Numbered from the stretch's first letter, positions 1 to 64,000 are shown. The stretch: 64,000 bases of DNA from Alphaproteobacteria bacterium (GCA_963422645.2 CAXXVO010000004.1:544001-608000), one strand, 5' to 3'. Made by a program: numbers and translations. The notes: generated by a model not told the origin, from the sequence alone.

Positions 1-545
1 CTTCCGGTCTGCGAGAGGGGCACGTAGCCGAGTTCGTCGACGATCAGCAGGCTGGCCCTGGCGAGCTGGTCCTGGAGGCGGAGCAGCCTCTTCTCGTCAC
101 GCGCCTCGATCATCTCGTGGACCAGATGGGAGGCAGTGGTGAAGCGGACGGAGAGGCCCCTCTGGCAGGCGGCGAGGCCGAGGGCCAGAGCGATGTGCGT
201 CTTGCCCACGCCGCTCGGTCCGAGCAGGATCGCGTTCTCGCGGCGCTCGATGTAATCGCCGCGCGCGAGGTCCAGCACCAGCATCTTGTTGAGACTGGGG
301 ATGGCCTTGAAGTCGAAGCTCTCGAGCTGTTTGACGACGGGGAAGCGGGCCTGCCGGATGCGGCGCTCGACCAGGCGGCGCTCGCGGTCGATCATCTCCA
401 TCTCCACCAGCCGGGCGAGGAACTGCACATGATCCAGGTCCTCGGCCGCGCACTGTTGCGCGACCTTTTCGTATTCGCGCAGGAAGGTCGGCAGCTTCAG
501 CTTCTTCAGATGATGCTCGAGCAGGAGGCGGGGCGGCTCAGCCAT
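1..545 (-). CDS. istB: IS21-family helper ATPase IstB (3' end outside window)
   Basis: Manual translation from ATG at 545: MAEPPRLLLEHHLKKLKLPTFLREY...GPSGVGKTH (Walker A)...LLIVDELGY (Walker B). Confidence 0.93.
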   Translation of the reverse strand, partial: MAEPPRLLLEHHLKKLKLPTFLREYEKVAQQCAAEDLDHVQFLARLVEMEMIDRERRLVERRIRQARFPVVKQLESFDFKAIPSLNKMLVLDLARGDYIERRENAILLGPSGVGKTHIALALGLAACQRGLSVRFTTASHLVHEMIEARDEKRLLRLQDQLARASLLIVDELGYVPLSQTG

Positions 546-1917
546 GGCCGACCCCTCCGGCGAGCAGGGAGGCATAGTCGCCGGCCCGGGTGGCGGCGAC
601 GAAGGGCTGGCAGGTGGGGATAGCGCGACAGGTCGAGACGAACCGGGCGCTTCTCGATGCGCGCCAGCAGCAGGTGCTTGACGGCATCGAAGCCGATCAG
701 GCGGCGCTTCACCGCGTCCTGCACCGCGGCCGTCACCTGGCGTTCCGGGAAGTCCTCCAGCAGGCGCAGGGTCTGGATGTATTCCCGCTTGCCGCGTGGC
801 CCGAAGCGCGCCTCGAGCAGGCGGCGCAGCGTGTCGAAGGTCGGATCGAGCTTCCAACCCCGCAGCGGCGCCGCCTGATCCAGCGCGCCCGGCTTCTTCT
901 CCAGAAGCGAGAGATAGTGCAGCGGGTCGTAGACCACGTCGCCGCGGACATAGCTCCGTCGATGGCGGGCGACGATCTCGGCGCCGAGCGCGATCTCGAC
1001 CCGGTCGACATAGCCCTTGACCGTCACCTTCTTGTGGGCGTGCACCGCCGGCGCCAGCGTCGTCCACCAGCCGGTAGCGCACCAGCGCCGTCGAGGAGAC
1101 CCAGCCCGGCACATGCTCGCACGCCTCGAAGGGAACCGCCGGCAGATCGCGCAGGGCGTCGAGATCGGCGAGTAGCGCCGCCGCCCGCTCGCCCTGCTCC
1201 AGCGCGTCGAGCCGCTCCAGGCAGTGCGCCAGCAGCCGATCGTTCAGGGCGTCCAGATCGGGCACCTTAGGGATCGGCACCATGAACTTGCGCCGCGCCG
1301 TCTTCACCAGGGCCTCGACCTTGCCCTTGTCGTTGCCCTTGCCGGGCCGGCCGAAGCGGTCGCGGAACAGGTAGTGCGACTGCAGATGCGTGAACGCCCG
1401 CGTGCGCTGACGCGTGCCGTCGCCCAGGATCCGCGCCACCGCAAGCGTCGTGTTGTCATAGAGGATCGAGCGGGGAACCCCGCCGAGAAAGGCGAAGGCG
1501 CTGACATGGCCGTCGAGAAAGGCTTCCGTCGTCTCCCTCGGATATGCCTTCACGAACCACAGATCGGAATGCGGCAGGATCAGGCAGAAGAAGGCGACCT
1601 GGGCATGGCCCGGCGGGTGATGGAGCGGAACGAAAGCCTCGCGCGTCGACTGCCCACGGGCCCGGACATAATCCTTCACGATCGTATACCCGCCCGTGAA
1701 CCCGTGCTCGTCGCGCAGCCGCTCGAAAATCCGGTGCGCCGTGTGCCGCTGCTTGCCCGGCACCTCCGGATCGGCGTCCGCCTCCAGGATCGCGTCGACG
1801 ATGCCGGTGAACCCGTCCAGCTTGGGACGCCGCACCGGCTTCCTCCGCCGGTAGCCAGGCGGCGCCGAATAGCTCAGCATCTTCTTCACCGTCCGGCGGT
1901 CGATCCCGAACCGCCGA
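538..1917 (-). pseudogene. istA: Decayed IS21 transposase IstA (5' truncated, internal deletions, frameshifts)
   Basis: Fragments RRFGIDRRTVKKM, HTAHRIFERLRDEHGFTGGY, ILYDNT, KGNDKGKVE and YDPLHYLSLLEKKPGALDQAAPL lie in different frames directly upstream of istB. Confidence 0.85.
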
Positions 1918-1991
1918 CCTGAGCGCGCGCGGTCTTTCAGCGGGGATCGGGGCCTGATCCGCTCGGATTTGTTGAGGTTTTGGGGCGGGTG

Positions 1992-2026
1992 CCCCTCGGC
2001 GAACTTGCAAGAAGTTCGCCGGGGGG
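1992..2026. promoter_or_regulatory. 15-bp inverted repeat upstream of the Mu-like cassette
   Basis: cccctcggcgaactt-N5-aagttcgccgggggg, one mismatch that is G:U in RNA. Confidence 0.5.
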
Positions 2027-2069
2027 CTTTGTCTCGTGGTGACGGTCACAATCGCCAGAGACGGCCCCA

Positions 2070-2687
2070 ATGTCGCACAACATTTTCCGCCACTCCATGC
2101 TTTGCAACGCCCTGGTCTGGGCCTGGCTGCGCGAGGTCGATGAGGCCGAGGCGGCGCGCTGCCGCGAGGCGGGCTGCCGACACTGCCCCGGCAAGCTGCA
2201 CAGCGCGACGTATCCGCGCAAGCCGTACGGTCTGGCAGCCGAGTTGAGGGAAGAGGGCACGCGGCGGTTCAGCTTCTGCTGCGCGGATTGCCGCCTGCGA
2301 GCGACCCCACCATCGGTACGATTCTTCGGGCGCCGCTTTTATCTGGGCGCCCTGTTCGTTCTGTTGAGTGCACTGGTTCTGAGAGGCGGGGTGCGGTTGC
2401 AGACGATCAAGCGGAAGTGGGGGGTCTCGGTCGCCACACTGCGCCGCTGGCGGAAGTGGTGGCTGGAGGCGTTCCCGGCGACGGAGCCCTGGGGAGCGAA
2501 GCGTGGCGAACTGGTGATGCCACCCGAGGAGGTGCCGCTGCTCTTCGTGCTGCGGCAGATGCGGGGCGGACGCTTCGGTGAGCGTCTGTTCCTGAGCCTG
2601 ATCTGGTTCAAGCCGTGGACGGGCTATTGCGGGCTCGGCGATGGCTCGGCGCCGCCCGCAGAAAGTGTTCCTGTCACGCCCGGATAG
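2070..2687 (+). CDS. Cys-rich/HTH accessory protein of a Mu-like transposon cassette
   Basis: CRHC and CCADC Cys pairs, YPRKP and TPPSVRFFGRR motifs, HTH-like GVSVATLRRWRKWW; directly upstream of a DDE integrase. Confidence 0.75.
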   Translation: MSHNIFRHSMLCNALVWAWLREVDEAEAARCREAGCRHCPGKLHSATYPRKPYGLAAELREEGTRRFSFCCADCRLRATPPSVRFFGRRFYLGALFVLLSALVLRGGVRLQTIKRKWGVSVATLRRWRKWWLEAFPATEPWGAKRGELVMPPEEVPLLFVLRQMRGGRFGERLFLSLIWFKPWTGYCGLGDGSAPPAESVPVTPG

Positions 2688-2736
2688 GGCGTTCTACATG
2701 GGCATCTCTCCGATGCGGCGAGGGAGGGATGCCGGA

Positions 2737-4215
2737 ATGGACAAGGACGACGCAGGCGCCAGGCGCGAGAAGTGGGCCCGGCTGCGCTTTGCGGTGGTGG
2801 GGCCGCTTCTGGCTTCACCGCCGCCTGCAGGCCAGCTGGGGGCCGAGTTCGAGCGTCTGTCGCAGCGCGACTGGGAGCACCCGTCGGGCAAGGGGCCGGT
2901 GCGCTTTGCGGCCTCGACGATCGAGCGCTGGTACTACCGGGCGCGGGCAGAGGAGCAGGACCCGGTCAAGGCGCTGCGCCGGAAGCCTCGGACCGACGTC
3001 GGCCGCGAGCGGTCCATGTCGGCGGGGCTGATCGCGGCGCTGCGCGAGCAGTACCGGGTCCATCCCTCGTGGGCGGCGCAGCTCCACTACGAGACCCTCA
3101 AGGCTCATGTTGCGACCCATCCCGAGCTCGGCCCGATGCCGTCCTACGCGACGCTGACGCGGGCGATGCGCAATCGCGGCCTGGTGCGCGAGCGCCCCAG
3201 GAAGTGGCACGAGGGTGAGGACAAGCCGGCGGTCGAAGCCCGCGAGGTCCTTAGCTACGAGGTGTCTCGCAGTCACGCGCTGTGGCACGGGGACTTCCAC
3301 CACGGCAAGCGCCGCGTGCTGACGGCGTCGGGCGAATGGCAGACGCCCATCCTGCTCGGCTTCCTCGACGACCACTCCAGGCTTGGCTGCCACCTGCAGT
3401 GGTACCTGGAGGAGACCGCCGAGGTCTTCGTCCACGGGCTCTGTCAGGCCTTCATGAAGAGGGACTTGCCCAGGTCCCTGCTGACCGACAACGGCGGGCC
3501 GATGACGGCGGGCGAGGTCGAGGAGGGCTTGCACCGCCTCATCGGCATCGTGGGGGCCACGACACTCGCTTACAGCCCCCATCAAAATGGAAAAATCGAG
3601 TCGTTCTGGGGCACGGTCGAGGGCCGCCTGATGGCTCAGCTCGAAGGCGTCGACGCGCTCACCCTGAAGATGCTCAACGACGCCACCATAGCCTGGCTGG
3701 AGCAGGACTACCATCGGCGGGTGCACCGCGAGCTCGGCATGACGCCGCATGAACGCCTCGCCGGGAGCGTCAAGGCATCGAGGCCCTGCCCCGCCTCGGA
3801 CGAGCTCAAGGCGGCCTTCCGCATCGCCAGGAAGCGCACGCTCAGGCGCTCGGACGGCACCGTCTCGGTCGAGGGCATCCGCTACCAGGTGCCACAGCCG
3901 TGGCGCCACCTGAGGACGCTCTGGGTCCGCTATGCGCGCTGGGACCTCAGCGGCGTCGATCTGGTGGAAGGCCGAAGCGGCGAGCGGCTGTGCACGCTGT
4001 ACCCCCTCGACAAGCGCGGCAACGCCGATGGCGTCCGCCGTCCTGCGAGACCCGGCAGCGACCATGGCGGCGCCAGCGCGGGCGTCGGCGAACTTCCGCC
4101 GCTGCTCAAGGGCGTGCTCGACGCCCAGGCCGCAACAGGCCTGCCGCCGGCCTGGGTACCCCATAACAAGACGCCCGGTCCGGGCGAGGACGACGATCAG
4201 GGAGATCCGTCATGA
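2737..4215 (+). CDS. DDE integrase/transposase (rve core with Mu-like C-terminal domain)
   Basis: WHGDF / LTDNGG / NGKIESFW catalytic triad; RRSDGTVSVEGIRY C-terminal motif; SD gggaggg before ATG 2737. Confidence 0.9.
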   Translation: MDKDDAGARREKWARLRFAVVGPLLASPPPAGQLGAEFERLSQRDWEHPSGKGPVRFAASTIERWYYRARAEEQDPVKALRRKPRTDVGRERSMSAGLIAALREQYRVHPSWAAQLHYETLKAHVATHPELGPMPSYATLTRAMRNRGLVRERPRKWHEGEDKPAVEAREVLSYEVSRSHALWHGDFHHGKRRVLTASGEWQTPILLGFLDDHSRLGCHLQWYLEETAEVFVHGLCQAFMKRDLPRSLLTDNGGPMTAGEVEEGLHRLIGIVGATTLAYSPHQNGKIESFWGTVEGRLMAQLEGVDALTLKMLNDATIAWLEQDYHRRVHRELGMTPHERLAGSVKASRPCPASDELKAAFRIARKRTLRRSDGTVSVEGIRYQVPQPWRHLRTLWVRYARWDLSGVDLVEGRSGERLCTLYPLDKRGNADGVRRPARPGSDHGGASAGVGELPPLLKGVLDAQAATGLPPAWVPHNKTPGPGEDDDQGDPS

Positions 4216-4240
4216 ACCGCGAGCTGCTCACCTTCTACGG
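4212..4240 (+). pseudogene. N-terminal stub of a probable ExeA-type AAA ATPase, cut by IS21
   Basis: ATGA overlap with the integrase stop; MNRELLTFYG resembles the start of ATPases that follow such integrases; IS21 IR begins at 4241. Confidence 0.55.
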
Positions 4241-4442
4241 TGTCAATCGGCTTTCAATACTGACCCCCGATCGGCGTGCAAAATTGACCCCCCTGAGTGG
4301 CACGGCGGAGGTTGTCCCGGTAGCCAATAGGGGGGACCCGCGCGGCTTCGTGTGGCGCCCTGCGCTACGCGGAGCGAAGCCGCGTGGGGGGTCCCTGTTG
4401 GCCCACCGGGGCAACCGGGCCGCAAGGGAGGCCGGCGGCGGG

Positions 4443-5171
4443 TCAGGAGCGGTTCTTGAAGCGCCAGCTCTCGTTGCCGGTCTCGATGATCTCGCAATGA
4501 TGGGTGAGGCGATCGAGCAGCGCTGTGGTCATCTTGGGGTCACCGAAGACGGATGGCCATTCGCCGAAGGCGAGGTTTGTGGTGATGACGATCGAGGTGC
4601 GCTCGTAGAGCCGGCTCATCAGATGGAAGAGCAGCTGCCCACCGGCCTGGGCGAAGGGCAGGTAGCCGAGCTCGTCGAGGATGACGAAGTCGCGGCGGAC
4701 GAGCTGGTCTGCAGTGCGGCCCTGGCGTCCGGCGCGAAGCTCGGCCTCGAGGAGGTTGACCAGGTCGACGACGTTGTAGCACCGGCCGCGCGCGCCCTTG
4801 CGGATGCAGGACCGCGCGATGGCGACGGCGAGATGGGTCTTGCCGGTACCGGTGCCGCCGACCAGCACGATGTTGCGTTTGCCCTCGAGGAAGCCGCCGC
4901 CGGCGAGCTCCTGGATCAGGGGCTCGTTGACCGGCGAGGCGGCGAAGTCGAAGTCGGCCAGCTCCTTGACCGTCGGCAGCTTGGCGGAGGCCATCTGGTA
5001 CTTGATCGAGCGGGCCCTCTTGTCGGCGATCTCGACCTGCAGCAGCGTACCGATGATCTGTTGCACCGGATGGCGGCGCTTGAGCCCGTCGGCAAGGATG
5101 TCGTCGTAAGCGGCGCGCATACCTGCGAGCTTCAGCTGGGTCATCATCTCCAGCACATCATGACGCTCCAT
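4443..5171 (-). CDS. istB: IS21 ATPase IstB
   Basis: [35 protein letters not shown]. Confidence 0.96.
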
Positions 5172-6672
5172 GACCGGCCTCCCTCAGGCTGTCGTAGCGC
5201 TGACAGTCGGCTACCGGCTTGTGGCGAAGCTGCAGGCCCTCGGGCGTCGGGATGATTGCCGGCGGTGCCGGCTGGCGCTGCCGGGCGAGGATGTTGAGCA
5301 CCACGTCGGCGCTGCAGGCACCGCAGTCGAGCGTCTCGGCACAGGCCGCCTCAACCGCCTCCAGTCCGTCCTCCAGCACCGCCGCGAGCACCTTGACGAA
5401 CTGCCGGTCGCCGTCGTCGTGGCCCGCGAGCCGGGTTCGCAGGCGGCCGAGCGCGTTGGGCAACTGCCAGTCCTTGAAGGGCGCGCCATTGCGTAGCGCG
5501 CCGGGCTTCCGCGTCAGGATCGGCACGTAATGCCACGGATCGTAGACGAACCGGCCGCGCCCGAAGCTGCGGGGGTGCTCGGCAACGGTCTCGCCGTCCT
5601 GGCGGATGACGATCCGATCGGCATAGGCCCGCACGTCCACCGGCCGGCCGACGGCGCGGGCCGCGACGCTGTACTGGTTGTTGTCGAAGCGCACCAGACA
5701 GGTCTTCGAGACCGACACCTCGCTGGCATGGAAGCCGTCGAAGGGGCCGCGATACGCCATCAGGAAGGGCTGCTCCTCCTCGAACACCTGCCACACCGTC
5801 TTGCCCGGGATTGTCGGATGCGGATGCTTCTTGGCGTCCTCGATGCACCGATCCATCAGCCACTCGTTGATCTCGGCGTAGGAGCGGCCCCGCGGGATGG
5901 GCACGAACAGGCGGCCGCGAAGGTCACCCACCTGCTTCTCGACCTGCCCCTTCTCCCAGCCAGCCCCTGGCGTGCACGCCACAGGCTCCACCAGATGGTG
6001 CGAGCACAGCTCCTGGAAGCGGCGGTTGTAGTCCCGCTTCTTGCCCACGAAGATCGTGCTCACCGCCGTCTTCATGTTGTCGTAGATGCCCCGCCGGCAG
6101 ACCCCGCCGAAGAAGCGGAAGGCACGCTCGTGCGCCTCGAAGACCATCTCCTGGCTCTCGCGGGGAAAGATCTGGACCAGATACATCCGGCTGTGGCACA
6201 GCCGCATGTGCGCCGCCTTCACCCTGGTCGTCGCGCCCGACAGACGCGCGTACTCGTGGCTCCAGTCGAACTGGTAGGCCTCGCCGGGATCGAAGATCAG
6301 CGGCACATAGGCCTGCGCCGGCGACAACAGCCGCCACCGGCGCCGCCAGGCCCTGGCATAGCGGCGAACCGCGTCATAGCCGCCCTTGTAGCCCAGCGAC
6401 ACAAGGTCTTCATGAATCCGCAGAAGAGACAGCCGATCCTTGCGTGCCTTCTTCTCGTTGGCCTTCAGCTGGCGCTCAAGCTCCTCCACCCACAGCCCAA
6501 GCTTCGGCATCGGCTGGATCTTGCGCTCGTAGCTGTGCGAGGTCGCATCGCCCCGCACCACCTTGCGTATCGTGTTCTTGGAAACCCTCAAATCCCGGGC
6601 GAGCTTCTTGATCGGAACGCCCTTCACCAGATGATCCCGACGGATCTTCGCGATCGTTTCCACAACCAGCAT
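5158..6672 (-). CDS. istA: IS21 transposase IstA
   Basis: N-terminal HTH; QFDW, YDNMKT, EKGQVE DDE motifs; overlaps istB. Confidence 0.96.
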
Positions 6673-6792
6673 CTCCCCCACCACCCCGTCCGTCCAAACG
6701 ACGAGGTGTGTTCATGGACACAAATCCAAGGGGGTCAATTTTGGACGCCGATCACCCCCAATAGGGGGTCACTTTTCCACGCTTAACAACAG

Positions 6793-7851
6793 TCAGTGGG
6801 TGAAGCGCGATTCCGTATCTGCGGTGCCGAATTTGCGGCTGTCTTCGTCGCTCCACTCCTCGCCGGACGCCTGGCTCGCAAATTTCTCGATCATGTAGTC
6901 ACCGGCGACGATCGGCGGGTATTTAGCCGGCTGATCGGGCCCGTGGCAGGTCGGCAGGCACTCGATCAGCGCATCGTGGTTGGGCATGATGAAGTGGCAG
7001 GCGGAGAGGCGCTCCCCCGCCGCTTGCGGCGGGTTGACCACACGATGCCGTGTGGACTTCCAGCGGTCGTTCGTCCAGCGCATCAGGAAGTCGCCGATAT
7101 TGACCACGAACGACCCGGCGACGAAGGGTACGTCCACCCAGTTGCCGTCCGGGCCGCGCGCCTGCAGGCCGCCCGGCTTGTCCTCGATCAGGCAGATGGT
7201 GAGATTGTCATAGTCCGAATGCTCGCCGGCGCGGAGCTGACCCTCCTCGGGTTCCTCCCGCTGATCCGGATAGTTGAGCACGCGCAGGATGCTGAATCCC
7301 CGGTCGATTTTGTCCTCGAAATGGTCTTCGGGCAGATCGAAGGCGATCGCCGCGAGCCGGTGCAGGTGCTGGCTCAGCCGGTCCAGGGCCCTGATGTACG
7401 CCTCGCACGTGGGGCGGAGTGTCGCCGGGTTCTCAGGCCACATGTTGGACCTGTAGAGGGGTGCGGCCTCCTCGGTGCGGCAGGAGGGATGGTCCGGGAC
7501 CTCGAGCGGCCCGATCGAGAGGGATTCCTTCAGGTCGGGCGGCGTCTCCACACCGATCGTCGCCGAGAGCTGCTCCGTGCCGACCGGCTCGTAACCCCGG
7601 CTTCCCTTTTGCTCCTTCCGCTGCCTGATGGCGAGTTTCTCCTCGAGCGGCAGAGCGAAGAACGCCTTCGATTCACGTTGAACGCCCTTGACCAGCGCCG
7701 GTGCCACCCCGTGGCCGGAAATCAGGAAGAAACCGATACGCTCGCAGGCACGGCTCATCTCGTCCGCGACGCGCTTCTTGTCGGCGCGGCCGCCCGCGAA
7801 ATAGGGGCCTATGTCGATTAAGGGAATTTGGGAGAGGGGATTGGCCGGCAT
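6793..7851 (-). CDS. Isopenicillin N synthase-family 2OG-Fe(II) oxygenase
   Basis: IPLIDI...GFFLISGHGV N-domain; HSD...HRV...RLS iron and 2OG ligands. Confidence 0.92.
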   Translation of the reverse strand: MPANPLSQIPLIDIGPYFAGGRADKKRVADEMSRACERIGFFLISGHGVAPALVKGVQRESKAFFALPLEEKLAIRQRKEQKGSRGYEPVGTEQLSATIGVETPPDLKESLSIGPLEVPDHPSCRTEEAAPLYRSNMWPENPATLRPTCEAYIRALDRLSQHLHRLAAIAFDLPEDHFEDKIDRGFSILRVLNYPDQREEPEEGQLRAGEHSDYDNLTICLIEDKPGGLQARGPDGNWVDVPFVAGSFVVNIGDFLMRWTNDRWKSTRHRVVNPPQAAGERLSACHFIMPNHDALIECLPTCHGPDQPAKYPPIVAGDYMIEKFASQASGEEWSDEDSRKFGTADTESRFTH

Positions 7852-8005
7852 GGGAACTCCTCGCGCCGTGCTTCAAGCCTTCTACCGCACGTCCCGTCGC
7901 GTCCCTGCTGCCAAGGTGCGACCCGCGGGCGGCGTGGCGGCCATGGCAATACTACGCAGCCTAGCCCGGAATTCTCGCCACTGTCACGGCCTGCCTCCGG
8001 TTCCG

Positions 8006-10072
8006 CTACACGCCGATGTCGATCTCAAAGTCGCCGTAACGGTTGACGGTGAGCCGCTGATCCTTCCAGACGACCAGGGTCGAGCCCTCGGTCTCGACGA
8101 CCGCGGTGCCGGCAATGCGGTTACCGGGCTCGAGCCTCTCGCCGTCGAAGGTCTCGACCGGCTCGAACCGCCCTTCGTCTGGCAGGTAGGCGAGGCGGGA
8201 TCCCTTCGCCGCCGCCGAGGGATCCGGCCCGGCCGCCGGCAGCTCCTCCGGCATCACCGCATCGACCCGCCCGACCGCCTCCACCCGGCAGGACACGAAC
8301 TCCGCCGGATATCCCTCCATGCGGTAGTGGTAGAGCGCATCGTGGGCGTCCTCGAAGGCGGAGACGACGGTCGCGAGATGGGCCGCCGCCAAGGTCTCTG
8401 CCGAGGGCACCGGCGTCTCGATCTCGTAGACCTGACCGGAGTAGCGGACATCGATGAAGCGGCTCAGCGTCATGTCCTCAGGCGCGATTCTCTCGCCCTC
8501 CAGCGTGCGCGTGAGCGCGCGCTCCATCTCGTCATAGAGGGCGGAAAGCCTGGCGAGATCCGCCGCCTCGGCGGTGGTGTTGAAGGAGCGCACCAGATTG
8601 TGCGTCACGTCGGCCCGCATCAGGCCCGAGGCGCAGAGCACGCCGGGCCAGCGCGGCACGATGACGCGAGAAATGCCGAGCCTGCTCGCGAGCGTGCCGG
8701 CCTGCAGCGGCCCGGCGCCGCCGCCCACCAGCAGCGTGTAGGGGCGCGGGTCGATGCCGCGCTCGACCGAGAGGAGCCGCATGGCGCCCGCGAGCCGGCT
8801 GTTCATGATCTCGACGATGCGCGCGGCGGCACCGGTAAGATCGAGCCCGAGAGGCTCGGCAATCCGCTCCTGAATGGCCCGGTCGGCCAGCGCCGGCTGG
8901 AGGGCGGTGCGCCCGCCCAGGAAATAGTCCGGGTTGATGTAGCCGAGATGCACGAACGCATCGGTGAGCGTGGGCTCCGTTCCGCCCCGCCCGTAGCAGG
9001 CGGGACCAGGATTGGCGCCCGCGCTCTGCGGGCCGACGCGGAGCGCACCGCCCCCGTCCAGCCAGGCGATCGATCCGCCGCCGGCGCCGATGGTGTGAAC
9101 ATCGACCGAGGGAATGGCGATCGGTTCGTTCTCGAGGCGCTTTCCCCTGGTGATCGGGATCGAGCGGCCCGGCAGCACGCACACATCGAAGCTGGTGCCG
9201 CCGGTGTCGATCGTCATGACGTCCCGGCTGTCGGTCAGCTCGCCGTAATAGACACCGGCGAGGGCGCCGCCGGCCGGGCCGCTCGCCACCAGGGGGAGCG
9301 GGTTTCTCAAGATGGCGTCGATTGTCGCGTGACCGCCGTTGCACTGCATCACCAGCGGCTCGCCCTTGAGGCCGAGCTCGCTCATGCGGTCACGGAAGCT
9401 CTCCAGATGCTCGCGGGTCTCCACCATGATCCCGGCGCTGAGCACAGTGCAGAAAGTGCGCTCCCACTCGCGGATCACGGGCAGAATGTCGACGCTCGCG
9501 ACCACCGGAATGTCCTCGCCCAGTTCCTCGCGCGCGATTTCCTGGGCCCGCCGCTCGTGCTCGGGGTTGAGGAACGACCAGAGGAAGGCGATGGCGACCG
9601 CCTCGACCCCCTCATCGCGCAGCTGCCCGGCCGCCTGGCGGACGTCCTCCTCCTCCAGCGGAACGATCACGTCGCCGGCCTGATCGATCCGCTCGCGTAC
9701 GGGCCGCCGGAGATGGCGGTCCAGCAGCGACCAGGGCGGCGGCGTGCGAAGGTTCCAGCGGTCGGGCTTGTTGCCCTCGCGGAACCACAGGATGTCGCGA
9801 TGCCCGTGGGTGCAGAGCAATCCGGTCTTCGGCAGGCGACGCTGCACGAAGATGTTGGTGGCGGTCGTGGAGCCGTACACGAAGCGGTCGCAGGCGCCGA
9901 GCATTGCGGCGAGATCGGTTTCTAACTTGCCGGCCAGCATCTCGAGGCCGTGGATCACGCCGTCGGTCGGGTCCTCAGTGGTCGGCACCTTGGCCGATCT
10001 GACCGCGCGCCCGTCGGAAGCGACGCAATCCGTGTGGGTTCCGCCGATGTCGATGGCGGCGACATAGGCCAT
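8006..10072 (-). CDS. Hydantoinase/oxoprolinase subunit A (ATP-dependent)
   Basis: IDIGGTHTD, SGPAGG, DTGGTSFD, GAGGGS, GPQSAGANPGPACYGRGG. Confidence 0.93.
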   Translation of the reverse strand: MAYVAAIDIGGTHTDCVASDGRAVRSAKVPTTEDPTDGVIHGLEMLAGKLETDLAAMLGACDRFVYGSTTATNIFVQRRLPKTGLLCTHGHRDILWFREGNKPDRWNLRTPPPWSLLDRHLRRPVRERIDQAGDVIVPLEEEDVRQAAGQLRDEGVEAVAIAFLWSFLNPEHERRAQEIAREELGEDIPVVASVDILPVIREWERTFCTVLSAGIMVETREHLESFRDRMSELGLKGEPLVMQCNGGHATIDAILRNPLPLVASGPAGGALAGVYYGELTDSRDVMTIDTGGTSFDVCVLPGRSIPITRGKRLENEPIAIPSVDVHTIGAGGGSIAWLDGGGALRVGPQSAGANPGPACYGRGGTEPTLTDAFVHLGYINPDYFLGGRTALQPALADRAIQERIAEPLGLDLTGAAARIVEIMNSRLAGAMRLLSVERGIDPRPYTLLVGGGAGPLQAGTLASRLGISRVIVPRWPGVLCASGLMRADVTHNLVRSFNTTAEAADLARLSALYDEMERALTRTLEGERIAPEDMTLSRFIDVRYSGQVYEIETPVPSAETLAAAHLATVVSAFEDAHDALYHYRMEGYPAEFVSCRVEAVGRVDAVMPEELPAAGPDPSAAAKGSRLAYLPDEGRFEPVETFDGERLEPGNRIAGTAVVETEGSTLVVWKDQRLTVNRYGDFEIDIGV

Positions 10073-10126
10073 GGACGACTCCTGGTTCGTCGTGTGTGGC
10101 GGCGCGGGTCTAGTGGTGTGGATTCG

Positions 10127-12061
10127 CTAACGGCCGTAGAGGTCGGGCGAGGAATCCTCGGCGGGATCGCGGTCGAGATCGGTGAACGTGTCGCCGTTGG
10201 TCATCAGGCTCTGGCGCAGCGTAGAGGTGCCCGGCTCCATCGGCGAGTTGAGCGGCGCCGTGCCGCGTTCGGCCTTGCGCCCGGCGCGGCGCGCCGCCGT
10301 CGCCGCCTCGTCCACAGCCAGGGTCTCGGCATCGAGCACCACCCCATAATCGCGCCGCGCGGCCTCGATACTCACGACCTCGTCGCGCACGTCCGCTGCG
10401 ACGGCGGCAGGGTCGCGGTCGTAAGGGTCGCCATAGCCGCCGCCGCCGCTCGCGATCACGACATACTCCCAGCCCTTCGGCAGCTGGAACTTACCGAGGC
10501 CGGAATAAAAGTGCCGCTCGTCGGGCTTCGCCGGATCGAATGCGTAGATGGTGCCGCCGATGCCGCCGGCGCCGCCCACGGTCCCGTGGCTCAGATTGTT
10601 GTGCCCCCAGCACGCGGTGTAGACATCCATCGCGCTGGAGCCGTGCCCGGTGACGTGGGTTGTCACGCCGGGCCCGCCGCGCCACTCGCCCGCGCCCTGG
10701 GAATCGGTTTTGATCTCCTGCTCCTTGACCAGGACCGGATAGAGCCACTCTTCCATCTCGGTGCTCATGAAGGTCATGGCGCCAGCGACGCCCATCTCCA
10801 TCATGCAGGGGCTGCCGTCGACGCCGTTGGCCGCGCCGCCGCCGCCGCATTCGTTGAAGTTCGCATAGGCCCAGAGCCTGTTGTCGCCGCCGCGTTCGTC
10901 GACGCCGATATAGGTGCTCCACTGAATTAGCGTGCTGCCGGCGGCCACCATCTCCGGAGTCGCCCCAGCGGCGGCACGAAAGAGCGCGCGATAGACAACC
11001 TCGGCCGCGCCCGTGGTGGAGTGCTGGGTCGAGAAGGGCGCCGTCGCGCTGCAGATCGTGCCTTCGGGGCAGATGATCTCGACGTGACGGTGAAAGCCCT
11101 CGTTCTTCGGAATGCTCGGATCGACGCAGAAGGCAAGCGTGCCGACCACGGCGGCCTCCGTGGCACCATGGAGCGAGGCGTTGAGGGTGCCGATCATCTG
11201 CGGCGGACACTCCGAGAGGTCGACGATCCACATGTCGTCTTCGACGGTCAGCTTGGTGCGCACCGGCACGTTCTTGGTGCCATAGCCGTTGCTGTCCATC
11301 CAGTCTTCGCCGTAGTAGGTGCCCGGCCTCATCGTGCGGATATCGGCGCCGACGCGGCGCGAGGTGTAGTCGAGCAGCGCGGCGGTATAGCGCCGGACGG
11401 TCTCCGGCCCATAGCGCTCGATCAGGGACGTAAGCTGCTCCTTTCCGCGCCAGGTGCAGGCCACGTGCGCCATCAGGTCGCCGTGGCTGTTAGTGCGCGC
11501 GCGCAGGTTGCCGAGATAGAGCTCCAGCACGTCTTTGCGCAGCTTGCCGCGCTCGAACAGCTTGATCGGCGGGATCTTGAGCCCCTCGCTGTAGAGGTCC
11601 TTCGAATAGGGGTAGGTGGGCACGTAGGCCGGCGTGCCCATGTCCGCCAGATGGCCGCGCGCCATCGACCAGAACATCAGCTCGCCTTCGTGGAACACCG
11701 GGCTCGCCAGCAGCGGCTCGCCCATATGGGTGTTGCCGAGGTAGGCGAGGTTGCACATCAGCACGTCGCCGTCCTCGATCTCGCCTTCGAAGAACTCGGC
11801 GGTGCTCTTCATGATCCGCTGCATGGTCATGGCCTGGACCGGCAGCGCCGTATCCGGCACCGAGACCAGATTGCAGGCGTCGTCGGCGATGCCGACGGAG
11901 AAGTCGCGGCAGAGATTGATGATCGACGTCCAGGCCGAGCGCTCGAGCGTGATCATCATCTCGCGCCCGATATTCTCGTACATGCCCATGATGACGCTGA
12001 AGGTCCCGGGATCAATTTCGCCGGGAGCCTCCCACGCCTCGACCTCGGCTAGGTTGGCCAT
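10127..12061 (-). CDS. Hydantoinase B/oxoprolinase subunit
   Basis: GHLADMG, YSEGLKIPPIKL, DSQGAGEWRGG, GGGGYGDP; SD before ATG 12061. Confidence 0.92.
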   Translation of the reverse strand: MANLAEVEAWEAPGEIDPGTFSVIMGMYENIGREMMITLERSAWTSIINLCRDFSVGIADDACNLVSVPDTALPVQAMTMQRIMKSTAEFFEGEIEDGDVLMCNLAYLGNTHMGEPLLASPVFHEGELMFWSMARGHLADMGTPAYVPTYPYSKDLYSEGLKIPPIKLFERGKLRKDVLELYLGNLRARTNSHGDLMAHVACTWRGKEQLTSLIERYGPETVRRYTAALLDYTSRRVGADIRTMRPGTYYGEDWMDSNGYGTKNVPVRTKLTVEDDMWIVDLSECPPQMIGTLNASLHGATEAAVVGTLAFCVDPSIPKNEGFHRHVEIICPEGTICSATAPFSTQHSTTGAAEVVYRALFRAAAGATPEMVAAGSTLIQWSTYIGVDERGGDNRLWAYANFNECGGGGAANGVDGSPCMMEMGVAGAMTFMSTEMEEWLYPVLVKEQEIKTDSQGAGEWRGGPGVTTHVTGHGSSAMDVYTACWGHNNLSHGTVGGAGGIGGTIYAFDPAKPDERHFYSGLGKFQLPKGWEYVVIASGGGGYGDPYDRDPAAVAADVRDEVVSIEAARRDYGVVLDAETLAVDEAATAARRAGRKAERGTAPLNSPMEPGTSTLRQSLMTNGDTFTDLDRDPAEDSSPDLYGR

Positions 12062-12281
12062 CGTCTGCTCCCTCTCGCAAGGCACGGCCGCGCGGGCCGC
12101 AGCGCCAGATTAGCACGAGAGGCCCGGCGCGGAAGGGGCCGCATCGCTTCGACACGTTGCGGGCGGGGTTGGGGCCGCACGCATCATCGCCCCCACTCTT
12201 GCGCCCAGCCTTGTCAAGCGGTGCCCGAAGTCCTTAGCATTGCCGGACACAGAGAAAGCTTAGACAGGGGAGGCTCACAAG

Positions 12282-13457
12282 ATGCGGCGATTCCTCATGG
12301 CGGCGGCGGCGGTGCTCGCGATTTCATTCACTGGCGCGGCGGCGCAGGCCGAAGACACCCTCAAGATCGGGCTCCAGTCTGCGATGACAGGATGGGGCGC
12401 CGCATGGGGGCAACCCTTCCGAGCAACCTCGGAGATGTACGTCGACGAGGTCAACGCCCAGGGCGGGCTGGAGGTCGGTGGCAAGACGTACATGATCGAG
12501 CTCTTCGTCGACGACCACAAGGCGGACACCAAGCTCGCCAAGGCCGGCCTGGAGCGCTTCATCCATCAGGAAGGCATCAGTATTCTGATGATCCACTTCG
12601 ATAATGGTCCAGACGCCTGGCTCGGCATGCCGGACGACGTGCGGGCAGGACTCGTTCACGTCTCGCCGGTGTGGCGGCCGGACGTGTTCTCGCCGCCACA
12701 CAACGGCTTCGGCACGCTCAATCTGCCGCCGAATTTCGCGCCGGTCCTGTTCGGGCGGGTTCTCTCCGACCACCCGGACCTCAAGACGGTCGTCGAGCTC
12801 TCCCCGCGCGGACAGTTCCCGGAGATGGCTGTGGCGAACGACAAGATCGCGGTGGAGTCCCTCGGTCTCGAGTGGCTCGGCGTCGAGTACTTCGACCCCG
12901 ACCTTGCGGACCCGCTGCCGATCGTGACCAAGGTGCTGGCGCAGAACCCCGACATGCTCAACCTGGGTTGCGTGGGCCAGACCGGGCCGCAACTCCTGAA
13001 GCTTGCCCGCCAGCTCGGTTATGAGGGCGTGATGAGTTGCAGCTGCGAGGACGATATCAACCTCTACCTCAATCACGCCGGCCCCGCGGCCGCCGAGGGC
13101 TTCTATATCATAGGCTCCCACGGCTTCCCCGAGGGCCCGGAGCTCATGGCGTTCCGCGAGAAATACACGGAGCGGGAAGGCGAATGGACCGCCGTTGCGC
13201 TCGCCTTCTACCAGGGGATCAGGGTGCTTCTCGGCGGCATCCAGAAGGCCGGAACGATCGATGACATTCCCGCAATCGTGAAGGGTATCCAGGAGACCAC
13301 AGTGGTCCAGGAGCTGCTGCCCGGCAAGCCGGTCATCACCTGGGGTGGCGCCAAGACGTGGGGCCAGCCGCACCAGATGCAGGTGCCCGTCGTGCTCAAT
13401 ACGATCAAGGACGGGAAGGCGACCACCGTCGACGTGGTGCCGCCGACGGTGCCCTGA
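12282..13457 (+). CDS. Branched-chain amino acid-type ABC substrate-binding protein
   Basis: Signal peptide; LKIGLQSAMTG, VNAQGGLEVGG; heads a Liv-type operon. Confidence 0.88.
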   Translation: MRRFLMAAAAVLAISFTGAAAQAEDTLKIGLQSAMTGWGAAWGQPFRATSEMYVDEVNAQGGLEVGGKTYMIELFVDDHKADTKLAKAGLERFIHQEGISILMIHFDNGPDAWLGMPDDVRAGLVHVSPVWRPDVFSPPHNGFGTLNLPPNFAPVLFGRVLSDHPDLKTVVELSPRGQFPEMAVANDKIAVESLGLEWLGVEYFDPDLADPLPIVTKVLAQNPDMLNLGCVGQTGPQLLKLARQLGYEGVMSCSCEDDINLYLNHAGPAAAEGFYIIGSHGFPEGPELMAFREKYTEREGEWTAVALAFYQGIRVLLGGIQKAGTIDDIPAIVKGIQETTVVQELLPGKPVITWGGAKTWGQPHQMQVPVVLNTIKDGKATTVDVVPPTVP

Positions 13458-13555
13458 GCCGCAGGCGTGTGAGGGCGGACCGGTACGGGGGCGGATAAGG
13501 CATTCGCCCCCGGCCGGCCCACGCCCGCCAGTACCCGGGACGGATACCGTCGGTC

Positions 13556-14284
13556 ATGCTGCTCGAGGTCAAGGATCTGTGGGTTCATCATGGGCGGGCG
13601 CCGGCGCTCAAGGGTGTTACCCTCGCTGTGCCAGAGGGCAGCCTCGTGGCGCTGGTCGGGCCCAACGGGGCCGGCAAGTCCACCCTCGTGCGCACGATCT
13701 CCGGCCTCAAGCGGGCCAGCGCCGGCGAAATCCTGTTCGACGGCAAGTGCATCGACCGCGTGCCCGCCCACAAGATCGTCGGCCTGGGAATCGCGCACGT
13801 ACCGGAGGGGCGGCGCGTCTTCCCGGACATGACCGTGTTCGAGAATCTGCGGATGGGCGCCTATCGAAGGCTCCGCCGGGGCAAGTTGACGCTCCGGGAT
13901 TCCGCTTTCGACGACGACCTCGCCCTGACCTACGAGCACTTCCCGCGGCTCGAGGAGCGTTCTCGCCAGCGCGCTGGCAGCCTCAGCGGCGGCGAGCAGC
14001 AGATGCTGGCGATCGGGCGGGCACTCATGGCCCGCCCCCGCCTTCTCCTGCTGGATGAGCCCTCGATCGGCCTCGCCCCCAGGATGGTTCAGGAGATCGC
14101 CCAGGTCATCGCGGCGATCACGCGGCGCTGGCGTGTCGGCATCCTGCTCATCGAGCAGAATGCGCGCATGGCCTTCCGTATCGCACAGCACGCATACGTC
14201 CTCGAAACCGGGCAGGTGGTGATTGCCGGCGCGACCGACGCGCTGGCCCGGAACGAGGAAGTCAAGCGCGTGTACCTGGGCTAG
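13556..14284 (+). CDS. livF: LivF-like ABC ATPase
   Basis: GPNGAGKST, VPEGRRVF, LSGGEQQMLAIGRALM, DEPS. Confidence 0.92.
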   Translation: MLLEVKDLWVHHGRAPALKGVTLAVPEGSLVALVGPNGAGKSTLVRTISGLKRASAGEILFDGKCIDRVPAHKIVGLGIAHVPEGRRVFPDMTVFENLRMGAYRRLRRGKLTLRDSAFDDDLALTYEHFPRLEERSRQRAGSLSGGEQQMLAIGRALMARPRLLLLDEPSIGLAPRMVQEIAQVIAAITRRWRVGILLIEQNARMAFRIAQHAYVLETGQVVIAGATDALARNEEVKRVYLG

Positions 14285-14316
14285 CGCGGCGCTCCGCACC
14301 AGCCGCCGCTCAGGCC

Positions 14317-15087
14317 ATGGCACTCCTCGAACTCACGGGAATCGGCAAGAACTTCGGCGGCCTTGCAGCGCTCGGCGGCGTCGACCTCACCGTCGAGCCG
14401 GGCGAGATTCTCGGCCTGATCGGGCCCAACGGTGCCGGCAAGACCACGCTCTTCAACGTCATCAGCGGTGTCCTGCCGCCGAGCACCGGGCGCATCGTCT
14501 ATGACGGCACCGACATCACGCGATGGTCCCTGCACCGCATCGCACGGCACGGCCTGGTGCGCACCTTCCAGCAGACCGAGCTCTTCATGGAAATGACGGT
14601 GCTCGAGAACGTCCGGGTGAGCGCGCGCGCCCACAGCGGTCTCAGCTTCCGACGCATGAGTGGCCGCGAGGCAGCGGGGCGGATGTCAGTGCACGAGATC
14701 ATCGAGCTCTTGGGCCTGAGCGATCTCACCGATGAACGTGCCGAGAACCTGCCGCACGGCCACCGCCGGGCGCTCGGCATTGCGCTCGCGTTGGCAGCCG
14801 CGCCGTCGCTTCTCCTGCTCGACGAGCCGCTGACCGGCATGGACGCCGGCGAAACGGAGGCGATGGTCTCGACCATCGAGCGGATTCGCGTGCAGGCCAC
14901 GGCCGTCATGCTGGTCGAGCACAACATGCGCGCCGTCATGCGCTGCTGCGACCGTATCGCGGTTCTCGATTTCGGCAAGCTGATCGCCGAAGGGCCGCCG
15001 CAGCGGATACAGAACGATCCTCGCGTCATCGACGCCTACCTCGGCGCCGACGAGGAAATCCATGGCATCGACCGTGCGCCGGCCTGA
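14317..15087 (+). CDS. livG: LivG-like ABC ATPase
   Basis: FGGLAAL, GPNGAGKTT, RTFQ, EHNM, VIDAYLG. Confidence 0.92.
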   Translation: MALLELTGIGKNFGGLAALGGVDLTVEPGEILGLIGPNGAGKTTLFNVISGVLPPSTGRIVYDGTDITRWSLHRIARHGLVRTFQQTELFMEMTVLENVRVSARAHSGLSFRRMSGREAAGRMSVHEIIELLGLSDLTDERAENLPHGHRRALGIALALAAAPSLLLLDEPLTGMDAGETEAMVSTIERIRVQATAVMLVEHNMRAVMRCCDRIAVLDFGKLIAEGPPQRIQNDPRVIDAYLGADEEIHGIDRAPA

Positions 15088-15147
15088 GCGGCCGGGCCGG
15101 CCTAGCGCAGCCGGCGCCGGGCGCCGGCAGCCGAGAGTCGTCCGCCC

Positions 15148-16008
15148 ATGACGGCCATGCTCTACGGCCAGAGTGCGGTCAACGCGCTCATGCTGGGCGC
15201 CACTTACGCACTCATCGCCGTCGGGCTCAGTCTGGTCTTCAGCATCATGCGAGTGATCCAGTTCGCCCACGGCCATCTCTACATGCTGGGCGCCTACTGC
15301 GTGTTCTATTTGGCGACCGAATTCGGCGTGAACTACTTCGCCGCGCTCTTCATCGCGGCCATTGCCGTGGGTGTGCTCGGCATGGTTCTCGACCGAGTCT
15401 TTCTGCGGCCGCTGCGCGGGCAGGACCTGCCGAGCATGATCGTCACGCTCGGCCTTCTCCTCCTCATCGAAGGCAGTGCGCTTCTCGCGTTCGGCGAGCG
15501 CGACAAGCGCTTCCACAGCCCGGTGGACGGCGCCGTCTGGTTTTTCGACACCATCGTCATTCCCAGCGAGCGGCTGATGATCTTGGGCGTCGCAGCACCT
15601 CTCATCGCGCTCCTCTTCCTCTTCGTCTGGCGGAGCAAGGAGGGCCAGGCAATGCGCGCCGTCGCACAGGACCGGGAGGCGGCGATGCTGCAGGGCATCA
15701 ACGTCGACTGGATCAGCGCGCTCGGCATGTTCATCGGCAGCGCGCTGGCGGCGGCGGCCGCGGGCCTCCTGCTGCCGATCCAGGTGCTGACGCCCGCCGT
15801 TGGCGGCCCCGTCGTCATCAAGGCCTTCATGGTGGTGATCCTGGGCGGTCTCGGCAGCATACCGGGGGCCGTGGTGGGCTCCCTCGCCTTCGGCGCGCTG
15901 GAAAGCTTCGGCACCACCTTCTTCGGCGGATACTCGTCGCTGGCCGCGTTCAGCGCGGTGATGCTGATTCTGATCTTCCGGCCGAGCGGGTTGCTGGGCC
16001 GTGCTTAG
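15148..16008 (+). CDS. livH: LivH-like ABC permease
   Basis: YALIAVGLSLVF, FAHG, GGLGSIPGA, RPSGLLG. Confidence 0.9.
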   Translation: MTAMLYGQSAVNALMLGATYALIAVGLSLVFSIMRVIQFAHGHLYMLGAYCVFYLATEFGVNYFAALFIAAIAVGVLGMVLDRVFLRPLRGQDLPSMIVTLGLLLLIEGSALLAFGERDKRFHSPVDGAVWFFDTIVIPSERLMILGVAAPLIALLFLFVWRSKEGQAMRAVAQDREAAMLQGINVDWISALGMFIGSALAAAAAGLLLPIQVLTPAVGGPVVIKAFMVVILGGLGSIPGAVVGSLAFGALESFGTTFFGGYSSLAAFSAVMLILIFRPSGLLGRA

Positions 16009-17026
16009 GCTCGGTGCAATCGTCGCGCTGATCGCGCTGACCGGGTTGATCCCGGTGATCACTCAACACCCCTACTACCTGCACGTCGCCATCACCATCG
16101 CGGTGTTCACGATCGTCTCGCTCGGTGTCCGGCTGCTCCTGATGATCGGCCAGTGGACCTTTGGCCAGGCGGCGTTCATGACCATCGGTTCTTACGCCTC
16201 GGCCATGCTGGCGGGCCATCTGGGCTGGTCGTTCTGGGCGGCGATGCCCATGGCCGGGCTGATCGCTGCGGCTGCAGCGGCGCTTTTCGGCTATCCGGCG
16301 CTTCGGCTTACCGGCGCCTACTTCGCGATGGTAACGCTTATTCTCAACATCGTGATCCGGCAGATCATCCTGGTGACGCCGGACTTCACCGGCGGCAGCA
16401 TGGGGGTCAGGCTCGAGATTCATCCACCCGACCCGATCGCGCTGCCCTTCGGCGGCGGGGTGATCGCGTTCTCGGACAAGGTGTCCTACTACTACCTGAT
16501 CTGGCTGCTCGGGCTTGCCGCCGTCGGAATTGCCTATTGGATCGACCGCTCGCCCATGGGCGCGGTCCTGCGCGCGGTCCGCCAAAGCGAGATTCTGGCG
16601 CGGAGCGTCGGCATAGACAGCGCCATCTACAAGCTGCTCGCCTTCGTCATCGCCTGCTTCTTCGCCGGGATCGCGGGCAGTTTCTATGCGCATTACCTGA
16701 TTCTGGCCCATCCCGATGCGTTCTCGCTCTGGGACTCGATCTACGCAGTCGCCTATGTGGTGATCGGTGGCACGAGCACCGTGCTCGGCCCGATATTGGG
16801 AACCGTTCTGCTGATCGGCGGTTTCGAGCTGCTGCGCGAGGCGTCCGCATACCAGACCGTGGGCTATGCGCTCATTCTGCTCCTGGTCACGCGCTTCCTC
16901 CCCGGCGGGCTGATCAGTCTCGGACCGATGTCGGCTGACTTCCTGACCCGCCCCCGGCGCGGGGCGCGGGATCAGGAGAACGAGGCGAGCATGCGGCCCT
17001 GGTTTCGTTCATACCTGCGCCGCTGA
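16001..17026 (+). CDS. livM: LivM-like ABC permease
   Basis: GQAAFMTIGSY, LRLTGAYFAMVTL, PGGL. Confidence 0.9.
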   Translation: MLRLGAIVALIALTGLIPVITQHPYYLHVAITIAVFTIVSLGVRLLLMIGQWTFGQAAFMTIGSYASAMLAGHLGWSFWAAMPMAGLIAAAAAALFGYPALRLTGAYFAMVTLILNIVIRQIILVTPDFTGGSMGVRLEIHPPDPIALPFGGGVIAFSDKVSYYYLIWLLGLAAVGIAYWIDRSPMGAVLRAVRQSEILARSVGIDSAIYKLLAFVIACFFAGIAGSFYAHYLILAHPDAFSLWDSIYAVAYVVIGGTSTVLGPILGTVLLIGGFELLREASAYQTVGYALILLLVTRFLPGGLISLGPMSADFLTRPRRGARDQENEASMRPWFRSYLRR

Positions 17027-17252
17027 CGACCCGCGCATCGCCCGTCGGCGTGCGGGCATGGCTCCCACCGGCGCCTCGCCCATGTTGCGGGTACTGAGCC
17101 CCATCCGCTTCGAGGAGAGACAGCCCCGCAAGCCGGTCAATTCGGCCGCCCAAATCTGTCCGATCTCGGGGACCCAGTCCACACATGACTACTTGCGTCG
17201 CCAATATTGAAGGCCGATTGACACCAAGCATCGGAACTGATCGTATGGCTCA

Positions 17253-18437
17253 ATGTCTACGAGTTTTGATGTTGTCGTGGTCGGCGGTGGCCTGGTCGGC
17301 GCGTCGACGGCTTTTCATCTCGCAGAATTGAGTAACCGGACGGTCGCGCTGGTGGAGCGTGGCCAGATTTGCAGTGGTGGCACGGCGAGTTCCTGCGCCA
17401 TCGTGCGCACCCATTACTCTGTGCCGAGCAACGTCGCGCTCACTGTCCAGAGTCTCAAGATTTTCGACGACTTCCCAACCTATCTGGACGACCCGGAAGC
17501 CGAGAGTGGCTTCGTTCGGTCCGGTTATCTCATCCTGGCGGACGAAGGGACGACGAGCGACAAGCTCATCGTGAATATGCGGATGCAGGGGGCGTTCGCG
17601 GAAACCCGCGCCGTTTCGCACAGGGAAGCTCTGGAACTCCACCCGCTGCTTGACCTGACAGGCATCGACGCGGTCGGCTACGAGCCGCACTCCGGCTACG
17701 CCGATCCCTATCTCACCACAAGCGGTTTCGAGCGGGCCGCGCGCCGACGCGGCGTGACCGTGATGGTCGACCGGCAGGTCGAAGGGCTTCGCACGGACGG
17801 GATGCGGGTAACCGGCGTCGAGACGAAGCAGGGTGTGATCCATGCCGGATCCGTCGTTTGCGCGATCGGCCCATGGACGCGCATGCTCACCGACCCCCTT
17901 GGTATCGAGACCCACCTAGAGGTCTCTCGCCACACGGTTCTCACATTGCGCACCGACGACACCTACGGTCGTCTGCTGCCGGTGATCAAGGACCTTTCGA
18001 CCGAGAACAAGATGTACTTCCGCCCGTCCACCGGCGGCGTGGTGCTTGTCGGCACCGGCGACTACGGCGATCCGAATGTCGATCCGGACGCCATGAGCGA
18101 AGCGCTCGACGAAGACTTCGTCTTGCTCCAAGGCGGTCAGATCGCTCGGCGCATGCCGAGTTTCGCCGATGCTGCACTCGCTGACAGCTGGGTGGGCGCA
18201 TACGATATCACACCGGACTGGAACCCGGTTCTCGGCGCGCCCGCGGGTTGGGAGCAGCTCGTACTCGCCTACGGCTTCTCCGGCCATGGGTTCAAGCTGG
18301 CCCCGGCGGTTGGCAAGGTACTCGCTCAAACCGTGCTTGGAGAGACGCCGGATGTCGACATCGCCGCCTACCACCACGGGCGCTTTGAAGACGGCACCCT
18401 ACTCACGGGAACCTACGGGATCGGATCGATTTCCTAA
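17253..18437 (+). CDS. FAD-dependent amine oxidoreductase (DadA/sarcosine oxidase beta-like)
   Basis: GGGLVG Rossmann motif; YDITPDWNPVLG; GFSGHGFKLAPAVG. Confidence 0.88.
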   Translation: MSTSFDVVVVGGGLVGASTAFHLAELSNRTVALVERGQICSGGTASSCAIVRTHYSVPSNVALTVQSLKIFDDFPTYLDDPEAESGFVRSGYLILADEGTTSDKLIVNMRMQGAFAETRAVSHREALELHPLLDLTGIDAVGYEPHSGYADPYLTTSGFERAARRRGVTVMVDRQVEGLRTDGMRVTGVETKQGVIHAGSVVCAIGPWTRMLTDPLGIETHLEVSRHTVLTLRTDDTYGRLLPVIKDLSTENKMYFRPSTGGVVLVGTGDYGDPNVDPDAMSEALDEDFVLLQGGQIARRMPSFADAALADSWVGAYDITPDWNPVLGAPAGWEQLVLAYGFSGHGFKLAPAVGKVLAQTVLGETPDVDIAAYHHGRFEDGTLLTGTYGIGSIS

Positions 18438-18559
18438 CCCTGTGCGCTTTGGCACTTCGGAATACCGAGTGCACCCGACAAAACAGTCATGGTCCCCGCG
18501 GTTCTGAGCCACCCCGTGGCATGAAACAGGAGCGGTTCGGCTGACGTTTTCCTTGCGCT

Positions 18560-18775
18560 TGCACCCATTTGCCGTGTCAGGATGGGTATTGGCGGAGGTG
18601 GGGACGTGTGAGCGTCGTTATATCGGTGACGTAGTTCCCGATGACAAAACTGCTTCCGGCGGCCGGCTCCGCACCCCGTATTGTACCCGGCCCGTGGCCG
18701 TGGACGCGCGGCAAATTGCACCGCACCCGCTCGTCGGATGCGTGTTCTTCCGACCGCTGTCCCCGCCTCCACCGT
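18560..18775 (+). ncRNA. Candidate IS110 bridge RNA
   Basis: Long-range stem ggcggaggtggggac (18591) / gtccccgcctccacc (18759) enclosing hairpins; internal segments match the target flank and element end; boundaries approximate. Confidence 0.55.
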
Positions 18776-18835
18776 GGCGATGCCACGGCGTGATCGTACG
18801 CCGCCGTGGCGAGAGCGCAAATGAGGAGGAAGGCG

Positions 18836-20086
18836 ATGAAGACGGAAGGCTTGCACGTCGTCCGGCCGCGCGCGGCGGGTCTGGACGTGCACAAGATGGA
18901 GATCACCGCGACGGTTCGCCTCTGTGAGGGCGAGGGTGAGCCGGTGGTGGAGACGCGCTGCTTCGGCACGCTGCCGAGCGGTCTGGAGGAGATGGTCGCG
19001 TGGCTGACCGGTCACGGCGTCGAGGCTGCGGTGATGGAAGGGACCGGGGTCTACTGGCAGGCGCCCTTCGCGGCCCTGGAGGCGGCCGGGCTCGAGGCGA
19101 TCCTGGTGCATGCGCGTCAGGTGAAGCAGTTGAAGGGGCGCAAGACCGACGTGGCGGACAGCGTGTGGCTGGCCTGCGTGTGCCAGTTCGGGCTCTGCAC
19201 GCCTTCCCACGTTCCGCCTGAGCCGTTCCGGGAGCTGCGCGCACTGAGCCGCCAGCGCCGCGTCCTGGTCAGGCAGCGCTCCGCCGTGCGCAACCGCGTG
19301 CAGAAGATCATCGACCGCGCCGGTGCGCGCATCGGCGGCATCCTCTCCGACGTCTTCGGCGTCAACGGCCGGAAGATCCTCGACGGCCTGGCGCAGGGGA
19401 CGGCGCGCGAGGTCATCCTCGCCTCGCTCACCAGCCACGTTGCGAACAAGCTGGAGGGGCTCGGCGAGGCGCTCACCCTGAGCCTGGGCGACAACGACCG
19501 CTTCATGCTCAACGACCTGCTGGAGGAGCATGACGCGCTTGAGGCGCGCATCGCGTCCTACACCAGGAAGATCGACGGGCAGATGACACCGTGGGAGGAG
19601 CAGCTCCGTCTGCTGACCACCATCCCCGGCATCGACCGCACCGCCGCCTCGACCATCCTCATCGAGATCGGCCCCGACATCGGCGTGTTCGCCTCCAAGG
19701 AGCACTTCGCCGCCTGGGCCGGGCTCTGCCCCGGCAACAACGAGAGCGGGGGCAAGCGCCGCAACGCACGCACCCGCATGGGCTCCAAGACCCTGCGCGC
19801 CTGCCTCGTCGAGTGTGCCCACGGCGCGGCCCGAACCAAGGGGTGCCAGTTCGAGGCTCATCACCGCGCCCTCGCCGCCCGGCGCGGCTACAAGCGCGCC
19901 ATCGTCGCCGGCGCTCACAAGATGCTGCGCATCATCTATGTGGTGCTCAAGACCGGCAGGCCCTACTACGACCGCACGGCCGACTACGACGCTCTGATGG
20001 TCAAGCGCAACGCTCCTCGGTGGATCCGCATGCTCCGCCGCTACGGCTACATCGAGCCCGTAGGCGCGGAACTCAAGGCCGCCTGA
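18836..20086 (+). CDS. IS110-family transposase/recombinase
   Basis: GLDVHK, MEGTGVYW, KTDVADS (DEDD); TIPGI, AAWAGLCPGNNESGGK (catalytic Ser). Confidence 0.96.
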   Translation: MKTEGLHVVRPRAAGLDVHKMEITATVRLCEGEGEPVVETRCFGTLPSGLEEMVAWLTGHGVEAAVMEGTGVYWQAPFAALEAAGLEAILVHARQVKQLKGRKTDVADSVWLACVCQFGLCTPSHVPPEPFRELRALSRQRRVLVRQRSAVRNRVQKIIDRAGARIGGILSDVFGVNGRKILDGLAQGTAREVILASLTSHVANKLEGLGEALTLSLGDNDRFMLNDLLEEHDALEARIASYTRKIDGQMTPWEEQLRLLTTIPGIDRTAASTILIEIGPDIGVFASKEHFAAWAGLCPGNNESGGKRRNARTRMGSKTLRACLVECAHGAARTKGCQFEAHHRALAARRGYKRAIVAGAHKMLRIIYVVLKTGRPYYDRTADYDALMVKRNAPRWIRMLRRYGYIEPVGAELKAA

Positions 20087-20678
20087 GCGGCCCGCATCTC
20101 GTCAGCCGGCTACGCGGGACCGCTTCGGACCACATCGGGGAAGTCCACCGCTCGTCTCCGCCGCGCCGACCCTGGCGGTCTCAGCCAACGCCGTGACCTC
20201 GGGGTTGGAGCGTCACCGCGCGTCCCTCGCCAGAATCTGTTTCACGGCAAGCACGGCTGGTTGCGCCAATTCAGTCCGCCTAGCAGAACTCTTTCCATGC
20301 ACGCCCCCAGGGACCCACTCCACGTGTAGCAGGGCACGCTGGCGATCCCGCGCGGCGACTATCTGCTCATCCGCTCGACGAAATGCTCTTCGAAGCCGTT
20401 GCCGGGACCGTGTCCCGGCACTGCACCGGATTTGGAAGAGCCGGACCCTATATGTCGACCGCGGTCATTTCCCGACCGGCTTCCGCCTCGTTTCGCAGGA
20501 CGGCCGGTCGGGCAAGGACGACTGGCCCGGATTTCTCATTACGGTCATGGTCGGCGCGGTGCTGTCGGACCGGCAGGGCAGGAAAGCCGCGCCGCTTGAC
20601 ATCGAACGGATCGGGCCGGAGCCTCCTTACGGACCCGAACTGACTGTCCCCTTGTCGTGGACGACGGACACCCTGCAC

Positions 20679-21473
20679 ATGCCCCTGGCGCAGATCGAAG
20701 GCGGCGACATCCACTACGAGGAGGTCGGCGGCGGCGCGATGCTGGCGATGCTGCTGCCGCTAAGTGGTGGGCCGGTCGGCGTGCGCCTGTTCCACGACCG
20801 GTTGGCGGAACGCTTCCGGGTGGTCCGCTACGACCAGCGCGGCACCGGCCGAAGCGCACCCGTGACCGTGCCCGAGGGCATGACCATGGCGGGCCGCACG
20901 GCGGAGCTTGCGGAGCTTTTCGACGCGCTGGGGATCGACAGAGCGCACCTCTTTTGCCACTCCACCGGCTGCGGCATCGGCCTGTCGCTGTCCGCGGCCT
21001 GCCCGGACCGGGTCGCCGGGTTGGTTCTGGTTAATCCATGGAGCCATGGCGATGCGCATCTGAGGGCGATGCAAGGTCTGCGCGTGGCCGCGGCGCGGGC
21101 GCTTGACCCCTACCGCTACGCCTGGTTCAACGCCAGCCTGCTCTTCCCGCCCGACTACCGCCGCGCGCACGCCGAGGCATTCGAGAAGCTGGCCAAGAAC
21201 GCGGCGCCGCAGGATGCCGACCGGATCGAGGGCAGGCTGGAGGCGATCCTGGCTTTCGACGCTCGCCCGCTGGCGCCGGTCCTGACCTGCCCTACCCTGG
21301 TCGCGACCGCGGCCGATGACCAGCTGATGCCGCCCTGGTTCGGCGCGGAACTAGCGGCGCTGATCCCCGGTGCGACCCACCGCGCGCTGGACGGCGGCGG
21401 CCACATGCTGCCGGAGACGCGCGGCGACGCGCTGGCCAACGCGGTTGCGGACTTTCTCGACACGGTCGCTTGA
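20679..21473 (+). CDS. Alpha/beta hydrolase (RutD-like)
   Basis: IHYEEVGGG, YDQRGTGRS, CHSTG elbow, DDQLMP, GGGHM; ATG 20679 is the likely start. Confidence 0.82.
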   Translation: MPLAQIEGGDIHYEEVGGGAMLAMLLPLSGGPVGVRLFHDRLAERFRVVRYDQRGTGRSAPVTVPEGMTMAGRTAELAELFDALGIDRAHLFCHSTGCGIGLSLSAACPDRVAGLVLVNPWSHGDAHLRAMQGLRVAAARALDPYRYAWFNASLLFPPDYRRAHAEAFEKLAKNAAPQDADRIEGRLEAILAFDARPLAPVLTCPTLVATAADDQLMPPWFGAELAALIPGATHRALDGGGHMLPETRGDALANAVADFLDTVA

Positions 21474-21536
21474 ACCCTTCGGCCTCGTCGGAGTAGCGGC
21501 GCGCCCGCATGTTTTCGGTGGGCCATTGCTACCGCG

Positions 21537-21620
21537 GCAGGCGCAGCACCTGGATTTACTCGCGCTTGCCGCGCGGGCCAAAGCGGGCTTTGCGGAGATG
21601 GCGCAGGGCGTCGAGGTCGG
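21537..21620 (-). pseudogene. Short istA remnant
   Basis: Degenerate match to ~757-844 (ARFGPRGKRE*IQVLRL vs ARFGPRGKREYIQTLRL). Confidence 0.65.
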
Positions 21621-21730
21621 CGAACAGTGCCGCTGTCGCCGTTCGTCGCGCGCTGGAACACGCAGACGCAACTTTCAGATGGAATAGTTGAACGTCATGA
21701 CTCCGATTTAAAGCCCACTGATTGTTGTTA

Positions 21731-22168
21731 GTAACTGCCCAGGTACCCCCTCTCTCTTATGGAACAAGCCAGTTCCTTTTGCGTCAACGCCCCCACGCCG
21801 CGGGGGTGCCTACTCTCTTGAGCGCGAGAGGATGATGAACGCCGCGTCGCGAACAAGATGAGAGGACAGCGATACTCAGGATGAGCCGGAGAAGTTCAGG
21901 AGCGCAGTATAGGGATCAGCTGCATCGGTTCCGGGTGCGCCAGGATTTGCAGGATGTTCCAGCCTTGCTTTCGAGCGGTGACGATGACGCTGCGCATTCC
22001 GGCGAAGTTGCAGGCGCCTTGCAGGGAGCGGAAGCCGCCTGAGATCTTCTCATGCACTTTGTTCATACGGATGTCACGCTCCGCCTCGTTATTCGTGAAC
22101 GGCGTGCGCAGGTCGGTGAGGAAGCGCAGGCAGCCCTCCTTATGCTTTTGAAGGCGGCGCGCGAGGTT
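21731..22168 (-). mobile_element. IS66 right-end remnant (IR plus tnpC 3' end), copy 1
   Basis: Matches 34056-34493 by eye; cut by the unclassified IS. Confidence 0.92.
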
Positions 22169-24684
22169 CAGACTTCCTGACCTCGTGATGCTGGCTGTTC
22201 TGGGCAGCGTGCCGGGAACTCCTTGAATTCTGATACATTTCGGTTGTTTCAGGCGGTTTTTCGCTGGGTGTCGCGCCCGAGGTCTGATATTATAATTTGA
22301 TACCAATTGCACGGTCTCAACCATGCCCAGTACCCTCCCAATGTGCCCTCCAGAGGCGGTCTCGATCGGCAACAGCTGCTTCGCCGTCCTGATCTCGGAC
22401 GACACCTTCACCTACTTTTCCAACCTCATTCCCTTTGACAGCCACGCCGCCGATGACCGCACGGCCATGCTCTTGCGGATCGGCCGCCTCGCGGCGATCA
22501 GCGCGGTCTCGCCGCAGGAACTGGCTGACGCTTTCGCTGTCTCGCGCGCGACGGTGCAGCGCGCACGACGGCGCTACCTGGCCGAGGGCGAAGCGGGGTT
22601 CATGAAGCCCCGGCGCGGTCGCGGGCCGTCGGTGTTCACTCCGGAGTTGGCGGAGAAGGCGACGGCGTTGCTGGCATCGGGCCTGAGCGGCTCTGCGGCG
22701 GCCCGGGTTCTCGGCGTGTCAGCGCCATCGGTCAACAAGTGGCGCCGTCAGGGACTGATCGGCAACACGGAGGCGGATGGGGAGCCCGGACGCTCAGCGC
22801 TGGCTGCGCCGCCTGACGCGGGTGCGGCTCCTGAAGGCCGTGTCGATGAAGAGAGTACCGGTGCCCCGGGGCCGGAGACGGCGCCGGGGCTGGAAGCGCA
22901 GCCGCAAACGGATCGCAGCGCGCGCGATCGGCGGGACCGGCAGGCGCCGATGGGGCGTGCGACTTGCGATGTTCCGGCTCGGGTTCTGGCCAGTTGTGGA
23001 CAGGCGGGGCCGGTCGAACCGCAGTTCGCCGCCGCCGCCCGCGGTGTCCGCTTCGGCGGCGTGCTCGCCGCCCTGCCGGCCCTGCTGAAGGAAGGTCTTC
23101 TCTCCGAGACCGGTCTCCTGCCATTGCTGCCGAAGGGCTATTACGGCTTGCCTACGATCCTGCTCTTCCTGGCCTTCATGACCTTGGCGCGGGTGCGCAA
23201 CCCCGAGAGCCTGCGCTACCAGGCGCCGGGCGAATGGGGCGCCATTCTCGGCCTCGATCGCTGCCCCGAGGTCAAGACGCTGCGCCGCAAGATCGCTCTC
23301 ATCGCCGACGACGAGGCCGGCGTGCGGGCGTGGCAGCTCGCCCTTGCCAGGCGCTGGCAGGCGCCGACGAGCCGGAGCTCTGGGCGACGCTGGCCATCGA
23401 CGGGCACGTCAAGGTCTACTCCGGCCGCAAGGGGCGCTTGCCCAAGCACTTCGTCTCGCGCGAGAAGCTGTGCCTGCCGGCGAGCGCCAGCTACTGGATC
23501 AACGCTCTGGGCGGCAAGCCGCTGCTCTGTCTGCACAAGCCGCTGGACCCGAAGATGGTCGCGGCCATCGAAGCCGACGTGGTGCCGGCGCTGCAGGAGC
23601 TTGGGATCGTTGGCGCCGGGGCGCCGGACCTGACCGCCGAGCATCCCGGCCAGCCGGCGCTCACCCTGGTCTTCGACCGCGAGGGCTGGAGCCCGGATCT
23701 GTTCCGCCGGCTGGCGAGGCGCGGCGTCGCCTGCCTGACCTGGCACAAGAACTTCAGGGGCGAGGACTGGCCGGCCGAGGACTTCGGCGCGATGACCGTT
23801 CCCATTCACGGACCGGCGGCGGACGGCAGCGCCACCATGCGGCTGGCTGAGAAGCCGGTGACGTTGCCGAACGGCTTCAGGGTGCGCCAGATCCGCCGCC
23901 TGCTCGACAACGGCCGTCAGGTGCCGCTGATCACCACCGATCCGCACAAGCCGATGGCTGAGGTTGCGGGCGCCATGTTCTCGCGCTGGTCGCAGGAGAA
24001 CTTCTTCAAGTACATGCGTGACGAGTTCAATCTCGACGCCCTGCCGACCCACGAGCTCGAGCCTCTCGATCCCGCCGCCATGGTCGTCAACCCGCTGCGG
24101 CGGGCCTATGACAAGGCAATCCATCGCCTCGACCGCCAGCTTGGCCGCCTGCGCAACCGCATCGCCGACACGGCCCGGAAGAAGCAGCCGACGGCGGAAC
24201 TCAGGAGGGAAGTCAGGGACCTCCAGGATGTCCGCGACATCGTCAGGGCCAGCCGCAGGGAGACGCCCAAGCACTGCCGGGCCGGCGCGACCTCGACGAA
24301 GCCGAGCAGCTCGATGCCTTGCCCGCGCGCGAGCGCCTCCTCCTCGACGTCATCCGGATGATCGCCTACCGCGCCGAAACCCGCATGATGCTTCCCGTCA
24401 TGCAGGCGCAGGGCCACAAGCCCCATCCCCGGAAACTGCTTCAAGCGCTGCTCACCGCCGATGCCGACATCCTGCCGGATCCTGGCAATGGCCTCCTGCG
24501 GGTCCACATTCTTGGCCTCGCAAACGACGCCTGCGACCGTTGGATCGATGCGGTTCTGAGCGACCTGAACGCCACCGAAACGGTCTTCCCCGGCACCCGT
24601 CTGCGCATAGTCTATGACATCGACGGGGCCTCGGAATCCGCGCGGCTCGTGTCACCTAAAATCAGCAGAGGTCAGGAAGTCTGA
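22168..24684 (+). mobile_element. Unclassified ~2.5-kb IS, copy 1
   Basis: Perfect 17-bp IRs tcagacttcctgacctc / gaggtcaggaagtctga; one large frameshifted transposase. Confidence 0.85.
22323..24684 (+). pseudogene. Large HTH-DDE putative transposase with two frameshifts (~23360, ~24287)
   Basis: Two HTHs; IDGH, VFDREG, RWSQENFFKYMR; split over ORFs 22323, 22964 and 24319. Confidence 0.8.
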
Positions 24685-24983
24685 GTCTACGTGGTACGGA
24701 GCGGTCCCGGATCGTATGGGGCCGTTTCCGGCCGTTCGATTTTGGCGCACATTTTGCGGCTGCTCCGAGTGGCCGACTAGCCCACTCCCCACATCTTGCT
24801 GGCCGGCGGTCGCGCACGTCACCCCAAACGCCCAAGCCAACATTTGGCCACCGCTTCGGCGCAAGTGGATGATTGGATGTGGAAAATTTCAATTGTCCAC
24901 TCTGCCACGCGAGGTGGCAAGAGTGCCATGACCGCGCGCTGGGTGCGCCGGGTACCACCTGCGGGCACCACATTGGATATTTC

Positions 24984-25421
24984 GTAACTGCCCAGGTACC
25001 CCCTCTCTCTTATGGAACAAGCCAGTTCCTTTTGCGTCAACGCCCCCACGCCGCGGGGGTGCCTACTCTCTTGAGCGCGAGAGGATGATGAACGCCGCGT
25101 CGCGAACAAGATGAGAGGACAGCGATACTCAGGATGAGCCGGAGAAGTTCAGGAGCGCAGTATAGGGATCAGCTGCATCGGTTCCGGGTGCGCCAGGATT
25201 TGCAGGATGTTCCAGCCTTGCTTTCGAGCGGTGACGATGACGCTGCGCATTCCGGCGAAGTTGCAGGCGCCTTGCAGGGAGCGGAAGCCGCCTGAGATCT
25301 TCTCATGCACTTTGTTCATACGGATGTCACGCTCCGCCTCGTTATTCGTGAACGGCGTGCGCAGGTCGGTGAGGAAGCGCAGGCAGCCCTCCTTATGCTT
25401 TTGAAGGCGGCGCGCGAGGTT
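24984..25421 (-). mobile_element. IS66 right-end remnant, copy 2
   Basis: gtaactgcccaggtacccc IR plus tnpC 3' end, as in copy 1. Confidence 0.92.
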
Positions 25422-27935
25422 CAGACTTCCTGACCTCGTGATGCTGGCTGTTCTGGGCAGCGTGCCGGGAACTCCTTGAATTCTGATACATTTCGGTTGT
25501 TTCAGGCGGTTTTTCGCTGGGTGTCGCGCCCGAGGTCTGATATTATAATTTGATACCAATTGCACGGTCTCAACCATGCCCAGTACCCTCCCAATGTGCC
25601 CTCCAGAGGCGGTCTCGATCGGCAACAGCTGCTTCGCCGTCCTGATCTCGGACGACACCTTCACCTACTTTTCCAACCTCATTCCCTTTGACAGCCACGC
25701 CGCCGATGACCGCACGGCCATGCTCTTGCGGATCGGCCGCCTCGCGGCGATCAGCGCGGTCTCGCCGCAGGAACTGGCTGACGCTTTCGCTGTCTCGCGC
25801 GCGACGGTGCAGCGCGCACGACGGCGCTACCTGGCCGAGGGCGAAGCGGGGTTCATGAAGCCCCGGCGCGGTCGCGGGCCGTCGGTGTTCACTCCGGAGT
25901 TGGCGGAGAAGGCGACGGCGTTGCTGGCATCGGGCCTGAGCGGCTCTGCGGCGGCCCGGGTTCTCGGCGTGTCAGCGCCATCGGTCAACAAGTGGCGCCG
26001 TCAGGGACTGATCGGCAACACGGAGGCGGATGGGGAGCCCGGACGCTCAGCGCTGGCTGCGCCGCCTGACGCGGGTGCGGCTCCTGAAGGCCGTGTCGAT
26101 GAAGAGAGTACCGGTGCCCCGGGGCCGGAGACGGCGCCGGGGCTGGAAGCGCAGCCGCAAACGGATCGCAGCGCGCGCGATCGGCGGGACCGGCAGGCGC
26201 CGATGGGGCGTGCGACTTGCGATGTTCCGGCTCGGGTTCTGGCCAGTTGTGGACAGGCGGGGCCGGTCGAACCGCAGTTCGCCGCCGCCGCCCGCGGTGT
26301 CCGCTTCGGCGGCGTGCTCGCCGCCCTGCCGGCCCTGCTGAAGGAAGGTCTTCTCTCCGAGACCGGTCTCCTGCCATTGCTGCCGAAGGGCTATTACGGC
26401 TTGCCTACGATCCTGCTCTTCCTGGCCTTCATGACCTTGGCGCGGGTGCGCAACCCCGAGAGCCTGCGCTACCAGGCGCCGGGCGAATGGGGCGCCATTC
26501 TCGGCCTCGATCGCTGCCCCGAGGTCAAGACGCTGCGCCGCAAGATCGCTCTCATCGCCGACGACGAGGCCGGCGTGCGGGCGTGGCAGCTCGCCCTTGC
26601 CAGGCGCTGGCAGGCGCCGACGAGCCGGAGCTCTGGGCGACGCTGGCCATCGACGGGCACGTCAAGGTCTACTCCGGCCGCAAGGGGCGCTTGCCCAAGC
26701 ACTTCGTCTCGCGCGAGAAGCTGTGCCTGCCGGCACGCGCCAGCTACTGGATCAACGCTCTGGGCGGCAAGCCGCTGCTCTGTCTGCACAAGCCGCTGGA
26801 CCCGAAGATGGTCGCGGCCATCGAAGCCGACGTGGTGCCGGCGCTGCAGGAGCTTGGGATCGTTGGCGCCGGGGCGCCGGACCTGACCGCCGAGCATCCC
26901 GGCCAGCCGGCGCTCACCCTGGTCTTCGACCGCGAGGGCTGGAGCCCGGATCTGTTCCGCCGGCTGGCGAGGCGCGGCGTCGCCTGCCTGACCTGGCACA
27001 AGAACTTCAGGGGCGAGGACTGGCCGGCCGAGGACTTCGGCGCGATGACCGTTCCCATTCACGGACCGGCGGCGGACGGCAGCGCCACCATGCGGCTGGC
27101 TGAGAAGCCGGTGACGTTGCCGAACGGCTTCAGGGTGCGCCAGATCCGCCGCCTGCTCGACAACGGCCGTCAGGTGCCGCTGATCACCACCGATCCGCAC
27201 AAGCCGATGGCTGAGGTTGCGGGCGCCATGTTCTCGCGCTGGTCGCAGGAGAACTTCTTCAAGTACATGCGTGACGAGTTCAATCTCGACGCCCTGCCGA
27301 CCCACGAGCTCGAGCCTCTCGATCCCGCCGCCATGGTCGTCAACCCGCTGCGGCGGGCCTATGACAAGGCAATCCATCGCCTCGACCGCCAGCTTGGCCG
27401 CCTGCGCAACCGCATCGCCGACACGGCCCGGAAGAAGCAGCCGACGGCGGAACTCAGGAGGGAAGTCAGGGACCTCCAGGATGTCCGCGACATCGTCAGG
27501 GCCAGCCGCAGGGAGACGCCCAAGCACTGCCGGGCCGGCGACCTCGACGAAGCCGAGCAGCTCGATGCCTTGCCCGCGCGCGAGCGCCTCCTCCTCGACG
27601 TCATCCGGATGATCGCCTACCGCGCCGAAACCCGCATGATGATTCCCGTCATGCAGGCGCAGGGCCACAAGCCCCATCCCCGGAAACTGCTTCAAGCGCT
27701 GCTCACCGCCGATGCCGACATCCTGCCGGATCCTGGCAATGGCCTCCTGCGGGTCCACATTCTTGGCCTCGCAAACGACGCCTGCGACCGTTGGATCGAT
27801 GCGGTTCTGAGCGACCTGAACGCCACCGAAACGGTCTTCCCCGGCACCCGTCTGCGCATAGTCTACGACATCGACGGGGCCTCGGAATCCGCGCGGCTCG
27901 TGTCACCTAAAATCAGCAGAGGTCAGGAAGTCTGA
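25421..27935 (+). mobile_element. Unclassified ~2.5-kb IS, copy 2
   Basis: Same 17-bp IRs; the transposase stop TGA is the last three IR bases. Confidence 0.85.
25576..27935 (+). pseudogene. Large HTH-DDE putative transposase with one frameshift (~26613)
   Basis: ORFs 25576 and 26217 join into ~785 aa if the shift at caggcgccgac is corrected. Confidence 0.8.
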
Positions 27936-28044
27936 ACCTATACAGTCAAGCGGAGATCAACGACGCGCCGACGGCGAAACGGCACCGACGGCAAGCAACA
28001 TCAGCACGCACTCAGAACTGGCGGCGGGGTACCTGGGTAGTTAC
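27936..28044 (-). mobile_element. IS66 left-end remnant (variant)
   Basis: ggggtacctgggtagttac (28026-28044) is identical to 36545-36563, but the inner sequence differs. Confidence 0.8.
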
Positions 28045-28341
28045 CATCTTTGTTGGCATAAGTCTCCAATTGGATTGAGCAAATGTGAAAATAAATTCGT
28101 ATTCTGGCGAAGTATGGCAGTCCTGCTTTGGCGTCCTATACCGGATAGATGGTGCCTTGAGCACAGGCCCGCATAGACACACACTGACGGGCAAGACACG
28201 GTACGACGGTGAAGTAGCCTCGCGCCGTGCATCCTGCGACAGTGCCAGGAAATTCGGCCTTTGTGCCGCAGCGCATGCTGCAACGTTGACGGCGCCACCC
28301 GCCTCGCAGCACGATCTTTGTCAACGGTTAGGGTGAGGACA

Positions 28342-29544
28342 ATGGAGCAACTCAAAAGGATCCAGAACGGCGAGAAGGTCAGGCCGACATTCTCCGCGCA
28401 AGAAATGAACCGGCGGCTCAAGGCCTTGCGCGCCTACATGGCCGAGAAGCAGATCGATGCTTGTCTGTTCACCTCGCATCACAACATCCACTACTTCAGT
28501 GACTTCCTCTACTGCTCCTTCGGCCGCAACTACGGCCTGGTGGTCACGCAGGGGAGCCAGACCACGATCTCGGCCAACATCGACGCAGGTCAGCCATGGC
28601 GGCGCACCTTCGGCGACAACCTCGTCTATACCGACTGGCACCGGGACAACTACTTCGTTGCCGTCAAGCAACTGATTCAGGACGGTGGACGTGTCGGCAT
28701 CGAGTTCGACCGCATCAATGTTGAGAACCTGCGCAAGCTGCAAGGTGCGTTGCCGACAGCGGAACTGGTCGACGTGAGCAAGCCCACCATGCGTATGCGC
28801 ATGGTCAAGTCCGACGAAGAGATTGCCTGGGTCCGAGAGAGCGCCCGCATCGCCGACATCGGCGGCGCGGCCTGCGTGGAGGCAATCGGGGTCGGCGTGC
28901 CGGAATTCGAAGTGGCGCTCCACGCGACTCAAGCCATGGTGCGCGAGATCGGCCAAAGCCAGCCCCATGTGGAGCTGATGGACACCTGGACCTGGTTCCA
29001 GTCCGGCATCAACACCGACGGCGCCCATAACCCCGTGACCTCACGCCGGATCGAGCGCGGCGACATCCTGAGCCTCAATTGCTTCCCCATGCCATCGGGC
29101 TACTACACGGCGCTGGAGCGGACACTCTTCGCCGAGGAATGCTCCGACGAGTACCTGCGGCTCTGGAACATCAATGTCGAAGTGCACGAGGCCGGGATTG
29201 CGCTGATCAAACCGGGCACCCGCTGCTGCGACATCGCCGCCGAGCTCAACACGATTTACGAGCGCTATGGCCTGCTAAAGAACCGCACCTTCGGCTACGG
29301 CCACAGCTTCGGCGTGCTTTGCCACTATTACGGCCGCGAGGCGGGACTTGAGCTTCGCGAGGATGTGCCGACCGTATTGGAGCCCAATATGGTGGTGTCC
29401 ATGGAGCCGATGATCATGATTCCCGAAGGCGAGCCCGGGGCAGGCGGTTACCGCGAGCACGACATCCTGGTAGTGACTAAGGACGGCGCCGAAGACATCA
29501 CCGGCTTCCCCTACGGGCCGGCGCACAACATCGTGTGCGCGTGA
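28342..29544 (+). CDS. Creatinase (creatine amidinohydrolase)
   Basis: NGEKVRPTFSAQEM, SDFLYCSFGR, WFQSGINTDGAHNPVTSR, HYYGREAGLELRED, GYREHDIL, FPYGPAHNI. Confidence 0.93.
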   Translation: MEQLKRIQNGEKVRPTFSAQEMNRRLKALRAYMAEKQIDACLFTSHHNIHYFSDFLYCSFGRNYGLVVTQGSQTTISANIDAGQPWRRTFGDNLVYTDWHRDNYFVAVKQLIQDGGRVGIEFDRINVENLRKLQGALPTAELVDVSKPTMRMRMVKSDEEIAWVRESARIADIGGAACVEAIGVGVPEFEVALHATQAMVREIGQSQPHVELMDTWTWFQSGINTDGAHNPVTSRRIERGDILSLNCFPMPSGYYTALERTLFAEECSDEYLRLWNINVEVHEAGIALIKPGTRCCDIAAELNTIYERYGLLKNRTFGYGHSFGVLCHYYGREAGLELREDVPTVLEPNMVVSMEPMIMIPEGEPGAGGYREHDILVVTKDGAEDITGFPYGPAHNIVCA

Positions 29545-29657
29545 CGAACCGGCCTTACGAAAGCGCCCGTGAGGCCGGCTGGTCGCCCCACCGGGAGGTT
29601 TCATGCTAAGACCAAGCGGCGGCGGGGCAATTCCAAGCGTCACCGGGAAGGGAGGCG

Positions 29658-31190
29658 ATGGACGACATCCTGCGCACGCTTGAAGAGCGCCGTACCCGCG
29701 CCCGGTTGGGCGGCGGCGAAGCGCGGATCGAGCGGCAGCATGCCAAGGGCAAGCTCACTGCCCGCGAGCGTCTGGAACTGCTGCTCGACGACGGCTCGTT
29801 CGAGGAATACGACGTGTTCGTCGAGCACCGCTCCTCGGACTTCGGCATGGCCGAGCAGCGCGTGCCGGGCGATGGCGTCGTTACCGGACGCGGCACGATC
29901 AACGGGCGGCTTGTCTTCGTCTTCAGCCAGGACTTCACCGTCTTCGGCGGCTCGCTTAGCGAGGCGCACGCGGAAAAGATCTGCAAGATCATGGATCACG
30001 CCATGCGGGTGGGCGCGCCGGTAGTGGGGCTCAACGATTCCGGCGGCGCGCGCATTCATGAGGGTGTGGCCTCGCTCGCGGGGTACGCGGAAGTGTTCCA
30101 GCGCAACGTCCTGGCCTCCGGCGTCGTTCCCCAGGTCTCGGTGATTATGGGCCCCTGCGCCGGCGGTGCGGTCTATTCGCCCGCCATGACCGATGCGATC
30201 TTCATGGTTGCGGACAGCGCCTACATGTTCGTGACCGGGCCGGACGTGGTGAAGACCGTCACCCACGAGGTGGTGACCCACGAGGAACTGGGCGGCGCGG
30301 GCACCCACACGGGCCGCTCGGGCGTCGCCGACCAGTCCTTCGACAACGATGTCGAGGCGCTGGCCGAGACCCGGCGCTTCATCGACTTTCTGCCTGCTAA
30401 CAATCGTGAGCAGCCGCCCGCGTGGCCGACCACGGATCCCCTAACCCGCGCGGAGCCCTCCCTCGACAGGCTGGTGCCGGCCAATCCCAATCAGCCCTAC
30501 GACATGAAGGAACTGATTGCGAAGGTGGTCGACGAGGGCGACTTCTTCGAGCTGAAGCCGGCATTCGCGCAGAACATCATCACAGGCTTCGGCCGCATCG
30601 CAGGCAGCACCATCGGCATCGTCGCAAACGAGCCGACCGTGCTAGCCGGCTGCCTCGATATCGCATCCTCGCGCAAGGCGGGGCGCTTCGTCCGGTTCTG
30701 CGACTGCTTCAACATTCCGCTGCTTACCTTCGTCGATGTGCCCGGCTTCCTGCCCGGCACCGACCAAGAATACGGCGCTATCATCACCCACGGCTCCAAG
30801 CTGCTTTACGCTTACGCCGAAGCGACAGTGCCCAAGGTCACCGTCATCACGCGCAAGGCCTATGGCGGCGCCTACGACGTGATGGCGTCCAAGCACCTGC
30901 GCGGCGATCTCAATTATGCGTGGCCGACTGCCGAGATTGCGGTCATGGGACCGAAAGGCGCGGTGGAGATCATCTTCCGCGGCTCGCTGGACGATCCCAC
31001 CGCCGTGGATGCCAAGACCGAGGAGTACCGCCGCACCTTCGCCAACCCCTTCGTTGCGGCAAGCCGCGGCTTCATCGACGACGTGATCCGCCCGCAGGAC
31101 ACCCGTGCCCGCGTCGCGCGCGCCTTCGAGACTCTGCGCACCAAGCGGCTCGAGAACCCGTGGAAGAAGCACGGGAATATCCCGTTGTAG
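29658..31190 (+). CDS. pccB: Propionyl-CoA carboxylase beta chain
   Basis: [50 protein letters not shown]. Confidence 0.93.
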
Positions 31191-31206
31191 GGCGCGAGGG
31201 GCGGCG

Positions 31207-33204
<1,998 letters not shown>

Positions 33205-33229
33205 TGCCCGGCCGGCAGTCGACGGGGCG

Positions 33230-33538
33230 TTACTTGTTGGGCGCGGCGATGCGGTGACCGAAGGCGACCATCTCCACTTCGCCGTCGACCATGTGCGCGG
33301 TCCGCTCCATCTGGCGCTTGAGCCACGGGGTTTGCGTGTGGGCGTCGAAATCGGCCTCCTCGACATAGACCTCGTAGAAGATGAAGCGGCGCGGGTCGTC
33401 GCGGTCGACGCTGACCTCGAAGCTGATGCAGCCCGGTTCCTTGGTCACGGTGTTGTTGGCGTGGCGCTTCACCAGCCGGGTGAACTCGGCGACGTGCTTC
33501 TTCTTGATTCTGAGCGTGGCGGCGAGGGTAAAGGGCAT
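33230..33538 (-). CDS. ABM-domain (LsrG/quinol monooxygenase-like) protein
   Basis: EPGCISFEV...FIFYEVY...FDAHTQTP. Confidence 0.85.
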   Translation of the reverse strand: MPFTLAATLRIKKKHVAEFTRLVKRHANNTVTKEPGCISFEVSVDRDDPRRFIFYEVYVEEADFDAHTQTPWLKRQMERTAHMVDGEVEMVAFGHRIAAPNK

Positions 33539-34220
33539 GAGGTCCTCCCTTGAAGTTCTTGCGGGCGGCGCTAATCACGTAGCGGCGCGGATCATCTCCC
33601 CCGCGCGCTCGCCGATCATAATGCAGGTGGCGTTGAGGTTGGCACTGACGACCGTCGGCATGATCGAGGCGTCGGCGACGTAGAGTCCCTCCATCCCGTG
33701 CACCTTGAGGCCGTCGTCCACCACCGCCATGGGATCATGCCCCATCTTGCAGGTGCCGGCAGGGTGATAGACGCCAATGGCGTTGGCGCGGATGTAGTCG
33801 GTCCACTCGTCGTCGCTCTGCACGTCCCTGCCGGGCAGGTGCTCGCCCACGATGTAGCGCGCGATGGGCTCGCTCTCCAGCACCGTGCGGAAGAAGCGGG
33901 AGCCCAGAATCAGGGTCTCGATGTCGCGCTCGTCGGCGAAGAGGTTGGGCTGGATCGCAGGCTGCTTCAGTGGATCGGCCGAGGCGAGGCGCACCCTACC
34001 GGCCGAATAGGGCCGGTGCAGGTTGGTGAGACCCGTGATCGCAGGCTTTTCGAAGGTAACTGCCCAGGTACCCCCTCTCTCTTATGGAACAAGCCAGTTC
34101 CTTTTGCGTCAACGCCCCCACGCCGCGGGGGTGCCTACTCTCTTGAGCGCGAGAGGATGATGAACGCCGCGTCGCGAACAAGATGAGAGGACAGCGATAC
34201 TCAGGATGAGCCGGAGAAGT

Positions 34221-35759
34221 TCAGGAGCGCAGTATAGGGATCAGCTGCATCGGTTCCGGGTGCGCCAGGATTTGCAGGATGTTCCAGCCTTGCTTTCGAG
34301 CGGTGACGATGACGCTGCGCATTCCGGCGAAGTTGCAGGCGCCTTGCAGGGAGCGGAAGCCGCCTGAGATCTTCTCATGCACTTTGTTCATACGGATGTC
34401 ACGCTCCGCCTCGTTATTCGTGAACGGCGTGCGCAGGTCGGTGAGGAAGCGCAGGCAGCCCTCCTTATGCTTTTGAAGGCGGCGCGCGAGGTTGTGGCCG
34501 ATGCGGCGTTTCTTTCGCCCTCGCTTTGCGATCTGGAGCGGCGGTTGGGCCTCATGGAAGGCGATGGCTTCTTCGAGGATACGGTCCCATGCCCTTGAGA
34601 TGCGGGCCACCAGGGAGGCGGGGACTTGACGGTCTTTCTCACGGGCGAAGCGGGCGGCCCTGCGCGCGCGCTGAAGCAGGCGGTGCATGCTCGCCGCCCA
34701 TTCCTCCTTCTCGATGTCGATCAGGGCCTGGAGTTCGCGCAGGTGATGTGCGTTGCAGGCGCCGTGGCGGACGCCCTTGATGGTGAAGTAGGGGGCGAAG
34801 TCGTCGTGGACGAGGATGCCTTTCAGGTTCTTTTCGACATCGCCGCGTCCCTCGCCGATGCGCAGGACGGTGAGCAACGGGGTGCACAGCACATGGAGCC
34901 AGCGGGTACGGGCGGCGATACGCAGGCCGGTCTCGTCGAGGTGCTTGACCGGCGCCTGCGTGCGGATCAGATCGGCGACATGGTCGAGGAAGCCCTCGAA
35001 GCGCTGCGCTGTGCGCCGGCCCATGGCGGCGATCGTGGCAGTGGAGATGGACACCGCGAAGATGTCGCTCATGAGTTCGGCCAGACGCTTCTCGGGCACG
35101 AACTGGGCGTACAGCAGGTAACTCACCCAAGCGGTGATGCGAGGGCCGTACTGGACCGGGGCGGTGACGCCCGGCGGGAAGGCGGCTCGTGTCAGCGTGC
35201 CGCATGCGCCGCAGAGGCAGCGATGGGCGCGGTGTTCGGTGACCTCGAGAGGCTGCGGCTCGGGTACGTCGAAGACCTGCCGACAGGCGGGCGCGCCTTG
35301 CCGGTCGGCGTCCGAGAGCTCGACGCCACAGCCGGAACAGGTGGAGGGGTGGTGATCGACGACACGGTCCGGGCTGTCGCTCCGCGCGAGGGTGGTTCCC
35401 TTGTGGCCGGGCTGGCCGCCACTGGGCCCGCCGGACTTTCCGCGCTGGCTTTGGGTGCGCCTCTGGGCTCCGCTTTTCTTCTTGAGCCCGTCGCTGGCGG
35501 GGGGCTTGCTGCTTGTGGTGCTGTTGAGGGCCGCGCTGCGCTCGAGTTCGGCGATGCGCTCGCGCAGGGCCGCGTTCTCCTGCTCGAGTGCGGCATTTTC
35601 CCGGGCGAGCGCGGTGGCTGATCGCAGCAGCCCCTGCCCCCATTCCCGGACGGCAACGACGACAGTGGTTGCGAGGGATGATGGCTCGAGAAGCTCCTTC
35701 AGGCAGCAGAAGGCCTCGTTACGGGCGGCGAGGTCTTCGTGCCAGTGCGACACCGTCAC
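34221..35759 (-). CDS. tnpC: IS66 transposase TnpC
   Basis: Coiled coil, SSKPPASDG, GGQPGHKG, two CxxC, LDETG, VHDDF, CNAHHLREL, TNNEAERDIR; GTG start overlaps the MTase stop. Confidence 0.95.
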   Translation of the reverse strand: MTVSHWHEDLAARNEAFCCLKELLEPSSLATTVVVAVREWGQGLLRSATALARENAALEQENAALRERIAELERSAALNSTTSSKPPASDGLKKKSGAQRRTQSQRGKSGGPSGGQPGHKGTTLARSDSPDRVVDHHPSTCSGCGVELSDADRQGAPACRQVFDVPEPQPLEVTEHRAHRCLCGACGTLTRAAFPPGVTAPVQYGPRITAWVSYLLYAQFVPEKRLAELMSDIFAVSISTATIAAMGRRTAQRFEGFLDHVADLIRTQAPVKHLDETGLRIAARTRWLHVLCTPLLTVLRIGEGRGDVEKNLKGILVHDDFAPYFTIKGVRHGACNAHHLRELQALIDIEKEEWAASMHRLLQRARRAARFAREKDRQVPASLVARISRAWDRILEEAIAFHEAQPPLQIAKRGRKKRRIGHNLARRLQKHKEGCLRFLTDLRTPFTNNEAERDIRMNKVHEKISGGFRSLQGACNFAGMRSVIVTARKQGWNILQILAHPEPMQLIPILRS

Positions 35760-36421
35760 GTGTCTTCGGCCTCGACGGCCATCATGGCGGCGAGCACGGC
35801 GAGGCGTTCGCCCGGCGGCAAGGCCTGGTAGCGCCGGCCCCAGTTGGCTGCCTTGCGCTTGATGCGCTGGCGGTCGGTGAAGTTCCGGCCTGCGTGGCTG
35901 GCCCAATGCATCCGGTCGGGGGCGTAGTTGAACCAGACGACCTCGGTTCGCACCAGACCCTGGGTCGTGACCTGCAGCGCCAGCCGGCGCCATCCCGCCA
36001 GCACCTCGTCATAGAGCGCCGACGGATGGCCCGAGATCATGACCTGGCAGGGCAGAGCCTTGAGCAGCGCGAGAAGCGCGACGTGGCCGGCCTCCTCGTA
36101 CTCGAAGCGGTAGCGCTGCGCCGAGCGGCGGGTCGCGTGCAGATAGGGCGGATCGCTGTAAACCAGCTCCGGGCCCAGGAACGGGAACGAGGCCAGGAAG
36201 TCATGGGCACAGCCGTGAACCAGATCGACCGGGTAGTCGCAGACGAAGGCCTCGAGCGCCTGCGCATCGCGGTCGATGCCGATCGAACGCACGGCCGGCG
36301 GCTTGCGCTTCATCAGCGCCCCGCCCCCAAGGTGGCTTTCGATGTAGACGGAGTGCGGCGGCATCAGCGCAATCAGCGCTTGGCACAGACCTGCTGTCGC
36401 CTTCGAGCCGAAATACCCCAT
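35756..36421 (-). CDS. Small Dam-like (D12-class) N6-adenine DNA methyltransferase
   Basis: YFGSK (motif X), YIESHLGGG (motif I), IGID (motif II), YSDPPY (motif IV), VMISG. Confidence 0.88.
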   Translation of the reverse strand: MGYFGSKATAGLCQALIALMPPHSVYIESHLGGGALMKRKPPAVRSIGIDRDAQALEAFVCDYPVDLVHGCAHDFLASFPFLGPELVYSDPPYLHATRRSAQRYRFEYEEAGHVALLALLKALPCQVMISGHPSALYDEVLAGWRRLALQVTTQGLVRTEVVWFNYAPDRMHWASHAGRNFTDRQRIKRKAANWGRRYQALPPGERLAVLAAMMAVEAEDT

Positions 36422-36449
36422 GGACCGCTCCCGTCACGCGAGAGAGCAG

Positions 36450-36478
36450 TCCATAGTCCCGCAACTCTATGAGGTCAA
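36450..36478 (-). promoter_or_regulatory. Putative sigma70 promoter for MTase-tnpC
   Basis: TTGACC-17 bp-TATGGA on the minus strand, ~30 bp before the ATG. Confidence 0.45.
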
Positions 36479-37732
36479 GAACCAATCGCGGTGGCAGAAC
36501 CAGGCCGCGGCCGCCGCCATAATCACCGTCCTCAACTCAGGATTGGGGTACCTGGGTAGTTACTTTCGAAGACCTCCGGCCCGTCGGCGGTCAGATCGTA
36601 GCCGGCCGGCGAGAAGAGATACTGCACGTGGCTGCGCGACTTGCTGGGGTCGCAGCGTCTGTAGCCGCAAACCTGGGCGATCGGCGTCAGACGCAGGCCC
36701 GGTGCCGGACAGCAGCCACTGGGCACCATAGACAAGCGCGCTGAGTAGCCCGGTTTGCACGTTGTAGGTCTTGCGGTTGACCCACATGGTCTGGCTGATC
36801 CCGGCGTGGTCCTGCATGTTCTCGCCAACGCCAGGCAGGTCGTTGCGCACCTCGATGCCGTGCTCGCGGAGGTGCGCCGCAGGCCCCACGCCGGAGAGCA
36901 TCAGGAGCTGCGGCGAGCCGAAGCTGCCCGCGCAAAGAACAACTGCCTTGGAGGCTGTTGCTCGCCTGCGCTTACCCCGGCGCAGATATTCGACGCCTGT
37001 GGCCCGGGTGCCCTCGAACGTGAGGCCCAGCGCCTGCGCGTGGGTCACGATGCGCAGGTTTGCACGCTCCTTGGCCGGCCAGAGATACGCGCGCGACGTG
37101 CTGTGCCGCCAGCCCTTTCGCTGGCTGGCCTGCATGTAGCCCACGCCCATCTGCGGCGGCAGGTTGATGTCCTCCCGGAACGTCATGCCCGCCTTCACGC
37201 AGCTCTCGATCAAGGCGCGGGAGAGCGGATGCACCGAGCGGATGTGGGAGACAGAAAGCGGGCCGCCGGCGCCACGGTACTCGTTGGCGCCTCCTTCGTA
37301 ATCCTCAAGCCGGCGGAAATAGGGAAGCACGGTCTCGAAGTCCCAGCCGCGACAGCCGAGCGCCGCCCAGCCGTTGTAATCCTCCGGCGCGCCCCGAATG
37401 AACGAGGTGGCGTTGATCGAACTGGTGCCGCCCAGCACCTTGCCGCGCGGCATGTAGTCCTCGCGCCCGTCGCGGGTGGGGTCGGGCTCCGCCATGAAGC
37501 GCCAGTCGTAGCGCGGGTTGGTGATCGCGAACAGCATGGTCGCCGCAGGCATGAGGATGGTGAGGCGGCGGTCCGAACCGCCGGCTTCCAGCAGCAGCAC
37601 CTGCCGCCGCCCGTCCTCCGAGAGGCGCGCAGCGACGACGCTCCCGGCCGAGCCGGCGCCGACCACGATGTAGTCCGCCTGATGCTCGGCCGGCATCGCC
37701 CGGACCGCTCGTCGACGTTAGGCGCCTTCCGA

Positions 37733-38347
37733 TCAGGAGTCGGGAGGCGCCGTCACTTTCTGGATGACCACGGCCTCTTGCGGCACGTCGCTCGGGAACG
37801 GGCCGCCGGGGCCGGTCTGCAACGCGGCGATGCGGTCCACGGTCTCCATGCCGTCGACCACCCGGCCGAACGCGGCATAGCCCCAGCCTTGCGGGTTCTT
37901 GCCACTGTGGTTGAGGAAGTCGTTGTCGGCCACGTTAATGAAGAACTGCGCCGTGGCGGAGTGCGGATCGGCCGTGCGCGCCATGGCGATCGTGCCCCGG
38001 TCGTTGCCGGGCGCATCCGGCGCCTCGTTCTCGATCGGCGCTCGGGTCGACAGCTGCTGGTAACGCTCGTCGTAGCCGCCGCCCTGAATCATGAAGCTCG
38101 CGATAATGCGGTGGAAGATGGTCCCGTCGTAGTGCCCCGCCCGGACGTAAGCGAGGAAGTTCTCGACCGTCTTGGGCGCGGATTCGGGCTCCAGCGCGAC
38201 GGCGAACGAGCCGTGTGAGGTCTCGAAGGTGACGACGGGTTTTGCGCCCTCGTCGGCTTGGGTCTCGGTCTGGTCAGTCATCATGCTCCCCGCCGCGACG
38301 GCAAGCGCGAGAAAGACCGAGAGCCGCCGCAATCTGGATTTGAACAA
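37733..38347 (-). CDS. Cyclophilin-type peptidyl-prolyl isomerase, probably exported
   Basis: APKTVENF, FHRII, MIQGGG, AMART, ATAQFFIN; hydrophobic N-terminus. Confidence 0.93.
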   Translation of the reverse strand: MFKSRLRRLSVFLALAVAAGSMMTDQTETQADEGAKPVVTFETSHGSFAVALEPESAPKTVENFLAYVRAGHYDGTIFHRIIASFMIQGGGYDERYQQLSTRAPIENEAPDAPGNDRGTIAMARTADPHSATAQFFINVADNDFLNHSGKNPQGWGYAAFGRVVDGMETVDRIAALQTGPGGPFPSDVPQEAVVIQKVTAPPDS

Positions 38348-38532
38348 GGCCTTGCTCCCGAATCGTGAAGGTGCGTGCCGGCGCGCAGTCTACACACCGC
38401 GTCCGGAAAGGACAGTTGCGCACCGATACGCTCCGAACGCGGGCCGTGACCGTGGTGAGACATCCGTGGTAGCGTTTTTCCGGATGGGAAGGCTTCCATC
38501 TGCCCGACGCAGACACGCTAAGGGAGGCGCAT

Positions 38533-39960
38533 ATGCGAAATTCAGACCACGATAGCAGAGCCTACGATAGCGCGATGAAGCGCATCAAGCACTTTCGCGA
38601 GCGGGAGCTGACCCGCCGCCAGGTGCTCAAGGCCTCGGCTGCGACCGCGCTCGGCGCGACGCTTGCGGCACAGTTCGTGCCTAAGGAGGTGCATGCCGAT
38701 GTCGGCGGCACCATCGTTCACTTCGCATCGTCCGGCAAACGGCTTGCGAATTCCTTGAGGGCGGTCAAGCCGCTCTTCGACAAGGTGTTTCCCAACGTCG
38801 AGCTCGAAGTCGTGTCCAAGCCGATGAGCGAGGCGCTGACCCAGATCAACACCTACATGCGGTCCAAGAGCGACGCCTTCGACATCATCACCCAGGACCA
38901 CGCCCAGTTCGCAGCGCTCGACGCGATGGGCGCGCTCACAGACCTCGGCCCCTATCTGGAGCCCTTCCCGGACTGGCTCGCGGACTACGAGGAGGACGTG
39001 CCGGAGAATTATCGGCACATGTGGAATCTGCCGAAGGGGCCGGCCCCGCCAGGGTACATCGCAGCGCTCGCGCCGGACGGCAACGCGATGATGACCTTCT
39101 ACCGCAAGGACGTCTTCGAGAAGGCCGGCATTTCCCCGCCGTTGACCTGGGACGACGTGATCGACGCCTGCAAGGAGATCCACGACCCGGCCAATGAGCG
39201 CTACGCCTACTGCGCGGCGATGGCGCGCAGCTTCTGGGCCGGCTACCAGTTCTTCGGTGCTCTACGCGGCATGGGCGGTGCCGTCTTCACCGACGAGGAG
39301 AACAAGGACTATACGGTGACTCTGGAGAGCGAGGAGTCCTTCCAGGCCCTGAAGGTCCTGGTCGAGCTCCAGAAGTACGCACACCCGGTCTCCGCCAACG
39401 CCGGCGAGGACGAGGTCAACCAGGTGTTCGCCCAGGGCACGGCGCTCTACAGCCCACTCACCTGGGGCACCGCGGTGCTCAACGACCCGACGTACACGGA
39501 CCTGCACGAGCACTGGCACATGGACCTCTCGCCGAGGGGCACCGGGCCCAACGGCGCGCACCGCGCGCTCGCCGGTGGCTTCGGCCAGTTCATGCCGACC
39601 TTCGGCGGCAATCGGGAAACCGCGTTCGCCTGGATCAAGTTCCTCAACTCGGGCGACCGGGAGGATCTCGACGGCAGTCCGCTCATCGCGGATGCGATCG
39701 TGGGTGCTGGTGGCCAGCTCTCGCGCCGCTCGACGCTCAGCCGCTGGGCGGACCGCAAGCCCTTCTTCGTCGGCCTGATGAAGGCGTATCCGGTCTCCGT
39801 GGTCAACACGCCCACGGTGCCGGAGGCCTATGCCATCATGGGCGCCATGGGCGAGGAGGTGGCCGACGCGGTCAACGAGGAGCAGAGCATCGAAGACGCG
39901 ATGGCGGCCATGAGCAAGCGGGTTTACCGCATCATGGAGGACAGCGGCTACTATTCGTGA
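38533..39960 (+). CDS. Carbohydrate-type ABC substrate-binding protein, Tat-exported
   Basis: TRRQVLK twin-arginine signal; FYRKDVFEKAG, TWDD. Confidence 0.88.
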   Translation: MRNSDHDSRAYDSAMKRIKHFRERELTRRQVLKASAATALGATLAAQFVPKEVHADVGGTIVHFASSGKRLANSLRAVKPLFDKVFPNVELEVVSKPMSEALTQINTYMRSKSDAFDIITQDHAQFAALDAMGALTDLGPYLEPFPDWLADYEEDVPENYRHMWNLPKGPAPPGYIAALAPDGNAMMTFYRKDVFEKAGISPPLTWDDVIDACKEIHDPANERYAYCAAMARSFWAGYQFFGALRGMGGAVFTDEENKDYTVTLESEESFQALKVLVELQKYAHPVSANAGEDEVNQVFAQGTALYSPLTWGTAVLNDPTYTDLHEHWHMDLSPRGTGPNGAHRALAGGFGQFMPTFGGNRETAFAWIKFLNSGDREDLDGSPLIADAIVGAGGQLSRRSTLSRWADRKPFFVGLMKAYPVSVVNTPTVPEAYAIMGAMGEEVADAVNEEQSIEDAMAAMSKRVYRIMEDSGYYS

Positions 39961-39995
39961 GTGCGTGAGGCCGGGGGCTCCCCGGAGCCTCGACC

Positions 39996-40961
39996 GTGAC
40001 GGACGTTAGCATCGAGGCCCGGCCGCTGCGGGCGGCCGGGCCGCCACGGTCCGGGCGGCCGGGCGGTGTCGCGCGCCAGCAGCGGCGCACGGCCTACCTG
40101 CTGCTCGCGCCCTGCGTGATCGTGCTGTTGGCGCTCGCGATCTTTCCACTGATCTTCTCGGGCACGCTCTCCTTCAAGGTCGATCCGCTCTACAACCCCG
40201 ACGTCGCGCGCTTCGTCGGCTGGCGCAACTACAACGACCTGTTCGAGGACCACCGTTTCTGGAGCAGCATCCGGCTCACGGTGATGTGGGCCGTCGTCAC
40301 CGTCTCGATTCAGATGGTTCTCGGCTTCCTCCTCGCCGTGCTGCTCGACCGCAAGATGCGGGGTGCCGGCCTCCTGCGCACGCTCATCATCATCCCGGTC
40401 TTCATTTCGCCGATCGCCATGGGGCTCACCTGGCGCTTCATCTTCGAGCCGGTCTCGGGGCTTGCCAACTGGATCCTCAACAGCGGCTTCGGGCTCGAGA
40501 AGTGGACCTGGCTCTCACACAAGGACACCGCGCTCGCCACGCTGATGTTCGTCGACTGCTGGCAGTGGACGCCCTTCATCGCACTGATTCTGCTCGCTGG
40601 CATGCAGAGCATCTCGCCTGAGATCACGGAGGCTGCACGGCTCGACCGTGTGCGCGGTGTCACCTATTACTCGCGCATCGTGCTTCCGCTGATCCGCCCG
40701 GTCATCATGGTGGTGATCCTGATCCGGCTGGTGGATGCGATCCGAATCTTCGATCTCAACTTCATCATGACCAAGGGCGGGCCTGGATCGGCGACTCTGC
40801 TCGCCAGCGTCTATGACTACACCATCTTCGAGCAGGGCCATCTCGGCCTGATGGCGGCCTACGGGTTCCTGATTCTAATTCTGATTAACGTCGTGGTCGT
40901 CGCGTTCCTCAACACGCTCTACCGAACGGAGAAGGCGGCGCGCGCCGCCGACCGACCATGA
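39996..40961 (+). CDS. Carbohydrate ABC permease
   Basis: FVGWRNY, WQWTPF, EAARLD loop. Confidence 0.9.
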   Translation: MTDVSIEARPLRAAGPPRSGRPGGVARQQRRTAYLLLAPCVIVLLALAIFPLIFSGTLSFKVDPLYNPDVARFVGWRNYNDLFEDHRFWSSIRLTVMWAVVTVSIQMVLGFLLAVLLDRKMRGAGLLRTLIIIPVFISPIAMGLTWRFIFEPVSGLANWILNSGFGLEKWTWLSHKDTALATLMFVDCWQWTPFIALILLAGMQSISPEITEAARLDRVRGVTYYSRIVLPLIRPVIMVVILIRLVDAIRIFDLNFIMTKGGPGSATLLASVYDYTIFEQGHLGLMAAYGFLILILINVVVVAFLNTLYRTEKAARAADRP

Positions 40962-41779
40962 TGTCGTCGATCTACATGCGCGCAATCAATGTGCTCGCGG
41001 TGGTCGTCGTCATCATCTGGCTGCTTCCGGTGGCGTGGGTAGCGCTCAATTCGGTCAAGCCGACCAATGTCATCAATGCCGAGACGCCGACCTTCTATTC
41101 GTTCGAGCCGACCGGCGAGCACTATGTCGAAATCTTCGATCGCTTCCTCTTCGACCGGGCGATCCTGAACAGCCTGATTACGGTTGGCGTCTCGACCCTA
41201 ATCGTGATGATTCTGGCGCTGCCTGCAGCTTACGCAGTGGCGCGCATGGGGCTCATGGGGGGCGATACCTGGGCCCTTGTCATATTGTCATTGCGATTTA
41301 TGCCCGGGGTGGTCGTCGTGCTGCCCTACTTCAAGATGGCCAACTGGTTCAGCTTGATCGACACGCAGATTGTTCTCATCGTCGTCTATGTCGCCTTCGG
41401 ACTGCCCTTCGCGGTCTGGATTCTGCGCGGATTCCTGCTCGATTTGCCGAAAGAGGTGGAGGAGGCAGCCCGGCTCGACGGGCTGAGCTGGCTGCAGATC
41501 ATCTTCCGCCTCATTCTGCCGATGGCCGCACCCGGCATCGCAGTCACAGCCATCTTCACCTTCGTCTTCAGTTGGAATGAATATCTCTACGCGCTGTTCC
41601 TCACCTACGACAAAGCGACGACGATGCCGGTCGCACTGCAAAAGACCATCGACCTCTACAACGTATTATGGGGTTCGCTCAGCGCCGGCGCGGTGATACA
41701 GCTATTGCCGATGATCGCCGTCGTGTTCCTCCTCCAGCGACACATCGCGCGCGGCCTCGCGCTCGGCGCGGTGAAATAG
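40958..41779 (+). CDS. Carbohydrate ABC permease
   Basis: EEAARLDG, FSWNEY, GLALGAVK. Confidence 0.9.
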   Translation: MMSSIYMRAINVLAVVVVIIWLLPVAWVALNSVKPTNVINAETPTFYSFEPTGEHYVEIFDRFLFDRAILNSLITVGVSTLIVMILALPAAYAVARMGLMGGDTWALVILSLRFMPGVVVVLPYFKMANWFSLIDTQIVLIVVYVAFGLPFAVWILRGFLLDLPKEVEEAARLDGLSWLQIIFRLILPMAAPGIAVTAIFTFVFSWNEYLYALFLTYDKATTMPVALQKTIDLYNVLWGSLSAGAVIQLLPMIAVVFLLQRHIARGLALGAVK

Positions 41780-41786
41780 GGCCGCC

Positions 41787-42872
41787 ATGAACGTCACGCT
41801 CAGGGGACTGGTAAAGCGGTTTCGCGACGGCACCGAGGCCGTCAAGGGGATCGACCTCGACATCGCCAAAGGCGAGTTCCTGACCCTGCTCGGGCCGTCC
41901 GGGTGCGGCAAGACCACGACGCTCCGCCTGATCGCAGGCCTGGAGGAGCCGACAGAGGGTTCCATCGCGATCGGCGAGCGTGACGTCACCCACGTCAATC
42001 CGGGCGATCGCAACGTGGCGATGGTCTTCCAGACTTATGCCCTCTATCCCCACATGACCGCGCTACAGAATATGACGCTCGGCCTCACGGTCGCAGGCAT
42101 GTCCAAGGCCCAGGCGAACGAGAAGGCGCGGGAGACGGCGGAACTGCTCAATATTGAGCGGCTGCTCGACCGCAAGCCGGCCAAGCTCTCCGGTGGCGAG
42201 CGCCAGCGCGTCGCCCTCGGTCGCGCCATGGTGCGAAGCCCCGCCTGCTACCTAATGGACGAGCCGCTCTCCAACCTCGACCTTAAGCTGCGCGAGCATA
42301 TGAGGACCGAGCTCAAGCGCCTCCATCAGGCCTACAAGGTGACGACGATCTATGTGACCCACGACCAGGCCGAAGCGCTGATTCTTTCCGACCGCGTGGC
42401 CGTGCTCGACCAGGGCGAGGTCCAGCAGGTGGCGGATCCGGTCACGATCTACGAGCGCCCGGCCAACATGTTCGTCGCCGACTTCATCGGCAGCCCGGGG
42501 ATCAACTTCCTGAAGGGCGAGCTCAGCAAGGGCAGGGTTACGGTCGGCGGCCGCGCGCTCGAAGGCGCGAGCGCCGAAGGCAGCGGTTCCATCGTGCTCG
42601 GCGTCCGGCCCGAGGACGTGATCCTGAATCCGCCCGGCGAGGGCATTGCCGACGGGACGATCGAATTCACTGAGTCCTACGGCGGCGTCATCATCGCGTT
42701 CATCGCGCTCGATGGTGGAGAGGGCCTGATGGTCAACCGCGAGTACGTGGCCGCGAGCATGGACGTGCACGAGCCGGTCTCGATCGGCGCCCGGGTCGGT
42801 CTCGTGCTCCGCGCGAGCCGTAGCACGCTATTCGGCGCCGAATCCGGGCTCGCTCTGACCGCAGCGGAATAA
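41787..42872 (+). CDS. MalK-like ABC ATPase
   Basis: GPSGCGKTT, LSGGERQRVALGRA, DEPLSNLD, FIGSP. Confidence 0.93.
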   Translation: MNVTLRGLVKRFRDGTEAVKGIDLDIAKGEFLTLLGPSGCGKTTTLRLIAGLEEPTEGSIAIGERDVTHVNPGDRNVAMVFQTYALYPHMTALQNMTLGLTVAGMSKAQANEKARETAELLNIERLLDRKPAKLSGGERQRVALGRAMVRSPACYLMDEPLSNLDLKLREHMRTELKRLHQAYKVTTIYVTHDQAEALILSDRVAVLDQGEVQQVADPVTIYERPANMFVADFIGSPGINFLKGELSKGRVTVGGRALEGASAEGSGSIVLGVRPEDVILNPPGEGIADGTIEFTESYGGVIIAFIALDGGEGLMVNREYVAASMDVHEPVSIGARVGLVLRASRSTLFGAESGLALTAAE

Positions 42873-42921
42873 GCGCTCGCCCGGTGACGGGCGTGAATGT
42901 TCCAACTCCCATGACGACGCA

Positions 42922-44834
42922 ATGACGCGGCGCGAGCGACGACGGGCCAAGGGGCGAGGCTCCGGCGCCTCGCCGGCGGGTGCCGATCCCGTCGACGATG
43001 TCCTTCGGGCCGCGCTGGACCATCATCGCGCGGGCCGCGTGGCACCAGCGGCGGCGCTCTACCAGCGAGTCCTGCAACAGCGACCCGGTCATGCGGATGC
43101 GCTGCACCTCTTCGGCGTGCTCCAAGCACAGGCGGGACGGCTCGAGGAGGCGCTGCCGCTGCTGACGAAGGCCGCGCGCCGCGCAACGCCGGCTTCCTGA
43201 ACGATCTCGCCAATGTCCTCAACGGATTGGGCCGCTTCGACGAGGCCGAGGCGCACTACCGCCGCGCCGTCGCCTTCGAAAAGAACAATGCCGACATCCG
43301 CTACAACCTCGGCCACGCGCTGCGCGCCGCGGGCCGACCGGCCGATGCGGTCGAGTGGTTCGAGAGAGCGCTGGCGATCCGCCCCGATCACGGGCCGGCG
43401 CGGTCGGAGCTCGGCCTCGCGCTGTTGGAGCTCGGCCGGGCGGAGGACGCAGTGGCGGCGCTGCGGCAGGTAGTCGCGCTCGATGAGGGCGCGGCGGGCG
43501 GCCATTCCGACCTCGGCAACGCCTTGCAGGAGATCGGTGCGCTGGAAGAGGCCGAGGCGAGCCTGCGCCGTGCCATCGACCTCGACCCGAAGCTTGCGGC
43601 GGCACACGCCAATCTCGGCAATGTGCTGCAGGACCTCCACCGCGTGATGGAGGCGGAGGCCGCCTACCGCGAGGCCATCGTCCTCGATCCTACGTACGCG
43701 GCGGCGCATGCCAATCTTGGCAACGCCCTCAAGAACCTCGGCCGCGAAGACGAAGCGGTTACGAGCCTGGAGCGTGCGCTCGAGCTGAAGCCGGGGAACG
43801 CGACCTACCGCGCCAATCTCGGCATGGTCCACGTGGCCCGCGGCGATGCCACAGCCGCACTCGCCTGCTTCGGCCGCGCGGCCGAACGCCGCCACGGCCC
43901 GTCGCTTTCGCCCGGCATGCTGACCCGCCGGGAGGGAGAGCGGGCCGCTATTCCCATCGCGCCCTTCAAGCTCCAGCACGATGCCGAGCAGATCCGCCGG
44001 CTCTGCCGCGACGGGCGCGTCGATCCGTCGCTCGGCAAGATCGCCGACACTTACGAGCAGGTGCTCGCTGCATTGCCTCCCGATGCGCCACCGGACGAAC
44101 CGATCGCGCTCTCTGATCGGGAATGGCGCCGCATTGCGCCTGCCTACAACCGTCCGCTGTACCTCCCCGAGGCTCCGGCCGCGGCGGAAGGCGCCGTCAA
44201 TCCGGATCTGGATGCGGACGAAATCGAGCGCGCTTATCGCGAGAGCGCGCCCAACCTCGTGATCGTCGACGACTTTCTGACCGCGGATGCGTTAGAGAGA
44301 CTGTGGCGCTTCTGCCTCGATGCGACGGTCTGGTATCAGGTGAAGCGTGGCTACCTCGGCGCCTATCTGGTGGACGGCTTCGCCACCGCGCTCGCGCTTC
44401 AGATCGCCGACGAGCTGCGCGCACGCCTCCCCGATATCTTCGGCCGCCATCGGCTGGAGCAGCTCTGGGCCTACAAGTACGATTCCAGGCTGCAGGGGAT
44501 CGCCACCCACGCCGACTTCGCCGCGGTCAACGTCAACTTCTGGGTGACACCCGATGAGGCGAACCGCGATCCGGCCTCGGGCGGACTCGTCGTCCATAAG
44601 GCCCACGCGCCTTCGGACTGGGCCTTCCGCGCCTACAATGCCGACAGCGCCCGCATGGCGCAGTTCTTGGAGGAAGCCGGCGACGAGCCGGTGACGGTAC
44701 CCTACCGACGAAACCGCGTGGTGATCTTCGATTCCGATCTCTTCCATCGGACGGACAATCTGGACTTCCGCCCTGGCTACGAGAACCGGCGCATCAACGT
44801 GACGATGCTCTTCGGCAACCGCGGCGAGCGCTAG
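42922..44834 (+). CDS. TPR-repeat protein with C-terminal 2OG-Fe(II) oxygenase-like domain; frameshift at ~43180
   Basis: Repeated NLGxxL..G..EA TPR units; HAD...FHRT...RINVT motifs; N-terminal TPRs lie in ORF 42922-43200. Confidence 0.78.
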
Positions 44835-44878
44835 ACTTGGGCCGCGCGCGACCCAATATGGAGTGCGGAGAAGCACGC

Positions 44879-46237
44879 ATGAGCGACTGTCACCGGGCAA
44901 TCGAGGCCTGGCTCAGAGAGCGGAACATCGTCGAGGTCGAGTGCATCGTGCCCGACCTCGCCGGTGTGGCGCGCGGCAAGATTCTGCCCACGGACAAGTT
45001 CATCGAGGGGCTGGCGGGCGGCCAGCACCGGTTGCCCAAGAACGTCCTCGTCCACACGCTCACCGGCGACTTCCCGCCGCCCGGCGCCGTCTCCATCGAC
45101 GTGAGCGACGGCGACTTCGTGCTGGAGCCGGACCCCGCGACGCTCACCCTGGTGCCCTGGTACGACGAGCCCACCGCGCAGGTGATCGCCGATTGCGTGC
45201 TGCGAGACGGCGGGCATTCGCCCTTCTATTCCCGCCGCGTGCTCGCTGCCCTGCTGGAGCGCTTCGCCGAGCGCGGCTGGTATCCGATCATTGCACCGGA
45301 GATCGAATTCTACCTGGTGGAGAAGAACACCGATCCCGACCAGCCGTTGAAGCCGCCCATCGGCGCCTCCGGCCGGCGCGAGGCGGGGCGCCAGGAGTTC
45401 GGCATCGACGCGGTCAACGAGTTCGACCCCTTCTTCGAGGACCTCTACGACTACTGCGAGGCCCAGGAGCTCGACATCGACACGCTCAATCACGAGAGCG
45501 GGGCCGGGCAGGTGGAAATCAACTTCCGCCACGGCGAGGCGCTGCGGCTCGCCGACCAGGTCTTCGTCTTCAAGCGCACGGTGCGCCAGACCGCCCAGCG
45601 CCACGGCTTCTATGCGACCTTCATGGCGAAGCCGATGCAAGGCGAGCCGGGCAGCGCCATGCACGTACACCAATCGGTCTACGAAGGCGCGAAACGCCGG
45701 CCGCTATTCTCTGACACAGACGGGGCTGAATCGGCGGCATTCCGCCACTATCTCGGCGGCCTTCAGCGCTTCCTGCCGATCTTCACGCCGCTCATGGCGC
45801 CCAACGTCAACTCCTATCGCCGGCTCCGCTTCGGCGCGAGCAGGCCCTTCAACGTCGGCTGGGGCTACGACAACCGCATTGCGGGGCTGCGCGTGCCGGA
45901 CGCGCGGCCCAAGAACCGCCGGGTCGAGAACCGGCTGCCAGGTTCCGACACCAACCCCTACCTCGCCTTCGCGGCCACGCTCGCAGCCGGCTATCTCGGC
46001 ATGACGCAAACGCTCGAGCCCTCGCCGCCGGTGGCAGGGGAGGCGACCGGCGGGTTCGAGACGCTGCCCCTCGATCTCAGGACCGCACTCGAACAGTTCG
46101 AGTCCTCGGACGAGGCGAGCGCCATGTTCGGCGAGAGTTTCGTCAAGGGCTTCACCGAAGTGGTGCGCGCCGAATACGACGCCTATCTGCGCGTCGTGAG
46201 CTCCTGGGAGCGCAAGTTTCTCCTGCTGGCCGTGTGA
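44879..46237 (+). CDS. puuA: Glutamine synthetase-family gamma-glutamylpolyamine synthetase
   Basis: PDLAGVARGK, PEIEFY, HESGAGQVEIN, PGSAMHVHQS, ENRLPGSDTNPY; next to puuB and pot genes. Confidence 0.85.
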   Translation: MSDCHRAIEAWLRERNIVEVECIVPDLAGVARGKILPTDKFIEGLAGGQHRLPKNVLVHTLTGDFPPPGAVSIDVSDGDFVLEPDPATLTLVPWYDEPTAQVIADCVLRDGGHSPFYSRRVLAALLERFAERGWYPIIAPEIEFYLVEKNTDPDQPLKPPIGASGRREAGRQEFGIDAVNEFDPFFEDLYDYCEAQELDIDTLNHESGAGQVEINFRHGEALRLADQVFVFKRTVRQTAQRHGFYATFMAKPMQGEPGSAMHVHQSVYEGAKRRPLFSDTDGAESAAFRHYLGGLQRFLPIFTPLMAPNVNSYRRLRFGASRPFNVGWGYDNRIAGLRVPDARPKNRRVENRLPGSDTNPYLAFAATLAAGYLGMTQTLEPSPPVAGEATGGFETLPLDLRTALEQFESSDEASAMFGESFVKGFTEVVRAEYDAYLRVVSSWERKFLLLAV

Positions 46238-47547
46238 TGGGCTCGCCGTGCCGCGCGGGCCGCTACGCGCAACACGACGGCGCAGCGCCTACCTGGTACG
46301 AAGCGAGCGCCCGGACGAGCCCCTCCAGGCCCCCGCTTGAAGGCGATAAGCACGCGGACGTCTGCGTCGTTGGCGGAGGCTACACCGGGCTCTCCTGCGC
46401 GCTCCATCTCGCCGAGCGGGGCTATCGCGTAGTCCTGCTCGAAGCGCGGCGCATCGGCAACGGTGCCTCCGGGCGCAACGGCGGGCAGCTCGGCAGCGGG
46501 CACCGGCGCGATCAGTCCACCCTGGAGCGCGAGCTTGGCGAGGAGCGGGCGCGGCTTCTCTGGTCCATGGCCGAGGAGGCCAAAGCGCTCGTACGCGATC
46601 GCATCGCCCGGCACGGGATCGAATGTGACCTGAAGTCCGGTATCGCCATCGCCGCACACCGGCCGCGCCACGCGCGCGCGCTGGCCCAAGAGGCCGCCCA
46701 CCTTAGAGACCGTTACGGCTACACCGAAGTCGAGGTTCTGGATCGCGCCGCTCTCCGCGCCGAAGTGGCGTCGGAGGATTTTCACGGTGGCCTTATGGAT
46801 CGCGGCGCGGGTCACCTTCACCCCCTCGATTACGCGCGCGGCCTCGCCAAAGCAGCGGCAGGGGCGGGTGCGGATATCTGCGAGGGGACGCCGGTCACCG
46901 GGCTCGAAACCGGCGCGCCCTGCAAGGTCCAGGCCGGGCCGCACACGGTCTCGGCGGATACAGTCGTGCTCGCCTGCAACGGCTATCTCGACGCGCTCGA
47001 TCCTGGCTGTGGCAAGCGCTTCATGCCGATCAACAACTTCATCCTGGCGACGGAGCCCCTCGGCGAAGAGCGAGCGCGGGCGTTGATCCCTCACGATGTC
47101 GCGGTCGTCGATACCCGCTTCGTGGTGAACTACTTTCGGCTTTCACGCCACGGGCGGCTGCTCTTCGGCGGTGGGGAGACCACGAGCAGTCGCCTGCCTG
47201 CCAATCCCGGCCCGCTCGTTCGGCGCTGCATGCTGCGCATCTTCCCCCAGCTCGCCGATGTGCGCGTGGACCATGCCTGGGGCGGGACGCTCGCCATCAC
47301 GCGCTCTCGAATGCCGAGCATCGGCAGGCTCCAGGGCGGGCTTTACTATGGCCAGGGCTACTCCGGCCACGGCGTGGCGCTGGCGACGCTCGGCGGCGCG
47401 CTCATCGCCGAGGCAATCTCAGGCACGCTGGAGCGCTTCGATGTCTTCGCGCGACTGCCGCAGCCGCCCTTCCCCGGCGGCCGGTTCCTGCGCTGGCCCA
47501 CGCTCGCCCTCGCACTCACCTACGGCGCGCTCCGTGACCGGCTGTGA
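46234..47547 (+). CDS. puuB: Gamma-glutamylputrescine oxidase-like FAD oxidoreductase
   Basis: GGGYTGLS, GASGRNGGQ, HPLDYARGL, GYSGHG. Confidence 0.85.
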   Translation: MMGSPCRAGRYAQHDGAAPTWYEASARTSPSRPPLEGDKHADVCVVGGGYTGLSCALHLAERGYRVVLLEARRIGNGASGRNGGQLGSGHRRDQSTLERELGEERARLLWSMAEEAKALVRDRIARHGIECDLKSGIAIAAHRPRHARALAQEAAHLRDRYGYTEVEVLDRAALRAEVASEDFHGGLMDRGAGHLHPLDYARGLAKAAAGAGADICEGTPVTGLETGAPCKVQAGPHTVSADTVVLACNGYLDALDPGCGKRFMPINNFILATEPLGEERARALIPHDVAVVDTRFVVNYFRLSRHGRLLFGGGETTSSRLPANPGPLVRRCMLRIFPQLADVRVDHAWGGTLAITRSRMPSIGRLQGGLYYGQGYSGHGVALATLGGALIAEAISGTLERFDVFARLPQPPFPGGRFLRWPTLALALTYGALRDRL

Positions 47548-47559
47548 GGGACGAGAACG

Positions 47560-48372
47560 CTACGTAGCCTCCTGCGCCTCCCGCTCCCGGACGACCATGG
47601 CGCGCTTGTTGATCAGGCTCGCGGCGATCACGCCGATGGAGACGATCCCGACCAGTACCGTGGAGACCGCGTTGATCTCCGGCGTCACGCCCAGGCGCAC
47701 CTGGGAATAGATCTTCATCGGCAGCGTCGTCGAGCCGGGGCCGCTGGTGAAGGACGCGATCACCAGGTCGTCGAGGGAGAGTGTGAAGGCCAACAGCCAG
47801 CCGGCGACCAGCGCCGGGCTGATGATCGGCAGCGTGACCGCGAAGAAGGTCTTGACCGGCGGCGCGCCCAGGTCCATCGCCGCCTCCTCCAGCGAGCGGT
47901 CCATGGTGAGCAGGCGGGACTGCACCACCACCGCCACGTAGGCCATGGAGAAGGTGATGTGGGCGATCGTCACGGTCCAATAGCCGCGTGTCCAGGAGAG
48001 TGCCACGAATAGCAGCAGCATTGAGAGACCGGTGATGACCTCGGGCATGACCAGCGGCGCGTAGACCATGCCAGAGAAGAGCGTGCGGCCGGGGAAGCGC
48101 CCGAGCCGGGCCAGCGCGAGCCCCGCGAGGGTGCCGAGGACCAGCGCCACGGTCGACGAGACGAAGGCGACCTTCAGCGTCATCCAGGCCGCGTCGAGCA
48201 GCAGCTCGTTCTCCACCATCGCGGTGTACCACTTGGTGGAGAACCCGGCCCACACGGTCACGAGCTTGGATTCGTTGAAGGAAAAGATGATGAGCAGAAG
48301 GATCGGGATGTAGAGAAAGGCGAAGCCCAGCGTGAGCGCCGCCAGGTTGACCCCGCTGAGCCCCCGGCGCAT
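47560..48372 (-). CDS. potI: Putrescine ABC permease
   Basis: SFNESKLVTVWAGFSTKWY, EEAAMDLGA. Confidence 0.9.
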   Translation of the reverse strand: MRRGLSGVNLAALTLGFAFLYIPILLLIIFSFNESKLVTVWAGFSTKWYTAMVENELLLDAAWMTLKVAFVSSTVALVLGTLAGLALARLGRFPGRTLFSGMVYAPLVMPEVITGLSMLLLFVALSWTRGYWTVTIAHITFSMAYVAVVVQSRLLTMDRSLEEAAMDLGAPPVKTFFAVTLPIISPALVAGWLLAFTLSLDDLVIASFTSGPGSTTLPMKIYSQVRLGVTPEINAVSTVLVGIVSIGVIAASLINKRAMVVREREAQEAT

Positions 48373-49301
48373 CAGGCCTCTGCCTCGCGCTGGCGCTGCT
48401 GGTGGCGCTGGAACAGTACGATGGGCACGATCAGCACCAGCAGCAGGATCACGGCCACCGCCGACGCCACCGGCCAGTCGCGGTTTCTGAAGAACTCGGT
48501 CCAGAGGATGCGCCCGATCATCAGCGTGCCGGAGCCGCCGAGCAGGTCGGGGATCACGAACTCGCCGACCGCCGGAATGAACACCAGGAAGCAGCCGGCG
48601 ACGATGCCGGGCCTCGCCAACGGCACGGTGATCTTCCAGAAAGCGCCGGCCGGCCGGCAGCCGAGATCGGCCGCGGCCTCCAGCAGCGAGCGGTCCATTC
48701 GCACCAGATTGGCGTAGAGCGGCAGGACCATGAAGGGCAGGTACGAGTAGACGATACCGATATAGACCGCGATGTCGGTGTTGAGGATGATCAGCGGTTT
48801 GTCGATCACGCCGATCCAGCGCAGCACCCCGTTGAGCATCCCTTCGTTCTTGAGGATGCCGATCCAGGCGTAGACCCGGATCAGGAACGAGGTCCAGAAG
48901 GGCAGGATCACCAGCATCACCAGGCTCGCCTGCCAGGCGCGGGGCGCGCGGGCCATGGCGTAGGCGATGGGGAAGCCCACCAGCAGGGCGAGCGCGGTCG
49001 AGATTGCCGCGATCTTGAGACTGTTCGCGTAGGCACGGATGTAGAGGCTGTCCTCGATCAGGAGCCGGTAGTTGTCTCCCACGGCGAAGAGCTCGAAGGA
49101 GCCGCCCTCGGGCCAGGCGAAGAGCGGTGTGTAGGGTGGGATGGCGAGCTGGACCTCGGCCACGCTGATCTTGAGCACGATCACGAAGGGGACGAGGAAA
49201 AAGAAGAGCAGCCAGAGATAGGGGCTCGCGATCACCGAGCCGCGCCCGAGCAGGCCCCAGGCTGCACGCGGCGGCTTGCGGCCTTCGCGCCGTGCCCTCA
49301 T
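48372..49301 (-). CDS. potH: Putrescine ABC permease
   Basis: PFWTSFLIRVYAW, EAAADLG, EFFRNRDWP. Confidence 0.9.
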   Translation of the reverse strand: MRARREGRKPPRAAWGLLGRGSVIASPYLWLLFFFLVPFVIVLKISVAEVQLAIPPYTPLFAWPEGGSFELFAVGDNYRLLIEDSLYIRAYANSLKIAAISTALALLVGFPIAYAMARAPRAWQASLVMLVILPFWTSFLIRVYAWIGILKNEGMLNGVLRWIGVIDKPLIILNTDIAVYIGIVYSYLPFMVLPLYANLVRMDRSLLEAAADLGCRPAGAFWKITVPLARPGIVAGCFLVFIPAVGEFVIPDLLGGSGTLMIGRILWTEFFRNRDWPVASAVAVILLLVLIVPIVLFQRHQQRQREAEA

Positions 49302-50446
49302 GAGCGGAGCAGTATGCTCGCCTCGACCGGCCAGGAGAGATGAACGCGCGCGCCCCGGTCGATGGCCGCGCCGCCGTAGTGGTGGCGGTTGGTCTGGGTC
49401 GAGACCACCATCTTGCCGCTGTCGAGACGCACCCGGTAGGTGGAGACGCTGCCCAGATAGGCGATCTCCGTCACCTGCCCCGCCACCGCGTTCACGGTGC
49501 CGGGCGGCAGCGCTTGAGGGGCGATTTCGATCTTCTCGGGCCGCACCGCGAGCAGCACGGTGTCGCCCTCGGCGGGGCTGTCCGCCCGTGCCGGGGCCGC
49601 GAGCCCCGCCGGCGCGTCAACCTGATCGACCGCAATGCCGCCGCCGTTCACGATTCTGGCCTGCCCCTCGAAAATATTCACGTCGCCGATGAACTCGGCC
49701 ACATAGCGCGTGCAGGGCGCCTCGTAGATCGCGGACGGGGTGTCGACCTGGGCGATCCGGCCCTCCTCCATTACGGCAATGCGGTCGGCGACGGTCATCG
49801 CCTCGTCCTGATCGTGGGTCACGATCACGAAGGTGATGCCGACCCGCTGCTGAATCTCCATCAGCTCGAACTGGGTCTGCTCGCGGAGCTTCTTGTCGAG
49901 CGCGGCGAGCGGCTCGTCGAGCAGCAGCAGCTTGGGCCGCTTGACCAGGCTGCGGGCCAGCGCTACCCGCTGGCGCTGGCCGCCCGAAAGCTGATGCGGC
50001 CTGCGCCGCGCGAGGGGCGAAAGCTCCACCAGAGCCAGCGCGTCGGCCACACGCGCCGCGATCTCGGCCCTCGGCACCCGGTCCTGGCGCAGGCCGAAGG
50101 CGACGTTGCCGGCGACGCTCATGTGAGGAAAGAGCGCATAGGACTGGAACATCATGTTGACCGGCCGCCGGTAGGGCGGCAGCGCCGCGAGGTCCACGCC
50201 ATCGAGCAGCAGCGCGCCGGCGCTCGGGGTCTCGAAGCCCGCAAGCAAGCGGAGCAGCGTGGTCTTGCCGCAGCCCGACGGGCCGAGCAGGGCGAAGAAC
50301 TCCCCCTGTGCGATGTCGAGCGAGACGTTATCGACGGCGGTTACGGCGCCGAAGCTCTTGCTGACGCCTTCGATGTGAAGGAAGGCGGCCTCGCCGCCGG
50401 GGGCAGACGGAGCCTCTCCCCCGGCGGGCTCAGGCGGCAGGGTCAC
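49298..50446 (-). CDS. potG: Putrescine ABC ATPase
   Basis: GPSGCGKTT, RPVNMMFQSYALFPHM, LSGGQRQRVALARSL. Confidence 0.9.
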   Translation of the reverse strand: MTLPPEPAGGEAPSAPGGEAAFLHIEGVSKSFGAVTAVDNVSLDIAQGEFFALLGPSGCGKTTLLRLLAGFETPSAGALLLDGVDLAALPPYRRPVNMMFQSYALFPHMSVAGNVAFGLRQDRVPRAEIAARVADALALVELSPLARRRPHQLSGGQRQRVALARSLVKRPKLLLLDEPLAALDKKLREQTQFELMEIQQRVGITFVIVTHDQDEAMTVADRIAVMEEGRIAQVDTPSAIYEAPCTRYVAEFIGDVNIFEGQARIVNGGGIAVDQVDAPAGLAAPARADSPAEGDTVLLAVRPEKIEIAPQALPPGTVNAVAGQVTEIAYLGSVSTYRVRLDSGKMVVSTQTNRHHYGGAAIDRGARVHLSWPVEASILLRS

Positions 50447-50489
50447 GAGCGCCGCGCCTGCGCGCGCCCGTGCAGTGTGTGCGTCGTGC

Positions 50490-51587
50490 CTATTCCGCGC
50501 CCTTGATGCTGGTCCACATCCGCGTGATGAAGCGCTGCACCTTTTGCGGATAGGGGTTCGTCACGTAGAGCCCTTTCCGTGCCTCATCCGTCGGGTAGAT
50601 ACCGGGATCCTCGGTGATCTCCGCGTCGAGCAGCGGCGTCGAGGCCGCGTTGCCGTTGGCGTAGTAGACGTAGTTGGACGCCTTGGCGATCACCTCGGGC
50701 CGCATGATGTAATCGAGGAACTTGTGCGCGTTATCGGGATGCGGCGCGTCCGCCGGGACCGCCATCATGTCGAACCATGACAGTGCGCCCTCGTCCGGGA
50801 TCACATAGGCGATCTCGACATTGTTCTCGGCCTCCCAGGCACGGTCGCGGGCCTGCAGCATGTCGCCCGACCAGCCCATGGTGAGGCAGATGTCGCCGTT
50901 GGCGAGATCGTTGATCTGGGCCGAGTTGTGGAAGCGGCGGATGTGCGGCCGGATCGCCAGCAGCACCGGCTCCACCTTGGCGATCACGTCGGTGTCGTGG
51001 CTGTTGGGGTCCTCGCCGATGTAGTTGAGCACGGCCGGGACCACCTCGTCCGGCTCGTCCATCATGTAGACGCCGCAATCGGCGAACTTGGCGACGACAT
51101 CGGGGTCGAAGAGCATGCCCCAGGAGCCGGTGGGGGCTTCCGCGTCGCGCTCGGCGATCTTGTCGATGTTGTAGCCGAAGCCCGTGGTGCCCCACATGTA
51201 ATTGATGGCGTACTGGTTCCCGGGGTCCCACTGGCCCACGACCGTCATGATCGTCTCGTCCATGTTGCCGATGTTGGCGAGCTGGCTCTTGTCGAGCGGC
51301 TGGAAGATGCCCGCCTGGATCTGGCGCGCGAGGAAGGTTCCGCTCGGCACCACCACGTCGTAGCCGGTGCTGCCGGTGAGCAGCTTGGTCTCGAGGATGT
51401 TGTTGGAATCGAAGACGTCGTAGACGACCTTGATCCCGGTCTCGTCCTCGAACTCGGTCAGGATCTCTTCGTCGATGTAGTCCGACCAGTTGTAGACGTT
51501 GACGACCGCTTCCTCCTCGGCGAAGGCGGTTGTCGCGGCCAGAAGCGCCGCAGCGGCGGCGCCGGCGGTCAGCGGCAGCTTGATCAT
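50490..51587 (-). CDS. potF: Putrescine-binding periplasmic protein
   Basis: YNWSDYI, YDVFDSN, YMWGTTG, GWSGD, WFD. Confidence 0.92.
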   Translation of the reverse strand: MIKLPLTAGAAAAALLAATTAFAEEEAVVNVYNWSDYIDEEILTEFEDETGIKVVYDVFDSNNILETKLLTGSTGYDVVVPSGTFLARQIQAGIFQPLDKSQLANIGNMDETIMTVVGQWDPGNQYAINYMWGTTGFGYNIDKIAERDAEAPTGSWGMLFDPDVVAKFADCGVYMMDEPDEVVPAVLNYIGEDPNSHDTDVIAKVEPVLLAIRPHIRRFHNSAQINDLANGDICLTMGWSGDMLQARDRAWEAENNVEIAYVIPDEGALSWFDMMAVPADAPHPDNAHKFLDYIMRPEVIAKASNYVYYANGNAASTPLLDAEITEDPGIYPTDEARKGLYVTNPYPQKVQRFITRMWTSIKGAE

Positions 51588-51703
51588 GGGATTCGTCCTC
51601 TCTTGCCCGGCCTCGTCTGGCCGGCCGTGGTGGCGATCGGGCGATTCAGGACCTTCGCGCCGCCCCTGTCAACGCGTCTCGCTATGTCGTGTCCGCGAGA
51701 CGC

Positions 51704-52498
51704 CTATCGCGCAAAGGTGACGCTGGCCTCGCCCAGGCCCTCGATGGCGACGCGGACCCTATCGCCGGGCTCGACCCACTTGGTCTCGACCACGCTGCCG
51801 GTCAGCACCACGTCGCCGGCTGCAAGCGGCCGCCCGCACGCGGCGGCGTGGTTCGCGAGCCAGGTCAAAGCTTCGAGGGGATGCCCCATGACGTCGGCCC
51901 CGGTGCCGGCGCCCACTTGCGCGCCCTTGATCGCCATGGCGCCGCCGGCCGCCGCGAGGTCAATCCCGCGCCAGGCCGTCACAGGCGGGCCGAGCACGGC
52001 GCCGGCACTGAAGAAGTCGTCGGCGATGAGCGTCGGCGTATCGAGAGCCCGAAAATCGTCGTAGCGGTCGTCCACGATCTCGATCGCCGCCATGCAGGCC
52101 TCCACCGCGTCGGCGACGGCGGCACGGTCGAAGGGCGCTGCGGCGGCCGGCAGCGGTTGCCCGAGCCGCACCGCGATCTCGCACTCGACGCCCGGCCGCC
52201 AGTGGTCGGCATACTTCACCGTCGCGGGGGCGCTCAGGGTCCGGCGCTCGTAGAGCGCGCCGGCGCAGGGATGCGCGATCTCCAGATAGCGCTGCATCAC
52301 CGGCGTGGTGCAGCCGATCTTGCGGCCGCAGACGGCGCCGTGCGTGTCTGCGAGCCGTTCGTTGAGCGCGGCCTGAACTGCATACGCTTCGTCGAGGGAG
52401 GCCGGCCGGCAGTCCTCGGGCAGTACGGCGATCCGCTGCCGGCGATGCCGCGCGCCAACGTAGAGTGCGACCGCCTGGTCGATGGCGAGCGGTGTCAT
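51704..52498 (-). CDS. 2-keto-4-pentenoate hydratase/FAH-family protein
   Basis: GRKIGCT, ECEIA, IEIVDDR, GHPLEALTWLAN, VLTGS. Confidence 0.88.
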   Translation of the reverse strand: MTPLAIDQAVALYVGARHRRQRIAVLPEDCRPASLDEAYAVQAALNERLADTHGAVCGRKIGCTTPVMQRYLEIAHPCAGALYERRTLSAPATVKYADHWRPGVECEIAVRLGQPLPAAAAPFDRAAVADAVEACMAAIEIVDDRYDDFRALDTPTLIADDFFSAGAVLGPPVTAWRGIDLAAAGGAMAIKGAQVGAGTGADVMGHPLEALTWLANHAAACGRPLAAGDVVLTGSVVETKWVEPGDRVRVAIEGLGEASVTFAR

Positions 52499-52505
52499 GC
52501 CGTCC

Positions 52506-53447
52506 TCATGCGGCGTCGACCCGGTGGTTCAGCGCCGCGACCGCCGGCTGCACCTCCTCGATCAGCCGGCGCGTCTGGTCGAGGATGTCGTCGTCATCGC
52601 CGCCGATCGGCCAGAGCACGAACTTCGACGCGCCGGCCGCGACGAAGGCCTCGATCCGCTGCATGATGTCGGCCGCATCGCCCGCGACGATGCCGCCCTT
52701 CGGATCGCGCTGGAAGCGCACCGCATAGGTCTCGGCCATCCGCTGCATCAAGGGCTCGTCCCAGCTGCCGAAGCGGAAGTGGAAGCTCGCGCCGTAATGG
52801 TCGGCATCGATACGCCGTCCAGTTTCCTTGAGCGCTTCCTTGATCCCGGCAATCGCGGGCGCCACCTGCGCCGGCGTCTCGAGCCCGGCTACCCAGCCGG
52901 TACCGATGCGCGCCGTGCGCCGGATCGCGGGCTTGCTGGAACCGCCGAGCCAGAGTGGCAGGTCCTTCTGCGCCGGCTTGGGCTCGATCCGCGCGCCTGA
53001 GTAGCGATAGAACTCGCCGTCGAAATCGACCGAGTCCTCCGTCCAGAGCCGGGCGATGAGCTCCAGCGCTTCGTCGGTGCGCCGGCCGCGGCACTTCGTG
53101 TCCGTGCCGGTCGCCGCCCAGTCCGGCGCCCGGATCGCGCCGATGCCGAAGGCCGGCAGCAGGCGCCCCTCGCTCAGCACGTCGATGGTGGCGCACTGCT
53201 TGGCGAGCAGCAGCGGGTCGCGCAGCCCGACCGAGGCCACATTCATGCCGAACTTGGTCCGCCTGGTCCGGCCGGCAAGCGCCGCCATCACGCTCATCAC
53301 CTCGAGGAAGGGTTCCTCCGAGACGAGGCGATCGGTCTGCCACAGCGAATCGACCCCGCCCTCTTCGCAGAGATCGACCCAGCGCCAGAAGGCGGCGGCG
53401 CCCGAGAAGGGGAACGCATTGAGCCCGAGTCCGACGGCGATCGACAG
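52506..53447 (-). CDS. LLM-class flavin-dependent oxidoreductase
   Basis: [35 protein letters not shown]; start uncertain (CTG 53447 after a strong SD). Confidence 0.87.
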
Positions 53448-53683
53448 CGTTGCCTCCCCTCGCAGGTGCCGCGCGCTCCGCCGGGACCGGCGGAACCGAG
53501 ACATTTCTACGCGCAGCCTCGGGCAGCGTCCAGGCGGTCATGGGCCGCCCCCCCAACACCGGCACACATACCCAGGTCCCGGCGTTGACAGGTTTTCGGG
53601 CCAGCCCTAGTGTGCCGCGCGCGCGGCGGGGTGTCTGCCGCAGCGCAACAATCGGCTCGTCACGTTGCCCTGCAGGGAAGCCC

Positions 53684-54436
53684 ATGAAGGTTCTGGTCGC
53701 GGTCAAGCGCACGATCGACCCCAACGTGAAGGTGCGGGTCAAGTCCGACCAGACCGGGGTCGAGACCGCGAACGTGAAGATGGCGATGAACCCCTTCTGC
53801 GAGATCGCCGTCGAAGAAGCCATCCGGATGAAGGAAGCCGGCAACGCCGACGAGGTGATTGCGGTTTCCGCCGGCGCCGACAAGGCGCAGGAGACCTTGC
53901 GCACGGCGCTCGCCATGGGCGCGGACCGCGCCGTCCACATCGTGACCGAGGCTGACCTGCAGCCGCTCGCCGTGGCGCGACTGCTGAAGGTGATCGCGGA
54001 CGAAGAGCAGCCCGGCCTCGTCATTTTGGGCAAGCAGGCCATCGACGACGACAGCAACCAGACCGGCCAGATGCTGGCGGCGTTGCTCGGCTGGCCGCAG
54101 GCGACCTTTGCCTCCGAGATCATGTTCAAGGACGGGACAGCGGACGTGACCCGCGAGATCGACGGCGGGCTCGAGACCCTCAACGTCAATCTGCCGGCGG
54201 TGGTCACCACCGATCTCAGGCTCAACGAGCCGCGCTATGCCTCGCTCCCCAACATCATGAAGGCCAAGAAGAAGCCTATCGACAAGCGGGAGGCGGAGGC
54301 GCTCGGCGTGGATATCAGCCCCAGGCTCGCGATCCACAAGGTGGAGGAGCCGCCCAGGCGCGAGGCGGGGATCAAGGTGGCGGACATCGCAGAGCTCGTC
54401 GCGAAGCTCCGCGATGACGCCAAGGTGATCGGGTGA
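53684..54436 (+). CDS. etfB: Electron transfer flavoprotein beta
   Basis: [45 protein letters not shown]. Confidence 0.96.
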
Positions 54437-54446
54437 GGGCAACCTT

Positions 54447-55400
54447 ATGAGCATTCTGGTCCTTGCCGAGCACGACAACGCCGAGCTGAAGCGGCCGAGC
54501 CTCAATGCGGTCACGGCCGCCTGCGCGCTGGGCGGAGAGGTCCACATGCTGGTCGCGGGCTCCGGCGCCGGGCCGGTGGCCGAGGCCGCGGCGCAGGCCG
54601 TCGGCGTCGACAAGGTCCTGCACGCGGACGATCCGGCCTACGAGCACGGCATCGCCGAAAACCTGGCGCCGCTGCTGGTCGGCCTTGCCGAGGGCTACAG
54701 CCATCTGATCGCGTCGGCCACAACCTTCGGCAAGAACGTCATGCCGCGGGTCGCGGCCCTGCTCGACGTGGCCCAGGTCTCCGACATCATCGAAATCGTG
54801 TCCGAGAGCGTCTTCGTGCGCCCGACCTATGCGGGCAACGCGCTTGCCACGGTGGAAAGCGGCGATTCCACGAAGGTGGTGACGGTGCGCACCACGGCGT
54901 TCGACGCGGCGCCTGCCGAAGGCGGCAGCGCCGCGGTCGAGGCGGTCTCGGGCGCGGGCGACCAGGGGCTGGTCCGCTTCGTCCGCCACGAGCTGAGCAA
55001 GTCTGACCGGCCGGAGCTCACCAGTGCGGGCATCGTGATCTCGGGCGGGCGCGGGATGCAAAGCGGCGAGAACTTCCCGCTGATCGAGGCGGTGGCGGAC
55101 CGGCTGGGCGCCGCCGTCGGCGCCTCGCGAGCCGCAGTAGACGCCGGCTACGTGCCCAACGACTTCCAGGTCGGGCAGACCGGCAAGGTGGTGGCGCCCG
55201 ATCTCTACATCGCGGTGGGCATCTCTGGCGCGATTCAGCATCTCGCCGGGATGAAGGACAGCCGCGTGATCTGCGCCATCAACAAGGACGAGGAAGCGCC
55301 GATCTTCCAGATCGCCGACTTCGGCCTCGTGGCCGATCTGTTCAAGGCTCTGCCGGCACTCGCCGAAGAGCTCGACCGCCAAGGTATCTCCAAGGTCTGA
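54447..55400 (+). CDS. etfA: Electron transfer flavoprotein alpha
   Basis: RPTYAGN, SGGRG, QVGQTGK, GISGAIQHLAGM. Confidence 0.96.
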   Translation: MSILVLAEHDNAELKRPSLNAVTAACALGGEVHMLVAGSGAGPVAEAAAQAVGVDKVLHADDPAYEHGIAENLAPLLVGLAEGYSHLIASATTFGKNVMPRVAALLDVAQVSDIIEIVSESVFVRPTYAGNALATVESGDSTKVVTVRTTAFDAAPAEGGSAAVEAVSGAGDQGLVRFVRHELSKSDRPELTSAGIVISGGRGMQSGENFPLIEAVADRLGAAVGASRAAVDAGYVPNDFQVGQTGKVVAPDLYIAVGISGAIQHLAGMKDSRVICAINKDEEAPIFQIADFGLVADLFKALPALAEELDRQGISKV

Positions 55401-55409
55401 CCCGCGAAC

Positions 55410-56282
55410 ATGGTGCAATCGATCGGGATCATCGGAGCAGGCCATATGGGCAGCGGCATCGCCCATGTCGCTGCGCTCGCGGGCTTCGACGTGACGCTGA
55501 GCGATCTCGGGCAGGCCGAGCTCGACAGGGCGCTCGAGACCATCAGCACCAACCTCGGGCGTCAGGCGCGAAAAGGCTTGATCGCCGACGAGCAGCCGGC
55601 GGCAGCGCTTGAGCGGATCTCGACCGGCGTCGGCCTCGACGCCATCAAGGGCGTCGACATGGTGATCGAGGCCGTCGTCGAGGACGAGGCGGTCAAGAAG
55701 GAGATCTTCGTCGCGCTGCGCGGCGCGTTGCCGGAGCACACCATCATCTGCACCAACAGCTCGACATTGCCAGTCACCCGCCTGGCGGCGAGCACCGACC
55801 GACCCGGCAAGTTCATGGGCATGCACTTCATGAACCCGGCGCCGATGATGGAGCTGGTCGAGCTGGTGCGCGGTATCGCGACCGAGGAAGAGACCTACGA
55901 GATTGCGCGTAAGGTGACCGAGCGCATGGGCAAGACCTCGGCGATGGCCGAGGACTTCCCGGCCTTCATCGTGAACCGCATCCTTATGCCGATGGTCAAC
56001 GAGGCGATCTACGCGCTCTACGAGGGCGTAGGCAACGTGAAGGCGATCGACACGGCGATGAAGCTCGGCGCGCACCATCGGATGGGGCCGCTGGAGCTCG
56101 CCGACTTCATCGGCCTCGACACCTGCCACTCGATCATGCAGACGCTCTACGAGGGCCTGGCCGACAGCAAGTACCGGCCCTGCCCGCTGCTCGCCAAGTA
56201 CGTCGAGGCCGGCTGGCTGGGCCGCAAGACCGGCAAGGGATTCTACGACTACTCCACGGGCACGCCGGTCCCGACCCGCTAA
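55410..56282 (+). CDS. hbd: 3-hydroxybutyryl-CoA dehydrogenase
   Basis: GAGHMGSGIA, GMHFMNP, FIVNRIL, GRKTGKGFY. Confidence 0.92.
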   Translation: MVQSIGIIGAGHMGSGIAHVAALAGFDVTLSDLGQAELDRALETISTNLGRQARKGLIADEQPAAALERISTGVGLDAIKGVDMVIEAVVEDEAVKKEIFVALRGALPEHTIICTNSSTLPVTRLAASTDRPGKFMGMHFMNPAPMMELVELVRGIATEEETYEIARKVTERMGKTSAMAEDFPAFIVNRILMPMVNEAIYALYEGVGNVKAIDTAMKLGAHHRMGPLELADFIGLDTCHSIMQTLYEGLADSKYRPCPLLAKYVEAGWLGRKTGKGFYDYSTGTPVPTR

Positions 56283-56284
56283 AA

Positions 56285-56307
56285 CGTTTCCGTTCAATAC
56301 GGAAACG
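56285..56307. terminator. Hairpin between convergent hbd and rlmH
   Basis: cgtttccgt-tcaat-acggaaacg, a perfect 9-bp stem. Confidence 0.55.
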
Positions 56308-56424
56308 CTTCAGCCATTTATCGCTCACGGCAGCCGGCCTCCGGCCGGCGCCTCCGCGAGGGCGCCGCATAAGCGGTGGGCCGCGGTCGCGGCCTGTCGC
56401 GAGCCCGCCAAAGACGGACTCGCT

Positions 56425-56880
56425 CTAGGCGCCGCGATGATAAGGGTGGCCGGAGAGGATGCTCGCCGTACGCCACAACTGCTCCGCCAGCATCGCGCGC
56501 ACAAGCAGGTGCGGCCAGGTCATCGGCCCGAGGGAGAGAGCCATGTCGGCACGGGCGAGAACGGGGGCCCCGTGCCCGTCCGCCCCGCCGATCAGGAATG
56601 CCACGACGGCCGTGCCGTTGTCGCGGACGGAAGCCAGTCGCGCCGCGAATTCTTCGCTGGTGAGCGCCTTTCCGGCGCCGTCCAGAGCGACGACATAGGC
56701 GTCCGTCGGCAATCCCTTAAGCAGCGCCGCCGCCTCGCGCTCGCGCCCGACCTCGCCTCCGCCGCCGACCCGGACCTCGCGCAACTCAATTGGCCACGGC
56801 AAGCGCTTGCGGTAATTCTCGAAGATCTGTTGCGCCGGGTCGCCCCGGCCGCGGCCTACTGCCGCCACGACGAGGCGCAT
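56425..56880 (-). CDS. rlmH: 23S rRNA pseudouridine-1915 N3-methyltransferase
   Basis: MRLVVAAVGR, FLIGGADG, TWPHLLVRAMLAEQL, GHPYHR. Confidence 0.95.
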   Translation of the reverse strand: MRLVVAAVGRGRGDPAQQIFENYRKRLPWPIELREVRVGGGGEVGREREAAALLKGLPTDAYVVALDGAGKALTSEEFAARLASVRDNGTAVVAFLIGGADGHGAPVLARADMALSLGPMTWPHLLVRAMLAEQLWRTASILSGHPYHRGA

Positions 56881-56910
56881 CGGCGGCTGGCGCTCCTTTC
56901 CTCCTGCTAG

Positions 56911-58530
56911 GAGTGTGCGCCGCAGGAATCGCGGATCGCAAGGGATTGCTTTCCTGCGAAGCGACTGTGTGATCTGATAAGGCATCGCGTAGCGAGGACG
57001 GGTTGGATGTCGACGACGTATCGTCCCTATCAGCCGGACCAGTTGCTGTTGCTGGCGCCGGACCTTCGGGAGTGGCTCCCGGCGGGTCACTTGGCGCATC
57101 ACGTGAGCGATTTGGTGGATTCTCTGGAGTTGAGCGCGTTGTACGCGCCGTATGAGGGTGACGGTCGGCGCAATTCCCCGTACGAGCCCTCGATGATGGT
57201 CAAGGTGTTGATTTACGCCTATGCGACGGGGGTGTTTTCCTCGCGCGCGATTGCGAGAAAGATCGAGGAGGACGTGGCGTTTCGGGTGCTGGGGGCGGGG
57301 AACTTCCCGCAGCACCGCACGATTTGTGAATTTCGCCGTCGTCATCTCGAAGACTTCGAGCGGATGTTCGTCGAGGTGGTGCGGGTGGCGCGCGAGATGG
57401 GGGTGGTGCGGTTTGGGACGCTGTCGGTCGATGGGACGAAGGTGCGGGCGAACGCGAGCAAGCGCAAGGCGATGAGCTATGGGCGGATGTTGACCGAGGA
57501 GTCTCGGCTGAAGGAGGAGATTCAACGGCTGCTGGACCGAGCGGGCGCGGTCGATGCCGAAGAGGATGAACGCTACGGTGATGAGGTGCGCGGTGATGAG
57601 TTGCCCGCGGAGCTCGAACGGCGCGAGAAACGCCTGGCGGCGATTCAGGAGGCGAAGGCGCGGCTGGAAGCGGCGCAACGTGAGGCCGATGACGCGCGCG
57701 GGCGCGAGCCCGGCCAGGACCGCAATCGCAAAGGAGGCCGGCCGTACAAGCGCGCCTACGGTGAGCCCGACCCCGGTGCGCAGAGCAACTTCACCGACCC
57801 CGAGAGCCAGATCATGAACACCTCCACCGAGGGGTTCCAGCAGTGCTACAACGCCCAGACGGTGGTCGACGAGACGCATCAACTCATTGTCGCCACCGAT
57901 GTCGATGCGAACGCCAGCGACCAGGGCCAGTTGCTCCCATTGCTCGATGGGGTGAGCGAGACCTTCGATGTCGAGCCCGAGGTGGTGTTGGCCGACGCGG
58001 GCTACTGCAACGAGGCGGACTTGGTGGCGTTGGAGCAGTGCGGCATCGATGCTCATGTCGCGCTGGGGCGCGAGGGCAAGGCACGAGTGGCGGTGGACCC
58101 CGAGACGCGTCCGGCCACCCACCGCATGGGCGAGAAGCTGGCCAGTAAGACGGGCCGGGCTCAATACGCCAAGCGCAAGTGGTTGTCCGAGGCACCGAAC
58201 GGCTGGATCAAAGAGGTGCTGGGGTTCCGGCGGTTCAGCGTTCGGGGTGCGCACCAAGTCCGAGGTGAATGGCATCTGGTGTGCCTGGCATTGAACATCA
58301 AGCGCATGGCGGGGCTGGCGGCATGTTGACGCAACCAATGGCGCTTCGCGGTGTCGACTGGCGGGGGTCGTTCGCCCCCGCAACGCGCTCTCTACGCCTT
58401 CGAGCGTTCCCGGCGCAGTTCCTCGGCTCCGGACCATGAAAAACCCCAATCACCGCGTTCGGTCAATCGGCCGACGTCACTACGGCCAAACGCCGTTTGC
58501 CCGACGCGAAAACTCCTGCGGCGCACGCTC
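56911..58530 (+). mobile_element. IS1182-family element
   Basis: 17-bp IRs gagtgtgcgccgcagga / tcctgcggcgcacgctc (16/17); CTAG duplicated at 56907-56910 and 58531-58534. Confidence 0.92.
57007..58329 (+). CDS. IS1182 transposase
   Basis: DQLLLLAPDLREWLP, VDGTKVRANAS, NFTDPES, ADAGY, RKWLSEAPNGWIK. Confidence 0.94.
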   Translation: MSTTYRPYQPDQLLLLAPDLREWLPAGHLAHHVSDLVDSLELSALYAPYEGDGRRNSPYEPSMMVKVLIYAYATGVFSSRAIARKIEEDVAFRVLGAGNFPQHRTICEFRRRHLEDFERMFVEVVRVAREMGVVRFGTLSVDGTKVRANASKRKAMSYGRMLTEESRLKEEIQRLLDRAGAVDAEEDERYGDEVRGDELPAELERREKRLAAIQEAKARLEAAQREADDARGREPGQDRNRKGGRPYKRAYGEPDPGAQSNFTDPESQIMNTSTEGFQQCYNAQTVVDETHQLIVATDVDANASDQGQLLPLLDGVSETFDVEPEVVLADAGYCNEADLVALEQCGIDAHVALGREGKARVAVDPETRPATHRMGEKLASKTGRAQYAKRKWLSEAPNGWIKEVLGFRRFSVRGAHQVRGEWHLVCLALNIKRMAGLAAC

Positions 58531-58555
58531 CTAGGCGGCACTCGGCTCCGCGCCG

Positions 58556-58993
58556 CTAGTCCTCGTCGGTAAACGCCGGCTCATCGGCCGCGCCGATGGA
58601 TTCGACGGACCACATCTTCTCGAGGTTGTAGAGGGCGCGGACTTCGGGCCGGAAGACGTGCACGATGATGTCGCCGGCATCGATCAGCACCCAGTCCGAG
58701 TTTTCGCGGCCCTCCGCCGCGAGCGCGGGCGTGCCGTCGTCCTTGAGCTGTTTCAGGAGCCGTGCCGCCACCGCACCGACATGGCGCTTCGACCGTCCGC
58801 TGGCGATAACCATGAAGTCGGCGATCGTGGTCTTGCCGTCGAGGTCGATGGTGACGATGTCCTCCGCCTTGGCGTCTGCAAGAGCGCCGGCGACGAAGCG
58901 CTGAAGCGCCTCAGCGCCGGCTTTGCCCGATTCCCGGCGACTGGGCCTAACAGGTTGATTCGGTGCTTCTATGGTGTTCCTCCAGCCTCCCAT
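58556..58993 (-). CDS. rsfS: Ribosome silencing factor (start uncertain)
   Basis: KAEDI, ADFMVIASG, WVLIDAGDIIVHVF, YNLEKMW. Confidence 0.95.
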   Translation of the reverse strand: MGGWRNTIEAPNQPVRPSRRESGKAGAEALQRFVAGALADAKAEDIVTIDLDGKTTIADFMVIASGRSKRHVGAVAARLLKQLKDDGTPALAAEGRENSDWVLIDAGDIIVHVFRPEVRALYNLEKMWSVESIGAADEPAFTDED

Positions 58994-59628
58994 TGTCGGT
59001 CCGGTGCACCGGTCGCGGCGCGCAACGCAGTCGCCGACGCGGGGTGCAGCGGTCCATGGATTACCATCCAGGCGGGCGGCTTGCTGCGCACGAGCCCTGG
59101 CGCTCGGCGTTCCGCCAATCTTTGGCGTGCAAATCGTTTCGCAGGCTTAACCACACTAGCGTAGCGAGAGTAAGGCCAGCGGTCGATGACCGCAACGGGT
59201 AGTGCCTGGAAGAGCGCGGGCCAGCGCCGCCACGCCGCGAGCGTCGGCAGGTTGTCGGCGCCGACGATCCAGACCAGCCGGTGCCGCGGAAAGCGCCGTT
59301 TGAGCCGGGCGACCGTGTCCACCGAGTAGCAGCTGCCGAGGCGGCGCTCGATATCGCTTACCCGGAGACGTCGGTCCCCCGCCGCTGTCCTCGCGGCGGC
59401 GAAGCGCTCGTCAAACGCCGCCATCCCGGCGCGGGGCTTGAGCGGGTTCTGGGGCGAGACCAGCCACCAGATCTCGTGCAGGCCCAGGCGCTTGAGCGCC
59501 AGCAGGCTGATGTGGCGGTGGCCCTCATGGGCCGGATTGAAGGAGCCGCCGATCAGGCCGATTTTGCGCCCCGGCGGACGGGCGCGCGGAGCGCCGCCCG
59601 GCACAGGCCGCGACCGCCGCCGGCGCAT
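58969..59628 (-). CDS. nadD: Nicotinate-nucleotide adenylyltransferase
   Basis: GGSFNPAHEGH, WLVSPQNPLK, GADNL, SATALR. Confidence 0.94.
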   Translation of the reverse strand: MRRRRSRPVPGGAPRARPPGRKIGLIGGSFNPAHEGHRHISLLALKRLGLHEIWWLVSPQNPLKPRAGMAAFDERFAAARTAAGDRRLRVSDIERRLGSCYSVDTVARLKRRFPRHRLVWIVGADNLPTLAAWRRWPALFQALPVAVIDRWPYSRYASVVKPAKRFARQRLAERRAPGLVRSKPPAWMVIHGPLHPASATALRAATGAPDRQWEAGGTP

Positions 59629-59642
59629 GGGCACGAGCGCGG

Positions 59643-60931
59643 TCAGGGGCGAACCTGCCCGTTGCCGTAGACCTTGTACTTGTAGGTGGTGAGCTGCTCG
59701 ACGCCCACCGGCCCACGGGCGTGCAGTTTGCCGGTGGAGATGCCGATCTCGGCCCCCATGCCGAACTCGCCGCCGTCGGCGAACTGGGTGGAGGCGTTGT
59801 GCAGAACGATCCCGCTGTCGACGCCTTCCATGAAGCGTTCGGCGGCGGCGGCGTCCTCGGTAATGATGCTGTCGGTATGGTGGGAGCCATGCTCGTTGAC
59901 GTGGGAAATCGCCGCGTCGAGCCCATCCACCACGCCGACCGAGATGATCGCGTCGAGATATTCGGTTCCCCAATCGGCGTCGGCCACCGGCACCACGCGC
60001 GAGTCCATCGCCTGCACGCGGGCATCGCCGCGCACCTCGCAGCCGGCCTCGAACAGCGGCTCGAGGATCTCGGGCAGCGTCTCCGCCGCAGCGGCATCGA
60101 CCAACAACGTCTCCGCCGCGCCGCAGATACCGGTCCGCCGCATCTTGGCGTTGAAGGTCACGTCGCGAGCCTTCTCGGGATCGGCGGCCGCATGCACGTA
60201 GACGTGGCAGTTGCCGTCCAGGTGGGCCATCACCGGCACCCGGCTCTCCGCGAGCACCCGCTCGATCAGCGAGCGGCCGCCGCGCGGCACGATCAGGTCG
60301 AGCGCATCGTCCATGCCGAGCAGAATGCCGACCGCAGCCCGGTCGGTCGTCGGCACCAGCTGGATGCACCCCGCCGGCAGCCCGGTCTCGGCGAGCGCCG
60401 CGCGCAGCACCGATGCAATGGCACGCGAGGAGTGCCAGCTCTCGGAGCCGCCGCGCAGGATCGCCGCATTCCCCGACATGAGGCAAAGCGCGCCGGCATC
60501 GACGGTCACGTTGGGCCGCGATTCGTAGATGATCCCGATGACGCCGATCGGCACCGACACCCGGCGAATGCGAAGCCCGTTGGGCCGCTCCCACTCACCC
60601 AGAAGGCGGCCAAGCGGGTCGTCGAGGGCGGCCACTTGCTCGACACCAACCGCCATCGCCTCGACCCGGCCGGGATCAAGGGCAAGGCGGTCGAGAAGCG
60701 CGCTGCTCAGGCCGGACGCCTCAGCGGCCGCCATGTCCCTGCCGTTCGCCTCCAGGATTGCAGCCTCGTCGCAGCGGATCGCCGCGGCGGCTGCCTCGAG
60801 CGCACGTCGCCTGGCCTCGGCCGAGCTTGCCGCGAGCATCCGCGCCGCCGCGCGCGCCTCGGCGCCGAGCGCGGCCATCTCGGCGGCGATGTCCTGTTCC
60901 GTCTCGCGGCTCCGCGCCGCCTCGGCCATGC

Positions 60932-60935
<4 letters not shown>
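59643..60935 (-). CDS. proA: Gamma-glutamyl phosphate reductase
   Basis: [47 protein letters not shown]. Confidence 0.97.
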
Positions 60936-63126
<2,191 letters not shown>

Positions 63127-63384
63127 TTACGCGCTCGGCTCGACCGAGACGACCGTCTTGCCGCCGCTGCGCCGCGCGAACTTCACATGGCCGCCAGAAA
63201 GCGCAAAGAGCGTGTGATCGCGCCCGATCCCGACGTTCTCACCGGGGTGCCACTTGGTGCCCCGCTGGCGCGCGATGATGTTGCCAGGGATCACCGTCTC
63301 GCCGCCGTACTTCTTGATGCCGAGGCGTCTGCCCGCCGTGTCCCGGCCGTTTCGCGAACTGCCGCCTGCCTTCTTGTGCGCCAT
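63127..63384 (-). CDS. rpmA: 50S ribosomal protein L27
   Basis: [25 protein letters not shown]. Confidence 0.98.
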
Positions 63385-64000
63385 CAGCTCTTCTCCTCCG
63401 CCGGCTCGTCCGCAGCAGACTCCGCAGTCTCCTCGGCCGGCGTGTCGGTCGTCTCGTCTGCCGGGGACTTGGCCGCCTCGGCTGCCGCATCGGCCGTCTC
63501 ATCCGAAGGCGGAGCGGCGGCCTCTTCTACCGGCGCCTCGGCCGGCTCCGGGGTTGCCGTCTCGGCGGGCGCGGGTGCGGTCTCCTCGGCCGTCTCGACC
63601 TTGGCGGCCGGCTTCTTCCGGGTCTTCGGCTTGGCAGCGGTCTTCGCTTTCGTCGACCTCTTGGCCTTGGTGCCGGCTGCCTCTTCGCCTTCCGCCGTCG
63701 CGGCCTTCTTCTTCCGGCGTGCGCGCCGCTTCTGGCCCGCCGCCAGAATCTCGTCGATGCGAAGCACGGTGAGCTCCTGCCGGTGCCCGCGTTTGCGCCG
63801 ATGGTTCTTCCGCCGCTTCTTGCGGAAAATGATGATCTTTTCGCCGCGCGTGTGCTCGACGACCGTGGCCGCTACGCGCGCGCCCTCGACCAGCGGCTGC
63901 CCGAGAGAGACGGTCTCGCCGTCGCTCATCGCCAGCACTTCGCCGAGCTCGATCGCCTCACCGGCCTCGGCCTTGAGCCGTTCCACCCGGATAACGTCCT
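63384..64000 (-). CDS. rplU: 50S ribosomal protein L21 with long C-terminal extension (5' end outside window)
   Basis: [25 protein letters not shown]; upstream of rpmA. Confidence 0.95.

Follow-up and report, generated by a model that had tools for sequence, protein, structure and literature searches.

The usual picture of an insertion sequence is that of a transposase under control specific to its family. An IS66-type element within a 64,000-nucleotide stretch of an Alphaproteobacteria bacterium genome (GCA_963422645.2, CAXXVO010000004.1:544001-608000; hereafter the window) couples its transposase gene to a gene for a protein resembling a DNA adenine methyltransferase, which raises the question of what such a protein does for a mobile element. 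A preliminary, sequence-only reading of the locus proposed a self-methylating transposon in which the methylase had replaced the accessory genes of IS66, had low specificity or was directed by the transposase, and protected intermediates from restriction, marked the ends of the element or altered the host methylome.

Window positions 34056-36563 were confirmed as an intact 2508-bp insertion sequence of the IS66 family; the inverted repeats, the perfect 8-bp target-site duplication and the location inside a GMC oxidoreductase gene that had been proposed were all recovered from the sequence (Table 1). The 19-bp terminal inverted repeats are identical at 18 of 19 positions, and the repeat appears longer (26 nt) because the duplication contains a TTCGAA palindrome. 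After in silico excision of the element, the frame of the GMC C-domain was open across the insertion site, and the interrupted gene carries one extra frameshift near 36.69 kb. Two genes lie inside the element, both on the minus strand, and they are its only open reading frames with family support. The end of the methylase-like gene and the start of tnpC share a GTGA stop/start overlap (minus strand, 35756-35759), so the predicted two-gene layout held and the pair forms a tightly linked unit.

Table 1. Features of the IS66-family element and its flanks, in window coordinates.
Feature	Position	Strand	Basis or detail
GMC oxidoreductase gene, 3' part	33575..34055	-	Flank domain match (GMC_oxred_C, 1.1e-37)
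Target-site duplication TTTCGAAG, tnpC-side copy	34048..34055		8-bp direct repeat
Terminal inverted repeat, tnpC end, GTAACTGCCCAGGTACCCC	34056..34074		Boundary common to 36 full genomic copies
tnpC, IS66-family DDE transposase, 512 aa from GTG	34221..35759	-	Profile matches; DUF6444 N-terminal region, zf-IS66, DDE_Tnp_IS66
Dam-derived methylase-like protein of the Upf31 family, lacking the target-recognition domain (TRD), 221 aa	35756..36421	-	Motif I ESHLGGG; SDPPY (motif IV DPPY)
Putative sigma-70-type promoter	36450..36478	-	Homology to relatives; -35 TTGACC (36478-36473), 17-bp spacer, -10 TATGGA (36455-36450)
Predicted inverted-repeat operator CATAG-N10-CTATG	36452..36471	-	Conservation; in promoter spacer and -10 region
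Terminal inverted repeat, promoter end, reverse complement GTAACTACCCAGGTACCCC	36545..36563		36 full copies
Target-site duplication TTTCGAAG, second copy	36564..36571		8-bp direct repeat
GMC oxidoreductase gene, 5' part	36564..37696	-	Flank domain match (GMC_oxred_N, 7.5e-50)

The product of tnpC matches PF03050 (4.4e-41), NF033517 (3.6e-86; 289.7 bits against a cut-off of 180) and DUF6444 (5e-10), and the alignments of its homologues in related loci start at residue 1, directly after the upstream gene. With this DDE transposase, terminal inverted repeats and an 8-bp duplication, the element has the features of the IS66 family. In the canonical IS66 group, accessory tnpA and tnpB genes stand upstream of tnpC; neither was found inside the window element, where the upstream open reading frame is the Dam-like one. 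The nearest annotated relatives of the transposase are single-ORF IS66 elements (Bradyrhizobium, cyanobacteria, Bacillus and Deinococcus plasmids), which we take to be the ISBst12 group. This argues that the methylase-like gene was added to an element without tnpA and tnpB and not substituted for them, so the proposed replacement of accessory genes was not borne out. The window element shares with single-ORF members an IS66 DDE transposase, an 8-bp duplication, the lack of tnpA and tnpB and terminal repeats starting GTAAC, a likeness drawn from the annotated relatives. However, at about 2.5 kb it differs from these transposase-only elements by a second conserved gene between the inverted repeats, placed upstream with its own promoter and operator and coupled to tnpC. 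In addition, about 68 N-terminal residues of TnpC from one IS66 lineage (type A) extend beyond the coverage of the annotated single-ORF relatives.

The upstream gene encodes a protein that was difficult to place from its own sequence. Pfam returned no family for the single protein at E <= 0.01 (PF02086 included), its TIGR00571 score was below threshold (22.1 bits against a cut-off of 114.85), and a PDB search with the single sequence gave no match; Dam and DpnM were found only by the family profile and by fold. The family profile search retrieved DpnM at 7e-10 and Dam at 3e-6. Profile positions 2-65 align with DpnM residues 16-77 and positions 82-159 with residues 184-266, which leaves 16 profile positions against 106 DpnM residues at the recognition domain, and about 90 DpnM residues without a counterpart. 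The structure model of the protein (pLDDT 90.7) has a complete Rossmann methyltransferase core with no inserted domain, and its best Foldseek matches were Dam and DpnM (3e-7). E. coli Dam, DpnM and T4 Dam are N6-adenine methyltransferases of the D12 class (alpha group), to which the family of IS proteins and Upf31 is related at the level of profile and fold only. The order of the N-terminal GxK motif, motif I and DPPY is the same as in these enzymes, whereas the recognition domain of about 90 residues between motifs III and IV is absent and a C-terminal helical hairpin has been added (two basic helices, residues 181-219). The alignment to DpnM thus supports the initial description of a Dam-related protein without a recognition domain, and the basic helical tail noted after the methylase core is likewise present.

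Despite its reduced form, the protein is strongly conserved at its methyltransferase motifs. D90, P91, P92 and G32 are invariant in 40 sequences. Among close relatives, 118 of 119 retain DPPY and all 119 retain motif I; among 120 representatives, the figures are 114 and 105. Purifying selection acts on the gene, with dN/dS values of 0.20 in type A and 0.13 in a second lineage, type B, comparable to those of the transposases (0.28 and 0.12). A homodimer predicted from two copies of the protein scored 0.20 and 0.16, against a mark of 0.42, which tells neither way on dimerisation.

The pairing of the two genes is widespread, which rules out a one-off capture. The 5.9-Mb host genome holds 36 full-length copies of the window element at 95% identity or more, with perfect 8-bp duplications at 22 of them, and this copy number and these duplications support the view that the element is active. 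Full-length reading frames for the methylase-like protein number 50 at 99-100% identity and 24 at 85-88% identity in the same genome; the latter belong to a 2461-bp sister insertion sequence, with a duplication in 9 of its 11 copies. Flanks swapped between copies point to rearrangements. Among 160 fetched loci, many of them from binned metagenome genomes whose host assignments and copy numbers may be imperfect, the majority pair the protein with an IS66 transposase. Such a transposase lies directly downstream in 70 of 80 genome-collection loci. In the metagenome scan, which used the closer family alignment (A2), 70 loci left 600 bp or more of sequence downstream, and the type B IS66 lineage was present in 61 of these. 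Of 109 related loci, 46 have a spacing of -4 nt between the methylase-like gene and the transposase gene, and all but nine have one of at most 30 nt. Random sampling of the phylum (400 genomes) added just 2 genomes with a full-length family member, too few for statistics on gene context.

A comparison of these recurring pairs shows the protein and its partners diverging to different degrees: between type A and type B, the methylase-like protein is 0.72 identical and the transposases are 0.31 identical. Furthermore, a methylase-like protein at 85% identity occurs in a 2.78-kb element of the IS701 family (NF049999, 4.5e-92). The IS701 element has inverted repeats of its own and 5-bp CTNAG duplications, and is present several times per genome. 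At the DNA level, it is homologous to the IS66 element only over element positions 86-809 (83% identity), a segment that opens at the -35 box and closes at the stop codon of the methylase-like gene; the putative promoter forms its 5' boundary. Promoter, operator and methylase-like gene are best read as a portable cassette common to different IS families. Two further partnerships were considered and set aside. That with IS1634 (L173) is doubtful, given a type B IS66 left end upstream and an IS1634 gene that may be a later insertion, and that with ISKra4 (L187) was seen on a single contig on which the ends were not found. No published description of an IS66 or IS701 element with a methylase-like gene was found in the literature, ISfinder and TnCentral entries and subscription journals aside, and elements of this type may already be catalogued in ISfinder.

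The control region of the cassette is conserved along with the gene. The arrangement TTGACA-17-TATGCT with the inverted repeat CATAG-N10-CTATG is common to all the IS types. A consensus promoter scan called no site in the window copy, with its hexamers TTGACC and TATGGA, and the homologous site in a relative (L083) was called, scoring 10 of 12; the single promoter originally suggested stands by homology and not by a call in the window copy. A promoter and operator that travel with the gene go beyond that suggestion. Of 146 distinct upstream regions, 127 contain the strict operator motif, and a relaxed motif occurs in 99 of 100; in 89 distinct 30-mers TTGAC, TAG and CTA are conserved in 87-89, with a variable N10 spacer. 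One lineage has a symmetric variant (CGTAG/CTACG). The motif occurs 59 times in the host genome, where about 1.5 occurrences are expected, and every occurrence lies in an IS copy; it is found once per element and is absent from the ends. The right half-site coincides with the -10 hexamer, so part of its conservation may reflect promoter and not operator function. A candidate hairpin in the 5' UTR, over the ribosome-binding site, was dropped, as it was no better than shuffled sequences (z = 0.9).

A plasmid protein with the same architecture offers a guide to function. The window protein and Upf31 of pBP136 share 46% identity over residues 1-206 (93% of the length), and the alignment that includes Upf31 (A3) has 66 invariant columns, the RxRIKRK region among them. 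Like the IS protein, Upf31 (in IncP-1 beta plasmids, e.g., pBP136 and pB3) has a short Dam-like core without a recognition domain, C-terminal basic helices, intact DPPY and motif I, and its own promoter with two inverted half-sites 10 bp apart between the -35 and -10 boxes. The IncP-1 upf31.0 promoter (TTGACA-GCATCG-N10-CGATGC) has the same geometry as the IS operator, in the common layout TTGAC-N2-half-site-N10-half-site, with CATCG as the half-site of Upf31 and CATAG as that of the IS cassette. However, upf31 belongs to the plasmid backbone, is present once and comes with no transposase, and its product is predicted to exert its effect via KorB. In a quick tree with SH-aLRT support only, the IS proteins fall into a clade separate from Upf31 (100 SH-aLRT). 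Relatives of the methylase-like protein are found on conjugative plasmids. According to a published survey, Upf31 homologues are mostly on IncP-1 beta plasmids (PMC11997246). Elg et al. (10.1101/2024.02.05.579024) demonstrated experimentally that Upf31 is an autorepressor, the upf31.0 promoter giving 4.76 XylE units without and 0.09 with full-length Upf31. The same study reports that Upf31, with its motifs intact, produced no methylation detectable by restriction digest (no Dam-type protection) or by genome-wide SMRT sequencing.

The explanation that we consider fairly probable is that a portable promoter-operator-repressor cassette limits, by feedback, the transposase of an active IS66 element without tnpA and tnpB. 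The cassette would comprise (i) a near-consensus promoter, (ii) a 20-bp inverted-repeat operator inside that promoter, and (iii) the TRD-less, Dam-derived protein of the Upf31 family. The protein, probably as a dimer, would bind two half-sites (core TAG-N10-CTA) that overlap the spacer and the -10 box, and would repress the single transcript that encodes itself and, through translational coupling, the transposase. Such negative feedback would keep transposase output low, largely independent of copy number and of transposase family, and this independence of family would explain why the same cassette stands before unrelated transposases. We infer repression, dimer binding and an effect on transposition by the IS protein from the plasmid homologue, at the identity given above and with its CATCG half-site in place of CATAG.

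Control of this kind has partial precedents. In IS1 and IS3-type elements, a small DNA-binding protein encoded upstream limits transposase expression, and host Dam control of IS10 and IS50 is a second case, the transposase promoter of IS10 being linked to an adenine-methylation site within its -10 region. In contrast to these systems, the regulator proposed here is encoded by the element and derived from a methyltransferase, and it moves as a cassette between IS families. Self-repression is nevertheless an incomplete explanation, since a pure repressor needs neither DPPY nor motif I and yet both are nearly invariant. These catalytic motifs may mean that the protein also methylates an adenine in its own operator, a tentative idea that we hold to be somewhat improbable.

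In the strongest alternative, which extends the self-repressor explanation and does not exclude it, the protein would be an active N6-adenine methyltransferase whose sole substrates are the adenines of its own operator, making the element a self-contained epigenetic switch. The candidate adenines are the invariant A of CTA, where the -11 adenine of the -10 hexamer would lie, and the adenine symmetric to it. Once fully methylated, the promoter would be silent, and passage of the replication fork would leave hemimethylated DNA and permit a brief burst of transposase. Host Dam follows the same logic on IS10, whereas here the element would bring its own enzyme. The near-invariance of the catalytic and cofactor motifs is what such a switch would call for, and the complete Rossmann core with Dam and DpnM as its best matches is consistent with it, as is the invariant TAG-N10-CTA, in which a central T:A pair persists in all half-site variants, plasmid CATCG included. 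The negative SMRT result for Upf31 bears little on this alternative, since that study used the ORF alone in an expression vector and a plasmid-free strain, where methylation confined to one operator would escape detection. However, methylation has been demonstrated for no family member, and the motifs might be kept for flipping an adenine or for DNA binding that depends on the cofactor, with no catalysis involved; on balance, the switch is unlikely. Equally doubtful is its fullest form, a transposon-borne epigenetic timer in which a dimer would read the 20-bp palindrome and methylate the -11 adenine, transposase would be made only in the hemimethylated window after replication, and the cassette would have passed between IS66 and IS701, and possibly ISKra4 and IS1634. 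Of the earlier proposal of self-marked DNA, only a narrower version stands, namely methylation confined to the element's own operator.

Broad action of a low-specificity adenine methyltransferase on the element, its intermediates or the host, for anti-restriction or to reshape the methylome, is considerably less probable than operator-restricted methylation. In its favour, a protein without the recognition domain might be less specific, its catalytic motifs are conserved and relatives reside on conjugative plasmids. Non-specific Dam-related enzymes (Hia5 and Hin1523) are described from Mu-like prophages by Drozdz et al. (PMC3299994); Hia5, however, still has a recognition region, divergent and about 90 residues long, which the IS protein lacks. 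Moreover, anti-restriction would be of little gain to a resident chromosomal insertion sequence, and broad methylation leaves the conserved operator and the co-travel of promoter and gene unexplained. Together with the autorepression and the lack of detected modification by SMRT or of Dam-type protection reported for Upf31, these points disfavour the low-specificity, restriction-protecting methylase first envisaged. Also very improbable, and the least favoured, is a transposition cofactor that binds TnpC or the element ends in place of TnpA and TnpB (for end recognition, target choice or handling of intermediates): translational coupling to tnpC and the uncovered N-terminal residues of type A TnpC would suit it. 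However, the IS66 transposases paired with this protein have only 26-31% identity to one another, and it is also paired with an unrelated transposase of the IS701 family, which makes a methylase directed by TnpC unlikely as well; the operator motif lies once in the element and not at its ends, and the plasmid homologues function without any transposase.

A self-repressing cassette would have consequences beyond this locus. One control cassette serving different transposase families suggests that mobile elements trade regulatory modules much as they do cargo, and with 74 full-length frames in one 5.9-Mb genome, elements of this type visibly reshape their hosts. In genomes and metagenomes, thousands of proteins that now bear the label 'DNA adenine methylase' would belong to a family of Upf31-related regulators, and such labels may mislead methylome and restriction-modification surveys. 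The family also poses a new question, namely what role a methyltransferase without a recognition domain plays and why its catalytic motifs stay fixed.

The element is bounded by 19-bp inverted repeats (GTAACTGCCCAGGTACCCC and GTAACTACCCAGGTACCCC) that match at 18 of 19 positions, and an 8-bp direct repeat, TTTCGAAG, lies on both sides of it. Its two genes, joined by a GTGA overlap, encode a methylase-like protein (the upstream protein) and TnpC. Judging by its matches to family models (PF03050, 4.4e-41; NF033517, 3.6e-86), TnpC is clearly an IS66 transposase, with DUF6444 and zf-IS66 as its N-terminal regions. The nearest annotated plasmid relatives leave residues 1 to ~68 of TnpC uncovered, their matches starting at residue 69 or 123, and this region of ~68 residues is retained in relatives coupled to the methylase-like gene. 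On either side of the element lie the parts of a GMC oxidoreductase gene that encode its N and C domains; once the element is excised in silico, the C-domain frame is open across the insertion site. The GMC gene has one additional frameshift near 36.69 kb (window 36680-36700), ~120 bp from the insertion site, reflecting either a genuine pseudogene lesion or an assembly homopolymer error.

Features of the IS66-family element (window coordinates)
Feature	Position	Strand	Remarks
IS66-family element	34056-36563		2508 bp; genes on minus strand
Inverted repeat (putative operator)	36452-36471		
Methylase-like ORF	36421..35756	minus	221 aa
tnpC	35759..34221	minus	512 aa from GTG

The element is alive and abundant in its host, with 36 full-length copies of 0-5 mismatches in a 5.9-Mb genome. 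Of the 36, 22 are flanked by perfect 8-bp duplications, and their targets are mostly A+T-rich. Several copies without a duplication have reciprocally swapped flanks, which indicates recombination between copies. Swapped octamers, GGAGAGTC/GAATACAT versus GAATACAT/GGAGAGTC, were seen in pairs of full-length copies (e.g., host contigs G000:C6:391794-394300 and C9:531722-534228), and are a signature of IS-copy recombination; assembly joins at repeats are a possible alternative source. A protein search with the upstream protein gave 88 matches in the same genome, including 50 full-length frames at 99-100% identity and 24 at 85-88%. The latter belong to a 2461-bp sister IS with the same terminal repeats and architecture and a different operator spacer (TTGACTGTATAGGTTCTCTCGCCTATG; e.g., the G000:C8:846489-849545 region), for which 8-bp duplications were found in 9 of 11 copies examined. 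Among other genomes of the genus, only 3 of the 18 searched had matches to the upstream protein.

Fragments of the element are also present. Two identical partial copies in the window (21728-22168 and 24981-25421) hold only the 438 bp of the tnpC side and lie 3253 bp apart in identical orientation. Behind each comes a 436-aa ORF whose N-terminal part has a weak IS630-like match. Genome-wide, many fragments end at element position 433-438, and these recurrent breaks suggest that another element repeatedly inserts there. A second IS66-type tnpC, of ~67% nucleotide identity, is situated ~200-260 bp from several copies (e.g., G000:C16:127293-128578). The IS66-type tnpC adjoining many copies may represent nested or targeted insertion, and may in part be the sister element.

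The upstream protein is related to Dam. As a single sequence it had no match in Pfam, and it scored 22 bits against TIGR00571 (Dam; cut-off 115). Its family is large: one database gave 3707 hits, of which the top 120 are each 70% identical or more, and a second gave 5660 representatives at E <=0.001, 563 of them at <=1e-30. The match of a 40-sequence family profile to DpnM (7e-10) and Escherichia coli Dam (3e-6) falls into two blocks. In the gap between them, 16 profile positions stand against 106 DpnM residues; thus, the recognition domain is missing from the upstream protein. The AlphaFold model (pLDDT 90.7) predicts a compact Rossmann core with two long helices C-terminal to it (residues 181-199 and 203-219); its best structural matches are Dam and DpnM. 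Motif I is retained in 119/119 close relatives and 105/120 full-length representatives, and DPPY in 118/119 and 114/120, respectively.

The transposase encoded beside this protein is variable. The contexts of 80 genome-collection loci and 80 metagenome loci were sampled. In the genome collection, an IS66 transposase lay directly downstream in 70 of 80 loci (nine of these transposases being merely 26-31% identical to the window TnpC), an IS701-family transposase took its place in seven, tnpC was cut by another element in two, and one had a truncated type-B tnpC. Type B is a second IS66 lineage, with a 483-aa transposase, GTAACTACTCACCC ends and 8-bp duplications; the window element is type A. 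Type B was found in 61 of the 70 metagenome loci with at least 600 bp of downstream room, and another IS66 type in one. The remaining eight of these 70 gave no tblastn hit; among them, Pfam or NCBIfam models identified two further IS66 variants and single transposases of the IS1634 and ISKra4 families, whereas three had neighbourhoods unrelated to these. The IS1634 and ISKra4 partners, seen on one contig each, are candidates, and the former may be a secondary insertion, given the type-B IS66 end upstream. The IS701-type element is ~2.78 kb long, with ends CTCGACTTTGTACATTT and 5-bp CTNAG duplications, and three copies of it were seen in one genome. It also carries a third ORF of 176 aa, divergent from the cassette (fetched loci L068:3472-4002, minus strand, L072 and L088), which matches DUF3024 weakly (E 0.002) and is conserved between distant copies. 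Elements within elements were also seen: an IS91-like ORF downstream of a truncated type-B tnpC (L078/L116, one contig), and an IS630-family transposase inserted directly behind the methylase-like gene (L064).

On sequence comparison, promoter and methylase-like gene behave as a cassette. The window element and the IS701-type element resemble each other in DNA sequence solely at element positions 86-809 (83% over 729 bp), a segment starting at the -35 hexamer and ending with the stop codon. Between types A and B, identity is 0.72 for the upstream protein and 0.31 for the transposase. Within lineages, the two proteins are similar in divergence rate and in constraint (dN/dS 0.20 for the upstream protein versus 0.28 for the transposase in type A, 27 elements and 86 pairs; 0.13 versus 0.12 in type B, 52 elements and 137 pairs). 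A quick protein tree with SH-aLRT support only (74 rows, identical proteins removed, restricted to loci whose transposase ORF is 430 aa or longer) separated the IS proteins as a single clade from three plasmid proteins (support 100). The IS701-linked proteins (96) were sister to type A (90) within a clade of support 98, and proteins with other partners fell inside type B.

Upstream of the gene, every IS type has a putative promoter (TTGACA, 17 bp, TATGCT), in which CATAG comes directly behind the -35 box and CTATG shares bases with the -10 box, with 10 variable bases between the two arms. The strict pattern occurs in 127 of 146 distinct upstream regions and a four-mismatch pattern in 99 of 100. 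Across 89 distinct 30-mers, TTGAC, T10-A11-G12 and C23-T24-A25 are kept in 87-89, and the spacer is unconserved; three sequences, probably of one lineage, have both arms symmetrically changed (CGTAG and CTACG). The left arm sits in the promoter spacer, where its conservation goes beyond what serving as a promoter would account for. Genome-wide, the repeat pattern occurs 59 times (~1.5 expected), always with IS sequence. A consensus scan called the promoter in a type-B element (10/12) and gave no call for the window copy, where the hexamers read TTGACC and TATGGA.

A comparable arrangement exists on plasmids. A plasmid collection gave 196 matching records, all below 60% identity, and in the contexts inspected the gene belongs to the backbone of a conjugative or IncP-type plasmid, upf31.0 of IncP-1 among them. 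The upf31.0 promoter has the layout of the IS promoters, with arms CATCG and CGATG. Upf31 of pBP136 is 46% identical to the upstream protein, with motifs intact. In a study of Upf31, the protein gave no Dam-type protection and no SMRT signal, full-length Upf31 strongly repressed the upf31 promoter (0.09 units, against 4.76 in its absence), inverted CAGCATCG repeats were described as an operator-like pair, and the C-terminal domain was modelled for dimerisation and KorB contact (Elg et al., bioRxiv 10.1101/2024.02.05.579024; PMC11997246). SMRT sequencing there was done on a host lacking the plasmid, with the ORF expressed from a vector, a design with which operator-confined methylation would be compatible; homologues were sought by BLASTN of plasmids and reported mostly from IncP-1 beta (Elg et al., 10.1101/2024.02.05.579024; PMC11997246). 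The protein family and its autorepression are already known from this one plasmid study. A search of the published literature, with ISfinder outside its scope, turned up no account of the IS-borne clade of the Upf31 family, of the operator conserved in it or of its transfer between IS families.

IS elements with upstream regulators are known, as are Dam-controlled transposase promoters. For the present element, control by a portable autoregulatory cassette is the best-supported reading, whereby the upstream protein would repress the promoter driving both itself and the coupled transposase. The fixed catalytic motifs are unaccounted for by autorepression and would be compatible with an additional methylation step at the operator alone. 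Promiscuous protective methylation, as proposed in the sequence-only reading, is less likely given the lack of protection and SMRT signal for Upf31. Its other suggestion, guidance by TnpC, is similarly weakened, since the same protein accompanies IS66 transposases of 26-31% identity and an IS701-family transposase. Autorepression by a portable cassette would explain why an operator is present, where the cassette begins and ends, why it is indifferent to transposase family, and how Upf31 behaved in experiments.
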